A stretch of DNA of 62,522 bases, the filler included, from Chloroflexota bacterium (GTDB lineage: Bacteria; Chloroflexota; Chloroflexia; QHBQ01): NCBI GenBank assembly GCA_043754535.1. It is 6 parts of 6 records of this genome, joined end to end, with 100 filler letters (N's around TTAATTAATTAA, not from the genome) between each part and the next. Parts side by side here need not be neighbours in the genome. Positions count along the whole stretch, not along the records: positions 37,977 to 44,101 come from JAYUUN010000013.1; 5 more parts are not named here. One strand, written 5' to 3'. Positions within the stretch are counted from its first letter, which is position 1, and each line of letters begins with the position of its first letter. Shown here piece after piece: positions 1 to 62,522 of this stretch. Under the pieces are notes generated by a model, which saw nothing but the letters and a program-made list of their open reading frames with translations, searched no databases and was not told the DNA's origin. A program made the position numbers and the translations under genes.

Positions 1-1
1 A

Positions 2-859
2 GGCAGCACCTTCACGATCCTACTGGCGGAGCTTGGCTGGCTGGAAATCCTTTGCCCACACTGCCACAGCGAGTACATCGTAAGGAACCAGGCAACAGAA
101 GCGCAGCGGCTGTACAATGAACTGGCCGCCCTACCAGGGCAGCAGAGAGTGTACAGCGAGCAGCCAATCTACCTTTGGCAGCAGCAGCTTGCAGCAGGTA
201 CGCTCACAGTACAGCAGCTACGGCGCAAGCTGTTTACCGATGCAGGGATTAGCAATTATTATAACGACTTTGTGACCGACTCCTACGCTCACGATCTGCG
301 GACGCGCAAGCTGTGGTACTCTGAGAACCGGCTGGGGCTTGGTTTCAAGCACCCGGAGATAAAACTGCGAGCGGCAGCAGTAGAGAAGGCGAAAGAGATC
401 GAGAAGCAGCTTGATCGGGTGGTACATGGTAAGAGTATTGCCCACAATATCGAAGCGATCCGCAACTACGGTGGCCTGCGCCTGGTTGTTGCGCCAGCAG
501 GGGTGACAGCTGAGGGCTGCTACCTGTTCCACTCCACTCACAAGGCCAGGCGTATAAAGAACTGGTTGGCGATGTTGCAGTATGTGGGACAGATGACCGC
601 CTATCTGCTCGATCTCCCTGGTGTGACTACCCATGTCTATTGTAGCAGCAATGGTAAAGAGCAGCTTGTGTACGAGCCGCTAGACAAAGAGGCCGCCAAG
701 CGTTCACTGCACTACGCTAATGAGGAGCTACACCACTGGACAAGTGCGGCAGAGACCAGGAGCGGGGAGATTTTATGGACACTACAATCACCCAACAAGC
801 GATCCGCGAGCTTGGCTACCCACGCTACGTGCGTACCTCTGACCTGGTGTGGCTGGTGA
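2..859 (+). CDS. 5'-truncated hypothetical protein, degenerate PD-(D/E)XK/Cas4-like fold, paralogue of the next gene
   Basis: Frame is open from base 2 (GSTFTILLAELGWLEILCPHCH...LPGQQRVY). Shares LPGQQ..Y....W..Q.A.G.LT..QLR and G.L.LV.AP.G.T....Y.F.S blocks with 775..1443. Confidence 0.6.
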   Translation, partial: GSTFTILLAELGWLEILCPHCHSEYIVRNQATEAQRLYNELAALPGQQRVYSEQPIYLWQQQLAAGTLTVQQLRRKLFTDAGISNYYNDFVTDSYAHDLRTRKLWYSENRLGLGFKHPEIKLRAAAVEKAKEIEKQLDRVVHGKSIAHNIEAIRNYGGLRLVVAPAGVTAEGCYLFHSTHKARRIKNWLAMLQYVGQMTAYLLDLPGVTTHVYCSSNGKEQLVYEPLDKEAAKRSLHYANEELHHWTSAAETRSGEILWTLQSPNKRSASLATHATCVPLTWCGW

Positions 860-1443
860 GCAACCCGCTCTCGATCTGGAAGCACATCCTCAACCGTGAG
901 CCGGACACCCGCGACACCTACGAGCGGCTGATCACGCTGCCTGGGCAGCAGGAGCAGTACGAGGCCGATAGCTACAGCGAATGGCGGCGGCAGATAGCGG
1001 AGGGCAAGCTGACCGAGGAGCAGTTGCGCCACGCCCTTGTTACTCACTACGATCCCCGCTTCCTCGACGTGATGCTTGACCGCACCCTGCACGCCGAACC
1101 GTATCCCGCCGCCCGCGCCGCTGCGCCCTTTGGCAGCCTCTACCTGGTTGCGGCCCCCGACGGCTTGACCGATGAGTTTGCCTACGAGTTCCGCTCGGTT
1201 GGCACAGCCGATGCCCTAGAGCGGCAGTTTACCGCGATGCAGCTACTATCTCAGCTTGATGCTTACCTGCTGGGTCGCCAGACTGCCGTTGCCCACATCT
1301 ACGTGCGCCGCACCGCTAGCGACGAGCGCAGCGCAGAGCCGCTGGACGCACAACTGGCCCGCGACTTCCTGAGCAAAGCTGAAGCGATGCTACAAGAGAT
1401 TTCGGAGCAGTTGGCCGCCAACTTCAAGCCGCAAGCTGCGTAG
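775..1443 (+). CDS. hypothetical protein, PD-(D/E)XK/Cas4-like nuclease fold (APDG...YEFRS...QLDAY)
   Basis: 222 aa ORF with GGAG RBS; motif spacing resembles RecB/Cas4-type nucleases with a K->R change. Confidence 0.6.
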   Translation: MDTTITQQAIRELGYPRYVRTSDLVWLVSNPLSIWKHILNREPDTRDTYERLITLPGQQEQYEADSYSEWRRQIAEGKLTEEQLRHALVTHYDPRFLDVMLDRTLHAEPYPAARAAAPFGSLYLVAAPDGLTDEFAYEFRSVGTADALERQFTAMQLLSQLDAYLLGRQTAVAHIYVRRTASDERSAEPLDAQLARDFLSKAEAMLQEISEQLAANFKPQAA

Positions 1444-1517
1444 ACCCACCCGTACCCTGCGCGGGGGCGCAGCAGGAAGACTGCCACCTCGCGAGTAGAT
1501 CATCATAAAGGAGCAAC

Positions 1518-1934
1518 ATGGACAACACACTTGGCAAGAGCAACAAGCAGGCGATCCGCAGCGATGCCGCCCCTGCCCCCATCGGCCCTTATTCGCAGGC
1601 GATCCAGGTTGGCAACCTCGTCTTCTGCTCTGGTCAGACTCCACTAGACCCCGCTACCGGCCAGATACCCGATCAGTTGTGGGACATAGGCCGCCAGACC
1701 AGGCAGGTGTTGGAGAACCTCAAGGCGGTGCTGGCGGCAGCGGGCTGCCAGATGAGCGATGTGGTCAAGACAACAGTGTTTCTGCAACACATCAGCGACT
1801 TTGCTGAGATGAACAAGATTTACGCTGAATACTTCCCCACCGACCAGCACCCACCCGCTCGCTCCACTGTGGAGGTAGGTCGCCTGCCGAAGGACGCGCT
1901 GGTGGAGATTGAGTGCATCGCCACACTCGGCTGA
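1518..1934 (+). CDS. ridA: RidA/YjgF/UK114 family enamine deaminase
   Basis: [55 protein letters not shown]. Confidence 0.95.
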
Positions 1935-1955
1935 TCGCAACTTGCTCATCTCTGC

Positions 1956-1991
1956 CAAAAAAGGGTACGCAGCCACTTAGCCGCGTACCCT
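1956..1991 (-). terminator. intrinsic terminator after EF-G gene (between convergent genes)
   Basis: Minus strand AGGGTACGCGGC-TAAGTG-GCTGCGTACCCT followed by a T run. Confidence 0.75.
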
Positions 1992-2022
1992 CCTCTGCAC
2001 TGCCCCGTTGCAGGCTGGTTCG

Positions 2023-4143
2023 CTAGTGCGCTGGGTGGCCGCCGTTCAGTTCGACCTCGTGCTTGTGCTTCTCGATCACCTTCTGGGCAACGTTGTTGGG
2101 AGCCTCCTCGTAGCGGGTGAAGTGCATGGTGAACACCCCACGCCCCTGGGTAATGCTCCGCAAGTCGGCAGCGTAGTTCTGCACCTCGGCCAGGGGCGCG
2201 CTGGCCTGGATCACAGTGCTACCGCCACCGTCTGGGTTCATGCCCATCACGTGAGCGCGCTTGGTGTTCAGGTCGCTCATCACGTCGCCAGAGTAATCGT
2301 CTGGCACCGTAATCTCCATCTCGTAGACTGGCTCCAGCAGGATTGGCTGCCCGCTCATCACCCCCTGCTTAAACGCCTGGTTGGCAGCGATCTTGAACGA
2401 CATCTCGCTGCTATCCACATCGTGGTAGCTGCCATTGATCAGTACGGCGCGGATACCCGTCACTGGGTAGCCAGCCAGCACCCCCTCGTGCATAGCCTCG
2501 CGCACCCCCTTCTCGACCGCTGGGAAGAAGTTGCGTGGTACTGTACCGCCCACCACCCGCTCGGCAAACTCGAAGTCGCCCCCATCATGCAGCGGCTCAA
2601 GCTCAAGGATCACATGGCCGTATTGTCCATGCCCGCCACTCTGCTTCTTGTGCTTGTACTCGGCGTGGCTCACCTTCATCTTGATCGTCTCACGGTAGGG
2701 GATGCGGGGTAGAGAGACCGTCACCGCTACGCTATACTTGCGCTGCAAGCGGTCGGCGGCGATGGCAATGTGGCTATCGCCCATCCCGCTGAGGATGATC
2801 TCGCCGGTCTGTGGGTCGCGGCCCTGTTGCAGGCTGGGGTCTTCGTCCAGCAGGCGGTGGATAGCAGTACCCAGCTTGTCCATGTCAGCTTTGGTCTTGG
2901 GCATAACGCAGGCGGAGTAGAGCGGCTTAGGGAAGGTGATGCCGTCGAGGATCAGCGGATGGTTGGGGCCGCAGAGGGTGTCGCCAGTGCTGGTGTCCGC
3001 CAGCTTGTTGATCGTACCAATATCGCCCGCGACGATCTCCTGGGTTGCCTCCTGCTCCTTACCGCGCTGCACATGGAGGGTGCCGAGCCGCTCCTGCTTG
3101 CCCTTGTTCGCGTTCAGCACGGTCGCGTCGCTGTGCAAGGTGCCAGAGTAGACGCGTACATAGCTGATGTGGCCCATATAGGGGTCGGAGATTGTCTTGA
3201 AGACGAGGGCGGCCAGTTCACCGTTTGGATCAGGGTGGAGGTCAACATGGTTGCCGTTGCCGTCTTGTGCGTCAAGGTCATAGTATTCGTTAGGCGCAGG
3301 CAGCAGGTTGGTGATCGCATCCAGCAGTTGGCTGACCCCGATGTTGTTGAGGCCAGAGGCAATGAACAGTGGGGCGATCCGCCCATCCTTCGCGCCGTCA
3401 TGCAGGGCGTGCAGGATTTCGTCGTCGCTGATCTCCTCGCCGTCCAGGTACTTCATGGTCAGTGCGTCGCTGCACTCGGCTACGCGCTCGATCAGTTGCT
3501 CGCGGTAGGCTTCCGCGCTGGCCCTCAGGTCTGCGGGGATGTCGCCCTCCTCGAACTTACCGTCGCCCGCCCGCCCACTCGCCTGTGCGTAGGTGAAGGC
3601 TCTCATGTGCCAGAGGTCGATCACCCCGCGAAAGAGGCTGCTGCCGCCAATCGGTATCTGCATCGGCACGATCAGTTTGCCAAAGCGGTTCTGGATTTGC
3701 TCTATCGTGCGCTCGAAATTGGCGTTGTCCCGATCCATCTTGTTGACGACGAAGATGGCGGGCAGGCCACGTTCGCGGGCGTAGCGCACCACCATCTCGG
3801 TGCCAACCTCCACCCCAGCCACCGCATCCACCAGAATCAGGGCTGCGTCGGCCACACGCATCGCCTCTTTGACTTCGCCGACGAAATCGGCATAGCCGGG
3901 GGTGTCTAGCAGGTTGATCTTGCAGCCGTTCCACTCCACGGGGGCCAGGCCGACGTTGACCGAACTGTGCCGCTTGACCTCATCGGGGTCGTAGTCAGTG
4001 ACGGTGTTCCCTTCGTCAATACGCCCGACGCGGCTGGTCGCCTTGCCTGCAAAGAGCATCGCCTCGGTTAGCGAAGTCTTACCCGCACCGCTGTGCGAAA
4101 ACAGGCCGACGTTACGCAACTGCTCCGTCTTATAGCTCCTCAT
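2023..4143 (-). CDS. fusA: elongation factor G, EF-G2-type paralogue
   Basis: 706 aa; SHSGAGKT, DTPGY, NKMD, KKQSGGHGQYGHV, YHDVDSSEMSF, LRSITQGRG; not flanked by rpsG/tuf. Confidence 0.93.
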   Translation of the reverse strand: MRSYKTEQLRNVGLFSHSGAGKTSLTEAMLFAGKATSRVGRIDEGNTVTDYDPDEVKRHSSVNVGLAPVEWNGCKINLLDTPGYADFVGEVKEAMRVADAALILVDAVAGVEVGTEMVVRYARERGLPAIFVVNKMDRDNANFERTIEQIQNRFGKLIVPMQIPIGGSSLFRGVIDLWHMRAFTYAQASGRAGDGKFEEGDIPADLRASAEAYREQLIERVAECSDALTMKYLDGEEISDDEILHALHDGAKDGRIAPLFIASGLNNIGVSQLLDAITNLLPAPNEYYDLDAQDGNGNHVDLHPDPNGELAALVFKTISDPYMGHISYVRVYSGTLHSDATVLNANKGKQERLGTLHVQRGKEQEATQEIVAGDIGTINKLADTSTGDTLCGPNHPLILDGITFPKPLYSACVMPKTKADMDKLGTAIHRLLDEDPSLQQGRDPQTGEIILSGMGDSHIAIAADRLQRKYSVAVTVSLPRIPYRETIKMKVSHAEYKHKKQSGGHGQYGHVILELEPLHDGGDFEFAERVVGGTVPRNFFPAVEKGVREAMHEGVLAGYPVTGIRAVLINGSYHDVDSSEMSFKIAANQAFKQGVMSGQPILLEPVYEMEITVPDDYSGDVMSDLNTKRAHVMGMNPDGGGSTVIQASAPLAEVQNYAADLRSITQGRGVFTMHFTRYEEAPNNVAQKVIEKHKHEVELNGGHPAH

Positions 4144-4496
4144 TGAGTTTAGCCTCCTGGTGACAGTTGTTAGGATGTATCAAGCTAACACGCTTCGTCC
4201 CCTCGCCTACTACCTCCGAGTTTGTGGGGGCGGGTGGGGTAGGGCGCAGGCGTGTAATCTTGTCTCTTGGCTTAAAGCTGTTGGTAGTGGACATTATAGC
4301 GCAGCCGTCAAGGGTTTGGCAACGCAAGCAGCTAGCCTTGAAATGGTTATCTGTATCCCATAACTAGGGTCTTCCATCACTCATTCCGCAAAACCGCAGG
4401 CGCAGACTGCTACATGGCAACGAGTTCTGTGCTACGATAGCATTATGGCAAAGAGAAGTCAGCAGCTAACTAGCTAAACCTGAAGGAGGGACAAGA

Positions 4497-5150
4497 ATGA
4501 AGGCCCATAACTTGGCTGTCTACCTGGTGTTCTCTGCTGTCCTAGTAGCAACACTGACCATCTCTGCTTGCTCCTCATCCGTGCCGTCTGCACAGGCGGT
4601 GGGTTCAGCTCTTGACACGCCCACCATCTCCGGCTCTCAGTACGCTTATAAGAGCAATATGCTTGGTCTAAGCCCTCAGCAGGTGGCACAAGCTGCACAG
4701 TCCCACGCTACTGTCCACCTCCATTCACCTACTAGCACGCAAGTAGTTTACGCCCAGGTTATTACCCCGGAACAGATGCCCAATATGGGCCTACCTTGCC
4801 GCAGCTATGCGACTATCGAGACACCGCCGCTGGTGCTGGTCGTCCTCAAAGGGGATTTTAACACCAGCGGCTTGAAGGGCCATCGTGGTAGCCCTGAGCG
4901 TGTGCAGTACCTGGCCTACCTCTACGATATCTGGGCGGGAGTGCCGACAATGACGTTCACATCATCTGGTGGCGGTACCTTCCGCAAGCTACTCAACGAC
5001 CCTACGATTGCGGAGGACTACCCCAACCAGTTTGCCGAGCAAGATCAGCAACTCCCTTGCCCCACAAAAGCTCCTGGTTATACACACTATGGCAACCTGG
5101 TTGACCCCTTGCCTGACGCTGCAAGTGTTCTAGCAACCCCTAACCCGTAA
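4497..5150 (+). CDS. hypothetical lipoprotein
   Basis: AGGAGG RBS, hydrophobic N-terminus with lipobox-like ISAC; no recognised family. Confidence 0.7.
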   Translation: MKAHNLAVYLVFSAVLVATLTISACSSSVPSAQAVGSALDTPTISGSQYAYKSNMLGLSPQQVAQAAQSHATVHLHSPTSTQVVYAQVITPEQMPNMGLPCRSYATIETPPLVLVVLKGDFNTSGLKGHRGSPERVQYLAYLYDIWAGVPTMTFTSSGGGTFRKLLNDPTIAEDYPNQFAEQDQQLPCPTKAPGYTHYGNLVDPLPDAASVLATPNP

Positions 5151-5171
5151 GCAGCACAAGCATTTAGCTGA

Positions 5172-5204
5172 AGGCTCCTGCCCACGCAGGAGCCTCCTTA
5201 CTTT
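5172..5204 (+). terminator. probable intrinsic terminator
   Basis: AGGCTCCTGC-CCAC-GCAGGAGCCT hairpin with a weak T tail. Confidence 0.55.
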
Positions 5205-5297
5205 GTCCTGCAACCTGCCAGCCTTCAGCCTGGTCTAACTTGAAGCGTAGTACCCCTACTATGGTATAATTGGTACAAGCACGGAGGTATCTGGCCG

Positions 5298-6323
5298 ATG
5301 GACAGCGTGGTGATTGACATTGTGGTGGCGGTTTTGCTGGTTGCGTTCGCGGGGATCGGGGCGGCGCGGGGCGCAGTGCGTGAGGTGATCGCCACTGGCG
5401 GCATCTTGCTAGCCGCCTTCTTCAACGAACGCTGGGGCGTGCTCTGGTCGTCCGACACTGCCAGCGTGTTTGGCCTCGGCTCGCTTGATGCGTCGCTGGC
5501 AACCTTTCTCACCATCTTCGGCGCGATAGTGCTGCTGGTCAACTACGCTGCGCCTGCCGTGCTGCTGCGCCACGTGCGCCTACCGAAGGATCGCACCAGC
5601 CGCACTCTCGGCCTGCTCTTTGGCATCTTCAATGGCAGCCTGGTTGCCGCCTACCTGCTCACCTACCTGCAAGCCTTTGGCTACAGTAACAGTGCAGCTA
5701 GCCCCATTCTTGCCTCAGCCAGCGGCCAATTTCTGCTCGACTGGGCAAGCTGGGGGCTGCTGGCCGTAGTGATCGGCCTGCTGTTCTTCACTATCGCCAG
5801 TGCGTTCGTACGCAGCAGCCGCACCCTGACTGGCCCTGATGTGCAGGCGGTCTACGGCCCCAGCGCGGCGCAGCAGCCTGGCTTGCAGCCGACCGTAGCT
5901 CAGCCCAGCGTGATCACCCCCGGTAGTTCCCCCCTGCTCAACTACAGCCGCCCAGCCCACCCCAATGCTGCCCCTGGCACCAATGCCTACGCTCCCACTG
6001 CTGCCAACCCAGTCTACAGCCCTCCACGCCCAGCCACGCCAGCCCCTGCCTACCTGGGCAACAGCTATCCCGTGCAGCAAGCGGCCTATCCCCGCCCTGA
6101 CAGCGGCAACTACCCCCACTCGTCAGCCAGTGGCAGCCTAACTGCCTTTGGCAACGGTAGCAGTGCGCCTGAACCGCCTACCAACCTGATGCCTGCCTTC
6201 CCTGGGCCGAGCAGCGGCGCGAATCCTGCTAGCAACACAGCGGCACGTACCTGCCCGCACTGTGGTACTGAACTATTCACCAGCGGCCCGTTCTGCATCA
6301 ACTGCGGCAAACGCCTCAACTGA
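5298..6323 (+). CDS. CvpA family membrane protein with Pro-rich linker and C-terminal zinc ribbon
   Basis: G..RGAVREV and RTLGLLFGIFNG CvpA motifs; CPHCG...FCINCG tail. Confidence 0.8.
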   Translation: MDSVVIDIVVAVLLVAFAGIGAARGAVREVIATGGILLAAFFNERWGVLWSSDTASVFGLGSLDASLATFLTIFGAIVLLVNYAAPAVLLRHVRLPKDRTSRTLGLLFGIFNGSLVAAYLLTYLQAFGYSNSAASPILASASGQFLLDWASWGLLAVVIGLLFFTIASAFVRSSRTLTGPDVQAVYGPSAAQQPGLQPTVAQPSVITPGSSPLLNYSRPAHPNAAPGTNAYAPTAANPVYSPPRPATPAPAYLGNSYPVQQAAYPRPDSGNYPHSSASGSLTAFGNGSSAPEPPTNLMPAFPGPSSGANPASNTAARTCPHCGTELFTSGPFCINCGKRLN

Positions 6324-6337
6324 AGGGAGCATCAGCG

Positions 6338-7753
6338 ATGGCCACCCGTAGCCCCGGCTCCACCACCCGCCCCAGAGCGCGGGTCGTCAACGATCTGCTC
6401 GATAGCCGCTGGCTACGTGGCCTGATCTTCCTCCTTTTTCTGATCGCCGCCTTCTACGTCTTGAGCGTCACCTGGACCTTCCTCGGTGGCTTCCTCGGCA
6501 CCTTCGCCGACACCCTGATCCTGTTCTTCCTTGCCTGGCTGATTGCGGCTCTGCTCCGCCCTGTCGCTCGTCGCCTGGAGGGTCTGCATCCGTTCGGCCC
6601 GAAGAACACAATCAGTCATGGCATGGCTGCTAACCTGGCCTTCCTCAGCTTGATTGTCGGCATCATCTTGCTTGGTCTGTTGATCATCCCCACCCTAATT
6701 ACTCAGGTTTCCGGTACCGTCAGGTATTTGACAGACCCTACATCTAGCTTCCAATCTGATCTTGCTGGTTGGCAGAAGTTTGGCGAGGATCAGCTAAAGA
6801 ACTTCGGTATCAGTCCCGACAGCCTCAACCAGTTCACCAGCGGGTTGACCAGTTCGGCGGTGACGGTAGGGCAAGGTACGCTCGGCTTCCTTGCTGGGCT
6901 AGGTGGCGCACTTGCCAATGTAATTATCCTGCTGATCCTTGCCTTCATCTTCATCAGCGACGGTGACCGTATTGGCGGCAGCCTGCTCAACATTGTACCA
7001 GTGCGCTTCCGCGAACAGACCCGCCTCCTGACCAGCAGCATCGAGGTCAGCTTTAGCGGCTTCCTGCGTGGTCAGACCCTGCTTGGTATCATCTACGGGG
7101 CGGCGGTGCTGCTGATCAGCATCCCCTTCAACCTACCCTTTGGCTTGCTAGCGGCTATCGTCAGTGCGATCTTCATGCTAGTGCCTCTGGTCGGTTATGT
7201 GGCGGCCTATCTGCCCCCCGTGCTGATCACCCTCCTTAGCCCCAACGCAGGCAACTGGTGGATCGTGCTGATCATCGTTGCACTAATCCAGGCGGTGATT
7301 GTCAACGTAGTTAGCCCGCGCATCATGAGCAAGTCGCTTGGTATCCACCCACTGGTCTTCTTCCTTGCCCTGCTAGTTGGCAGTAAGGTGGGCGGGGTCT
7401 GGGGCGCATTGTTTGGTGTGCCGATTGCGGGTGTGCTGAACGTGATGTTCTCGCAGCTCTTTACCTCATTCATCAAGGATAGCAACTGGTTCACCCAGTC
7501 GCCGCAAGGCTGGCAGCGGGTGGAAGGCTTTGAAGAAGATGAAGTGATGGCAGAGAGTGACGTGATTGTTGAAAGCCCTGTAGACCGTATCAAGCAGGCG
7601 GTAGCGGTCAACGTCAGTCATGGCCCCGAAGCACAAGGTGTGACCATCAGGACCAGCACTGGCAGCGAGCCATCCAGCATGACGGTCAGCACCAACCAGA
7701 GCGGGGATGTTAATGTGAACATCCCTGCCAACCAGGGATTCTCTACCAAGTAG
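6338..7753 (+). CDS. AI-2E family transporter (PerM/UPF0118)
   Basis: FLRGQ, VPLVG, PRIMSKSLGIHP, GVWGALFGVP motifs. Confidence 0.9.
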   Translation: MATRSPGSTTRPRARVVNDLLDSRWLRGLIFLLFLIAAFYVLSVTWTFLGGFLGTFADTLILFFLAWLIAALLRPVARRLEGLHPFGPKNTISHGMAANLAFLSLIVGIILLGLLIIPTLITQVSGTVRYLTDPTSSFQSDLAGWQKFGEDQLKNFGISPDSLNQFTSGLTSSAVTVGQGTLGFLAGLGGALANVIILLILAFIFISDGDRIGGSLLNIVPVRFREQTRLLTSSIEVSFSGFLRGQTLLGIIYGAAVLLISIPFNLPFGLLAAIVSAIFMLVPLVGYVAAYLPPVLITLLSPNAGNWWIVLIIVALIQAVIVNVVSPRIMSKSLGIHPLVFFLALLVGSKVGGVWGALFGVPIAGVLNVMFSQLFTSFIKDSNWFTQSPQGWQRVEGFEEDEVMAESDVIVESPVDRIKQAVAVNVSHGPEAQGVTIRTSTGSEPSSMTVSTNQSGDVNVNIPANQGFSTK

Positions 7754-7774
7754 CCAGCTAGCTGGCTAGCATCT

Positions 7775-8227
7775 TTACAGGGTGCAGCGGCTCGCGCTCT
7801 CCTGCTCTAACTGCCCACTGCCTGGTGGCGGCCAAACGATCAGCCAGTTGTTAGCCTGGCGCAGGAGAACGGCGGTTTCGTTCTGCGCCGTCTTGCTGCC
7901 ATCCTCCAGCGTCAGTTCGATGCTGTAGCTGACGGCGGCCCGACTACCCGCAATGATCGGCCTGTCACTCACCTTGAGGACAGCAATATCCTTGATCTTC
8001 GCTGCCATCCGTGCCTGCTTCAGCCGCCCACTGAACGCATCCGCCGTTAGCTTCGAGCGCGAGTCCTCGCTGATCAGTGTGTATGCGTCGTTGTACCGCT
8101 CCTCCTTCTGGGCCTGGAGAAACTTGCTGACGACGGTCGGTGGCTCATCGGTTGGCGTGCCGCTGTCGCAGGCTGCGACGGAGAGGGAGAACAGCAGTAG
8201 CCCCACCAGTAGAAGCGTTTTCCGCAA
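7775..8227 (-). CDS. lipoprotein, NTF2-like (DUF4878-like)
   Basis: Lipobox VAAC; 'VVSKFLQA....YNDAYTLIS' and terminal W.I pattern. Confidence 0.65.
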   Translation of the reverse strand: MRKTLLLVGLLLFSLSVAACDSGTPTDEPPTVVSKFLQAQKEERYNDAYTLISEDSRSKLTADAFSGRLKQARMAAKIKDIAVLKVSDRPIIAGSRAAVSYSIELTLEDGSKTAQNETAVLLRQANNWLIVWPPPGSGQLEQESASRCTL

Positions 8228-8264
8228 GTAGCCACCTCAATCTGCCCCACAGGGCCACACCCTA

Positions 8265-9644
8265 TCAGTGGGCGATATAGCCCTCGCCCAATGCGCCGAT
8301 GCTACGGTCGTAGGCGGTAAAGCCGATCCAGCCGTCGCGGTCGAGGTCGCTAGCGGCAACCAGTTCTGCACCGCGGGTGGCCCAGGTTGTGGCAGGCATC
8401 CGCCCCTTGTAGCCAGCGTTCAGCACGTAATGTGCGGCCAGCCCCTGCACGAACTGGCCGGGGTTGGCATAGCGGTCGTTGGTTACCAGCAGGTCTGCCT
8501 TCTGGCTGCTCTGCAATATGGTAGCTACCTGTTCGCTCATCGTGTCGATGGTGGCCGCCTGGGCAGCGGAGAGGCCGCCGACAGTGACCGCCACCGCGAC
8601 CTCGTAGAGCGCACCATTGATGTTGATGTTCACCTGCGCCCAGTTGGTCTGGCCGGGTAGCAGCAGCTTGCTGTCTGGCACGCTGAAGCTGAAGCTGAGG
8701 CCAGCGGTGGTGTCAAAGGCAGGCGGATCAGCCTTCAGCCAGGGGCTATTGCTGCTGACCGTCCCGCGCAGCAACACATTTTGCGGGTTGTCGCGCAGCA
8801 GCACGAAGGTATGGGCAGGGATCGCCGCGCCGCTCTGCCACACGCCGAGGTGGATCAGGCTGAAGCTGGTATCCAGTCGGGGTGCGTTCAGGCCACTCGT
8901 TTCGATCCCTGGTTGGCCGAGGGCGAAGGGAGCGCGCTCCAACCCTGCTGGCCGCATAGCGGCGGTGGGGCGCGGTGCAGGCGTAGCTGGCGGGGACGAA
9001 GCAGGTGGCATCCCACCTGCGGGGGCGGCCACGCTGACCGCCACCGAGGTGCTGTCGTCGGTGTTAGTGTCCCGGTCGCTGATGATCAGGGTCGCCTTAA
9101 AGCTGCCCAGTTTCTTGTAGACGTGTTCCGCTGTCACCCCCTCTGCCTTGCCGCCATCGCCAAAATCCCAGCGGTAGTGGCTGATCGCGCTGCCACCCTT
9201 GCTGTCGCGGCTGGCCGAGGCATCAAAGCGCACGCTCTGCTCGAAGGCGACTACGCTGGTGAGCGAGGTAGCGATCACGGCGCGGGGCGGCTGCGCCTTG
9301 CTATCTACCACCTTGATCGTGGCGGGCAGGGCTGGTAGCGGGGTGGCCTGCACGTCGCATAGGAATGCCGCCCGCACCGTATAATTGCCAGGCTGGGCGT
9401 AGGTGTGTGTCACCGGCCAGCCTTCGCCCGTGCCGCCGTCGCCAAAATCCCAGCGCACGGGGCAGGGGCTAGGCCGTTCCCCCAGGCCAAGTGTTACCTT
9501 CTCGCCCGGTGCGATTGTGGATTTGGAGGCACTCTGGTTGAGGTCGGTGCCGCCACCGCTAGCCCCTGAACCCTGCGGCAGCAGCAAGTAAGCGACCACT
9601 ATCACCAGCAGGCCGAGGGGAATAGTGCGCTGTCGTTGGCTCAT
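8265..9644 (-). CDS. secreted protein with two PKD domains and an Ig/BACON-like segment
   Basis: Two WDFGDG motifs with HTY..PG.Y / HVY...G.F; signal peptide. Confidence 0.85.
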   Translation of the reverse strand: MSQRQRTIPLGLLVIVVAYLLLPQGSGASGGGTDLNQSASKSTIAPGEKVTLGLGERPSPCPVRWDFGDGGTGEGWPVTHTYAQPGNYTVRAAFLCDVQATPLPALPATIKVVDSKAQPPRAVIATSLTSVVAFEQSVRFDASASRDSKGGSAISHYRWDFGDGGKAEGVTAEHVYKKLGSFKATLIISDRDTNTDDSTSVAVSVAAPAGGMPPASSPPATPAPRPTAAMRPAGLERAPFALGQPGIETSGLNAPRLDTSFSLIHLGVWQSGAAIPAHTFVLLRDNPQNVLLRGTVSSNSPWLKADPPAFDTTAGLSFSFSVPDSKLLLPGQTNWAQVNININGALYEVAVAVTVGGLSAAQAATIDTMSEQVATILQSSQKADLLVTNDRYANPGQFVQGLAAHYVLNAGYKGRMPATTWATRGAELVAASDLDRDGWIGFTAYDRSIGALGEGYIAH

Positions 9645-9658
9645 CGGGCAGTCTCCAC

Positions 9659-12535
9659 TCAGGGTACGCGGGTTGGCTTCGCAGTCGCTAGCGGGTTGAC
9701 GCTGGCGGCGGTCGGCGCATCGTTCAGCAGGCTGCCCCTGTAGAGGCGGTCGCTGGTCAACAGGTAGATGGTGCTGTCGTCGGGCGTGACGTAGATGCTA
9801 TTGAGGTTGGCGAGGTCGTCGCTGCTCAAGGTGGTCATGTACTGGGCAATCAGCCGCCCGCTCAAGTCTAGCTTGAACACGCGCCCGCCCTGTGTGTTGG
9901 TCGGGCCGCCCTTCGAGTCGGCGGCGTAGAGAAACTTGTTGTCGGGGCTGGCAAAGAGAGCATGGGGTGCGGCGGCGGGCGGCTCAACCGCGTTTGGCCC
10001 TGCGTTCAGGTCAGAGCGTTCCTTCAGTTGGTGATTGACGAGGTGCAGTACGCTGCCGTTACTAGTCAACACATAGACTTCCCCGTTGATCGCCAGCTTG
10101 CTGGCCCCGCCCATCGCCCCAGGGTCGCCACTGAACCACTCGGTGGGCGCGACCCCGTAGTTGCCGCCCGCATACTTGACGATCTGGTTGCTGCGCGCAC
10201 CGAGGATGTAAAGATTGCCGTCGTAGCTAGCAAGGTCGAGCGGGCGGTTGAAGTTGTTGCTCGCGCCCAGAGCAGTGGCCGTGCTGCTGCCGCTGCTGGG
10301 GTCGTAGACGTAGAGGTTGTAACCATCGTCCAGCGCAACCAGCCGATCTACGCGCCAGGTGATGTAGAGCAGGCTGCCCTTGACCAAGCCATCACCCTTG
10401 TTGAGGATCACCGTAGTGCCAGTGCCATCGGCCTTACAGCGATAGAGGGTGCTGACCCCGCGATCCAGCAGGTAGAAATCTCCCCCGCCAACCACGATCT
10501 GGCTGAGGAAGCTAGCGGTAGCGGCGGGGGCAGCAGAGCCGTCCTTCAGGGCGTGGCTGTGCAGGTCGAAGATCAGGTCGAGCTTGGCGAAGCGGACGAC
10601 GAGGTTGACCCTGTCCATCTCGCTCTGCACCTGCCCCCGTGCCTTGCCCACCTCGGTGCTGGCTGGGTCGAGTTTGGCGGCATACTCAATATTGTCGCTA
10701 GCCGCCTTCAGGTGAGCGCGGCGGGCCTGTGGGTCGCTGACGCTGTTGGCACTGGCAAGGGCGGTGCTTGCCTTCTTTAGGTAGTCGTTGATCTGCTGCG
10801 ACTTCTGGGCTGCCACCCCCTGATTGACGAAGAAGAACAGCAAAGCAGCGATCAGCAGCAGTGTGCCGATCAAGACCCAAACCGGGATGCGTGGCAGGTG
10901 GCGTGGCTGTCCCTGCGCATAGTCGGGCCGCTGATAGCTGGCACTGGTACGGCTGGCAGGGCGGTAGATCGCCCCAGTCTGCTGGCTAGCTGCCTCAACT
11001 GGCTGACGGCTGAAGCGTGCGCCAATCTGCGCCTTCAATGCTCCTGCACGAGCAGCGAGGCCGCTTGCTGGTGCAGGAGCAGCTTGCACCTCCTCATCAA
11101 AGATGATCGCCCCAGTCTTGTGTGGGTCGACGGCTGGCTCAAGCGGCGTTTCACCGCCTGGTTCGCTGGCAGCCTGCTGGCGGTTGCGCTGGGCGAGGTT
11201 CTGGATTGCGGCTAGCCCTGCCCCACTCGCCTGCCGCAGCTTGCTCCCTAGTTGTCCTGCCACCCCTTTTGCTCTGTCGAGTGCAGCGTTGCCACTACTG
11301 TCTGGCGCGGCGGTGGGGGAGGTAAAGAAGGCATCCTCCTCGGCCACTGGCTCGGCTGTGTAGTCGGGGTTGGTGAACTGCACCTCATCTGCATCGCGGT
11401 CGGGGTGTGGCTTGTTCACCTCATAGTCGGCGCGGCGCACCAGGTGGAGCGGCGGCCTACTGCTCGCTGGCGAGGCGAAGCTGGCATTCTCCTCCATGTC
11501 GCGGCGGTGAGCGAGCAGATTGTCGAGCAGCGGTTGGCGGTCTGGCGGCGCGACAAAAGTGGCGGCGGCCTCCACCACCTGCACATCCTGACCGCTGGTG
11601 TGGTCGAAGGTCACGTCGGGGGCAGGGCCGCTGCTACGTAGCGAGATCGGGGCGGGAGCATAGCCGCTCTCTGGCTGCGCTGCCTTGCCGCCCCTGCGCA
11701 GGTTGCTGAGCATGGCGCGGGGATCAAAGCTACGCTTCTCGGCTACTGGATGTTCGCCCGTGTTGCGGCTGGGCAGGCGCACGCTGCCAGAAGCAGTGCG
11801 GCTCCGACTGTCGCTGCTGGCGTAGAGGGCAAGGGCGTAACCTTCGAGCAGGTTATGCTCCTCGGTCAGGCGGTGCAGGTAGTCAATGATCGCATACTGG
11901 TCGGCCCCGGCCAGGTGGCGGTCGGCTTCGGCGGGGGTAAGCAGGCCAGCGAGATTGGCCGAGCAGAGGATCAGTGCGTCGCCCGACTCCAGCGGGCTGC
12001 GGATCAGGTCAGGGTCGGGTTCACCGGTGGTGCTGCCCAGGCTGGCGGGTGGAAAGGGGTTGTCGTTGGCTCCCGGCCAATTACGCGGGGTGGGGAAGGC
12101 GCGCACGCTGCCCTGATGGATGAGGAAGACCTGAGCGGGCGGTAGTTGGGCGATATACACTTCGTCACCACGCACGACCGCGCAGGAGAGGCCGACGCTA
12201 GCCCGCTGCCTGCTCTCGGCCTGGCGGTTGTGCTGCAAGAGTGCTAGATTGGCGCGGGCAAGGGCGCGGGTCAGGCTGGTGGTTGCAGAGGGCGAGGATT
12301 CGGCGTAATATTCGTGGGCCAGCACTTGCTGCACAAGCTGGCAAGCCTCCAGGCCGAGGGCTAGGTTGGCACGTGGTTCGCTGAGGATGTAGAGGCTACC
12401 CTTGTGGGCAACCCCTGGGCCAGCCGTTACGCTGCTCACACAGTCGCTGCTGGCGCGGCGTACCCCGCTGATTACCTGAAACTGGCTGGCGACGACCCGC
12501 AGGCGTGCTGCCGTACCACCGATGGTAATACTCAT
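9659..12535 (-). CDS. membrane protein: N-terminal degenerate PP2C/PPM-like domain, long linker, single TM helix, extracellular helical and beta-propeller domains
   Basis: LTRALARANLAL, GLSCAVVRGDEVYIAQ, LESGDALILCS (PP2C-like); TM VWVLIGTLLLIAALLFFFV; NHL-like blades (LASYDGNLYIL, LAINGEVYVL). Confidence 0.75.
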   Translation of the reverse strand: MSITIGGTAARLRVVASQFQVISGVRRASSDCVSSVTAGPGVAHKGSLYILSEPRANLALGLEACQLVQQVLAHEYYAESSPSATTSLTRALARANLALLQHNRQAESRQRASVGLSCAVVRGDEVYIAQLPPAQVFLIHQGSVRAFPTPRNWPGANDNPFPPASLGSTTGEPDPDLIRSPLESGDALILCSANLAGLLTPAEADRHLAGADQYAIIDYLHRLTEEHNLLEGYALALYASSDSRSRTASGSVRLPSRNTGEHPVAEKRSFDPRAMLSNLRRGGKAAQPESGYAPAPISLRSSGPAPDVTFDHTSGQDVQVVEAAATFVAPPDRQPLLDNLLAHRRDMEENASFASPASSRPPLHLVRRADYEVNKPHPDRDADEVQFTNPDYTAEPVAEEDAFFTSPTAAPDSSGNAALDRAKGVAGQLGSKLRQASGAGLAAIQNLAQRNRQQAASEPGGETPLEPAVDPHKTGAIIFDEEVQAAPAPASGLAARAGALKAQIGARFSRQPVEAASQQTGAIYRPASRTSASYQRPDYAQGQPRHLPRIPVWVLIGTLLLIAALLFFFVNQGVAAQKSQQINDYLKKASTALASANSVSDPQARRAHLKAASDNIEYAAKLDPASTEVGKARGQVQSEMDRVNLVVRFAKLDLIFDLHSHALKDGSAAPAATASFLSQIVVGGGDFYLLDRGVSTLYRCKADGTGTTVILNKGDGLVKGSLLYITWRVDRLVALDDGYNLYVYDPSSGSSTATALGASNNFNRPLDLASYDGNLYILGARSNQIVKYAGGNYGVAPTEWFSGDPGAMGGASKLAINGEVYVLTSNGSVLHLVNHQLKERSDLNAGPNAVEPPAAAPHALFASPDNKFLYAADSKGGPTNTQGGRVFKLDLSGRLIAQYMTTLSSDDLANLNSIYVTPDDSTIYLLTSDRLYRGSLLNDAPTAASVNPLATAKPTRVP

Positions 12536-12803
12536 GGCTCGTTCCTATCTGGCATGATGGCCCCATGCAGGCAGGCGAGAAAGAAACCGCAATCTTGCTG
12601 CTTTGGCACGATTATAGCACATTAAGTTCAACCACGCAATATGGCGACGCAGTTTGCGCTTGCACTAGCGGCTGTGGCTGGCAGATGCTGGGGCTGGTGC
12701 AGGTTACAGAGCAGCTAGCAACCAGGGCAATGGCTACGCATCTGGTGGCAACCAACCTGCGCATCCACTATAAGGCCTAGCCACCAGAGCATGAAGGGAC
12801 AAG

Positions 12804-13265
12804 ATGATGAGCGTCAGGATCAGCAAGAGCGTGCGAGTGGATGCGCCGGTGGAGCAGGTCTTCGCCTACATCGCTAACTGGCGCAATACCACGCGCATTC
12901 AGCCGGAGTTCCGTACCTTCCAGCCGCTCAACGCCGAGGAGGTTAGTGTGGGCGTGGAGTTGCAGGCGCAGGGCCGCTTCTACGGCCTGCCGATCACCGT
13001 GCGCCTCAAGGTGGTCGAGTTCGAGCCGAACCAGCGGATGGTGACTGAGGTGAACGGCGGCCTGCGTAGCCTCAACGCCTGGCTGTTCGAGCCACTGGGC
13101 GCACAGCAGACCAAGCTGATCTTCGTCAACGAGTACGCCCTACCCGGTGTGCTACAAAGGCTAGTCGGCGGCAACGGCTTCGTGCAGCGCGAGGTAGCGC
13201 GGATGACTGAACACGCCCTGCTAGCGGTCAAGGCCGAAGTGGAAGCGGCTAGCCGCGAAGGGTGA
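12804..13265 (+). CDS. SRPBCC (polyketide cyclase/START) family protein
   Basis: SVRVDAPVEQVFAYIANW, VVEFEPNQR motifs. Confidence 0.85.
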   Translation: MMSVRISKSVRVDAPVEQVFAYIANWRNTTRIQPEFRTFQPLNAEEVSVGVELQAQGRFYGLPITVRLKVVEFEPNQRMVTEVNGGLRSLNAWLFEPLGAQQTKLIFVNEYALPGVLQRLVGGNGFVQREVARMTEHALLAVKAEVEAASREG

Positions 13266-13269
13266 TTGG

Positions 13270-15756
13270 TTAGAGCAAACAAACGGCCCCTCCCCCAGCC
13301 TGGTGGGAGGGGCTGTCGCTTGCGCTTTCGGCTAACTTGGCTGGGGCAGTGAAGCTGCGGGTGTAGGCGGGGGCAGCGGGTGCCTTGCCGTCCTTGAGTT
13401 GCTGCTGCCACTGCTCGTCGGTCATCCGCTCGTTGCTCGGTTTGGTGAACTCGTACTGGCTGAACACCGCGCCGCGAGTAAGCACCAGCTTGCCGTCGAT
13501 TGGCACCACAGCGTAGATTTCGTTGGGGTGGCCGATAGCCACTTCCAACACGCGCACGTTGTCGTTGCCGCCCGTGGCAATGTCAGCGACCAGGGCCGCG
13601 TCGATCTGGTCGAGGTAGCTGGCAGCTTCACCAGCCTCACTGTCGGCAGCAGCGATAGTCAGGTTCTCAATCGCCCCACCGTAGAACAGGATCGCGTTGT
13701 ACTCGTCATCGGTCAGCGGTTGGTTGCTCAGTTCCTTCTCGCTGATCGCCTTTAGCTGGCTGGTCAGGTTGAGCAGGCTGTCCAGCGAACCTTTCATCTT
13801 GTCCTGCTCGCTCAAGAGGCCACGCTGTACCAGGCCGTCGCGGGTCATCTCGGTGAGTGCGGCGAGGCGAGCGTAGAGTTCGGGCTGCGGCTCCACATAA
13901 CCCTTAATGATGTCCTGGGGGCCGCCGCCCATCTCAGCCATGCTCTGCTTGGCGTAGAGGATGGTGTCGTGCTTCAGTTCAGTGTAGCTACCCAGGTAGG
14001 TGTTAAGCTGATTGTCCGTCCAGGCCTCGTTGGTCATGAAGCTGGGATAGCCCTCCCCCTTCGGCGCAATCAGCGCGTTGAGGGTGTAGAGCCACGACCA
14101 GTAGACGTTCTGCGTCCAGTCGGCCAGGCCGAGATTGGCGACTGCGCCCCGTGCCTTCTGCATTTGCGTGTCGTAGTTCTTACCCTGCACCCCGCTGGTT
14201 TGACCGTAATCGAGTTGCTCACCCTTGACGATAGCCAAAGCACGGTCGCTGCCCATTGCGGCTGGCACGTCGAGGCTGCGCGGCAACCAGCGAGCCTGGT
14301 CGTCGGCGGGGGCAGTGCCAACATTGCGCCAGGTTAGCTGGCCGATCACGTAGGCATCGAGGGTGAAGCGTTGGCCCATCATCCGCAGCCCTTTGGTCGC
14401 CTCATCCTTGTCTTCGCTAGCAAAAATCGCCATTGAGTTGATCATCGGCGAGGGCAGCGACTTGGCCGCCACCTTGAAGTCCGCCAGCTTGCCCGCATCA
14501 GCGACTTCGCTGATGCTGGGCTGGGCGGTACCGTAGACCGACTCCACCAGTGGCAGGTAGTCGAAGTAGCTGAGGTCATCTGCCTTGCCGATCAAGAAGC
14601 TGGTTGGCTCGTAGATCGCCCGCCAGTGATCTAGGATTGGGCCGCTGCGGAGGGTCTGCTGGTTGTTGAGCAGCATGGTGAGCAGGATCGCAGAGCGAGT
14701 TTCGTTGTCTTCCTTCAGGCGGAAGCTCATGCGCCCCAGCCACATCATGCTCTTGAAGTACTGCTTGAGCGCATCAGATTTGGTGTAGTGGCCGCGCGGG
14801 ATGTACTGGCTGTAATCCTCGGTGTAGCCTGCCATGATATTAGAGTCGGCCAGACCAGTGTGCGCTTCGATCAGGGCAAGCTCTGCGTCAACCTTGCTCT
14901 TGACGTAGGCTGGTACTGTAGCCTTTGGGTTGATCAGGCTGTCGGCCACGCCAAAGTAGGCGACAAGCTGGGTGCTGGCGGTGGTGAGGTCGGCATTGTT
15001 CTGGGCGGCGATCTCAGTGTGCTGGGCATCGGCCACGCGCAACATCGCGTCGTTCAGCTTGGTTAGCTCGTCGGTCAGCTTGCGGCTCTCCAGGTCGCGC
15101 AGCACCTTGTCAAAGATCAGGTGGTAGACGTGGAGGATCGAGTCGCTGCTGACGAAGGTCGGCTCCTCGCCATAGCGGCCCGCTTCGTAGACCTGGTAGA
15201 ACTCCTTGAGGCCGCTATACCGGGCCGGATCAGCGGTGACAGGTGGGACGACCACAAAGTTGTTCTTCGCCAGCAGCGTGTTGGCAGCAGCGGGCAGCTT
15301 GAACTGCGCCGGGTTTTGCACGTTGCTAAGGTCGGTCTTGGCCTGGTAGGCGGCCACCTTCGGCTGCACGTTGACGGTGTAGCTGGTGGGGTAGGGGGCG
15401 AAGACGAGAATAGGCCGCTGCACGCCGCCGCTGGCTGCTGTGGTCGCCGTAGGCTGGGCGGCAGGGCTGGTCGGCCCAACGGTAACGACCACAGGGGTGT
15501 TCGTCGCAAGCGGCGCAGTGGTGTTGGTAGCGGCGGCTACGCTGGTGTTGGTAGCGGGTGCGCTTTCAGCGGCAGTGCCGGTAGCGCGGGCAACCACGTT
15601 CGGCGTGCTGCTAGCAGCGGGGTTGGCGGCTTTGGCGGTTGCCGAGGCCACTGGGGGGACAGTGGGGGTAGCAGTGCTGCTGTCGCAAGCGGCAAGCACC
15701 TGCACCACGATCAGCATGACCGCCAGCCAACCAAGGGTACGAGAACGAAGACGCAT
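13270..15756 (-). CDS. DUF3160 domain lipoprotein
   Basis: ATG at 15756 with AAGGAAGG RBS, lipobox LAAC; EDYSQYIPRGHY, YFKSMMWLGR, TELKHDTILYAKQ, GYVEP, ERMTDEQW. Confidence 0.88.
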   Translation of the reverse strand: MRLRSRTLGWLAVMLIVVQVLAACDSSTATPTVPPVASATAKAANPAASSTPNVVARATGTAAESAPATNTSVAAATNTTAPLATNTPVVVTVGPTSPAAQPTATTAASGGVQRPILVFAPYPTSYTVNVQPKVAAYQAKTDLSNVQNPAQFKLPAAANTLLAKNNFVVVPPVTADPARYSGLKEFYQVYEAGRYGEEPTFVSSDSILHVYHLIFDKVLRDLESRKLTDELTKLNDAMLRVADAQHTEIAAQNNADLTTASTQLVAYFGVADSLINPKATVPAYVKSKVDAELALIEAHTGLADSNIMAGYTEDYSQYIPRGHYTKSDALKQYFKSMMWLGRMSFRLKEDNETRSAILLTMLLNNQQTLRSGPILDHWRAIYEPTSFLIGKADDLSYFDYLPLVESVYGTAQPSISEVADAGKLADFKVAAKSLPSPMINSMAIFASEDKDEATKGLRMMGQRFTLDAYVIGQLTWRNVGTAPADDQARWLPRSLDVPAAMGSDRALAIVKGEQLDYGQTSGVQGKNYDTQMQKARGAVANLGLADWTQNVYWSWLYTLNALIAPKGEGYPSFMTNEAWTDNQLNTYLGSYTELKHDTILYAKQSMAEMGGGPQDIIKGYVEPQPELYARLAALTEMTRDGLVQRGLLSEQDKMKGSLDSLLNLTSQLKAISEKELSNQPLTDDEYNAILFYGGAIENLTIAAADSEAGEAASYLDQIDAALVADIATGGNDNVRVLEVAIGHPNEIYAVVPIDGKLVLTRGAVFSQYEFTKPSNERMTDEQWQQQLKDGKAPAAPAYTRSFTAPAKLAESASDSPSHQAGGGAVCLL

Positions 15757-17477
15757 GAAGAACCTTCCTTTCCTGGGCAACAGGAGCTTAAACGGTAGAA
15801 AACCTGATGGATGAGGGAGTCGGTAAACAGATTGCTGTAACCTGCGCCGGGGCTGCGCCAGTCGAGTGAGTAGCCAAAGCCATTCCATGACCAGACGCTA
15901 ACCTGTAGTTTGCTGCTGTCGTTGCCTTCCAGCACAGCTAGGCGCGGCTGGCCGTCGCTGGCGACGAAGAAGCTGAGCTGGTGGGCGACATCGGCAAGGG
16001 GGCGACCAGCCCAGACCGCCCGCCAGCCCTCCCGCGCCCAGCCGTAGATGAATATCTGGTTCTTCAGCTTGCCCGCTCCACCCCAGCGGTAGTCGGGCTG
16101 CCAGAGGATGAAAGCGAGCATGGGGCCGCGCCCGAAGGCATCAGCGACGGCGAAGCTCTCCACCTGCCAGGCGGGGTCGCTCTGCCAGGCCGCTTGCCAG
16201 TTGCCCGCTGCATCTGCCTGGTATAGGGTAAGGTGTTGTTGCTGCAAGGTAATCAGTTCGGTCTTGCCGTCCGCATTGAGGTCGGCCAGTTGGCTTTGGG
16301 CTGGCGGGTCGCTCCGCTGGTAGGCAAGAGCAAGCGTGGGGCTGAGCGGGGCTGGCGGTGCCTTGAGGGTGGAGAGGGGGGTGGCTGGGCGCATCGTCTG
16401 CCAGTCGAAGTCGTCCGCACTGCCCCTTGCTGCCTCTGCCGTCACCGCCTGCCCGCCCTTGTCGCCGGGGTCGAGCAAGCGGGCCTGGAGGTAGCTGCTG
16501 ATCGGTACGCTATTCGCCGCCACCACCCCCTGACGGTCGAGGACGACGCGCAGCAGCAGGCTGTTCTTGGTCAGCGGACTGAAGTTTTGGTCGAAGATAA
16601 AGTTGCCGAGGCTGTAGGCAACCAGGGTGCTGCCGATCCGCGCCATGCTCTGCACCTGGTGGGGGTGCGCCCCGACGACCAGGGTCGCGCCTGCCTCAGC
16701 CATCACCGCTGCTAGCCTGCGCTGGTAGTCAAGGGGGGTGCTGGTGTACTCGTTACCCCAGTGGATCAGCACGACGACCGCCTCGGCTTGCCCCTTCACA
16801 GCGGCGATATCGCCTTGCAGCCGTGCTGTGCTGGCCTTGAGATCGTAGTCGCAGGGTAGAACGTTGAGGCGCAGGTCGGGGCCGCTGGGGGCAATGCAGG
16901 TGTAGCCGAGGAATGCCACGCGCAAGCCACTGATCGTGACGACCCTTGCACCGCCCACGCCGGTGTAGGCTACTCCCGCCGCTTTGAGCGAGGCCATAGT
17001 GTCGGTCAGAGCCTGCCTGCCGTAGTCGGTGGCGTGGTTGTTGGCAAGCGAGACGAGGTCGATCCCCGCTGCTGGCAAGGCAGCCACCTGCGACGGGCTG
17101 GCCTTGATGTTGATCCACCTCACAGCCCGCGTTGGGCTAACCACGTTGGTCAGCGGCGATTCGAGGTTGGCAACCACGTAGTCTGCCGCCCGCAGCGTGG
17201 GGCTGATGGCGGCGAAGGGGTAGGCGGGGTAGCGGCTGCTGGACACCTGCTCTACATAGCGGCCCAGCATGATGTCGCCACCAAAGATGATGGTGGCGCG
17301 TTGCTGGCGAGCTGCTGTGTCCCCGGCAAGCTGTTGCAAGCGCATTGCTGAGCTGCTCGGCACGGTAGTCGGCTGGCTAGCGGCGGGCGCAACGAAGTTG
17401 GTTAGTAGCACGACAGCCACCAACCCAGCTACGCACACCGTAATCTTACTCCTGCTCCACACTACGCTCTGCTCCAA
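15711..17477 (-). CDS. CapA (PGA_cap) metallophosphoesterase family protein with C-terminal FG-GAP-like repeats
   Basis: GDIMLGR, NLESP, LANNHATDYG, HWGNEY, GAHPH, YSLGNFIFDQ; ADLNADGK. Confidence 0.88.
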   Translation of the reverse strand: MEQSVVWSRSKITVCVAGLVAVVLLTNFVAPAASQPTTVPSSSAMRLQQLAGDTAARQQRATIIFGGDIMLGRYVEQVSSSRYPAYPFAAISPTLRAADYVVANLESPLTNVVSPTRAVRWINIKASPSQVAALPAAGIDLVSLANNHATDYGRQALTDTMASLKAAGVAYTGVGGARVVTISGLRVAFLGYTCIAPSGPDLRLNVLPCDYDLKASTARLQGDIAAVKGQAEAVVVLIHWGNEYTSTPLDYQRRLAAVMAEAGATLVVGAHPHQVQSMARIGSTLVAYSLGNFIFDQNFSPLTKNSLLLRVVLDRQGVVAANSVPISSYLQARLLDPGDKGGQAVTAEAARGSADDFDWQTMRPATPLSTLKAPPAPLSPTLALAYQRSDPPAQSQLADLNADGKTELITLQQQHLTLYQADAAGNWQAAWQSDPAWQVESFAVADAFGRGPMLAFILWQPDYRWGGAGKLKNQIFIYGWAREGWRAVWAGRPLADVAHQLSFFVASDGQPRLAVLEGNDSSKLQVSVWSWNGFGYSLDWRSPGAGYSNLFTDSLIHQVFYRLSSCCPGKEGSSCVFVLVPLVGWRSC

Positions 17478-17773
17478 ACCAGACTTGTCTTACTAAACGC
17501 TTGTGGCGGCTACAAAGTTCCCACCATGCGTGGATCATTGTATCAGAACGTGAAGCATTAGGCAAACAGTTTGCGTCCAGAGACCTCTCCTACTTTGCTA
17601 GCACTTGCTCGCCCGCACAATCCGTACCATCTGCTGGGCCAACTCGCGGGCAGATGCCTGCTGCAACCATGAACTCTTACCGTTGCACCCCAGTTTGCCC
17701 TGTCAGCAACAATGGTGGTATAATTAGGCCGCTCAACCTAAACCGCAGGCCACCACAGGAGTCTGATTAGCCG

Positions 17774-18565
17774 ATGCTTGGAACCAACCCGCAGCGCGAC
17801 GAGGCCGACGCGACCCGCCCGCACGTCCCCGACCACACCAGCGAACCCGCTGCCTCTCTATACGATGGTGACAGCGAAACCAGCCTGACCAACGCCCTGA
17901 ACAGTGGGGCAGTCAACACCAGCTTGCCAGTGCGTACCGCCCGCTACAGCGCACCCAGCGCGGACGCACCCAGCGCGGACGCACCCCCGTTGACTGCGGA
18001 AGCCGAGGGGCAGCCGACAGTGCAGGGGCGGATCGAATTGCTGCCCAGCGAAAGCGTAGTCCACCAGCTAGGTGCTATCTACCTGACCAACAAGCGCGTG
18101 CTGCTCTACGCCCCAAACCTGCTGCGTACTACCTCGCTGCGCGACGTTGACGGAGTGGGGGCGGCTTACGATAGGTTGAACGGGGCGATCTTCGCTCTTG
18201 GTCTTGCCCTGACCATCCTCAGCGCGTTCTTTGGCGGTCTCGTCTTCTTTGAGCGGCAGGGCGACCTTACAGGCAGTGCGCTGCTCGACCTGCTTCAGGG
18301 GGTGCGCGGCTTCTTCCAGGCGGTGCTGCCCTTGCCCTTCCTGGCTATCCTGGTGGGGTTTGCCGCCGTCGGTGTCTTCTTCATCGTCTCCTACTTCCTT
18401 TGGCTTGGTCGCAGCTTGTTCATCTCCGTGCATGGCCGCCCACTGATCAGCGTCAGCATCAGTGGCTACCGCCCTAAGCGGCTTGAGGATGTTGACACTT
18501 TCATCAACGCCCTCTGGCTGGCAAAAGATCGGTTGGAGAATGGTAGTAACGAGGGGGAGGGCTAG
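17774..18565 (+). CDS. hypothetical membrane protein (PH-like domain with two-TM insertion)
   Basis: LLPSE...IYLTNKRVL bacterial PH-like motif; two hydrophobic helices. Confidence 0.6.
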   Translation: MLGTNPQRDEADATRPHVPDHTSEPAASLYDGDSETSLTNALNSGAVNTSLPVRTARYSAPSADAPSADAPPLTAEAEGQPTVQGRIELLPSESVVHQLGAIYLTNKRVLLYAPNLLRTTSLRDVDGVGAAYDRLNGAIFALGLALTILSAFFGGLVFFERQGDLTGSALLDLLQGVRGFFQAVLPLPFLAILVGFAAVGVFFIVSYFLWLGRSLFISVHGRPLISVSISGYRPKRLEDVDTFINALWLAKDRLENGSNEGEG

Positions 18566-18962
18566 ATGGCTGACCCTGGCGAGCAGGTTTACACGCTCAA
18601 CCCGCTGCCTACCCACCTCTGGCAGTTGGATCACGCTGCGAAGGTGACAGTTGGCGACCACGAGCAGGAAGCCTACAACGACATGGGCTGCGGCGCGTTT
18701 AGTACCAGCATCGCCCTCTCGGTCTTTGCACCCCAGCGGGCGACCTTGCAGGCGGCCACCAGCCTCTACCAGCGGATGCGTAAGGTTCCCTTCACGCGGG
18801 GGACATGGGAGGGGGAGAACGCCCGCCTTGCGCTTGAGGACGGCTACGTGGCGGCTAACTTGAGCGATGGCACCCCGGCAGAGTTGGCTAACCTGGTCAA
18901 GCTCAACGCCCCGGCGGTGCTGAACATAAACCCGCGCCGCTTCCTGGCAGTAGTTCAGTATG
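18566..18962 (+). CDS. 3'-truncated hypothetical protein, possibly papain/C39-like peptidase
   Basis: Q....N.GCGAFSTSIAL resembles the Q-x-CG..S..MAL catalytic Cys region; cut by gap. Confidence 0.4.
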
Positions 18963-19062
18963 NNNNNNNNNNNNNNNNNNNNNNNNNNNNNNNNNNNNNN
19001 NNNNNNTTAATTAATTAANNNNNNNNNNNNNNNNNNNNNNNNNNNNNNNNNNNNNNNNNNNN
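18963..19062. other. artificial contig linker (N44-TTAATTAATTAA-N44)
   Basis: Ns with an all-frame stop spacer. Confidence 0.99.
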
Positions 19063-19073
19063 AGAAAGGAGTC

Positions 19074-20507
19074 ATGGCAACGATGCCTGACAACAACACG
19101 AACGAGACCGACTTCGACCTGCTCATCCTCGGCGGCGGGCCGGGCGGCTACGTGGCCGCCCTCTACGCCGCGCTCCACAAGGGGATGCGCGTGGCGATCA
19201 TCGAGAAGGAGCGGCTGGGTGGGGTCTGCCTCAACTGGGGCTGCATCCCCAGCAAGACGATGGCGAAGGGGGCTGAACTCTACCAAACCATGCAGCACAA
19301 TGCCGCTGACTACGGGATTACTGGCAACCTCGCCTTCGACTTCGGCACCCTGATGCGCCGCAAAGATACCGTCGTCAACCAGCTTGTGGGCGGCATCTAC
19401 GCGCTGATGAAGGCGCGCAAGGTGACAGTGATCGGTGGCACCGGCGTGCTGACTAAGCCGAACACGATCACGGTCAAGACGGCGGAGGGGGTGCAGGAGT
19501 ACACCGCCAAGAAGATCATCCTTGCTACCGGCTCCTCGATCAGCAACATCCCAATCCCTGGTGCCGACCTACCTGGGGTGCTGAACAGCGACGACGCGGT
19601 TAGCCTCGAAGAATTGCCACGCAGGATGACGATCATTGGTGGCGGCTACATTGGCATGGAGTTCGCCTCGATCTTCTCCGCCCTCGGCACGAAGGTAACG
19701 GTGCTGGAGGTGCTACCCCGTATTTTGCGCCTGACCGACGAGGAGATCGTGCGCCGCTTCAGTGCGCTGATCAAGCAGCAAGGAGTGGAGATCAACACCG
19801 AGGTCAAGGTGCAGCAGATCGTGGAGGCTGAGGGTGGCCTGCGCACCCTGATCAGCGACAAGGCGGGCCAGGCGCGCCAGTTTGACAGCGATGTGGTGCT
19901 GATCGCTGGCGGGCGCACCCCCAACGTGGCTGGCACGGGCGCGACCGACCTCGGCATCGCACTCGATGCAGGCGGGCGGGCGATCAAGGTCAATGGCCGT
20001 ATGGAGACTAGCATCCCCGGCGTGTACGCAATTGGCGACGTGGTTGGCGGCATCATGCTAGCCCATGTCGCCAGTTATGAGGGCGAAGTGGCTATTGACA
20101 ACATCGTGGGCCACAGCCGCGAGGCCGACTACCACGCCGTCCCCGACTGCATCTTCACCCTGCCAGAGATAGCCAGCGTTGGCGTAAGCGAGTCGCAGGC
20201 GAAGGAGAAGGGTATCCCCTACAAGGTAGGCAAGTTCCCCTTCACCGCCCTGGGTCGGGCGCAGACGATGGGCGAGACTAGTGGGCTGGTCAAGATCGTA
20301 ACCGACCCCGGCAGCGGGGTAGTGATCGGGATGCAGGTAATGGGGCCGCACGCTAGCGACCTGATCGCCGAAGGTGCGCTGGCGGTGCAGCTTGGCGTGA
20401 AGGCTAGCGAGATTGCTGGCACTATCCACACCCACCCGACCCTGCCCGAGGCGGTGCAGGAAGCCGCTTTTGGCGCAGTTAGCGGCGGGTACATCCACTT
20501 TGGCTAG
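19074..20507 (+). CDS. lpdA: dihydrolipoyl dehydrogenase
   Basis: GGGPGGY, GGVCLNWGCIPSK, GGGYIGME, HTHPTLPE. Confidence 0.96.
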   Translation: MATMPDNNTNETDFDLLILGGGPGGYVAALYAALHKGMRVAIIEKERLGGVCLNWGCIPSKTMAKGAELYQTMQHNAADYGITGNLAFDFGTLMRRKDTVVNQLVGGIYALMKARKVTVIGGTGVLTKPNTITVKTAEGVQEYTAKKIILATGSSISNIPIPGADLPGVLNSDDAVSLEELPRRMTIIGGGYIGMEFASIFSALGTKVTVLEVLPRILRLTDEEIVRRFSALIKQQGVEINTEVKVQQIVEAEGGLRTLISDKAGQARQFDSDVVLIAGGRTPNVAGTGATDLGIALDAGGRAIKVNGRMETSIPGVYAIGDVVGGIMLAHVASYEGEVAIDNIVGHSREADYHAVPDCIFTLPEIASVGVSESQAKEKGIPYKVGKFPFTALGRAQTMGETSGLVKIVTDPGSGVVIGMQVMGPHASDLIAEGALAVQLGVKASEIAGTIHTHPTLPEAVQEAAFGAVSGGYIHFG

Positions 20508-20529
20508 CCGTTCTTTGGCTGGGGAGCAG

Positions 20530-21315
20530 TTGAGCGACTACCAACACATCTACCTTTCGCCCCACCTCGACGACGTGCCGCTCTCCTGCGGCGGCCAGGT
20601 GGCAGTGCAGGTTGCGGCGGGCGAAAGGGTACTGGTCGTCACCGTGTGCAGCTGTACGCCTGCGCCCGACCTGCCACGCACCCCCTTTGCCGCCCGGATG
20701 GAGGCCCAGTGGCAGGCTGACGGCGGCAACGACGCTGCTGCTATCTATGCCGTGCGCCACGCCGAGGAGCAGCGTGCTTTGCGCGTTCTGGGGGCTGACC
20801 ATCGCTGGCTCGACTACCTGGACGCGATCTACAGGCGCAGCGAATACGCTTCGGACGCGGCCCTGTTCGGATCCCTGGTAGCTGCGGATTACGCAGAGGT
20901 GGTGATCCCCCTGGCCCATCAGCTAGGCGAGTTGGCAGCGGAGTTCCCTACTGCCGCCTTCTACTGTCCGCTTGCCCTCGGCTTCCACGTAGATCACCAG
21001 CTAGCTCACCTTGCAGGTCGCAGCCTGGTCGGTCAGCGGCGCGTAGCCTTCTACGAGGATTTCCCCTATGCTGGGGTTGCTGGGGCGATGGCGCGGCGGC
21101 AGACCACCCTCGACCTCTCGCTCCAAGCGCAACTGGTGGAGATCGGTGGCAGCCTGAGCCGCAAGAGCGACAGCATCGCCCAGTACACCTCGCAGCTAGG
21201 CATCCTCTTTGGTGGCGAAGCAGCCATGCGTCAGGCCGTTGCTGCCTACGCTGGCACCGTCGCGGGCGGTTCTGGGGCAGCCGAACGCTACTGGTGGGCA
21301 GACCACGCGGTGTGA
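20530..21315 (+). CDS. PIG-L/LmbE family deacetylase
   Basis: SPHLDD..LSCG, R.AEE, HVDH, YEDFPY, Y.SQL, ERYW; TTG start after GGGGAG. Confidence 0.9.
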   Translation: MSDYQHIYLSPHLDDVPLSCGGQVAVQVAAGERVLVVTVCSCTPAPDLPRTPFAARMEAQWQADGGNDAAAIYAVRHAEEQRALRVLGADHRWLDYLDAIYRRSEYASDAALFGSLVAADYAEVVIPLAHQLGELAAEFPTAAFYCPLALGFHVDHQLAHLAGRSLVGQRRVAFYEDFPYAGVAGAMARRQTTLDLSLQAQLVEIGGSLSRKSDSIAQYTSQLGILFGGEAAMRQAVAAYAGTVAGGSGAAERYWWADHAV

Positions 21316-21330
21316 GGACGACGCACAGAG

Positions 21331-21354
21331 AGGGCAGACCGGCTGATCTGCCCT
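21331..21354. terminator. hairpin between convergent genes
   Basis: AGGGCAGA...TCTGCCCT inverted repeat. Confidence 0.5.
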
Positions 21355-21377
21355 TCCCTACTACCTACCCATACTGC

Positions 21378-22601
21378 CTAAGCGGCTACTTCTTCGCTGC
21401 GAGCGCGGAACAGGCGGGTGGCGATCAAATAGCAGACCAGGCCGTAAACGATCAGCACTGCCAGGTTGGGCAGGATGTCACCCACCCCCTTGCCGAAGAT
21501 CATGATCTTGTTGAAGCCCTCCATCGCCCAGCTTGTCAGGGTCACGCGGCTAACCCCCTGCATCCAGTTGGGTAGCAGCCAGAGGGGGAACCAGGCTCCG
21601 CCCAGCGCGGAGGAGCCGAGGACGACTAGGGTGGAGACGGAAGCTAGCTGGCGGCGGCTGCGAACCAGGCTGACCAGCAGCATTGCCAGCCCCGTTGCGG
21701 CGAACGGCACTGCCAGGGTGAGCAGCACCAGGCCGAGCAGGTTGCCAGCGTGCGCCCCGAAGCCGACGATACCAATCAGCAGCAGCAATGCTACCTGGAT
21801 CACACCAATCACGTACTGCGCGAACATCTTGCCGCCGATCAAGGCCCAGGGGCGCAGAGGGGTGAGTAGCAGCCGCTTGAACGTGCCTGCCTCCTTCTCC
21901 TCCAGGATGCTACCTGCGCCATTGCTGATCGCAAACAGGGCAAACATCAGGGCGTAGCCGGGAACCACCACGTCGAAGCCACTGGGGGTCGGCCCCTCCT
22001 GCTTCTGCTCCTGTGCGCTGATACTGGCGGTCGGCTTCCGCAGGCTCTCCTGCGCCTGGCTACCCGCTGCCAGCCCCACCGCTTGCAGTTGGTCAGCCGT
22101 GGCATTGGGCATCGCCTGTTTGTAGGCAGCTACGGCTGCGGCCCGGCTGGTACGCACTGCATTGTAGCTGTTCACTACGTCCCTGACGATGCTCTCGGCA
22201 GCGGCAGCGCGTGCGTCGTTGCCAGGGGTTTTAACTACGGCAAGCTGGGCCTGCCCCTGCCCTTCCAATGCGGCACCGTAGCCAGCGGGGATTACAATGT
22301 AGGCTGGCACGGAGTTGTTCACGTCGCTCAACCGCTGCTTGGCCGCCGCCTCGTCTGCGACGAACTCTAGCTTGAGTATCTTCGTGCTGCTAAGTACGTT
22401 GGTGAACTGCTTGCTGGCCGCCCCATCCTGGTTGACGACGGCGAGTGGCACGCTGAAGCTATCAGTGCTACTGTCCACCTTGAAGATCGAGCCGAGGATC
22501 GCCATCAGCACTAGCGGCACGACCAGCATATAGACCAGTGCGCCCTTATCCTTCCAGAGCAGAGTCAAGTCCTTCATTGCTACCTGAAATAGTCTGTTCA
22601 T
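21378..22601 (-). CDS. ABC-2 type exporter permease
   Basis: AVVNQD, EEKEAGTFKRLLLTP, LGGAWFP...LPNWMQ. Confidence 0.92.
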   Translation of the reverse strand: MNRLFQVAMKDLTLLWKDKGALVYMLVVPLVLMAILGSIFKVDSSTDSFSVPLAVVNQDGAASKQFTNVLSSTKILKLEFVADEAAAKQRLSDVNNSVPAYIVIPAGYGAALEGQGQAQLAVVKTPGNDARAAAAESIVRDVVNSYNAVRTSRAAAVAAYKQAMPNATADQLQAVGLAAGSQAQESLRKPTASISAQEQKQEGPTPSGFDVVVPGYALMFALFAISNGAGSILEEKEAGTFKRLLLTPLRPWALIGGKMFAQYVIGVIQVALLLLIGIVGFGAHAGNLLGLVLLTLAVPFAATGLAMLLVSLVRSRRQLASVSTLVVLGSSALGGAWFPLWLLPNWMQGVSRVTLTSWAMEGFNKIMIFGKGVGDILPNLAVLIVYGLVCYLIATRLFRARSEEVAA

Positions 22602-22650
22602 CGCTACCTACCTTCCTTGTTGCTTGCTGCCTTCACGCCCGCAGTGACTA

Positions 22651-23472
22651 TCACTCGCGTAGGGTCTTACCCGTCAGTTGCAGGAACAACTCCTCTAGGC
22701 CACGTGGTTTCTGCACCAGGATCTCGCTCTGGTCGCGCAAGGCTAGCAGTTGGTCTAGCGTGCCAATGGCGATCAGCTTGCCGTTGTCTACAATGGCGAT
22801 GCGGTCGCAGAGCCGCTCGGCTTCTTCCATGTAGTGCGTGGTATAGAGTAGGGTCAGGCCGTTTGCCTTCAGTTGCTCGATATTCTCGAAGATCGCATTG
22901 CGGCTCTGCGGGTCTACGCCAACGGTTGGCTCGTCCAGCAGCAGTAGGTCAGGGTTGTTGATCAGGCCGACTGCGATGTTCAGCCGCCGCTTCATGCCGC
23001 CAGAGTAGTGCTTGACTGGCTCGCTGCGACGGTCGTAGAGGCCCATCAGGTTCAGCAGTTCGGCGGCCCGCGCCTGCAAAGCCTTGCGCTCAAGCTGGTA
23101 CATCTGGCCGAAGAAGGTCAGGTTCTCCTCAGCGGTTAGCTCCTCGTAGAGGGCCAATTCTTGTGGCACTACGCCGATCCGCTCCTTGATGTCGTCGGCC
23201 TGCTTCACTGTGTCCATCCCCAGAACGGTAACGTGGCCGCTCGTTGGCCGTAGGTAGCTGGAGATCATGTTGATCGTGGTAGACTTGCCCGCTCCGTTAG
23301 GGCCGAGTAGCCCGAAGGTCTCGCCTCGCTTGATCGTGAAGCTGATCCCTTTGACCGCCTCGAACTTGCCGAAGGTCTTGGCAGCAGCAGCGACGTTCAC
23401 CACATCGTTGATGTGGCTCTGGGTCGCGGTTAGGGTGGTAATGCTCGCTTGCTCTTGTAGTGCGCTTCTCAT
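22651..23472 (-). CDS. ABC exporter ATP-binding protein (DrrA/CcmA-like)
   Basis: GPNGAGKST, YSGGMKRR, LLLDEPT, HYMEEAERLCDR. Confidence 0.95.
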   Translation of the reverse strand: MRSALQEQASITTLTATQSHINDVVNVAAAAKTFGKFEAVKGISFTIKRGETFGLLGPNGAGKSTTINMISSYLRPTSGHVTVLGMDTVKQADDIKERIGVVPQELALYEELTAEENLTFFGQMYQLERKALQARAAELLNLMGLYDRRSEPVKHYSGGMKRRLNIAVGLINNPDLLLLDEPTVGVDPQSRNAIFENIEQLKANGLTLLYTTHYMEEAERLCDRIAIVDNGKLIAIGTLDQLLALRDQSEILVQKPRGLEELFLQLTGKTLRE

Positions 23473-23481
23473 TGTTGCTCC

Positions 23482-23802
23482 TTAGCAGTTGCTGCTCATG
23501 CGCCGCATTTCTTGCTCCACAGCCTGTTCATGTTCGCTGGCGGTGGGTTGGCTGGGGGCATAAGCCTGCTGGTACTCGAAGAACAGGCCGATGCCCCAGC
23601 CGAAGGCGACCCAGATCGGCCAGAAGTAGAGTGCTTCGCCGCTGCTGAGCAAGATCGCCAGCCAGACCGCCACCTGGAGGCCAACTACGGCCAGGTAGGT
23701 GAGCAGATGATTGCGGAACTTCTCCTTTGCTACCACGCGCCGGGTTGCATCCAGGAGCAACTGCTCGTTAGGGTCGCTCTTGCTGCGCCGATTGTTGTCC
23801 AT
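23482..23802 (-). CDS. 2TM domain protein
   Basis: FRNHLLTYLAV, FWPIWVAFGWGIGL, EQEMRR. Confidence 0.85.
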   Translation of the reverse strand: MDNNRRSKSDPNEQLLLDATRRVVAKEKFRNHLLTYLAVVGLQVAVWLAILLSSGEALYFWPIWVAFGWGIGLFFEYQQAYAPSQPTASEHEQAVEQEMRRMSSNC

Positions 23803-23854
23803 TACAATCCATCCTTTCAGGGAGCTTGCCCAGCTAGTGAGTGATAAAGGTTGA

Positions 23855-24472
23855 TTAAACCGTTCCAGAGGCGGCTCGTTCACTTTGCCGCCCCCTGCTG
23901 TAGAAAAGCCAGCCTGCCAGCAGGTAGTTGCAGCCCACTAGCAACGAGGCGGGCGAGATCAGGGTTGGTGGCGGGAAGAAGGCAGGCAGAGCGACCAACG
24001 CGACAAGCTGGCAGAAGCCGAGGACTGAGACGCGCAAATCAGTGAATGCGCCGATTACCGCCAGCCCGAAGGCCGCCGCCATGCCAATCACGTAGTCAGT
24101 GTAGAGGAAGGTGCCACCGTTAGCCTGGTAGAGGGCAAAAATTAGCAAGGACGCGCCGCTGAGGATGACCACCCAGAACACGAATGCGCTACGGTTGCCG
24201 CGTTGCTCTGCCGTCTGCAACTGGCTGTGCTGGCGCATCCCCCAGCCGAGAGACAGCCCCCAGCCGACGGCGGTGATCAGCAACGAAATAGCACCGCTGA
24301 TGCTGGCAGGCAGCAGGTTGAGGAAGGCAAAGCCAATGGTGGCTAGCCCCCAAACAAAGAAGTAGAACCCTGAGCCACTGCTGGCCTGCGCCCGCTCACT
24401 GAGGGTGAGCTTGATTGCTTCCAAGTCGCGGTCAGCCTCATTGCGGTTGCTCTTGTTCGTGGTTGGTTGCAT
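23855..24472 (-). CDS. hypothetical multi-pass membrane protein
   Basis: About 6 TM segments; DLEAIK N-terminus similar in layout to 24853..25479. Confidence 0.75.
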   Translation of the reverse strand: MQPTTNKSNRNEADRDLEAIKLTLSERAQASSGSGFYFFVWGLATIGFAFLNLLPASISGAISLLITAVGWGLSLGWGMRQHSQLQTAEQRGNRSAFVFWVVILSGASLLIFALYQANGGTFLYTDYVIGMAAAFGLAVIGAFTDLRVSVLGFCQLVALVALPAFFPPPTLISPASLLVGCNYLLAGWLFYSRGRQSERAASGTV

Positions 24473-24484
24473 GATCCTGCCCCT

Positions 24485-24853
24485 TCAGTCTACCATCTTG
24501 ATGATCTGTTCAAGGGTGGCGACATAGCCGCGAAAGGCTTGCAGCCCCTCGGCAGTCAGCCGCACCCAGGTCTTCGGTTTCTTGTCCACAAAACCCTTGT
24601 CTATCGCGATGTAAGCGTTGTTCTCCAGCACAGTCAGGTGGGTGCTGAGGTTGCCGTCGGTAAGGGCCAGCCGCCCCTTGATGTAGCCAAACTCGGCCTC
24701 GCGCCCTGGCATGGCTGCCAGCAAGGAGACGATCCCTAGCCGCACCTTCTGGTGGATTACTTCGTCGAGGCTGGCCGCTGAGGGGCTGGCGGTGGTTTCG
24801 CCAGGTGGTGTGGCACTGCTGTCGCTGCTACCGTTCTTGCCTGCCTTCGCCAT
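24485..24853 (-). CDS. winged-helix transcriptional regulator (HTH_34/MarR-like)
   Basis: LDEVIHQKVRLGIVSLL, LTDGNLSTHL..LE, KPKTWVRLT.EG. Confidence 0.92.
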   Translation of the reverse strand: MAKAGKNGSSDSSATPPGETTASPSAASLDEVIHQKVRLGIVSLLAAMPGREAEFGYIKGRLALTDGNLSTHLTVLENNAYIAIDKGFVDKKPKTWVRLTAEGLQAFRGYVATLEQIIKMVD

Positions 24854-25479
24854 CAGCTTCTCCTCAACAGGTAGAGACCAAAGCCGATAGTTGGTAGACC
24901 AAAGGTAAGACCAAGAGCGTAAAGCTGGTAATCCATAAAGAAGAACAGGGTAAGCAGCGAACCGACGATGTAGGCCAGGCCAATTAGAGCCCGGCGTGGC
25001 TGGACGAAGGTGGCTTTAGCGACGAGGCCGCAACCAAACACAAGGCCGACGATCACCAGGCTGTACTGCGGGCTGAAGGCGTGATAGAAGAAGGAGAGGG
25101 CGAGTACCGCCCAGATGTGACAGAGGATAGCCACGCTGATGATCGTTTGGCGACCGAGCAGCCAGCGGGCCGAGCGGCTGATCGCGGTTACCCGCTGGCG
25201 GCGGATGACGACTAGGCTGGCGACCACTCCGCCGCTAACCAGCAGCCAGACGGCCACCTGCCACCAGCCCTTGATCAGTGCGCTGCCCAAGAAGCCGAGC
25301 AGCATGGAGGTGCCAAGCAGGATGTAGCTAGCCGCTCCCCCACTCAACTCCACCTCCTCGTGGGTGCGGCTCATCGTCTGGCTGATCAGTTGTAGGTTAG
25401 CCAACGCTTCTTCGCGCCTTGTTGCCGCTACCCTGCCCTCTGCCGCCTCAAAGGTGACGCTTTCGCTACCCTGCTCCAT
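24853..25479 (-). CDS. hypothetical multi-pass membrane protein
   Basis: ALANLQLISQTMSRT N-terminus, about 6 TM segments; stop overlaps the regulator start (TGATG). Confidence 0.75.
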   Translation of the reverse strand: MEQGSESVTFEAAEGRVAATRREEALANLQLISQTMSRTHEEVELSGGAASYILLGTSMLLGFLGSALIKGWWQVAVWLLVSGGVVASLVVIRRQRVTAISRSARWLLGRQTIISVAILCHIWAVLALSFFYHAFSPQYSLVIVGLVFGCGLVAKATFVQPRRALIGLAYIVGSLLTLFFFMDYQLYALGLTFGLPTIGFGLYLLRRS

Positions 25480-25695
25480 TTTACCAACCTCTCTCTGTCT
25501 ACACAAAGCTGTCTTGCCGGCAAAGCACTTTGTCCAGCAAAGTTATCATACACCGATCATCCCATCTTGTCAAGGGTCTAGACAGGCTAAGCGACAAGAT
25601 TGTTACATAGCGATAGTTGGGCGGGCCAGCACACAGCAAAAGGCACCCGCCGGTTGACTGCCCCGGTTGGTGCCTACCACCTTCTGCTAAGCCTG

Positions 25696-27294
25696 CTACT
25701 TGTTGATGGCGAAGCTGGTAGTCAGTGACCGCTCAAAGGGGTAGCCCTTACTGTCTAGACCGCGCACGGTGAGTGAGAGATTGTGGACACCGACTGCGTT
25801 GGGCATTATCAGGTTGAGCGTGCCGCCGTCGCGCAAGATGCTGCTGCTATCTCGGCTGGCAAGGTGGCTATCCACGTTCAGGTTGGTGAGGGCGGTGCCG
25901 CCGTCGCTAGCGGTAAGACCAAAGCCCACCATCATGTCGGCGGCAAAGACGCTCTCCTTTACCTTGCTGCTCAGGCCGACGCTCAGGCTGCTGGCTGGCT
26001 CGGCAACCATCAGATAGGCGTTCGGCTTGTTGCCACCCGCCTTGAGGCTGAAGCTGTTCAGGCTGGCCGCCGTCGCGTTGCTGACGGTTAGCTGCCAGTT
26101 ACCCGGCTGGGGTGCGTCAAGCTGGAAGTAGTGTTGCTCTGCTCCCTTAAACACATCGTCGTTCGCTGCCGCCTGCTGCCCACTCTGGGTATAGAGCTTG
26201 CCAGCAGGGTCGCGCAACGTCACCTGGGTGCCAGGGCCGGTCAATACCGCAACATTAAGAGCTTTCACGCCGCTCTCCAGCGGGAAGCTCTCGCTGGCGG
26301 TGCCATCGACCAGGCCGCCGCGCAGGATGCTGGCGGCTGGCAGGCTAGCGTAGGGCGAGTCTGCTACGACGATTGCCGCTGCCCCATCGCCATGCCAGTA
26401 GGAGCGCACGTTTGGTTCGACCCGCGACCAGTAGTTGTGGCCGATGCCGATGGTGTCGTGGGTGAGGCCACCGTCGCTAAAGAGCCAGGTGGCGCGGGGG
26501 TGATGCGCGCTGCTGACTGTCACCGCCCCATCGTTGTCGCCATAGAAGCTGAGGTAGGCACCGCCAAACCAGAGCGAACCAAAGAGCGAGCCGTGGTTAG
26601 TACCGCCGCTGCTGAAGTAGCGGGTGCCATCGTTCTCACTACGGCTGTCAGTCAGCGCACGGAAGTTGCTCATCTGGCCGGTTTGCAGGGAGTACACTGC
26701 GTCGTCGCGCTGGCCGAGGATGCTGGCTAGCCAGCCTGCCCACCAGCTATAGCTGAGGTCGGCAAGCTGCGACCCCCAATTTGGGCTAGATAGTTGGGCC
26801 AGGTTCTGCACCTTGCCTGCTGCGCCATAGTGAACAATAGCCGCGTTGGTGTCCAGGCCGCCCTTGCTGTGGGCGATCACATTCACCCCGCTAACCCCAT
26901 AGCGGCCTGCGATGGTGTTGATTTGGCCCGCCAGCATTGCACCGTTGTTCCAGATGCTGCCGCCGCTGCCGCCCGCGTCGTTCAGGTCAACAAAAGCCGT
27001 GCGGTAGCCCGCGTAGTAGGCAAGATTGTAGCTGTCGTCACCGCCCGTCCACCACTTGTTGGCCTGCCCATGCATACCCTGCACAAAGAGCAGCACCGGC
27101 TTGTTCGTGCCGCCACCGCTGGGGGTCGCACCGTAGTAGATCGTTCCCGGCGCACCATCGCCACTGCCGCCTGCTCGTGTGGGGGCGGGTGGGTTCTTGC
27201 TATTCGCAGCCTCACCAATGCCGCTGACCGCGAAGATCAGCATCGCTACTACTGCCAGCACACAGAGCCGCAGCATCACTATCCTTTGCTTCAT
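25696..27294 (-). CDS. secreted alpha/beta hydrolase (lipase/esterase) with C-terminal beta-rich domain
   Basis: Signal peptide, AGGAGG RBS; AHSKGG nucleophile elbow, SSPNWGS, NDGAV, His in THD. Confidence 0.88.
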   Translation of the reverse strand: MKQRIVMLRLCVLAVVAMLIFAVSGIGEAANSKNPPAPTRAGGSGDGAPGTIYYGATPSGGGTNKPVLLFVQGMHGQANKWWTGGDDSYNLAYYAGYRTAFVDLNDAGGSGGSIWNNGAMLAGQINTIAGRYGVSGVNVIAHSKGGLDTNAAIVHYGAAGKVQNLAQLSSPNWGSQLADLSYSWWAGWLASILGQRDDAVYSLQTGQMSNFRALTDSRSENDGTRYFSSGGTNHGSLFGSLWFGGAYLSFYGDNDGAVTVSSAHHPRATWLFSDGGLTHDTIGIGHNYWSRVEPNVRSYWHGDGAAAIVVADSPYASLPAASILRGGLVDGTASESFPLESGVKALNVAVLTGPGTQVTLRDPAGKLYTQSGQQAAANDDVFKGAEQHYFQLDAPQPGNWQLTVSNATAASLNSFSLKAGGNKPNAYLMVAEPASSLSVGLSSKVKESVFAADMMVGFGLTASDGGTALTNLNVDSHLASRDSSSILRDGGTLNLIMPNAVGVHNLSLTVRGLDSKGYPFERSLTTSFAINK

Positions 27295-27620
27295 CACCAA
27301 CCTCCTTGTTGCTTGAGGAAGCCGCCCTGCCCAACCTACCCTTCCACCAGAGCAGGTCGGGCGGTGCGGTTTGTACGCAACCTTCGGCACAACAAACCCG
27401 GCCTCCGGTTGGCTACCATTCTACTACTGGGGTAGCGAAAACGCAACTGTTGGCAGGGAAATAACAGGGCTATGCTAAAGGTGGAGCCGACTGCGGCTGC
27501 ACCCTGCGTACAGAGAGGGCTTCGCAACAGCCCTGCTTAGCTCAAGCATTAGAGTTGTCTCAGTTTGCCAAACGTGGTACAATACATAACGCAAGAAGTC
27601 AGCCACAGGAGAGTTCACCT

Positions 27621-28409
27621 TTGCCCAAAACAGCCCGCCGCGCCCGCATCTTCGCCCTAGCCAACCAGAAGGGGGGCGTGGGTAAGACGACTACCGCCAC
27701 TAACCTCGCCTCCTACATCGCGGCGGCGGGGCGGCGCGTCCTCTTGATCGACTCCGATCCGCAGGCTAATGCCACCAGCACCCTCGGCTTTGATAAGAAC
27801 GAGATTGAGATATCGCTCTACGACGTACTGATCAGGGAGCAGCCCGCAACTGATGCTATCCTGCCCAGCGGTAGGCCAGAGTTTGACGTGCTGCCTGCCG
27901 CCCCCGAACTGGCTGGGGCTGAAGTTGAACTGGTCAACATGGGCAACCGCGAGCATCGGCTTACGCAGGCGATCAACTCGGTGGCAGGTAGCTACAACTA
28001 TGTGTTTATTGACTTGCCCCCTTCCCTCGGTCTGCTGACGGTTAACGCACTGACTGCTGCTGACGGGGTGGTGATCCCGATCCAGTGCGAGTACCTCGCG
28101 CTTGAGGGGCTGGTGCAACTGGATAACACGATTCACCTGGTTAGCGAGAACCTGAACAAGCGGCTAAAGATCGCGGGTATAGTGATGACCATGTACGACA
28201 GCCGCAACAATCTGGCTAACCAGGTGGTCGAAGAAGTGCGCCGCCACTACCCGAATGACCTGTTCGAAACCCTGATCCCGCGCAACGTGCGGATCGGTGA
28301 AGCCCCTAGCTATGGGCAGACCATCCGCGAGTACGACCCCAATTCACGTGGCGCGCAGGCGTACAAACAGCTAGCCACTGAGTTTCTGGCACGCATTGAA
28401 GGACAGTAG
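27621..28409 (+). CDS. soj: chromosome partitioning ATPase Soj/ParA
   Basis: NQKGGVGKTTT, DSDPQANAT, PPSLGLLT, QCEYLALEG, IPRNVRIGEAPSYG. Confidence 0.95.
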   Translation: MPKTARRARIFALANQKGGVGKTTTATNLASYIAAAGRRVLLIDSDPQANATSTLGFDKNEIEISLYDVLIREQPATDAILPSGRPEFDVLPAAPELAGAEVELVNMGNREHRLTQAINSVAGSYNYVFIDLPPSLGLLTVNALTAADGVVIPIQCEYLALEGLVQLDNTIHLVSENLNKRLKIAGIVMTMYDSRNNLANQVVEEVRRHYPNDLFETLIPRNVRIGEAPSYGQTIREYDPNSRGAQAYKQLATEFLARIEGQ

Positions 28410-28411
28410 CA

Positions 28412-29485
28412 ATGGCAAAAGGCGGTCTGGGTAGAGGACTGGGCGCACTAATACCGGGCGGTGGCAACCAGCCAGCGGAGCTTCGGCCTGTGCCGAAAAC
28501 GGGCCGCAACCAACCGCCCCTGGAGCGCAATGACGACGCGCCAGGGCAGGAGCAGGCCGAGGTGGCAGGGCCGCCGCAAACCCCTAACACGACCAATATG
28601 CCACTGCTTGAGGTGCCAGTCGCCCACATCCATCCCAACGAGTTCCAGCCGCGCATCATCTTCAACGAGGGCAAGTTGCGCGAACTGGCCGACTCGATCA
28701 AGGAGCATGGCGTGATGCAGCCGCTGGTTGTCACCAAATTGACCCTCCCGCCGCTACCGCCCCGCCCAGGTCGCAAGCCCGAACCCGTGCAACTCTACCA
28801 GTTGATCGCTGGGGAACGCCGCCTGCGCGCCGCCAAGCTGGCTGGGCTGACCACAGTGCCAGTGATAGTCAAGGAAGCCAGCGACGAAGATCGCTTGTCA
28901 TTGGCCCTGGTGGAGAACATCCAGCGTGCTGACCTCGGCCCGACTGAGGAGGCGCAGGCCTATCGCCTGCTGATCGACCAATTCAACCTCACCCATGAGG
29001 GGGTGGCGAAGCGCGTCGGCAAGAACCGTTCGACGATCACCAATATGCTGCGGGTGCTTGACGGTACGCCAGAGACGCTCGCTGCCCTCAGTGCCGAGCG
29101 GATTACGATGGGTCACGCGGTCGCTCTACGTGGCATCACCAACCGCGAAGGCGAGCTTGCTATCCTCAACAAGGTGATGGAGGAGGGCCTGAGTGTAAGA
29201 GCGACCGAGAATCTTGCCCGCGAGGTAGAGGAGCGGGGCTTGAGCGGCCTTACTTCGCAGGGCGAACTGCGCGGCGTAGCTGTCAGCAGCCACACCCGCC
29301 CTGGCCCTGCCCTCCGCCTCAACGCCGACGACCGCGCCATCCAAGAACGCTTCAGCGGCGCACTAGGCACTCGCGTGGAGTTCAACCGCAACGGCAAGAA
29401 GGGCAAGCTGGTTATCTACTACGACGATGAGGAGATTTTGCAGACGATCTACGAGAAGATCGTGGGCGAGGATCAGGGTTTCTAG
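28412..29485 (+). CDS. parB: chromosome partitioning protein ParB/Spo0J
   Basis: GLGRGLGALI, QPR, IAGERRLRAA, ENIQR, canonical HTH GKNRSTITNMLR. Confidence 0.95.
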   Translation: MAKGGLGRGLGALIPGGGNQPAELRPVPKTGRNQPPLERNDDAPGQEQAEVAGPPQTPNTTNMPLLEVPVAHIHPNEFQPRIIFNEGKLRELADSIKEHGVMQPLVVTKLTLPPLPPRPGRKPEPVQLYQLIAGERRLRAAKLAGLTTVPVIVKEASDEDRLSLALVENIQRADLGPTEEAQAYRLLIDQFNLTHEGVAKRVGKNRSTITNMLRVLDGTPETLAALSAERITMGHAVALRGITNREGELAILNKVMEEGLSVRATENLAREVEERGLSGLTSQGELRGVAVSSHTRPGPALRLNADDRAIQERFSGALGTRVEFNRNGKKGKLVIYYDDEEILQTIYEKIVGEDQGF

Positions 29486-29512
29486 ACCGCTTGATCTTGA
29501 GTGAGCAGTTGT

Positions 29513-29540
29513 AGGGGCGTGCCAATCGGTACGCCCCTTT
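29513..29540 (+). terminator. intrinsic terminator after parB
   Basis: AGGGGCGTGCC-AATC-GGTACGCCCCT-TT. Confidence 0.65.
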
Positions 29541-29628
29541 GCCTGTGACGGCTGGCACGGCTATTGCCTTCTTCTCCACTAGCGTTTGGTCTAATCATAA
29601 TGCATGGTGCGACAAGGAGGCAGCAGCT

Positions 29629-30150
29629 ATGTCTGAGCAACAGGCCGGTGAGATTGTAAGTGCGGCGCAGGACGAGCAGGGGCGTGGCAGTTACGCCCTG
29701 ATGGTGGATGGTGAGACGCTGGGCGAATTGCAGATGCAGGGCGAACCGCGCTATGCCGCTATCTTGCAGCGGGGGGAGGATCGCTACCTCTTTCACCCCA
29801 CTCTTGAGCCACCAATTCGGGTGGACATCCGCAAGCAGGGCGCGGGGACAGACTATGCCGTCTACAACGAGCAAGAGGCAGGTGACGGCAATCTTGAGCT
29901 ACACGACGGTCGCCGCTACCGTTGGGCGCGTGCTGACCACGCTAACCTTAGCTGGCTGGTCAGCGACGAAGGCGGCCAACCACTGATCTGCTTCACCGCT
30001 GAGGGCGACTTCATGAGCCAGCGGCAAGCGACGATCAGCCTTGAAGGGCAGGCGCGCCAGCTTGCCGACCTCGACTTGCTGCTGGCGACCGGCTGGTATG
30101 TGATCCTGATCTACAGCCAGAGCGACGCGGCGGAGTCGGCGTTGGCCTGA
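29629..30150 (+). CDS. hypothetical protein
   Basis: AAGGAGG RBS, ATG at 29629, typical codon usage. Confidence 0.7.
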   Translation: MSEQQAGEIVSAAQDEQGRGSYALMVDGETLGELQMQGEPRYAAILQRGEDRYLFHPTLEPPIRVDIRKQGAGTDYAVYNEQEAGDGNLELHDGRRYRWARADHANLSWLVSDEGGQPLICFTAEGDFMSQRQATISLEGQARQLADLDLLLATGWYVILIYSQSDAAESALA

Positions 30151-30926
30151 GTGCTACATCGCAGGGTGGGGGCGGATAACCTCTCCTCTCCCACCTCAAT
30201 GTTCAGCGGCTGGGTCGTCACCCTGCCCGGCTGCTCCCAAACTCGCTCGCGGTAGGCACGCACCAGTTGCAGGATGTTGATCAGGTAGTGGGCGACGAAG
30301 GGGGCGAACAGGCCACCAGTCAGAAGGAACAGGGCGGAGAGAACGAGGCTGAGTAGGCCAGCCCCGACTACGCCCAGCCTCCCCTGCGGCAGGTGCAGCA
30401 GGCCGAATAGCACCGAGAGCGGCAAGGCGGCCAACCACCGCATCCAGCCAGCCGCCCCACTCAAGCCGCCAAGTAGCAGCCCACGAAACAGCAACTCCTC
30501 TAGCAGCACCGCTACTGCCATCGCTGCGGCCACCGCCAGCCAGACGCTAGCCCGCCCCGTGCGTGGGGTGACCAGGCGCATCACCAGGTCAGAGTAGATG
30601 TTCGTCCCCCATACCCGCACCGCCCACTCACTGAGGAAGTTGACGGCAAGCAGGGCAAGCAGGCCTCCCACCAACCCGATCCCACCATCGCGTAGCACGC
30701 CAGCCACATCATAATGCAGGCCAAAAGCCGCTGCTGGCAAGCCGCTGATCCGCGCCAGTAGCAAGCAGAAAGCAACCATCAGCAGCTTGACCACATTCTC
30801 CGCTGGGTTGAGCAGCAGGTTCTCCTGTGGCACGAACTTGCGCAGCAGCAGTGCGCTTTGGTAGGTTGCGTAGGCCAGGAAGGCGGTCAGCAGCAGGGTG
30901 CCTGCTACGAAGTAAGGGTTCACCAT
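30111..30926 (-). CDS. CPBP (Abi/CAAX) intramembrane metalloprotease
   Basis: EELLFRG, FGLLH, AHYLIN. Confidence 0.92.
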   Translation of the reverse strand: MVNPYFVAGTLLLTAFLAYATYQSALLLRKFVPQENLLLNPAENVVKLLMVAFCLLLARISGLPAAAFGLHYDVAGVLRDGGIGLVGGLLALLAVNFLSEWAVRVWGTNIYSDLVMRLVTPRTGRASVWLAVAAAMAVAVLLEELLFRGLLLGGLSGAAGWMRWLAALPLSVLFGLLHLPQGRLGVVGAGLLSLVLSALFLLTGGLFAPFVAHYLINILQLVRAYRERVWEQPGRVTTQPLNIEVGEERLSAPTLRCSTQANADSAASLWL

Positions 30927-32920
30927 TCTTCTTTGGGAGCGACGGTCAGCGGGTTGTTCGTCTGCATCTTACTCGGTAGGCCCACCGTGCTGTAGGTGCG
31001 GAAGATCGCCGCCGCTGGCTTCTCCGTGCTGTCGCTACGCAGCAGACCAAAGTAGTCCTCGAAGGCCTGGTTGCTGTGGTCGCCCCGTGTGCTGGGCGAA
31101 CTCGTCCCCGGCACGTAGTCGTAGAGGTTCCATTGCAGCCAACCGGCGATCCTTCGTGTGCTTGCTGCCTCAACTGCTAGGCTGTAAAAGAGGCTTTGGG
31201 TCGCCTCGTCGTAGTTCTTGCGCCCCACAGGGCCAGTCGGCCAGCCCGCCTCTTGTAGCAGAATTGGCTTGCCCGTCAGTTGCTTCAGCCTATCGATCTG
31301 CGTTGCCAGTGCGCCCCCATCATAGCCGTGCAGGGCCACAAAGTCGGAGATTTCTAGCGCACTCTGGCCGCCCACTGGCTTGTAGCCAAGGTTGTGCCAG
31401 TCACCCATGCTGATAGCAATCGGGTGGTTAGGGTCGCGCTGGCGGATGCGGGCTGCCATGCGTGCCTCCCAGTCCAACACCTGCGCCTGCCGCCCCTGCT
31501 GCCAGTTGTCGTAGTTGTCCGCCTCGTTGTGAATATCCCAGGCAAACACGCGGTCGTCATCTGCCAGAGCCTTAACGATGCTGTCCAGGTAGACGAGGTT
31601 AGCGTCCTCCTCTGGCGTGCCAGCAGCAGGGGCGATATCGTACCAGTCAAACAGGCTAATGTTCACCTTCAGTTGGTACTTCGCGGCGATCTGCAAGAAC
31701 TCGCGTACTCGACGGATGAACTCTGGGTTGATGCGGTCGCCACGCCCTCTCGTGTCCTCCCAGATCAGCTTCCTGGTTTCGTCCTTATCGTAGGGCAGGC
31801 TGATCCGCACCACATTGCCGCCGAGGGCAGAGACGTGGCTAAGCTCAGCGTCCACCTGGAAGCCGTCCCACCGCCGCCACATCATCGCCCAGGGGTTGAG
31901 GCTGTTGAAGTAGTTGCTACCCTTCAGCCGCACCGCCTGTCCGCCATAGGCGAACTGGTCACCGCTGATGTGCAAGAAGCCATCACCGTTGCTGGGTAGC
32001 AGCGGGCTGGGGACAGGCGTGGTCGGCTGAAGGGGATTGACCGGCGTTTGCAGCCAATCTAGATAGTGTTGGCCGACGTTGCCCATCTGCACCTGCCAAC
32101 TTGCAGCGGCGGTGGGTAGGTAAGTGAGAGTGCGCCGCTCGAACAACTGCACCAGCACGGTAGCAGGCTGGCCGCTAATCGTAGTCTGCACCCAGTATGG
32201 CTCGCTGATCGGGTAGCCCATCACGTACTGCCAGTCGTAAAGTGGCGCGTCTACCAGCTTGCCAGCTTCGTACACCTTGCCGCGCTGGTTGAGGAAGCTC
32301 CAGAACGGAGCAGCGATGTTGTGGTCGGTAGCAGGCTCGTAGTAAGCAAGGTTGGCGGTCGGTACTGCTACTGGTCTGTCAAGCATAGCGAGGTCTACCG
32401 TGCCACCCTGGCGATCAAGCAGGAGGGTAAGCGGCTGCCCGACGCGGTTGGTGGCCTTCACCAACCACTTCTGGAAGCTGGCGTAGGTTGGCGCGTCTTG
32501 GCTAGTCGCGTCACCCGCAACCACGATCTCGGCTGGTTGGCGGGCCTGCTCCAGCGCAGTGGGCAGCGCACCAGCTACCTTGCCAGCTACCATCTCGCTG
32601 ACCAGCAGACCGCTAGTGACGAACCACTTGCTGCGGCGGTCGCCACCAGGGTCGGCAATCTCCATACGCGCCTTGTCGCTGTACTGCACGGTGATTGGCT
32701 TGCCGTTGTAGAGTTGCTGCACCGCCAGCCCTGGCCCTGGTCCCCACGTCCAGCTACGCTGCACCTGCCCCGCCGCCACTGGCTGGTCATTGCGCTGCCA
32801 GAGTTGTAGGAAGGCGGGATCGACCCACTGGCCCTCCGCTCGCGAGGGGTAGGTGGGCAGGCTGGCAAGCAGCAAGGCAAGCAGCAGTAGCAGACTGGCA
32901 AAGCGGCGGTTGTGGCTCAT
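30920..32920 (-). CDS. secreted GH5/GH2-like glycoside hydrolase with N-terminal Chloroflexi-type repeat domain
   Basis: WDIHNE acid/base and ILLQEAGW nucleophile motifs; N-terminal GYPISEPYW...QLFERR...MGNVGQHY. Confidence 0.85.
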   Translation of the reverse strand: MSHNRRFASLLLLLALLLASLPTYPSRAEGQWVDPAFLQLWQRNDQPVAAGQVQRSWTWGPGPGLAVQQLYNGKPITVQYSDKARMEIADPGGDRRSKWFVTSGLLVSEMVAGKVAGALPTALEQARQPAEIVVAGDATSQDAPTYASFQKWLVKATNRVGQPLTLLLDRQGGTVDLAMLDRPVAVPTANLAYYEPATDHNIAAPFWSFLNQRGKVYEAGKLVDAPLYDWQYVMGYPISEPYWVQTTISGQPATVLVQLFERRTLTYLPTAAASWQVQMGNVGQHYLDWLQTPVNPLQPTTPVPSPLLPSNGDGFLHISGDQFAYGGQAVRLKGSNYFNSLNPWAMMWRRWDGFQVDAELSHVSALGGNVVRISLPYDKDETRKLIWEDTRGRGDRINPEFIRRVREFLQIAAKYQLKVNISLFDWYDIAPAAGTPEEDANLVYLDSIVKALADDDRVFAWDIHNEADNYDNWQQGRQAQVLDWEARMAARIRQRDPNHPIAISMGDWHNLGYKPVGGQSALEISDFVALHGYDGGALATQIDRLKQLTGKPILLQEAGWPTGPVGRKNYDEATQSLFYSLAVEAASTRRIAGWLQWNLYDYVPGTSSPSTRGDHSNQAFEDYFGLLRSDSTEKPAAAIFRTYSTVGLPSKMQTNNPLTVAPKEEW

Positions 32921-33040
32921 CGGTTCATCCCTCTAGCTAGCATGGTTGGTCGTCAAGCTCATTATAACAAAAGCACAGTGCTACTGACCAAGAGGGACGG
33001 ATCACTAGAACCCGTCCCCCTCGTCCGCTGCTGGGCTGGG

Positions 33041-36000
33041 CTACGGTAGCGTTTCTATAGCCCGCCGCACGACCTTGCTCAGTTCGCCGCGACGGATGTT
33101 GTCGTTGGGCCGGAAGCAGAGGCCGCTCTGCGGTGCGACGCAGGCAGCCCCACTGATCACCCCCCTACCCACCAACGTCTCCACTGCACCATAGCCGAAG
33201 CTGCCCGCTGGCACATCGCGGAAGGTGGGCGTGCTTGGCGTGAAGCTGGTATAGGCCCGTACGCGCTGCACGATCACCACCACCTGCACGCGGCTGATCT
33301 GCACATTTGGCCCGTAACAAGGTGAGGCTACCCCCAGAGCTGCACACTGTGTTGGGTTGAGGCCGTTGACTGCTCCTGCACGGGCGGCAGTCTCGACGAA
33401 GGTGTAGAAGACGCTACTCGCCGCCACGTCGTTGAAGCTGGGTGTGCTGGGGGTGTAAGCTGGTAGCGCAAAGCCGAGGCTGGCGATCTTGGCGAACTGG
33501 CCGCGGGTGGTGTTGGCGTTGGGCTGGAAGGTGCCGCCCGCAAATCCACTGACGATCCCTCGACAAGCCAGGAACTGGATGTCTCCGTAGAAAATGTTGC
33601 TGGTTGGCACGTCGCTGAAGCTGATCGTGCAAGGGATAGCCGTCACGGTAGGCGAGCCGCTGGTCAGCGTAGCGGTTGCTGTCGGGGTGGCAGTGCTGCT
33701 GGCGACAGGGCTGGCAGTGGTGGTCGGCGAGCCGCTGGTTGGCGTAGCGGTTGCGGTCAGAGTGGCAGTGCTGCTGGCGACAGGACTGGCGGTGGAGGTC
33801 ACGGTGGTGGTCGGCGAGCCGCTGGTCGGCGTAGCGGTTGCGGTCAGGGTGGCGGTGCTGCTGGCGATGCTGGTGGCGGTCGCAGTGCCAGTAGCTACAG
33901 TGCCGGTTGCGGTGCGAGTAGCAGTGCCAGTTGCGGTGTTGCTGGCGGTGTTGCTGGCGGTGCGGGTAGCAGTGTTGGTAGCAGTGTTGCTGCTAGTTGC
34001 GGTGCCAGTTGCTGTGCCAGTTGCTGTCCTGGTGGGCGTGTTAGTGGCAGTCGCGGTGTTGGTAGCGGTGTTGGCTGGCGTGTTGGTGGCGGCGTTGATT
34101 GGCTCTACCAGTTTGCTGACGAAGCCATCGAAGGAGCCGCCAAAGTTGGGCTGACTGGGATTGAGGATGGGGAAGTTGTTGGCGTTAGTGTAGCCAGTGA
34201 CGTAGGCGTTGCCCTGCCCATCGAGAGCCACCCCCAGTGCGTAATCGTCGCCGCTCCCGCCGAGGTAGGTGGAGTCCACCCTGGTGCCGGTTGCGTCTAG
34301 CTTGGTCACGAAGCCATCGGTGCTGCCACGCCGCCCTGGGACGACTGGGTTGATCGTGGGGAAGTCGTTGGAGTTGGTGCCACCCGCAACCACTGCGCTA
34401 CCCTGGCTGTCCACCGCCAGTGCGTAGCCGTAGTCGCTGCCGCCACCACCGAGGTAGGTCGAGTAGCCGTAGGTGAACACGCCGCTGGCCGTGATGATCT
34501 TGGTGACGTAGGCATCGTCGGTGTCCAGCAGGTTGGGCTGCTGCGCATTGCGGGTGGGGAAGTTACTAGACTGGGTTTGGCCGGTCACGTAGATGCTGCC
34601 CTGGCCGTCTACCCCAATGCCCGCGTTGGTGCCGTAGAGCAGTTCGCTGCCGCTGCCACCGAGGTAGGTCGAGAGGCCGTAGGTCAGCACTCCGCCGCTG
34701 CTGACTAGCTCGCTAACGAAGGCATCGCTGCTCCCCCCCCTGCTTGGCTGCACCGCCTTGAAGGTAGGGAAGTTGTCAGAGATGGTGAAGCCAGTAACGT
34801 AGGCATTGCCAGCCGGGTCAACCGCCAGTGCGTAGCCATAGTCGTCGCTGGTGCCGCCCAGGATGGTCGAGTATTCGTAGGTAAACACCCCGCTGGCCGA
34901 GATAATCTTGGTCACGAAGGCATCGGAGGCTCCAGCGAGGTTGGCCTGCAACGAGTTGCGCCGCGGGAAGTTGGCTGAAGTGGTGTAGCCTGCCACGTAG
35001 ATGTTGCGGCTGGCATCCACCCCGACCCCGAAGCTGAAGTCGTTGCTGTTCCCGCCCAGGTAGGTGCCGAAGGTGCGCGCTCCTGTGCTGTCGAAGCGGC
35101 TCACAAACACGTCGGTAGTGCCGCTGGTGGCGTTGGTCGCCTGCACCGGGTTGAGGGTGGGGAAGTCGGGCGAGTTGGTACTGCCGCTGACGTAGGTGTT
35201 GCCCAGGCTGTCTACCGCGATGGCAAAGCCGTTGTCGCTGCCCGTACCGCCAATGTAGGTGGAGTAGCCGTAGGTTAGCACGCCGCTGCTGGTGATCAGC
35301 TTGGTGACGAAGGCATCGTTGGAGCCACCCGGCCTGGTCGGCTGCGTGGCGTTACGGGTAGGGAATCCCGCCGAGTAGGTTGCCCCAGTAGTGTAGCTGT
35401 TGCCCGCACTGTCAGCCGCAATCGCCTGGCCGAAATCCAGACCCTCGCCGCCGAGGTAGGTGGAGTAGTCCAGTACTGGGTCGATCAACAAGGCAAGTGA
35501 GCGGTCATAGTCGGGTACGCTGAAGGCGATCTCGTTGCCGCGCACTACATAGCTGCCCTGCACCTCGCGCAGCCCCGCCCCCGTCTGCTGGTAGATGCGG
35601 GCTGCCGCCTGCCGGACGATGCCGCTGGCGGTATGCAGCAGCAGGTCGCCACCCGCTACCTCGATCCGTTCGGCTCCATCCACCGTGAGGCGAATAGCGG
35701 CGGGGTTGCCGCCCGGCTGTACGATGAAGTCGTATTCCAGGTTGCCATCAGCCCCACTATAGTAGGCTAGATCGATGCTGTCGTAGACCCCCGCATATGC
35801 CACGCGGCTGTAGTGTGGCACGGCGGTTCGCCAGCGGCTGGGGTCACTACCGATGTAGTAGTTACTTACCCCTGCCTCGCGTTCGCTGGCGACTAGGTGC
35901 GCCCCTGGGTTGCCCCCTTGCCAATGGAAGCGCAGGGTAGCTGATTGCCCAGAGCCAGCCTCTAGCACCATTGCTGCTTCGCCCTCGTTGAGGTAAAGTT

Positions 36001-36232
36001 GGTAGCCGTTGCCACGGGCCAGATAGCGCACGCCGCTCTCCCACTGCCCAAGATTCGGCTCAAAATGAAGCGGTCGCTGCCCCAGCTTATGTTGCTGGCT
36101 GCCGACCGCTGTCTTTTGCCTATTCGCTTGTTGCTGTGCCTGCTCACCCGCTGGCCCGCTCTGGATCAGCAGCCCACTGATGATCGCCGCCGCCAACCCC
36201 CATGTTAGCAGTTTGCTTCTTCTTTTACCCAC
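33041..36232 (-). CDS. secreted SBBP beta-propeller repeat protein with Thr-rich stalk and C-terminal SLH domains
   Basis: FEPNLGQ, LEYDFIV.PG, repeated YSTYLGG...D.G..IAVD..GN.YV.G.T.S.NFP; FSDVPTSNIFY...LACRG. Confidence 0.9.
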   Translation of the reverse strand: MGKRRSKLLTWGLAAAIISGLLIQSGPAGEQAQQQANRQKTAVGSQQHKLGQRPLHFEPNLGQWESGVRYLARGNGYQLYLNEGEAAMVLEAGSGQSATLRFHWQGGNPGAHLVASEREAGVSNYYIGSDPSRWRTAVPHYSRVAYAGVYDSIDLAYYSGADGNLEYDFIVQPGGNPAAIRLTVDGAERIEVAGGDLLLHTASGIVRQAAARIYQQTGAGLREVQGSYVVRGNEIAFSVPDYDRSLALLIDPVLDYSTYLGGEGLDFGQAIAADSAGNSYTTGATYSAGFPTRNATQPTRPGGSNDAFVTKLITSSGVLTYGYSTYIGGTGSDNGFAIAVDSLGNTYVSGSTNSPDFPTLNPVQATNATSGTTDVFVSRFDSTGARTFGTYLGGNSNDFSFGVGVDASRNIYVAGYTTSANFPRRNSLQANLAGASDAFVTKIISASGVFTYEYSTILGGTSDDYGYALAVDPAGNAYVTGFTISDNFPTFKAVQPSRGGSSDAFVSELVSSGGVLTYGLSTYLGGSGSELLYGTNAGIGVDGQGSIYVTGQTQSSNFPTRNAQQPNLLDTDDAYVTKIITASGVFTYGYSTYLGGGGSDYGYALAVDSQGSAVVAGGTNSNDFPTINPVVPGRRGSTDGFVTKLDATGTRVDSTYLGGSGDDYALGVALDGQGNAYVTGYTNANNFPILNPSQPNFGGSFDGFVSKLVEPINAATNTPANTATNTATATNTPTRTATGTATGTATSSNTATNTATRTASNTASNTATGTATRTATGTVATGTATATSIASSTATLTATATPTSGSPTTTVTSTASPVASSTATLTATATPTSGSPTTTASPVASSTATPTATATLTSGSPTVTAIPCTISFSDVPTSNIFYGDIQFLACRGIVSGFAGGTFQPNANTTRGQFAKIASLGFALPAYTPSTPSFNDVAASSVFYTFVETAARAGAVNGLNPTQCAALGVASPCYGPNVQISRVQVVVIVQRVRAYTSFTPSTPTFRDVPAGSFGYGAVETLVGRGVISGAACVAPQSGLCFRPNDNIRRGELSKVVRRAIETLP
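33650..34090 (-). repeat. coding low-complexity Thr/Ala/Ser repeats (TATATPTSGSPT, ASSTATLT)
   Basis: Near-identical DNA units such as GGCGAGCCGCTGGT.GGCGTAGCGGTTGC, three copies. Confidence 0.8.
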
Positions 36233-36304
36233 TTACCCCCTCCTCTAGTGCAACCAGTAACTGCTTTGTACAACCGCCAGCCCTATTATAGCAGAAAACC
36301 AGGT

Positions 36305-36344
36305 AGCACAAACCCCCAATCAACGCAGATTGGGGGTTTGTGCT
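36305..36344 (-). terminator. terminator hairpin downstream of glnA
   Basis: Perfect 17-bp inverted repeat AGCACAAACCCCCAATC / GATTGGGGGTTTGTGCT. Confidence 0.75.
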
Positions 36345-36364
36345 TGCTGAGTTGGGCTGCTGGC

Positions 36365-37729
36365 TTAGAGGATCGAGAGGTAGCGGTCAAGCTCCCACTG
36401 GGTGACGTGGATGCGGTACTCGTCGTACTCTTGCTTGCGCGACTGCACGAAGTTGTCGTAGATGTGGTCGCCGAGGGCGGTGCGTACCAGCGGGTCAGCC
36501 TCCATTGCCTCAATTGCTTCGGCCAGGCTACCGGGCAGGGTGGCAATATTGCGGTCACGGCGGGCATCTTCACCCATATGGTAGAGGTTCTCCTCCACCG
36601 GGTCGGGAATCTCCAACTGATTCTTGATCCCGTCCAGCCCCGCGTGCAGCATGACCGCGAAGGCGAGGTAGGGGTTGCAGGAGGGGTCGGGGAAGCGCAG
36701 TTCCAGGCGGATCGCTTTGGGCCGACCGGGGACAACGCGGGGGATGCGGATCAGGGCCGAGCGGTTCTGGCGCGCCCAGCAGATGTAGACTGGAGCCTCG
36801 TAGCCCGGCACCAGCCGCTTGTAGCTGTTGACGGTGGGAGCGACGACGGCGGCGATGGCACGCGCGTGCTTGAGCAGCCCGGCGATGTAGTGTTTGGCTA
36901 GCTGGCTCAGGCCGTAGCTGCCGTCCTTCTCATCCGCGAAGGCGTTAGTCGCACCGTCCAGGGTAAAGAGGCTCTGGTGGGTGTGCATCCCGCTGCCGTT
37001 TACGCCGAACAGCGGCTTGGGCATGAAGCTGGCGTAGAGGCCGTGCTTGGCGGCAATCGCCTTCAGGGTGTACTTGAAGGTGGTGGCATTGTCGGCGGTC
37101 TTCAGCGCATCAGCGTACTTGAAGTCGATCTCGTGCTGGCCGGGGGCAACCTCGTGGTGGGCGGTTTCCACTTCAATACCGAACTTCTCCAGGGCGGTAG
37201 TCATGTCGTTGCGCACTTCTTCGCCGAGGTCAGTGCTGAAGTCGAAGTAGCCGCCCGCGTCGTGGGTGTCAGTCGAGATCGTGCCGTCTGCATTGCGCTT
37301 AAAGAGGAAGAACTCAAGCTCTGGGCCGGTGTTGAAGATGTAGCCCAGCTTCTCCGCCTCGTTCATCGCCTGGCGCAGCACGTAGCGGGGATCGCCCGCA
37401 AACTCTACGCCGTCAGGGGTGAAGACGTTGCAGATCGCCCGCGCCGTTACCTGCCCACCCGCTGCCCAGGGGACGAGGGCGAAGGTGGTGAGGTCAGGCT
37501 TCAAGTACATATCACTCTCGAAGATGCGGGTGAAGCCTTCGATGGAGGAGCCGTCGAACCACTTACCGTCATGGATCGCGTCCTCAAACTGGTGGATCGG
37601 GATCGTCACGCTCTTGGCGATACCCATGATGTCGGTGAACTGGAGGTTGATGAAGGCAACCCCCTGTTCCTTGCAGGTGGCAAGCACTTGCTCGATCAGC
37701 CTGGGGTCGTTGTCGGTACCATAAGGCAT
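36365..37729 (-). CDS. glnA: glutamine synthetase type I
   Basis: FDGSSIEGF, GPELEFFLF, HHEVAPGQHEIDF, FMPKP, NGSGMHTH, NSYKRLVPGYEAP; ATG at 37729 with AGGAG RBS. Confidence 0.97.
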   Translation of the reverse strand: MPYGTDNDPRLIEQVLATCKEQGVAFINLQFTDIMGIAKSVTIPIHQFEDAIHDGKWFDGSSIEGFTRIFESDMYLKPDLTTFALVPWAAGGQVTARAICNVFTPDGVEFAGDPRYVLRQAMNEAEKLGYIFNTGPELEFFLFKRNADGTISTDTHDAGGYFDFSTDLGEEVRNDMTTALEKFGIEVETAHHEVAPGQHEIDFKYADALKTADNATTFKYTLKAIAAKHGLYASFMPKPLFGVNGSGMHTHQSLFTLDGATNAFADEKDGSYGLSQLAKHYIAGLLKHARAIAAVVAPTVNSYKRLVPGYEAPVYICWARQNRSALIRIPRVVPGRPKAIRLELRFPDPSCNPYLAFAVMLHAGLDGIKNQLEIPDPVEENLYHMGEDARRDRNIATLPGSLAEAIEAMEADPLVRTALGDHIYDNFVQSRKQEYDEYRIHVTQWELDRYLSIL

Positions 37730-37816
37730 AACTGCAACTCTCCTCTCTACGAGTGGGGTTGGGGCTGGGGTGGTGGCACCACCAGCAGTGCAACAGCGGG
37801 AGGGCGGGTTCCCGCC

Positions 37817-37876
37817 AAACAAAAAGGGTCACTAAACGACTAGTCTAGTCGCCAGTGACCAGCATGGTTTTGGACA
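37817..37876 (-). promoter_or_regulatory. leader attenuator of glnA: terminator overlapped by an ANTAR-type hexaloop hairpin
   Basis: Minus strand TGTCC-AAAACCATGCTG-GTC(ACTGGC)GAC-TAGACTAGTCGTTTAGTGACC-CTTTTTGTTT. Confidence 0.65.
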
Positions 37877-37976
37877 NNNNNNNNNNNNNNNNNNNNNNNN
37901 NNNNNNNNNNNNNNNNNNNNTTAATTAATTAANNNNNNNNNNNNNNNNNNNNNNNNNNNNNNNNNNNNNNNNNNNN
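37877..37976. other. artificial contig linker
   Basis: N44-TTAATTAATTAA-N44. Confidence 0.99.
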
Positions 37977-38072
37977 GGGCAAGTTTGGCTTAGAACAAGG
38001 CCCACTGACTAACTTTGGCGAGCGAAGCAGTGGGTTTCTTGTTGCCTGCGAACCCCACAGGCTGAGGTGCTG

Positions 38073-38315
38073 CTAAACTGCTAGTTCGACCTCCTGTTGC
38101 ATACGGTCGTACTCCTCGGCCCTGGCGAGGAGCCGTTGGTACTCATGGATGTTCAGCAGGACGGCAATGAGCCTACCATCCGATTTGATCACGACGGGTT
38201 CTTTGGGGGCTTCCGACAGACCGGCGGCTAGTGCGGAAAACCTGCTTTTGACCTCCCGCACGCCTATAGCTCTGTCCTGCAAGTTAAGTGTAACTGCCAG
38301 ATGTTGGCTGTCCAT
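38073..38315 (-). CDS. Phd/YefM family antitoxin-like protein
   Basis: IGVREVKSRFSAL...EPVVIKSDGRLIAVLLNIHEYQRL. Confidence 0.85.
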   Translation of the reverse strand: MDSQHLAVTLNLQDRAIGVREVKSRFSALAAGLSEAPKEPVVIKSDGRLIAVLLNIHEYQRLLARAEEYDRMQQEVELAV

Positions 38316-38405
38316 GATGCCCCCTTGAAACCTCTGGTGTGACTCAAGTCACTTGTGATGATCCTACACGATCATGCGGCTGCTGTCAATAGTTTTTCCA
38401 CAAGT

Positions 38406-38463
38406 ATCGTCCGCTTTATCAACCGGAATCGTCCGCTTTATCGTCCGGTGAATCGTCCGCCCT
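38406..38463. repeat. about 12-bp tandem repeat ATCGTCCG(CTTT), 4-5 copies, spanning the stop codon of the AlbA_2 gene
   Basis: ATCGTCCG at 38406, 38428, 38440 and 38452, plus a degenerate copy at 38418. Confidence 0.8.
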
Positions 38464-39945
38464 CAGCAGGCGATCAGGCAGGTGGTAGCGAATCGCCCGT
38501 GCCTTGCCCCGTTGCTCCGCCACGCCGAGAGCTACCATACCGCCGAGGTCCTCATAGGCAACAGTGCGGCCCAGGTTGAACCTTGCCTGGTACTCGTCGC
38601 GGTTGATGCTGCCGCCACCATGCTTCAACCAGGCGGCCAGCAGGGTGCGTTGCCGCTCGTTGAGCTTGAGCCAGGTTGTCGCGGGGAGGGGTGGTTTTTC
38701 GTCGTCTCCGCTATCAACTGATGGTTGTACAGTTGGGGCGGCCACCGCCGCAGACCGGCGGAAGACAACCCGCACCCAGTTCGGCTCCGCGTGGAAGGAT
38801 GGTTCTGGTAGGCCAGCCTCACGCATAATCGAGCGCATCCGCCAGACTCCTGTCCCCCACTTTTCCGCAATGGCTGCGAAATAAGCCATCGCCCCGATGA
38901 TGTGGTTGCGAAGTTTGTGACGACCTTCCAGGCTGTCGGCGGTCAGTCCGGGAGGCAGCCCGCCAGGGCTGATGATCTCGATACGGTCGGGGAAGATGTA
39001 GAGCGAGACCGGCACCCGCTCCGAATAGCTGCGGTGGAGCAGGGCGTTGACGACCGCCTCACGCACGGCGGTGATGGGGTAGTCTGGCCGCTCCTCGCGG
39101 TATGCGCCCCGGATGACCGCGCCGAGGCGCGTGTTACGGGTGACGAAGGCAAGGGCAGCGTTCAACTGCGCCTCGATGGTGCCGCCCGCCTCGGCGCGGT
39201 CGAGGAAGGTCACACCCTCATCGGCAAAGGCCGCCAGGCGGGTGACGGCGTGTGGCACCATCGCCTGCGGCTCTGCGCCCAGCATCAAGAGACCGGCCAT
39301 GGTCGGACGCGGCTGGTCTCCACTCAGGTTGATGGCACGCAGGTCGTCCAACTGCTTGAGGGCTAGCTCGTCGGGGTACTGACCGCTCGGCAGTTGCACG
39401 CCAGTACGTAGCTCGGCCAGTGTAGCCCGCTGGAGCAGAAATCGGCGCACCAGGTCAGCATCCAGCGCGTCCAGGCCGACGGCCATCGGGTGCGCGTCGA
39501 AGTCCTGGCTCATGCGGTTCAGCACCAATTCCTTCAACTCGTCGCCGAAGACGGCGACATTGTGCGACCCTTCCCGCCGCAGATGCTTGCCGCTGTAGGA
39601 GTACAACTGATCACGTAGCGGCGGCAACTGGCAGACGATTACTGCCTTCCCCTCCACCTCGACCATGTATACATTCAGGCTGGCATGAACAGGTGGGCGA
39701 CAACCATGCGCCGCGTTAATAACCTTCTGCATCACGTCGTTGACCTTGATTGGCGTCACGCCCTGCACCCGACGGTCGTCGGTAATGCCGATCAGGATCA
39801 CGCCACCGTCGCTGTTCGCCAGCGCGACCAGTAGTTCGGATAGGTCAGGCTGGTTCTCTCCTTCTAGCTTGAACTCGACAGTCTGGCTCTCGCCTGTATT
39901 GACCAGGGCCATGATCTCCTCAGCGGTCAGTTTTGCCACTACCAT
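38419..39945 (-). CDS. Schlafen AlbA_2 + HATPase_c_4 (RecG C-terminal-like) + wHTH protein
   Basis: GESQTVEFK, ALANSDGGVILIGITD, YP..AVREAVVNALLHRSY, IEIISPGGL, RN..I, EKWGTG; C-terminal RTVAYEDL...G..R..RY. Confidence 0.9.
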   Translation of the reverse strand: MVVAKLTAEEIMALVNTGESQTVEFKLEGENQPDLSELLVALANSDGGVILIGITDDRRVQGVTPIKVNDVMQKVINAAHGCRPPVHASLNVYMVEVEGKAVIVCQLPPLRDQLYSYSGKHLRREGSHNVAVFGDELKELVLNRMSQDFDAHPMAVGLDALDADLVRRFLLQRATLAELRTGVQLPSGQYPDELALKQLDDLRAINLSGDQPRPTMAGLLMLGAEPQAMVPHAVTRLAAFADEGVTFLDRAEAGGTIEAQLNAALAFVTRNTRLGAVIRGAYREERPDYPITAVREAVVNALLHRSYSERVPVSLYIFPDRIEIISPGGLPPGLTADSLEGRHKLRNHIIGAMAYFAAIAEKWGTGVWRMRSIMREAGLPEPSFHAEPNWVRVVFRRSAAVAAPTVQPSVDSGDDEKPPLPATTWLKLNERQRTLLAAWLKHGGGSINRDEYQARFNLGRTVAYEDLGGMVALGVAEQRGKARAIRYHLPDRLLRADDSPDDKADDSG

Positions 39946-40387
39946 CTCTCCTGTTGTAGAGTTGTACTCACCATATCAACCCCCTTTATTGTGAAGGGGT
40001 TGGCTTCCCTGCAACGCTGTCAGCGAGCTACGCTCTTGTGGGATGGTTGCCGCTCGTCGTGGGCGTGGTGCTACTGGCCGAGAGGCAGGCATAGCCTCAA
40101 CCAGCAGCGGCAAGGGTGGCGCGAGGAGCTGCTCCTCGTTGATCTCTTGCAGCCCGGCTGTAACTTGCCGATGCCAAGTGCTGGTGCGCTGCCGCTACTC
40201 CTTCTGATCTACTGCCATGTTTCCACCTCCATGTTCAGAGGCGAATCGACGACCCACCCGCGTTTGTGGTAGTGTCGCTGTTGCCGCCACCCTGCGCTAT
40301 CAGGTCGTCGGTAAAGCACTACCCTGCTGCCGATGTTCCAGATAGGTTGTGGGGTGTTTTGTTTCATCCGCTGTCAGCGGATAATGC

Positions 40388-41209
40388 CTAACTGCTCAAC
40401 TCGTCAATAGCACGATCCATCTGCTCACTTACACGCTGGGCGGCTTCCCGTGTCTTGGTCAACTCGGCAATCGCTTCATTGAGCTTCACTGGGTCACGCT
40501 TTAGCCTGTCCTTGCTAGCCACCAGTCGTTCAGCACGGACAATGTACGTGTTGAGTGGGCGGTAGGGATCAGGTCGCTGGCGGGCATTTGATCCGCTGTC
40601 AGCGGATGGTGTGATTGTCTGCTGATCCGCTGTCAGCGGATTGTAACTACGCATCTGCTCCATTGTAATATTGCCCGCAAGGTATGCATCCAACGCAGCC
40701 TTATTCTCGGCAGCATAAACCCGATCCTCCACGTAGTCGGTTGACTTGCCTATCAGCTTACCAAGCCGGGCGTTAGTGCAACCTGTACGGTTCTTGAAAG
40801 CGAGGAACGCTACTGCTTCTTCGGCGAAGCCAAGCTCTTGCCGTTGCAGGTTCTCGACCAAGCTGACTATCTCAGCCTGCTCGTCGTCATACTCTTTGAT
40901 CACGACTGGCACAGACTTCAATCCGGCTTGCTTCGCCGCATTAAGGCGGCGGCTACCGGCAACCAGAATGTAACCACTCTCACGAGCAGGCCGCACGACG
41001 AGCGGCTCGATGATGCCATGCTGCTGTACGCTGGCAACCAGTTCAGCCATTGGCGCAGGGTCATAGGTTGAGCGAGGTTGAAAGGGGTTGGCTGCAATGT
41101 CATAGGGATTGACTTCCAACGGCGTGGCGGATTGCTGTTCGTCCTGTGTTTCTTCCGTTGCGGTTAGGAAGGATAGTTTAGCCTTAGCGGGTGGATTGAA
41201 TTTAGCCAT
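40388..41209 (-). CDS. parB: ParB/RepB/Spo0J family partition protein (plasmid/MGE type)
   Basis: NPFQPR, GIIEPLVVR, VAGSRRL.AA, ENLQR; non-canonical HTH GKSTDYVEDR. Confidence 0.92.
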   Translation of the reverse strand: MAKFNPPAKAKLSFLTATEETQDEQQSATPLEVNPYDIAANPFQPRSTYDPAPMAELVASVQQHGIIEPLVVRPARESGYILVAGSRRLNAAKQAGLKSVPVVIKEYDDEQAEIVSLVENLQRQELGFAEEAVAFLAFKNRTGCTNARLGKLIGKSTDYVEDRVYAAENKAALDAYLAGNITMEQMRSYNPLTADQQTITPSADSGSNARQRPDPYRPLNTYIVRAERLVASKDRLKRDPVKLNEAIAELTKTREAAQRVSEQMDRAIDELSS

Positions 41210-41975
41210 TTGCCCACCCCTCTACTCTGTCAGCCAGCGCAACCCAAGGCTGGGCTAGTTGTGGCGCGTGTATCACCAACGGTAGCCGCATGGTGTCGCT
41301 CTCTCCATATTTGGTACTCACGGCTATTGGCTCACAAACGGTGTCCCCATAAGCCTCCTGCAACCGTTCGAGGTGATGTTGATGCAACTTCGTGCCTCGG
41401 TACTGAGTTGGCTGTATGGCGATTATGGGCAGAGGGTTGCGCTTGGATGGACGCAAGTGCTGGATCGTGTTCATCAGCAGCACCAATCCCATCAGGCTAG
41501 CTTCCTCGGTCTGGGTAGGGATGATCAAGCCATCAGCAGCACGGATAGCGTTGGTCGTCAGCACCCCTAGGCTGGGGGGGCCGTCAATGATGATGTAATC
41601 GTATTGCTCGCGCAACCCTGCGTTGGCTATTTCGTCTCGTAGCACATTAGCGAAACCGTCAGGACGGAACAGCAAATCTTGCTCGGCCTGAGCCAACCCG
41701 ATGTCAGCCACCACCGTGTCACACCAGTCGAACCCACCGCTCTGCAAGCGATAAGGCTGCCACTCACGTCCTAGTAGCAAATCCAGTGTCGTGTACTGAG
41801 GGCTAAACGTTTCGTTGTCCGGCTCCAGACTCAGGCTGGTAAGGCTGGCTTGTGGGTCTAGGTCGATCTGCAGCACCTTGCAGCCACGTTGCTTTAGCAC
41901 CACCGCCAGGTTACGGACGGTTGTCGTCTTGCCAGTACCGCCTTTCTGGATTACTACACTAATAACCTTGCCCAT
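41202..41975 (-). CDS. parA: ParA family partition ATPase (plasmid/MGE type)
   Basis: QKGGTGKTT, DLDPQASLT, YDYIIIDGPPSLG; overlaps parB start. Confidence 0.93.
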   Translation of the reverse strand: MGKVISVVIQKGGTGKTTTVRNLAVVLKQRGCKVLQIDLDPQASLTSLSLEPDNETFSPQYTTLDLLLGREWQPYRLQSGGFDWCDTVVADIGLAQAEQDLLFRPDGFANVLRDEIANAGLREQYDYIIIDGPPSLGVLTTNAIRAADGLIIPTQTEEASLMGLVLLMNTIQHLRPSKRNPLPIIAIQPTQYRGTKLHQHHLERLQEAYGDTVCEPIAVSTKYGESDTMRLPLVIHAPQLAQPWVALADRVEGWANG

Positions 41976-42021
41976 TCCCTACTCCTCTCGGTTGATCCGC
42001 TGTCAGCGGATCGTGCATCTG

Positions 42022-42276
42022 CTATGGCTGCCCTGTACCAGCTTCTGCGTCTTCCTGATCCGCTGTCAGCGGATCGCTGTCCAGATATGACTTGAACGCT
42101 GCCCATTCATTGGGTGCAATGCGGAACTGGCGACCGTAGCGGCTGGCCTTCAGCTTCCGACCGCGGAAGCCCACCTTGATCCATGCGCGGATGGTCTCGT
42201 CAGAGACACTAATCTCTTGCGCAGCATCTACGGTGGTTAGCATTTTGCCCTTGCTCTCTTGACTATCTTGGCTCAT
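42022..42276 (-). CDS. excisionase/MerR-like HTH (HTH_17) protein
   Basis: MLTTVDAAQEISVSDETIRAWIK.G....LKASRYGRQFRI. Confidence 0.88.
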   Translation of the reverse strand: MSQDSQESKGKMLTTVDAAQEISVSDETIRAWIKVGFRGRKLKASRYGRQFRIAPNEWAAFKSYLDSDPLTADQEDAEAGTGQP

Positions 42277-42293
42277 ATGGCTGTTCTTGCTCC

Positions 42294-42322
42294 ATTATAT
42301 ACGACGTTGATCTGAATGTCAA
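42294..42322 (-). promoter_or_regulatory. consensus sigma70 promoter of the HTH-parA-parB operon
   Basis: Minus strand TTGACA (42322-42317) - 17 nt - TATAAT (42299-42294). Confidence 0.85.
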
Positions 42323-43012
42323 GCGGATGATAGCACAGACTAGCCAATTGAGCAAAGATAACAAATCATCCGCTGACAGCGGATCGTTAAGAAGCAGCAC
42401 CCTCCGCTGTCAACGGATCAGACAACAGAGGGACCGCCACCTCTCGGCAGCGACCGCTCACAACGACTACGACGACTTGGTTGTGACTGACTACTCCCCA
42501 CGCTTGACAAGCGGCGCAGCGATGGCGGGGTCAACGTCGGCTTCAAAGCGGGCGAAGGTCACTTCCTTGTCATGAACCTGCGCGGCGGTGTCGCTCGGCA
42601 TGGATTGGATCAGCGCGAAGTTAGCGTGCAGCGCATCTGCACGCTGGTTGAAGATCATCTCAAAAGCGGGTACTTGCCCAGCACTGGCAGCCTGTAGCTT
42701 TTTGCGGTGGGCAGCCCGCTCCCTCGCCGGCGCGCCTACCACCAGCGGCAGCAGAGCCAGTGCGCCGAAGCTACTTATCCCCAAGAGGCTATTGCCGGTC
42801 TTGAGTTGGTGATCGGTCGCCCGGATCGTCGGGAGCCAGCGGCAGCGACTCGGCCAGCCGGTGGGTCAGATGGTAGTTGGAGAACAGCCCATGATTAGTC
42901 AGGTATGCCGGTAGCTGATCCACACTGCACCACTCCTGCAGTATATTTGTTGGCCGCATTGTAGCACAAGGGGCAGGGTTTGGGGAGTCGGTATGAATAG
43001 CAATCCAGCCAG

Positions 43013-43041
43013 TTGACAACTACGTACAACTGTTCTACAAT
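43013..43041 (+). promoter_or_regulatory. sigma70 promoter
   Basis: TTGACA - 17 nt - TACAAT, then GGAGGG RBS and ATG at 43070. Confidence 0.75.
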
Positions 43042-43069
43042 AGGCTCATCCTAATCTTGGAGGGCCACC

Positions 43070-43698
43070 ATGAAGCTGAAGAACGATTACGAACTGGTCG
43101 GGCAGATGTTGCGCCAGAAGTTTGAGGAGAGCGGCCACAACGTGTTTACCGTCGCGCACGGTATAGTAGCATTATAGTCACGCGGCTGCACTGGCTGGCA
43201 CGTGGTGGCCGCAGCCGCCGCAACCGGCGGGAGATCGAAGCGATGCGCCGTGCCTTTGGCGACGAGTTCGCCGCTGGGCTGCAAGCCGCCGCCGGTCACA
43301 CCGCTGCCCAGTCCGCCAAGCAAGACAAGGAAGCCGAGGTGACAGCTCGTGTCCTGGGTAAAGAGATCGTTCGGCTGCGCGAGGAGCTTGCGCTCAACGA
43401 AGCCGAGGGTGACGAGCCTGAGCTACGGACGGCGGTGCTGACCATGCTAGAGCAGTGTCAGCAGCACCTTGACGGCTGGGCTACTTATCGCCAGAGCAAT
43501 TACGATCGCGCCGCCGACTTGCTGACCGCTGCTGAACATCTCTACAAAGCCGCCGACCTGACCTACCGCGCCAGCCACCCGCCGGTGCGTCCGCACGAGC
43601 AATGGGCCGACGCACCTCCACATCGCTACCGCTACGCCGTAGACGAGGCCAGCCGATGGTGGTTGCGGCCCGCCACTCAGCAAGCGAGTGCCAGCTAG
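43070..43698 (+). pseudogene. frameshifted gene, XRE-like HTH N-terminus plus helical C-terminus
   Basis: ORF 43070-43177 (MKLKNDYELVGQMLRQKFEESGHNVFTVA) continues in the -1 frame (ARYSSIIVTRLHWLARGG...MRRAFG) to 43698. Confidence 0.55.
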
Positions 43699-43864
43699 TC
43701 TGTAACCGTGCCGAATGTTGCGCCGAGCAGGGGTTAGAGTGTGACCCCTGCCGGTTGGTTGTTGGGCAGCAAAGCATCCCGGTAGGGTGAGCGTGGCACG
43801 CTCCAAAGTGTAGGGGTCACAAAGCGACCCCTTGCTGATCTGCTGCTGTAGCCGTCTGCTTCCA

Positions 43865-44101
43865 TCATTGCTCCTCCTCGTCCTGCGACCCCAAGTTGAG
43901 GCTGCTCAATTCGGTGTCATCCAGCCAGCTCCATATCTCCTGTTGCAGTGGGCCAAGCTCTGGGCGGTTGGCTATGTTCGTCACCTTCGCCAGCCGCGCC
44001 GCCGTGGTCAAGGCCCACTCTACTGGCACGTCCACGCTCTCGATCTTGCTCTCCAACGCTCGCTTGAGGTGCAGCAGCCGACCCTCCCCACCAGAGGTGA
44101 T
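43865..44101 (-). CDS. 5'-truncated hypothetical protein
   Basis: Frame runs to the contig end. Confidence 0.45.
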   Translation of the reverse strand: MTSGGEGRLLHLKRALESKIESVDVPVEWALTTAARLAKVTNIANRPELGPLQQEIWSWLDDTELSSLNLGSQDEEEQ

Positions 44102-44201
44102 NNNNNNNNNNNNNNNNNNNNNNNNNNNNNNNNNNNNNNNNNNNNTTAATTAATTAANNNNNNNNNNNNNNNNNNNNNNNNNNNNNNNNNNNNNNNNNNN
44201 N
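44102..44201. other. artificial contig linker
   Basis: N44-TTAATTAATTAA-N44. Confidence 0.99.
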
Positions 44202-44311
44202 CAACGCGCGACTTCGTGGTAGCTCCAGTTCTAGTCATGCTCATGTCCGGCTGTTCCCGTTAGTAGAGTTGAGGCTATGCGTTGGGCGGCGGACAACTAA
44301 GGAGGCGGTGG

Positions 44312-47300
44312 ATGTTGCGAATCCAGCTATTCGGTCACCTTGAACTAACCTGGCAGGATCAGCCACTAGCTATGTTGGGCAAGACCAGCCCACTGCTGAC
44401 TTACCTGCTGCTCAACCGTCATGCCCCAGTGCAACGTGATACCATCGCCTTCAGTCTCTGGCCTGACAGCCCCGAAACCCTCGCTCGACTTAACCTGCGC
44501 CGCACCCTGCACCAGTTGCGGCGCAGCCTGCCACCCGCTGAGGACTGGCTAACGAGTACCGCCGACACTGTGCAGTGGAACCCCAACAGCGACTACTGGC
44601 TTGATGTGGCCGACTTTGAGCGGCTGGCCGATTTCCCAGAGCATCTGGCCGAGGCTGTAGCCCTCTATCAGGGTGACTTGCTGCCAGACATCGATGCTGA
44701 GTGGCTGCTCTATGCCCGCGAGTGGCTGCGCTACCGCTATCAAGCCTGCCTGGAACGCCTGGTCGTCGAGCAGCACCGCCTACGTAATTACCCTGTTGCC
44801 AGCCACTACGCCGCGCAACTACTCGCCCGCGACCCCCTCCACGAGCAAGCCACTCGTCAGTTGATGACGATCCGCTACGAGATGGGAGATCGGGCCGCTG
44901 CGTTGGCAGCTTACAGCCAATTTGCCAACCGCCTCGCCGCCGAGCTAGCCACTGTGCCAATGGTTGCGACCACCGCCCTGTATGAGGCGATCCGCACTGA
45001 CCAGCCACTCCCCAGCTTCGCCGCAACGGTGCAACCACCCACCGAAGGGCCGTTGCCTGCGGGCCTGCCCTTTGTTGGTCGCCAGCCAGAGCTTGATCTG
45101 CTGACCCAGGCTTGGCAGTGGGCAGCAGGTGGGCAAGGTGCGCTCTACTTCCTCACTGGGGAAGCAGGCGTGGGCAAGTCGCGGCTGTGCGCTGAATTGG
45201 CCGCAGTAGTGGTGGGACAGGGTGGATGGGTACTACGCGGTGGCACCGCCAAGGGTGAGAGCCGACCGTACCAGGCGGTGGCTGCAATTCTGCGTGAGGC
45301 TGTGCCGCTACTCAAGGCGGGTAAGATAGCTGTTCCTACTTTGCGGGCCATCCTACCCCTACTACCCGAACTGGTGAGCCAGCAGACTATGCCACTGCCG
45401 CCACTAGAGCCAGAACGAGAGCGTGACCGTCTTTATCAAGCGGTGGCCGAATGCCTCACCACCCTGGCGGCCAGCCGCCCCCTGCTGCTGATCCTCGAAG
45501 ATATGCACTGGGCGGGGCAGGCCTGCATCAGCCTGCTACAATCTCTGGTTGGGAGCATCGGCGGTAGTGCAATCCTGATCGTTGCCACCCACCGCGAGGA
45601 AGAAACCGGGCGCGATCATCCCCTACGTGAGTTCCGCCGTCAGGTCACCACCATTAGTCGTCAGCTAGCCCTTGAACGATTGAGCGGCGAGGCTGTAGAC
45701 GAGTTGGTAGCACAATTGCCAGGACGCGCGCCGGACGAGGAAGTGGCAGCAGCCTGGTATCGGATGAGCGAAGGCAACCCCTTCTTCCTCGGCGAACTAA
45801 TCTATAGCTGGCTGGGCGATGAACAGGGGATGAACATGATAGAGGCAGGGCCGTTGCCGCTCAAGGTGCAACAGCTACTCGCCCACCGGATTGCATCGCT
45901 ATCAACCAACACGCAGTTGGTAGCCGAAGTCGCCAGCGTCGTCGGTGCTAGCTTCAGCCTGGAACTGGTTGGCGAAGCGGCTGGCTTGAGCGAGGGGCAG
46001 GTACTCAGTGCGCTAGATCAGTTGCTCGACCAACGGCTGGTGCGCGAGGGCGCGGGAGGAGAGTACGGCTTCAACCACCATCTGATCCGCGAGGCGTTCT
46101 ATCAGAGGGTCGAGGCGGGCAGTCGGCAGCGACGACACCGACGCATCGGTCTCTTGTTGGAGGAAGCGGCGCAGCAGCAGGCGGCAGAGATCGCGGCCCA
46201 CTTTGCGGCGGGAGGTGAGGGGGAGCAGGCGCAGGCATGGTATCTAAAGGCGGCGGAGCAGGCGGTGAGCCTGTACGCCGACAATGAAGCGTTGGTGGCT
46301 GCCGACCGCGCTTTGCTGCTTGGCAACGACCCCTACCGCTGCTTCGCGGCTCTGGCCTTGCAAGAGGGGGTCTACCATCGGCTGGGGCAACGTGAGCAGC
46401 AGGAATTGGTTCTAGCGCGGCTAACCGCCATCGCCGAGGAGCTTGGCGAGGCCGACTTGCAGGCCGAAGTGCTGCACCGTAGGCTTAAGCGCGCAGCGGT
46501 GATGGACAGGCGTGATGAACGCGACAGCCTGATCGCGGCTCTGTTCTCTCTAGCAACGACCAGCGGTAATCAGCACTGGCAGGCGGTTGCCCTCCTTCAG
46601 CAAGGCAGCAGTGAAGTGGTTAGGGGTGATATTGCGGGTAACCAGCATCTTGAAGCGGCCCTTGCGCTCTTTAGCACGCTTGGCGAGACAGATAATCAGG
46701 TGATGTGTTATTGCTGGCTCAGTCAAGCCGCCAGTGGTGCGCTTCAGTATGAAAGGGCCAGCGCGTTGCTTGTGGCTGCGCGTGCCTGCATTACCCCTGA
46801 CAATTGGCCTGCATTGCGGCGGATAGTGCAGGCCAGCATCGTCGCTGCACATGCCCAAGCGGACTACGCCGCCGTCCACACCTTCGCTAGCGAAATGCTG
46901 TCTCTTTGCCAGACGATCCACGATGTAAATGGCGAAGCGGATGCCTACGCTATGCTGGCAACCGCCACCTACGACCAGCAGCAGGTGCAGGCGGCCCTCG
47001 ATCATTGCGAACAGGCTCGGCGCATCTACGTGGCAATCGGCAAACGGATGGGTGAGGCGGCGGTGCTGGCCCGCTTCGGGATCGTCTACTGTATCGTTGG
47101 GCAGAATGAGCGGGGGCTAACCTTGCTGCAAGAGAGTGCCGACCTGTATGCGGCCTGTGGCAACCAGCGCGGTCAGGCGGCAGCGTTGATGCAACTGGCC
47201 CTGCATGGGCTGTGGGCTGGTCGCTTCGTCGAGGCTAAACGGGCAGCCAGCGAGGGTTTGCGGCTGGCGCAGGCTATCGGCAGCAGTTGGTATCAAGAGT

Positions 47301-48103
47301 TCCTTCACTCTACTCTGGGTGCGCTGGAGACGATGCTGGGCGAGTTGACCCTCGCCCGCACCAACCTGCAAGCGAGCCTGCGGCTCAAACTGGCTGGCAG
47401 CAAGAGCGAGTTGGAGGAGACCAGCTCCTATCTGCTGCTGATCGCGCTGCAACTGGGCGACCTACGAGCCGCCCGTGTTATCGCCGACCGCTGTAGGCGC
47501 GAGCAACTCTGGACTGAGCAGGGCAGCAACAGCTATCCTCAACGCCTCTGTTGGCTACTGGCCTGCTACCAGCGGGCCGCTGGTGAACGGCAGTTGGCCC
47601 AGCACTACCTGGCCGAAGCGCAACGCTACTTCAGTGCGGCCCTGACCGAGAGCGAGACCAAGCTGGCTGAGTACGCCGACGCACAGTGGCGCGACTACTA
47701 CCTGAACATTCACTTCCACCGCGAACTGCTGGCTGCCTACGAACGGGACGAGTGGCCTGCCTACGCCAACCCCGGCTACCAGCGGCCCAGCCCTACCCCC
47801 GCCTGCACCCATTGCCAGAGTACGAACACGGTCAAGGCAGGCCTCAACCCTAGCGGCAGCCAGCGTTATCAGTGCCAGTCTTGCGACCGCTACTTCACCC
47901 CTGACCGCAAGCCGATGGGCCATCAGCCCGATTTGCACGCCGAAGCTGGCCGCCTGCGCCGCGAGGGTCAGAGCCTCAGTGCTATCGCTCGCAGCCTCGG
48001 TGTCAACCGTCAGAGCGTAGCCAACTGGCTGCACGAGCAAGAGGCAAAGTTAGCCTTCTATCTCTACCCTTTTAGCACACCCAGCTACGCTAGTGGTCGA
48101 TAG
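44312..48103 (+). CDS. SARP/BTAD transcriptional activator with STAND (AAA_16) NTPase, TPR region and C-terminal IS1 InsA-like Zn-ribbon + HTH
   Basis: LRIQLFG, LWPD....ARLNLR, WLDVADF, LYQGDLL, DPLHE; FVGRQPEL, GEAGVGKS, LEDMHWA, GNPFFL; CTHCQS...GSQRYQCQSC...IARSLGVNRQSVANW; AGGAGG RBS. Confidence 0.9.
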   Translation: MLRIQLFGHLELTWQDQPLAMLGKTSPLLTYLLLNRHAPVQRDTIAFSLWPDSPETLARLNLRRTLHQLRRSLPPAEDWLTSTADTVQWNPNSDYWLDVADFERLADFPEHLAEAVALYQGDLLPDIDAEWLLYAREWLRYRYQACLERLVVEQHRLRNYPVASHYAAQLLARDPLHEQATRQLMTIRYEMGDRAAALAAYSQFANRLAAELATVPMVATTALYEAIRTDQPLPSFAATVQPPTEGPLPAGLPFVGRQPELDLLTQAWQWAAGGQGALYFLTGEAGVGKSRLCAELAAVVVGQGGWVLRGGTAKGESRPYQAVAAILREAVPLLKAGKIAVPTLRAILPLLPELVSQQTMPLPPLEPERERDRLYQAVAECLTTLAASRPLLLILEDMHWAGQACISLLQSLVGSIGGSAILIVATHREEETGRDHPLREFRRQVTTISRQLALERLSGEAVDELVAQLPGRAPDEEVAAAWYRMSEGNPFFLGELIYSWLGDEQGMNMIEAGPLPLKVQQLLAHRIASLSTNTQLVAEVASVVGASFSLELVGEAAGLSEGQVLSALDQLLDQRLVREGAGGEYGFNHHLIREAFYQRVEAGSRQRRHRRIGLLLEEAAQQQAAEIAAHFAAGGEGEQAQAWYLKAAEQAVSLYADNEALVAADRALLLGNDPYRCFAALALQEGVYHRLGQREQQELVLARLTAIAEELGEADLQAEVLHRRLKRAAVMDRRDERDSLIAALFSLATTSGNQHWQAVALLQQGSSEVVRGDIAGNQHLEAALALFSTLGETDNQVMCYCWLSQAASGALQYERASALLVAARACITPDNWPALRRIVQASIVAAHAQADYAAVHTFASEMLSLCQTIHDVNGEADAYAMLATATYDQQQVQAALDHCEQARRIYVAIGKRMGEAAVLARFGIVYCIVGQNERGLTLLQESADLYAACGNQRGQAAALMQLALHGLWAGRFVEAKRAASEGLRLAQAIGSSWYQEFLHSTLGALETMLGELTLARTNLQASLRLKLAGSKSELEETSSYLLLIALQLGDLRAARVIADRCRREQLWTEQGSNSYPQRLCWLLACYQRAAGERQLAQHYLAEAQRYFSAALTESETKLAEYADAQWRDYYLNIHFHRELLAAYERDEWPAYANPGYQRPSPTPACTHCQSTNTVKAGLNPSGSQRYQCQSCDRYFTPDRKPMGHQPDLHAEAGRLRREGQSLSAIARSLGVNRQSVANWLHEQEAKLAFYLYPFSTPSYASGR

Positions 48104-48138
48104 TCTTGCTCAAAGCTCAAACCTCTACCCTTTTAGCA
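48062..48138 (+). repeat. 16-bp direct repeat CTCTACCCTTTTAGCA, two copies
   Basis: Copies at 48062-48077 and 48123-48138. Confidence 0.85.
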
Positions 48139-48212
48139 GGTGGAGGCTTGTTTTGTCAGGCCCGCCGCGCAGTTCACGCCCAAAATTGCATCTCTCATTC
48201 GCGACTGCTGGG

Positions 48213-48244
48213 TGGACGCTGGCGGAACGCCAATGCGCTATGCT
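48213..48244 (+). promoter_or_regulatory. SARP-box-like promoter
   Basis: TGGACGC (48213) and GGAACGC (48224) with an 11-bp period, then 8 nt, then TATGCT -10. Confidence 0.5.
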
Positions 48245-48276
48245 GGAAGCAGACATGAGCGACAGGAGGGTGGGCA

Positions 48277-48504
48277 GTGGCAGGCAAGCAGGATGAGCGC
48301 GAACACTACGTCTTTATCGTACGCCTTTGGCGCGAACCGGCAGCAGAGGCAATCTGGCGCGGCTCGGTCGAGACGATCCCTTCGGTGGGGGTGCGCTACT
48401 TCGCCGACCTACCCCAACTGAACCACCTGCTCACGGACACGCTGCTCAACCCTTCAACCTCAGCCAGCAAACCAGCGGCTGAACCTGACCCTGGTAAGCA
48501 GTAG
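48277..48504 (+). CDS. small conserved-looking protein (FIVRLWRE...WRGSVE...RYF.DL..L motif)
   Basis: AGGAGG RBS, GTG start; motif type I recall beside BTAD regulators in Chloroflexota (not verified). Confidence 0.75.
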   Translation: MAGKQDEREHYVFIVRLWREPAAEAIWRGSVETIPSVGVRYFADLPQLNHLLTDTLLNPSTSASKPAAEPDPGKQ

Positions 48505-48533
48505 ATACTATCGCATTAGGAAAGGACACAACG

Positions 48534-50293
48534 ATGCAAGTGAACAAACGCAAGCGACTTTGGCCGCAGACTGGAGTAGCTATCATGCTGCTACTAATCA
48601 GCTTGCTGGGGACGGCCCTCAGCGGCAGCAGCCGCTCGGTCGTGGCCCAGCAGAGCCAGCCCACTATCAACCCAGCCGCCCAGTTCGCTGCCCAGCAGCA
48701 AGCCGCCCCCGCTGCCCCTACCATCTGCAACCCCATCGGCTTCAGCAATACCAGCTACTCCGTAGGCTCATCCCCCGTGTCGCTTGCCGTCGGTGAGTTC
48801 AACAACGATGCCCCCCTTGATCTGGTAAGCGCAAACAACGTTTCGAACAATGTGTCGGTGCTACGCGGGGTTGGCAACGGCACTTTCCAGAACGCGGTTT
48901 CCTATGCTGCTGGTCTCGATCTCCGCTCGGTGGCGATTGGCGATTTTGACGGTGACCGCTATGACGACCTCATGGTAGCCAATTCTGATCCGAGTACAGT
49001 TGCGCAGTTGCAGAACTATGGTAATGGCACTTTCGCGCTACCTTACGCCTACAGTGTTGGCGTTAGCCCCCGTTCAGTGACAGTTGGTGACTTCAACCGT
49101 GACAACTACCTCGATGTGGTGGCTGCGAACTCCAATTCTAACAGCGTATCGGTACTGATGAACAGTGACATGGGCTTCCTGCCTGCCATCAACTACGGCG
49201 TAAATAGTCATCCAAAATCAGTCGTGGTTGGCGACCTCAACAACGACGGCAATCCCGATCTCGCCACCGCGAACACTAGCCCCAGCAACGTGTCGGTGCT
49301 GCTTGGCAATGGAAACGGCACCTTCCAGAACCCGGTCAACTTTGGCGTAGGCATTGAACCTTACTCGTTGGCAATTGCTGACTTCAATCGTGATGGCAAC
49401 CTCGACCTTGCTGTTGCGAACAATAGCTCAAACAACGTGTCGGTGCTGCTGGGTAATGGCAGCGGCCTTTTTCAGGCAGCGGTCAATTTTGGGGTGGGTA
49501 CCAACCCCGCCTCAATCGCGGTTGGCGACCTCAACAACGATGGCAACCCTGACCTGGTAACGGCAAACTACGGCTCGAACAACCTATCGGTGTTGCGCGG
49601 CAACGGTGATGGCACTTTCCAGACCGCACTCAACTTCAGCGTGAACGGACCCTACTCAGTGGCGGTTGGCGACTTTAATGGTGATGGCAGGCTCGATCTT
49701 GCATCCACAAGCATAGGTACGAACAGCGTAGTGGTGCTGCTGAACACCTGCGTGACGCTGACCAACACGCCTGCGCCAGCTGCTACCAACACGCCGACCC
49801 GCACCCCGATGGGCGCGACCGCCACCAGCCTGCCGAGCAGCACGGCGGTTGCTTCAACCGCCACCACGCAGCCGACCAACACTGCCGCCGCGACCCAGAC
49901 TCCCGGCGGTGCCACTGCCACCCCTAATTGCACGACCTCGTTCACCGACGTTGGCAGCAGCAACATCTTTTACAACGACATCCTGTTCCTCGCCTGTCGT
50001 GGGGCGATCAGCGGCTTCCCCAATGGCGACGGTACGTTCCGGTTTGAGCCGAACAGCAACACCACTCGCGGTCAGTTCGCGAAGATAGCCACGCTCGGCT
50101 TTGCTCTACCAGCCTTCACCCCAACCACACCCACCTTCAATGATGTGCCATCAAACAACGTCTTCTACCAGTTCGTGGAAGCAGCCGCCCACGCAGGCGC
50201 AATCACCGGCTTCAGCGACAGCACCTTCCGCCCCAACCAGAACGTGACGCGGGCGCAGGTGGCGATTATTACCCTGCGGGCTAGAGGCTATAC
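48534..50293 (+). CDS. secreted FG-GAP/VCBS repeat protein with Thr-rich linker and SLH domains (3'-truncated)
   Basis: About 7 GDFN.DG.LDL..AN..SNNVSVL.GNG.GTFQ repeats; FTDV..SNIFY...LACRG. Confidence 0.92.
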
Positions 50294-50393
50294 NNNNNNN
50301 NNNNNNNNNNNNNNNNNNNNNNNNNNNNNNNNNNNNNTTAATTAATTAANNNNNNNNNNNNNNNNNNNNNNNNNNNNNNNNNNNNNNNNNNNN
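50294..50393. other. artificial contig linker
   Basis: N44-TTAATTAATTAA-N44. Confidence 0.99.
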
Positions 50394-50418
50394 CTCACGC
50401 CGGTAGTGGAGCGTGCCG

Positions 50419-50730
50419 TTAGCTTCGCTTGAAGTCAGGCTGAAGCCCTCGCGGCCCAGCCAGGTAATGAACTCGGTCCCGGAGGTTGATATGGAAGCTC
50501 ACCACCGCCGTGTCGTTGCAGGCCAGCATGAAGCCACCGGGCAAGGGACGAGCGTTGGTCACGAACTGGTAATCCTTGCCCCTGACCTCGGTAGTGATCC
50601 AACCAGCCCCCTGTTGCGCGACTTGCCCTTGCAGCGCGACCGACTTGAGGGTAGCTTGCACCTGATCATGTTTGTTGTCCCACCTCGGCTCAACTAACGA
50701 ATTGTATCCAAGCACCGTTTGATAATCCAT
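50419..50730 (-). CDS. hypothetical protein (MGE-like)
   Basis: 103 aa ORF overlapping the end of the methyltransferase gene. Confidence 0.5.
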   Translation of the reverse strand: MDYQTVLGYNSLVEPRWDNKHDQVQATLKSVALQGQVAQQGAGWITTEVRGKDYQFVTNARPLPGGFMLACNDTAVVSFHINLRDRVHYLAGPRGLQPDFKRS

Positions 50731-52367
50731 GCCTCTGCTTCCGGCACCACAGCCCCACCATACTGTGCCATCTGCTCCCGCTTGTTGCCCAGTACCACAT
50801 GATCAGGGTTAAAGCCCATAATGCGCTTGACTTCAGGGATGGTGATCAGCCGGTGCTTGGAGTTCATCAACACGTCGTCTGAGATGTCTTCTGGCTTGAC
50901 TTTGGTGCCAGCTACCCGCTCCCCCCTGACAACTGCGTGGCGAGGTAGCACGCCGGTGGTGATGGTTGGCATACTGTCGAGTGTGCTACTGTTCGCATCG
51001 CTGCGGCTGTACGAACTGCTCATGAACGTGGTACTGACTACCGCTGTGCGGTTGGAGCCGTCTACCGTCGGTGCAGGGTCGAGCAGCGAGTGCGATGTGT
51101 CGGCGCGGTCATGGTAGGTAGAGAGGAAGCCGTTGTCTGAGGTGATCACTGCGTGACCGTCCCTGGTTGTCACCGTTGGCGCAGAGTCGGTGAGGTGATG
51201 GTAGTGGCCGCCCTCACCGTGATAGCTACTAACGAAGCCTTCTGCCGCCCCGATCAGCGTGTGCGAGTGGGTCGGGGTGATGGTCGGTACCGAGCCGGTC
51301 GGCGCATAGTAGTGGGTGCCGCCACTGTAGTCGCCACTGATGAAGTGGTCAGCAGCTGGGAAGACCGGGTATTGATGATCGCCGGTCGTCACCGTCGGGA
51401 AGCTGGCGAAGGCCGAGGTTGGTGCGTTGTCGGCTCTCATGTTGAGGATGAAGGGGTTACGCCGGGAGGGGTCAAACGGTGGCTCGTTGGCAAGCATCGC
51501 CAGACCTGCCCGCACACGGGCTAGGGTCTTTGGCACCAGGTTCTTGTCGCCGATCCGACTCCCCTTGTCGCTGAGTTCAAGATCGTTGATTGCGGGGGCG
51601 TAGTAAGGTTCGACGCGGCGGGCGCAATATTCGCAGCAGTAGACGTACTGGCCGTTCCGCACACCATAATCTCCATAAGGGAGTGCGCCGCGCTTCCAAC
51701 TCTGGATGCTGTACACGTCCTTGCCGCAGGGTTCACACCACGCCTTTGGCATGAAGTCAAGGTTGGGCAGCGGCAGATCGCTACGCACGAACGTTCCGTA
51801 GTAGCGGCCCCGTGACTGGGTGCTACGGATGAAGCGAGAGTTGAAGAAGACAGCGCGGTACTGGTAGCCAAGCCGCTTGATACGGCTCACCCAGTATTCG
51901 TAGAACCGCCAGGCACAGAAGCGGGGTACGTTCTCGACTATCACCCAGGGGTAGCGATGGTATTCGACAAAGCGGATCACGTCGAGGGCGGTGCAGCGCG
52001 ACCGCTCATAGGCTTCTTCGGCCATCATCTCGGCTTCGGTCGGTTCGTCGTCGAGGTCGGGCAGGGGCAACTGCGCGGTTGGTTTCTTCTTACCGTCGGC
52101 AGTACCCTGGTGGGCGCAGGAAGGAGAGAACAAGCCGAACCAGGTGGAAGGATAGTCGGCGGGTCGAGCTTTCTCCACATCCTGGATGTGAACTATTGTG
52201 TTAGGGAAGTTAGCTTGGTAACTTGCCCCTGCTGTCTTCCAATGGTTGATGGCGGTACGCACTGGCACGCCGTTCTTGGCGGCGGCCTGGCCGGTGCCAC
52301 CGGCCCCGCAGAACACGTCAGTAGCATCCGGCTCAGAGCTAAGAAGACGCGGAATGTAAGTAGTCAT
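50694..52367 (-). CDS. orphan DNA cytosine-5 methyltransferase, phage/MGE type with repeated variable region
   Basis: Motif I DVFCGAGG, IV SPSC, VI VENV, VIII QSRGR, IX RLITIPE..IMGF, X QYGGAV. Confidence 0.92.
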   Translation of the reverse strand: MTTYIPRLLSSEPDATDVFCGAGGTGQAAAKNGVPVRTAINHWKTAGASYQANFPNTIVHIQDVEKARPADYPSTWFGLFSPSCAHQGTADGKKKPTAQLPLPDLDDEPTEAEMMAEEAYERSRCTALDVIRFVEYHRYPWVIVENVPRFCAWRFYEYWVSRIKRLGYQYRAVFFNSRFIRSTQSRGRYYGTFVRSDLPLPNLDFMPKAWCEPCGKDVYSIQSWKRGALPYGDYGVRNGQYVYCCEYCARRVEPYYAPAINDLELSDKGSRIGDKNLVPKTLARVRAGLAMLANEPPFDPSRRNPFILNMRADNAPTSAFASFPTVTTGDHQYPVFPAADHFISGDYSGGTHYYAPTGSVPTITPTHSHTLIGAAEGFVSSYHGEGGHYHHLTDSAPTVTTRDGHAVITSDNGFLSTYHDRADTSHSLLDPAPTVDGSNRTAVVSTTFMSSSYSRSDANSSTLDSMPTITTGVLPRHAVVRGERVAGTKVKPEDISDDVLMNSKHRLITIPEVKRIMGFNPDHVVLGNKREQMAQYGGAVVPEAEAWIIKRCLDTIR

Positions 52368-52636
52368 TGGTTCACCGCCATTGGGCCGTGGTAGATAGTG
52401 TAATCCCCGTAACGATCTTGATATGGCTTCTCTATAGCGTGCAGGGCAGTCTTAACCTCGCCTACCAGCCTACTGCTGAAGAAGTGGTGTACATCCTCTG
52501 ACGATAGAGCCTGCTCGATAACCGTCCGGTAGTCAGTCGGCTCCTTGTATTCCACATCCTTGCTCCTTCTCGGCTGCTCGACTTGGCTGCTCTCGGCCAC
52601 GATGTGTTCAAGCAGATTGGTTGCGTGCAAGGGCAA
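52364..52636 (-). CDS. hypothetical protein
   Basis: 90 aa; ATGA overlap with the methyltransferase start. Confidence 0.55.
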   Translation of the reverse strand: MPLHATNLLEHIVAESSQVEQPRRSKDVEYKEPTDYRTVIEQALSSEDVHHFFSSRLVGEVKTALHAIEKPYQDRYGDYTIYHGPMAVNQ

Positions 52637-52879
52637 ACCGCCCCGCCGCTGATTGACACGCCGCCGGTCGGCTCAACCAGGATGCGGCAGCAGCCGCGCT
52701 CCTTAGACAAACTATCTTGCTGCAAGGCGGTCGCGCTGCCCGCTGGGGCTATGCCGGTGTTGTGGTAGCCGCCGCGCTTCACTCGTGTAATGAAGGCGGT
52801 CACATAGCCTTCATTGGCTAATTATCGCGTAGTATTTTGAGATTGTCAAGGTAAATTAGCTTAATTTTGGAGAACTGGC

Positions 52880-53017
52880 ATGGACGAGTTGAGCAACGAG
52901 CAGGTACGGGCGTTTATTGAGCAGATCACTGATGCGTTACTAAGAGCGGTGCTACTCAACCTGGTGATGAGGGTTGAGCAGCTTGAGGCATCAGCAGCAC
53001 CATACTTCACTGACTAA
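52880..53017 (+). CDS. small hypothetical protein, 45 aa (MDELSNEQVRAFIEQITDALLRAVLLNLVMRVEQLEASAAPYFTD)
   Basis: GGAG RBS, amphipathic helical sequence; below the ORF-track cutoff. Confidence 0.5.
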   Translation: MDELSNEQVRAFIEQITDALLRAVLLNLVMRVEQLEASAAPYFTD

Positions 53018-53084
53018 TATCGTTGTGGACAAGAATGACTGCACTGACCGCACTGGTGGAAGGCGAGTTTGCCGAGCGTGGGGG

Positions 53085-53300
53085 CTACTCACCGAAGCTG
53101 GCATTGCCAACATCGCCTAGTACAATCACCGCCATCCTGATCGACCCTTGCGCCCAGTTGATCATCATTGGCGAACTGGTCATCAAGGTCGGCCAGTTCG
53201 GCGGTGATTGTACTAGGCAAACGAGAGCGGGAAGCCTCCTATGCGCTGCTCTAGTCAGCACCGCCACGTAGACGTAGGTGGTGCGATCCAAAATGTCCAC
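53085..53300 (-). pseudogene. fragment paralogous to the C-terminal half of 53384..53953
   Basis: ILDRTTYVYVAVLTR vs VLDRPTFVYVATMTR. Confidence 0.45.
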
Positions 53301-53383
53301 CTTACTACTGATTACTGGCCGCTCCCTCTTTTGTTCTCAGTGCCGAGCCGCGTTCTTTGGTTACGCCACGCCTACCTGCCAAC

Positions 53384-53953
53384 TTAAGGGTCATGGTCGC
53401 CCTGGGCAGCGGGGCCGACATTAGCCCCGCTGCCCAGGGCTTCGTGCTGCTGGCGGGCCAAGACGAGCAACTCGCCGAGGCTGGCCTGCGCTTGTGGATG
53501 GGCCAGATCATATATTACGCGGGTCATGGTTGCGACATAGACAAAGGTTGGACGATCCAGCACCCGACAGTCCGCCGCCCGCCCAACCCCCCGCGCCTGA
53601 TCCAGAGCCGTCCAGGCGGCGACCTTGAAGCTGACTTGAGCCGAGCGCACCGTCGTGCGCTCGTTGCGCTTCGGCCTCGGCGGGCGGCAATCCTCTGGCG
53701 CGCCTGTGGGGAGCATACCGCCGAACCAATACTGGCCGAGGAGCGTGCAGAGCAACGAGCGCATGCTGGCTTCACCGTGCGCCGCTCGGTAGCGGGCCGC
53801 CACCTCGATGAACCATAGGGCCGCCATGCGGCAGTAGCCCGCTGCATCCTGCCCGGCGCGGGCAAGGTCGAACTGCCCGGCCTCGGCCTCGGTCAGATAG
53901 ATGTTCAGGCGGGGGCTGCGCCCGGTCTTGACCCCGGCGGTTAGCTGGCTCAT
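53384..53953 (-). CDS. putative tandem ribbon-helix-helix regulator, probably leaderless
   Basis: RLNIYLTEAEAGQFDLAR and SAQVSFKVAAWTALDQAR strand-helix-helix patterns; ATG 7 nt after TATAAT. Confidence 0.55.
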   Translation of the reverse strand: MSQLTAGVKTGRSPRLNIYLTEAEAGQFDLARAGQDAAGYCRMAALWFIEVAARYRAAHGEASMRSLLCTLLGQYWFGGMLPTGAPEDCRPPRPKRNERTTVRSAQVSFKVAAWTALDQARGVGRAADCRVLDRPTFVYVATMTRVIYDLAHPQAQASLGELLVLARQQHEALGSGANVGPAAQGDHDP

Positions 53954-53960
53954 GGCTGCC

Positions 53961-54066
53961 ATTATACCATATCCAGTGCCACCATCGGCGGGCCGGTTTA
54001 TTGGTTCCCTACGCCACCGATTTAGCAGCCGCAGCGGTTGACCATGTCCAGTGGATATGGTATAAT
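53961..54066. promoter_or_regulatory. divergent promoters sharing an identical 15-bp TGGATATGGTATAAT element
   Basis: ATTATACCATATCCA (53961-53975) is the reverse complement of TGGATATGGTATAAT (54052-54066); + strand TTGACC - 17 nt - TATAAT. Confidence 0.85.
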
Positions 54067-54109
54067 TAGCATAGTGCGATGAAGGTCAGCACAGCAAGGA
54101 GCTAGCAAG

Positions 54110-55432
54110 ATGGGCGTACTAAGGATGGGCGTACTAATAGAAGCGGCCAAACAGGCGTTGCCAGTAGCGGAGCCGGTGATCAGCCCGGCGATTGACCTGT
54201 CGGAGCGTAGTCGCCAGGCAATCGCGGCAGCCCTCGGCATCAGACCCGATGCCATCGAAGCCGAGTGGCCTAACTTGGTCGCGGCAGGTGGCTTCTTCCA
54301 TGTCAAGATCGGCCACTTTCGAGGTACGACCGATCTCAAGTGGGGCGACCTAGGTCTCACCGCCAAGGCCATGCGTGATGAGGGGGAAGCCGACGAGTCG
54401 GTGCGGCTGTTCCGAGCGGGGCGCAAGTACCTGCTCAAGCCGGAACTGCTCAACCAGATAAACGCGCTTGAGAGCCAAGCGCGTAAGTACCTGTACCGCC
54501 AGATTCAAACGCCGTTCGGGTACTTTGTACCGGTCACGGCAATGAACGGCTTCCTTGACAAGATGGGCCAGCTTCAGGCTAAGTTCTTCGCCCTACGAGA
54601 CGAGATCGTGGCGGGCTACGACCAGCACCGCCGCGAACTGCTGCTTGAGTACGCCCGCCGCGCCCGTGCCTCATGGCGCACCCAGCGCACGCTCGACCCT
54701 GAAAGCATGGACGAGGAGGATCGCCGTTCGGAGAATCGGTCCGTGGCCGCCCAAGTCACCGCCATTGCCGAGCGGATGCCTACCGCTGAGGGGCTGCGGG
54801 ACAGCTTCAGCTTCAGCCTGATCCCACTGGAACTGAACTTGGCTGGGGCCAACCCCAGCCGCAGCCGGATCACCACCGCCAGCGCGATTGGCAGCCTGAT
54901 CGCCCGCGAGAACGAGATCAGCGCAATGCGGCTGCGTTTGGCGCAAACCGCTCAGGTCGAGCAGCAGCGGCAGGTAGGGGAGTTCCTCAAGGACGTGGTG
55001 AGCCACCTCCGCAGCCTGGTGTATGACGCAACCACCGACGTGCTGGCCGCGCTCAAGAAGAACGGGCGGCTGGTCACGCCCTCGATCCTATCGCTCAAGA
55101 ACATGATCGAAGCGGTCGGCAGCCTCAACTTCTACGGCGATGCCGAGATTGAGGCCAGCCTGAACCGAGTGCAGAAGGTCTTGAGCGAGGTGCAGGCCCG
55201 CAGCGCAACCGGGGCGGACATCGAGCGGCAACTACAAGCTATCGCTACCGTCTGCCGCGCTACCCTGCTGGACTTGGGTGAGCAACCCCGCTCTGCGCGC
55301 GACTTGGGCGTAGCCGATAGCCCCAGCGAAGCAGCGGTTGAGGCCGCCCGCCGCATTATCGGAGTCGAGGCTGAGGCCGAAGCCCTGGCCGTGCCGGTTC
55401 GCCGCAGCGTCCCTTTGCAGGATGCCGACTAA
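54110..55432 (+). CDS. DUF3150-like protein
   Basis: V.IG.FRG...L...DLGL, GRKYLL.PE, ESQARKYL, TPFGYFVP, MPTAEGLRDSFSF; AAGGAG RBS. Confidence 0.65.
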   Translation: MGVLRMGVLIEAAKQALPVAEPVISPAIDLSERSRQAIAAALGIRPDAIEAEWPNLVAAGGFFHVKIGHFRGTTDLKWGDLGLTAKAMRDEGEADESVRLFRAGRKYLLKPELLNQINALESQARKYLYRQIQTPFGYFVPVTAMNGFLDKMGQLQAKFFALRDEIVAGYDQHRRELLLEYARRARASWRTQRTLDPESMDEEDRRSENRSVAAQVTAIAERMPTAEGLRDSFSFSLIPLELNLAGANPSRSRITTASAIGSLIARENEISAMRLRLAQTAQVEQQRQVGEFLKDVVSHLRSLVYDATTDVLAALKKNGRLVTPSILSLKNMIEAVGSLNFYGDAEIEASLNRVQKVLSEVQARSATGADIERQLQAIATVCRATLLDLGEQPRSARDLGVADSPSEAAVEAARRIIGVEAEAEALAVPVRRSVPLQDAD

Positions 55433-55452
55433 CAAACCAAAGGAGCTATGCT

Positions 55453-55863
55453 ATGCCCTGTAATGCAGTTGCCACCGTGACTGGTGGTGTGACCAACGAG
55501 ACCTTGCAGCAGCTCCTGGCCGAGAACGAGGTGCAGGTCAAGGCCAGCCTGACCGCTTACCTGGAAGACCGGGTGGCGGGCCGCACGATTGAGGAGCGTA
55601 GCGTCGCGGGCGGCTTCTGCCTGCGGGTCGGTGGTTACTACGGGATCGACATCTTCATTCAGGGTGGCAAGCTCAAGATCAACACCACCTACACCAGCCA
55701 GCGAGCTGAAGCTGAGCAACTGACCGCTGAACTGACCGAGCTGCTCACCATGCTCGGCCACCAGTTGTTCGAGCAGACGGTGGCTGACTTCATCAGCCAG
55801 AACTACAGCGTGGAGCAGAGCCAGCGGGTGGACGACCAGTTGGTGATCACCTTCAACATCTAA
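55453..55863 (+). CDS. hypothetical protein (MPC- N-terminus; possibly DUF1257/Ycf35-like)
   Basis: AAGGAG RBS; C-terminal Y.VE.......LVITF pattern and position in a DUF3150/AAA operon. Confidence 0.55.
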   Translation: MPCNAVATVTGGVTNETLQQLLAENEVQVKASLTAYLEDRVAGRTIEERSVAGGFCLRVGGYYGIDIFIQGGKLKINTTYTSQRAEAEQLTAELTELLTMLGHQLFEQTVADFISQNYSVEQSQRVDDQLVITFNI

Positions 55864-55876
55864 AGGAGCAGCAACC

Positions 55877-56119
55877 ATGCGGGTACGCATCGTAGTCAAG
55901 GAGGGCAAGCTCGGCTTCTTCACCGAGGATGGCACCTTTGAGCAGGGGGGAGAGCAAATCTTTGCCCTGCGGCAGCAGCTTGGCCTTGCCGGGCTGGATA
56001 TCGCACTGGACGGGCCGGTGGAGCAGCACCGTCACGACGACCAGCCAGCGCGAACCTACAACGAGCAAGGGCAGGTCAGCCACAGCCACGATGGGGGCGA
56101 AACCCTCCACCCCCACTGA
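55877..56119 (+). CDS. small hypothetical protein (possibly DUF2997-like) with His-rich tail
   Basis: AAGGAG RBS; MRVRIVVKEGKL..., EQHRHDD...HSHDG...HPH. Confidence 0.55.
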   Translation: MRVRIVVKEGKLGFFTEDGTFEQGGEQIFALRQQLGLAGLDIALDGPVEQHRHDDQPARTYNEQGQVSHSHDGGETLHPH

Positions 56120-56149
56120 CCATTATCTACTATCTACAGGAGCATAGCC

Positions 56150-56436
56150 ATGACCGCAGTCCAGCTGCCCCCAACTTCCCAGCCAGCGACCCCGCCGCGC
56201 CCGCCTGCCTGGGCCGAGTACCTGACCAGCCTGTTCCAGAGCGCGGCCACTAACCTCTACATCCTGCATGGCAACGTGCGTGACTACCCCCGCAAGCGTG
56301 AACTGCTAGACGAGTACCTGCGAAAGATTGCCGTCAATACCGCCCGTCCAGTTATCGCTTACTACAACCGCGCCGAGGGCTGGTCGTTCCCCCTCCCTTC
56401 GCACCGCAAGTTCGCTCGCAAACTGGTGGGCCAGCC
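56150..56436 (+). CDS. N-terminus of a probable AAA+ ATPase (3'-truncated)
   Basis: PAWAE.L...F.S.....YILHGNVRD...IAYYNRAEG, an N-terminal pattern I associate with Ycf46-like double-AAA proteins; Walker motifs not in the window. Confidence 0.6.
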
Positions 56437-56536
56437 NNNNNNNNNNNNNNNNNNNNNNNNNNNNNNNNNNNNNNNNNNNNTTAATTAATTAANNNNNNNN
56501 NNNNNNNNNNNNNNNNNNNNNNNNNNNNNNNNNNNN
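56437..56536. other. artificial contig linker
   Basis: N44-TTAATTAATTAA-N44. Confidence 0.99.
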
Positions 56537-56537
56537 T

Positions 56538-58810
<2,273 letters not shown>

Positions 58811-58840
58811 GCTGAGGTGGGGTATAAAGGAGGCTAGAGG

Positions 58841-59635
58841 TTGAACTACAACTACGACCGCTCGGTAATGTACTATGACCAGACTCGCGCCTTCGCCCCT
58901 GGTGTCGAGCAGCGGGCGGTTGCCGCCATTGGTGCCGCGCTCGGTTTGGCGGTGGGGGCGCGGCTGTTGGAGATCGGGGTTGGCACTGGGCGGCTGGCCT
59001 TGCCACTGGCGCAGGTGGCTGACTACTGCTATCATGGACAGGACATCTCTGCTGGCATGATGGGCAGGCTGCGCGAGAAGCTCACCCCCAACCAGCAGGT
59101 GCTGCTGACGCAGAGCGATGCGGCAGCGTTGCCCTATCAGGCCGGGAGCTTTGACGCAGTGCTGGCCGTCCACGTTATGCACCTGCTGCCAGATACCGCC
59201 GCTGCATTGGAGGAGGTGCGGCGCGTACTACGGGCTGGTAGCCGCTTTGTCAGCGTGCGTGACAACCTGCCTGCTGGCGACGACCTGGGCGCGAAGTTGG
59301 AGGTGCAAATGGCTTTGTTCTTGCGCGAGGAGAGTTACATGGGGGACACGAGCAAGCAGGCAAAGGGGAACGTGACGCTGGCGGCGTTGGCGGCGGCGGG
59401 CGCACGTGAGGTGCAGAGCAGCGTCGCCTTTAGCTGGACGCTAACCACCAGCCCACGGGCTGCCTTCGCCATGATCGCTGGGCGGCAGACGCGGGGGCTG
59501 TGGGCCGTGCCAGAAGACATCTTCCAGCCCGCGCTGCTGCGGCTCTGCGGCTGGTTGGGCGCAGAGTACAGGGGGGTACTAGACGAGCCGATCCCCCAGG
59601 AGCGCAACTTCGAGATCATCACTGCGTTGTTCTAG
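58841..59635 (+). CDS. class I SAM-dependent methyltransferase (paralogue 2)
   Basis: YDRSVMYYDQTR, LLEIGVGTGR, DAAALPY...SFDAV. Confidence 0.92.
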   Translation: MNYNYDRSVMYYDQTRAFAPGVEQRAVAAIGAALGLAVGARLLEIGVGTGRLALPLAQVADYCYHGQDISAGMMGRLREKLTPNQQVLLTQSDAAALPYQAGSFDAVLAVHVMHLLPDTAAALEEVRRVLRAGSRFVSVRDNLPAGDDLGAKLEVQMALFLREESYMGDTSKQAKGNVTLAALAAAGAREVQSSVAFSWTLTTSPRAAFAMIAGRQTRGLWAVPEDIFQPALLRLCGWLGAEYRGVLDEPIPQERNFEIITALF

Positions 59636-59648
59636 AGGAGGGTTGGAG

Positions 59649-60464
59649 ATGGCGAAATCAGTAGCCTTTGATCGGGCGGTAGATTACTACGATCAGACGA
59701 GGGGTTATGCCCCCGGCGTTGAGCAGCAGGCGATACGAGCGGTGGCCGATGCGCTTAACCTTGCGTCTGATGACCGCGTGCTTGAGGTGGGGGTTGGCAC
59801 CGGGCGGGTTGGCTTGCCACTCAGTCGGCTTGGCTACCGCTATCATGGTGTAGACCTCTCCCTGCCAATGATGCTGAAGCTACGCGAGAAGATGCAGCCG
59901 GGTGACCAGCTACCTATCGTACAGGGTGACGCAACCATGCTGCCCTATAAGAATGCTGCGTTCAAGGGGGTGGTAGTGGTACACGTCTTCCACCTCGTCT
60001 CTGATGTGCGGATGATGGCCGCCGAGATCAAGCGCGTCTTGCCAGCGGGCGCACCGCTCGTCGCTATTGGTGACAGCCGCAGCAGCAACAGCCAGCACGA
60101 CCTGTTGGACGAGCTGCACGATAAGATGGACGATTTGCTGACCGCGGCGGGCTACCAAAAGGTGGAGGAAGCTAGCAACTCGCCCCGCCGCAACTGGCCC
60201 AACGTGCTAAGCATCTTGCAGGAGATGAGCAACCAGCCAGTGGAGGATTATACCGCCTTTAGCTGGCAGCAGACGCGCACCCTCAGTCAGGCCTACGACT
60301 GGTTTACCCGCCGCATCTGGAGCGGGCATTGGGAGATCCCCGACCAGTTCTTCCAGCCCGCGATTCAGAAGCTGGGCCAATGGCTGCACGCCGAGTATGG
60401 TGACCGCCTGAACGAGCCGGTTACTGATGAGCGCGAGTTCAAGATTACGAAGGTAGTATTTTAA
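59649..60464 (+). CDS. class I SAM-dependent methyltransferase (paralogue 3)
   Basis: FDRAVDYYDQTR, VLEVGVGTGR, GVDLS..M, GDATMLPY. Confidence 0.93.
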   Translation: MAKSVAFDRAVDYYDQTRGYAPGVEQQAIRAVADALNLASDDRVLEVGVGTGRVGLPLSRLGYRYHGVDLSLPMMLKLREKMQPGDQLPIVQGDATMLPYKNAAFKGVVVVHVFHLVSDVRMMAAEIKRVLPAGAPLVAIGDSRSSNSQHDLLDELHDKMDDLLTAAGYQKVEEASNSPRRNWPNVLSILQEMSNQPVEDYTAFSWQQTRTLSQAYDWFTRRIWSGHWEIPDQFFQPAIQKLGQWLHAEYGDRLNEPVTDEREFKITKVVF

Positions 60465-61501
60465 TGAAGAAGGCAATAGTCTGGATCGGTATTGCGATCA
60501 GCATCGTGGCCCTGGTGCTAGTCCTCACCCAGGAGAAGATAGATTGGGGGCGCGTGGGGTCGTCCTTGCAGACGATCAACTGGTGGTGGATATTGGCGAC
60601 GCTGATCCCCTACGTGCTAACTATCGCGGGCAAGGTCTTCCGCTGGCGGGTGCTGCTCTACCCCGACAGGCCGCGCCTGAGCAAGCTGAACAACGGGCTG
60701 CTGATCAGCTACCTGTTCAACATCGCGCTGCCTGCCCGCCCTGGCGAGGTGATCCGCGCCTACTACGTGGCCGAGATAGAGGGCATCAGCTTCGTGCGCC
60801 TGCTCAGTACCATCTTCGTCGAGAAGGTACTAGACATCCTCACCCTGGTGCTGCTGCTCGCGGTGGTGCTGCCCTTCGCGCCACTACCCAGCGAGTTGCA
60901 GGGGCCAGCCATCTTTCTCAGTGTGTTGTTCTTCGCCCTGTTCGTAGTAATCATGCTATTTGCGCTCAAGCCGCAGCTTGGTATCAAGGCGGTCGCTTTC
61001 GCCACTCGCCCGCTACCTGCCAGCATCGGCAGCAAGATAAACGGCATTGCAGAGCAGGTAATCAAGGGACTGGAGCCGCTGGCTAACCCGCGCCTCACCC
61101 TGCCGCTGGTTGGTTGGTCGCTCTTTACCTGGTTGACCAACGCTGGTACGACCCTGACGGTGGTGCTGGCCTTTAACCTGCCAGTGCCACTAATCACCGC
61201 CAGCCTGCTGATCACCATCCTGTTCAACCTGGGCATGAGCATCCCCACGCAAGGTGGCCTCGGTGTCTTTGAGTACATCGTTACCCTGATCCTAAAGCAG
61301 GTGTTTGGGCAGCCAGACGACAGCGCAAACCTCAGCTTTGCCTTCGTGCTGCACATCATTGGCTACCTGCCACTGGCTATCGTCGGCTTCGTGATCATGC
61401 TAGTCGAGGGTTTGAGTTGGGGTAGCCTGACCAGTGCGGCGGGCAGCGCGAACAAGCAGGTTGAGCCGCCCGTAGTGCAGGAGGTCGAGCGCGTTGCTTG
61501 A
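60464..61501 (+). CDS. lysylphosphatidylglycerol synthase TM-like flippase (UPF0104)
   Basis: RWRVLL, NIALPARPGEVIR, EKVLD, PTQGGLGVFE. Confidence 0.9.
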   Translation: MKKAIVWIGIAISIVALVLVLTQEKIDWGRVGSSLQTINWWWILATLIPYVLTIAGKVFRWRVLLYPDRPRLSKLNNGLLISYLFNIALPARPGEVIRAYYVAEIEGISFVRLLSTIFVEKVLDILTLVLLLAVVLPFAPLPSELQGPAIFLSVLFFALFVVIMLFALKPQLGIKAVAFATRPLPASIGSKINGIAEQVIKGLEPLANPRLTLPLVGWSLFTWLTNAGTTLTVVLAFNLPVPLITASLLITILFNLGMSIPTQGGLGVFEYIVTLILKQVFGQPDDSANLSFAFVLHIIGYLPLAIVGFVIMLVEGLSWGSLTSAAGSANKQVEPPVVQEVERVA

Positions 61502-62522
61502 GTTCAACGAGCGGCTGGTTAGCCCCCTGCTGCTGTTCGCTCTCTTGCTACTCGGTGTCGCCAGCTACTTCGCGGTGCGCTGGTGGGAGCAGCGCATACA
61601 TCGCCATGCTACCTCTCTGCCACAAGGGCGCGGGTTGGCTGAGGAAGTGCTGGCAGTGGGGGGATTGGTGCTGGCCTGGGTCGGCTTCTTCTGGCAACCA
61701 CTGCTTAGTAGCGGGGTGTGGCTGCCACGCGGCGGCGGCGACTTCACTTCCTTCTACTATCCTCTCTATAGTTTCGCCAGCCGTTCGCTGCACGCGGGCC
61801 ACCTACCACTCTGGAACCCATCGCTCTACGCAGGGATGCCCTACGTGGCCGACTTGCAGACAGCAGCCCTCTACCCGCCGACGCTGCTTGCGCTTGCCTT
61901 CGGCCAGTTCAGCTATGGGCGGCTAGAACTGCTGGTGATCGTCCACTACCTGTTTGCTTCAACAACCATGTACCTGTTCCTGCGGCAAGGCTTGCGGCAA
62001 GGGCGGACGGCTGCCGTCCTCGGTGGGATCGCCTTCGCCTACTGTGGCTTCATGACCGCTCACTTCGGCCACCTGCCGATGGTACCAGTCGCCAGTTGGC
62101 TGCCGCTTAGTATGCTGGCGGTCACAAAGATGCTGTCAGTAGAACGGGCAAACCCCCAGCTTGACCCTCCCTCACAAGAGGGAAGGGGGCCGAACAATCG
62201 CCCGCTCGCTGCTCCCCTAAGGCGGTTGCGCTGGGCGGCAGTGGGGGGGGTTAGCCTTGCGTTGGGGGTGCTGGCGGGCCACCCGCAGATATTCTTCTAC
62301 TGTGCGCTGACCGTCGCAGCCTGGGCAATCTACCTGATCGCCAGCAACTGGCGGCTGGTAGGCGACAGCAACAGGCAGGTTATACTCTACAATCTACAAT
62401 CTCTGCTCCCAACTGGTCTGATCTTCGGTCTGCTCGCTCTGCCACAGTTGCTTCTTAGCAACGAACTGGGCGGCGAGTCGATCCGGGCTGGCATTGGTTA
62501 CCAACAGGCGGCGACCGACTTC
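61494..62522 (+). CDS. YfhO-like GT-C membrane glycosyltransferase (3'-truncated; absent from the ORF track)
   Basis: TTG start after AGGAGG; GGGDFTSFYYP, LPLWNPSLYAGMPY.AD.Q.AALYPP, LAGHPQ. Confidence 0.85.
   Translation, partial: MLEFNERLVSPLLLFALLLLGVASYFAVRWWEQRIHRHATSLPQGRGLAEEVLAVGGLVLAWVGFFWQPLLSSGVWLPRGGGDFTSFYYPLYSFASRSLHAGHLPLWNPSLYAGMPYVADLQTAALYPPTLLALAFGQFSYGRLELLVIVHYLFASTTMYLFLRQGLRQGRTAAVLGGIAFAYCGFMTAHFGHLPMVPVASWLPLSMLAVTKMLSVERANPQLDPPSQEGRGPNNRPLAAPLRRLRWAAVGGVSLALGVLAGHPQIFFYCALTVAAWAIYLIASNWRLVGDSNRQVILYNLQSLLPTGLIFGLLALPQLLLSNELGGESIRAGIGYQQAATDF

Follow-up and report, generated by a model that had tools for sequence, protein, structure and literature searches.

A three-gene operon of a Chloroflexota bacterium (assembly GCA_043754535.1), encoding a small helix-turn-helix (HTH) protein, a ParA and a ParB, carries copies of one 17-bp palindrome around and inside its genes, and this raises the question of which protein reads the palindrome and to what end. 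An earlier note on this DNA proposed the ParAB system of a mobile replicon with an odd-length centromere in and around the operon. The comparative evidence given below (the placement of sites across the family, the sites of paralogs in the same genome, and the orthologous locus L138) supports that proposal, and we consider it highly probable that the palindrome serves as parS for this ParB, which is of non-chromosomal type and would belong to a plasmid-like replicon in a member of the Chloroflexia, binding being predicted.

Organization of the par Operon

The window, i.e. the whole stretch of DNA analyzed (62,522 nucleotides, filler included), consists of six joined contigs, and the par locus is on contig C13 (37977–44101). 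The operon lies on the minus strand behind a perfect sigma-70 promoter (TTGACA-17-TATAAT, 12/12; 42294–42322). Its first gene (42022–42276) encodes an 84-residue excisionase-like HTH_17 protein with a Pfam score just below the cut-off. The second (41202–41975) encodes a Walker-type ParA ATPase of 257 residues that has no N-terminal HTH (AAA_31, E 5e-38), the type of ATPase found in type I ParABS systems, and overlaps the start of the third (40388–41209), which encodes a ParB of 273 residues. On the same strand are neighboring genes for a Schlafen AlbA_2 and RecG-C-like protein (38419–39945) and for a Phd/YefM-like antitoxin with a score below the Pfam cut-off (38073–38315). A split counterpart of the AlbA_2/RecG-C gene also follows parB on contig C112, but this neighbor was set aside as a reader of the sites since none was seen downstream in L138.

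The palindrome, ATCCGCTG-W-CAGCGGAT, is present seven times, with two mismatches in one copy and none in the other six, and the motif scan of the window recovered every one of the positions given in the earlier note. The seven sites fall within 2.05 kb. Two are upstream of the promoter, one with the two mismatches (42402–42418) and one exact (42368–42384) at 45 bp from the −35 box. Another is formed by the last codons of the HTH gene (42058–42074), and one lies between the HTH gene and parA, beside the parA ribosome-binding site (41995–42011). Two are inside parB: the first (40625–40641) occupies codons 190–195, immediately behind helix α6, and the second (40591–40607) occupies codons 201–206, in the predicted disordered linker and in a different frame. 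The last is just past the parB stop codon (40366–40382). The peptides attributed to the in-gene copies were found as described, with NPLTAD at parB codon 190, PSADSG at codon 201 in the other frame, and DPLTADQ at codon 68 of the HTH gene, where L138 has DPLGSD in place of DPLTAD. The predicted ParB target at this locus is ATCCGCTGACAGCGGAT.

At three mismatches or fewer, the window contains eight matches as compared with 0.32 expected, and none of 100 shuffles reached eight. The eighth match (25190, three mismatches) is on a different contig and looks like chance. In a scan of the whole assembly (132 contigs, 3,872,131 bp; 89% complete), which the earlier note had proposed as a check, all six exact copies were on C13, a 6-kb contig, in agreement with the reported absence from the other contigs. 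The palindrome is thus not a REP-like repeat with many extragenic copies across the genome, and its copies, clustered near parAB with no exact one elsewhere in the assembly, are as expected of a type I ParABS system. Two unrelated matches with two mismatches were seen on contigs C70 and C73. A scan of 400 further genomes from the phylum returned no copy. In viral contigs, single exact copies of the motif occur at two loci where tblastn gave no ParB, and we attribute these to chance.

The 11-bp core that had been added to the series at 40015 (40015–40025) is present, and only one further such core exists in the genome outside C13. Compared at all 17 positions, however, the sequence at 40015 has six mismatches, and the strain variant and 4/4 other sequencing runs differ from it at the first base of the core. 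Its role as a working site is therefore doubtful, and it is possibly, at best, a decayed one.

Strain Copies and Replicon Status

A strain copy of the locus, L025, is 99% identical, and the locus is covered by four sequencing runs from four studies, with one contig spanning 38027–43901; the locus is therefore real. None of 49 strain differences is inside the seven sites, but this carries no weight because only about 1.2 would be expected there. In the comparison of runs, none of the 40 listed differences (66 in total) is in a site. In L025, a replication-initiator-like gene follows that for the Phd-like antitoxin (phrog_270, E 2e-6), and its Atlas neighbors include DnaA_N, HTH_36 and Phage_rep_O. 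The C13 locus is likely part of a plasmid-like replicon, seen here as a 6-kb fragment and not as a closed molecule.

ParB and Its Paralogs in the Genome

The C13 ParB has the three domains of a ParB: a CTPase domain (G85-S-R-R88 and ENLQR), an HTH domain with the helix GKSTDYVEDR followed by helix α6 (MEQMR, residues 183–187), and a helical C-terminal domain. Its match to ParB_N scores 94 bits against a cut-off of 26, and that to TIGR00180 scores 110 against 58. The structural model (mean pLDDT 79.5) reproduces the three usual domains with a low-confidence linker at residues 195–210, and the known structures that it resembles are those of ParB, Noc and KorB, with E values of ∼1e-11 (KorB 8qa9, E 1e-11). 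The closest named relatives are from Chloroflexia or Chloroflexota MAGs, and a word-based protein search with the C-terminal part returned its own cluster and weak generic matches only.

Of the CTP motifs, the protein has QPR, GxRR and EN, with serine (S86) in place of the Box II glutamate, which belongs to the GERR motif. This glutamate is kept in 21/21 chromosomal ParBs and in 30/39 site-bearing ParBs. In Myxococcus ParB, the Box II glutamate is reported to be catalytic (10.1101/2021.05.05.442810). In the alignment, the equivalents of the chromosomal residues R173 and G201 are T157 and E184, which sets this protein apart from chromosomal ParB. The recognition helix differs, as had been claimed, from that of the chromosomal ParB on contig C8, which reads GKNRS and not GKSRS as previously stated.

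The genome encodes ten ParB_N proteins, including the chromosomal one, and seven canonical parS-like sites (two mismatches or fewer), all on contig C111. None of 46 tRNA genes is on the nine contigs with non-chromosomal ParBs (233 kb; ∼2.8 expected). Paralogous loci have palindromes of their own. (i) On C112, ATCCGAAG-G-CTTCGGAT has three copies, one ahead of parA, one in the linker codons of parB and one downstream, and is confined to that contig. (ii) On C104, TATTTCAG-G-CTGAAATA occurs four times inside parB with a 48-bp period and a repeated FQPEI peptide, plus one more time, and is again confined to its contig. (iii) The parB paralog on C5 contains two copies of an imperfect site of 18 bp. 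The C112 ParB is 44% identical to the C13 protein, with the helix GKSTDYVELR as compared with GKSTDYVEDR, and the difference between the two sites is limited to three inner bases per arm.

Palindromes Inside Related parB Genes

The survey started from 40 genomes of the order, in which 147 places were listed for ParB_N; unpublished genomes enter such tallies only. Of 125 loci outside the source genome and four unpublished genomes, 119 were taken, the six top-scoring and probably chromosomal ones being omitted; ten loci of the source genome, three metagenome loci and two loci of another family in the class were added, and 19 loci had first been chosen by likeness to the C13 ParB. Among 136 reading frames found, two were dropped as not ParB, and the remaining 134 were reduced to 116 at 90% identity, comprising 95 of non-chromosomal type, which lack the chromosomal GHA motif, and 21 of chromosomal type.

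A perfect 8-1-8 palindrome is present behind the DNA-binding domain in 33/95 ParB genes of non-chromosomal type and before the domain in 0/95, whereas no chromosomal-type gene has one (0/21). In 30 synonymous shuffles, the number of genes with such a palindrome behind the domain was 0–4, and arms with other spacers (0, 2, 3 and 4) were found in 3, 3, 6 and 0 genes. The co-occurrence of palindromes at homologous parAB loci, which the earlier note had proposed looking for, is thus seen in part of the family; the other 62 genes of non-chromosomal type, including whole clades, have no perfect site at this position. Three of the 33 carriers (L170, L185 and L226) look like chance, and without them the number of distinct arms falls from 25 to about 22. 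In 31/33, no more than 45 codons separate the first copy from helix α6. The 54 in-gene copies are distributed over the three frames as 28, 25 and 1, and the nearly equal use of two frames indicates that it is the DNA and not one peptide that is conserved. Within this bacterial group, related parB genes with a site appear each to have a distinct palindrome, at a common position in the gene.

In 26 of 39 loci to which a site was assigned, every copy in the fetched 2.5–13 kb is inside parB and none is upstream. Genome G476 has all three of its genome-wide copies inside parB, on a 481-kb contig that has 0/52 tRNA genes; of the two copies in G403, one is in parB and the other is on a different contig; and a five-contig genome of another family has both matches to a related pattern on the parB contig, one inside parB and one 6.5 kb away. 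By hand count, 23 of the 24 genes with several copies space them by multiples of three. The exception is the C13 parB with its spacing of 34 bp, which had been singled out and is exact in both pairs (40591/40625 and 42368/42402); being unique to C13 parB in this set, it has no meaning for the family and was rejected as a conserved feature. There are also pairs of ParBs in which the identities of the N-domain and the DNA-binding domain are discordant, as might be seen if cassettes were swapped by recombination.

Correlation of Site Bases with ParB Residues

In Caulobacter ParB, R173 is described as reading an outer base of parS and position 201 as facing an inner one (PMC7383237). Across 39 arms, nine of which were assigned by the analyst from imperfect or upstream copies, the three inner bases correlate modestly with residues 200–204 (r 0.23, p 0.002; 500 permutations, with N-domain and scaffold distance controlled), whereas the correlation of the outer bases with the recognition helix is not significant after control for relatedness (r 0.09, p 0.10). 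Gln at α6 position 200 is accompanied by A7 in 11/11 cases as compared with 5/28 others, and C8 is found with Lys or Arg at position 201 in 12/13 cases and with Asp or Glu in 1/6. A simple rule by which N201 specifies G8 fails, with two G and three C, and protein P0021, known from its protein sequence only, has QNQ and linker peptides that fit an AAC-type site. Because kin are not independent, only 2–4 independent pairs bear on a residue-base rule, too few for one, and nine arms were assigned, the inner-base pattern is a lead and not a code. A site within parB is, moreover, inherited with parB, so that co-variation alone is no proof of recognition.

Other Readings of the Sites

Apart from the strain copy, a close relative of the 84-residue HTH protein was found in only one other of the loci searched, L138 (E 4e-21). 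The sites of L138 are at three equivalent places, with their inner bases changed together, and its own site variant is ∼40 bp upstream of the −35 box of a promoter in which both boxes are conserved.

The placement upstream of a promoter at both loci, at a distance that would count as OB-distal in the KorB system (PMC11790492), would suit a reading in which ParB uses the sites mainly as a KorB-like operator or silencer of the operon and the neighboring mobile-element genes, with partition secondary or absent and with the small HTH protein perhaps locking ParB as KorA locks KorB. The resemblance of the model to KorB and the presence of a small DNA-binding gene at the head of the operon are in keeping with it. 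An intact parA adjoins, however, and the sites of most site-assigned loci are all in parB with none upstream, and we consider this reading improbable. Regulation of this kind would be compatible with partition by ParABS.

The earlier note had also suggested that the sites are shared with the excisionase-like protein, which would then be the reader, or one reader, of the palindrome as an operator. One copy is in the gene of this protein with others flanking it, and in L138, the sole other locus with the gene, sites are at the same places. The occurrence of the protein at a single further locus does not favor sharing, and the fetched DNA of C112 and L135–L137, whose ParBs are the nearest relatives among those with ATCCG...CGGAT sites, gave no HTH match at E ≤1. 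Similar HTH domains are fused to the N terminus of ParA in several relatives, which is the autorepressor layout described for class Ia systems (PMC7022226). A large protein set contained no fused longer forms of the HTH protein itself at E ≤0.001, which is weak evidence. The C13 ParA starts at the Walker A motif with the HTH gene separate and upstream, and the locus is not class Ia in composition, but the arrangement may work like a split class Ia system. With a single close relative and similar domains fused to ParA elsewhere, the HTH protein is probably a split-off autoregulator of the operon and not a reader of the palindrome, and its operator may be a separate conserved stretch of 18 bp that adjoins the −35 box. 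We accordingly hold the HTH protein to be a quite unlikely reader, behind a KorB-like role of ParB.

The least likely reading, for which we see very little room, is that of a structural or selfish repeat (REP-like, an RNA or ssDNA hairpin, or a recombination site) that binds no ParB: the arms can pair, one copy is flagged as terminator-like and two copies have common flanks (30 nt, 87% complementary) as expected from duplication, but the terminator-like flags are at chance level (6 versus 4.4), some copies are upstream of the promoter and outside the transcript, and the palindrome, confined as it is to one contig and not found in the 400 other genomes scanned, has a fixed length, a locus-specific and exactly repeated sequence, and a fixed position just behind the ParB DNA-binding domain.

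Discussion

The reading that we prefer is that the palindrome is a parS and that the locus would be a ParABS module of type I (HTH-ParB) that serves the partition of a plasmid or of another secondary replicon. From established ParABS biology, we infer that a ParB dimer would bind the 17-bp 8-1-8 palindrome with one arm per HTH, load as a CTP-dependent clamp and spread across the operon, and that the co-encoded ParA would move the ParB-loaded DNA, the seven sites serving as the centromere. Those close to the promoter and to the start of parA may in addition lower operon expression, in the way that OB acts for KorB. The sites in parB would be codons of a tolerant linker behind the specificity helix, and this location directly after the helix would keep protein and centromere genetically tied.

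A wider interpretation, which is possible but on present evidence rather doubtful, is that the Chloroflexia parB is a self-contained cassette of gene plus centromere. The specificity helix and its cognate parS, within ∼150 bp, would change or be exchanged together and so give rise to many mutually compatible partition types (∼22 arms); copies would grow by in-frame duplication of linker codons, as in 23/24 multi-copy genes; and the inner bases would form a readable code. If this were true, the family would amount to a natural library, both for studying how ParB specificity evolves and for orthogonal DNA labels. The C13 palindrome itself provides a concrete predicted centromere for an uncultured Chloroflexia replicon, and dozens of ParBs come with a predicted site written in their own gene. 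The near-matched pair on C13 and C112 in one genome, together with the many other pairs of ParB and site, makes the evolution of specificity and plasmid compatibility directly testable and provides candidate orthogonal ParB/parS pairs for DNA labeling.

Comparison with Known Systems

A literature search of text outside figures and supplements, extending to few subscription papers, returned no Chloroflexota plasmid parS and no 17-bp 8-1-8 parS, nor linker placement as a family trait; a figure of the SCP1 report discussed below could already show such placement. PMC5352709 and an Azospirillum preprint had no bearing on in-gene sites. Dispersed sites of ParB-family proteins, some of them near promoters, are described for KorB and OB of RK2 (PMC11790492) and for Vibrio parS2, which as a 15-bp inverted repeat is also odd-length (PMC3688505), but the sequences are different, and the C13 data give no indication that regulation extends past the par operon. 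Chromosomal ParB/Spo0J has the same fold and domain order, and in B. subtilis a parS is inside parB (PMC4333373). The chromosomal parS is, however, 16 bp long, and R173 and G201, at which the C13 ParB has other residues, are described as invariant (PMC7383237). In the Bsr families of Burkholderiales secondary replicons, related ParBs are reported to have replicon-specific palindromes that resemble chromosomal parS (PMC5450999). The Chloroflexia family is a similar radiation of ParBs with replicon-specific sites, and many of its arms also start with TGT, but a Bsr site measures 16 bp and has CG at its center, whereas the Chloroflexia sites have 8-bp arms, one free central base and a location in linker codons. 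The parSm of the Thermus thermophilus megaplasmid is a replicon-specific palindrome inside the parBm gene, as at C13, and the plasmid ParB binds it whereas the chromosomal ParB does not (PMC4409726); it is described as a single 14-bp site of even length, and no survey of a family accompanies it.

The closest precedents are parABS1 and parABS2 of Streptomyces coelicolor SCP1, for which identical inverted repeats of 13 and 19 bp are described, three around each parAB with one inside each parB; the sites were verified by ChIP-seq and BLI with strict specificity relative to co-resident ParBs, and ParB1 has serine in place of the Box II glutamate and still hydrolyzes CTP (PMC13245405). The C13 system is likewise type I with an HTH-ParB, odd-length repeats around the operon and in parB, and a Box II serine. 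The novelty in kind that had been claimed is thus not sustained, odd-length parS around and inside a plasmid parB having been published for SCP1. C13 differs in having 17-bp 8-1-8 sites of another sequence, in seven copies with two in parB, and in a separate HTH gene at the head of the operon. Taken alone, the locus is ordinary in kind; its palindrome represents a well-supported, predicted parS of new sequence, and the system to which it belongs is of a kind already known.

ParB-linked Palindromes Elsewhere in the Genome

The second parAB of the source genome lies on contig C112 (positions 1970–5139 of the fetched locus L019), where ATCCGAAG-G-CTTCGGAT is present in three copies. As on C13, the contig of the HTH-parA-parB locus, an AlbA_2/RecG-C gene follows parAB, and on C112 it is split over two reading frames. 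The flanks of this locus (L019, 116–1846 and 7949–8879) contain a restriction-modification-type gene, a Cas6-like gene, and apparent CRISPR repeats. The ParB encoded on contig C104 (L020, 4683–6655) has four repeats of 48 bp in the linker, the codons that follow the DNA-binding domain, with TATTTCAG-G-CTGAAATA in each, and a fifth copy with one mismatch is located downstream. Two to three copies of TAGTCCAA-G-TTGGACTA are found upstream of a single divergent ParB-like gene on contig C125 (2108–2558), and one copy lies within a related gene on another contig (C102, position 551). A pair of TGTTAGA-NNN-TCTAACA palindromes on contig C57 (14094–14208), downstream of a ParB without a linker site, is also present in a genome of the same genus (L152, 7847–7960).

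Features of C13 and Its Orthologous Locus

An 18-bp stretch immediately upstream of the −35 box (window 42323–42345) is conserved in L138, the orthologous par locus, and is a candidate HTH-protein operator. Downstream of the orthologous operon are M23 peptidase, glucosaminidase-like, and DnaJ-like genes (L138, 409–6604), which could be part of a conjugative element. On C13, short repeats with a period of 12–22 bp overlap the AlbA_2/RecG-C gene at its 3′ end (window 38393–38459) and are adjoined by a promoter-like site (38389–38361). Seven differences from other strains are clustered in 22 bp at 42888–42909 in DNA that is otherwise 99% identical.

Comparison with ParB Relatives and Canonical parS

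ParBs of the clade with the sequence GKGKGYVEKR (L193, L194, L203, and L205) have one or two copies of an 8-2-8 site, TGTCTCCC-NN-GGGAGACA, in the linker; spacer length differs between ParB clades. In the L190, L195, L196, and L252 ParBs, a perfect palindrome does not follow the DNA-binding domain but is located within an insertion at its α6 region. Seven canonical parS-like sites are present on contig C111 of the source genome (71127–73047), a different contig from that of the chromosomal parB (C8, window about 28400–29500).
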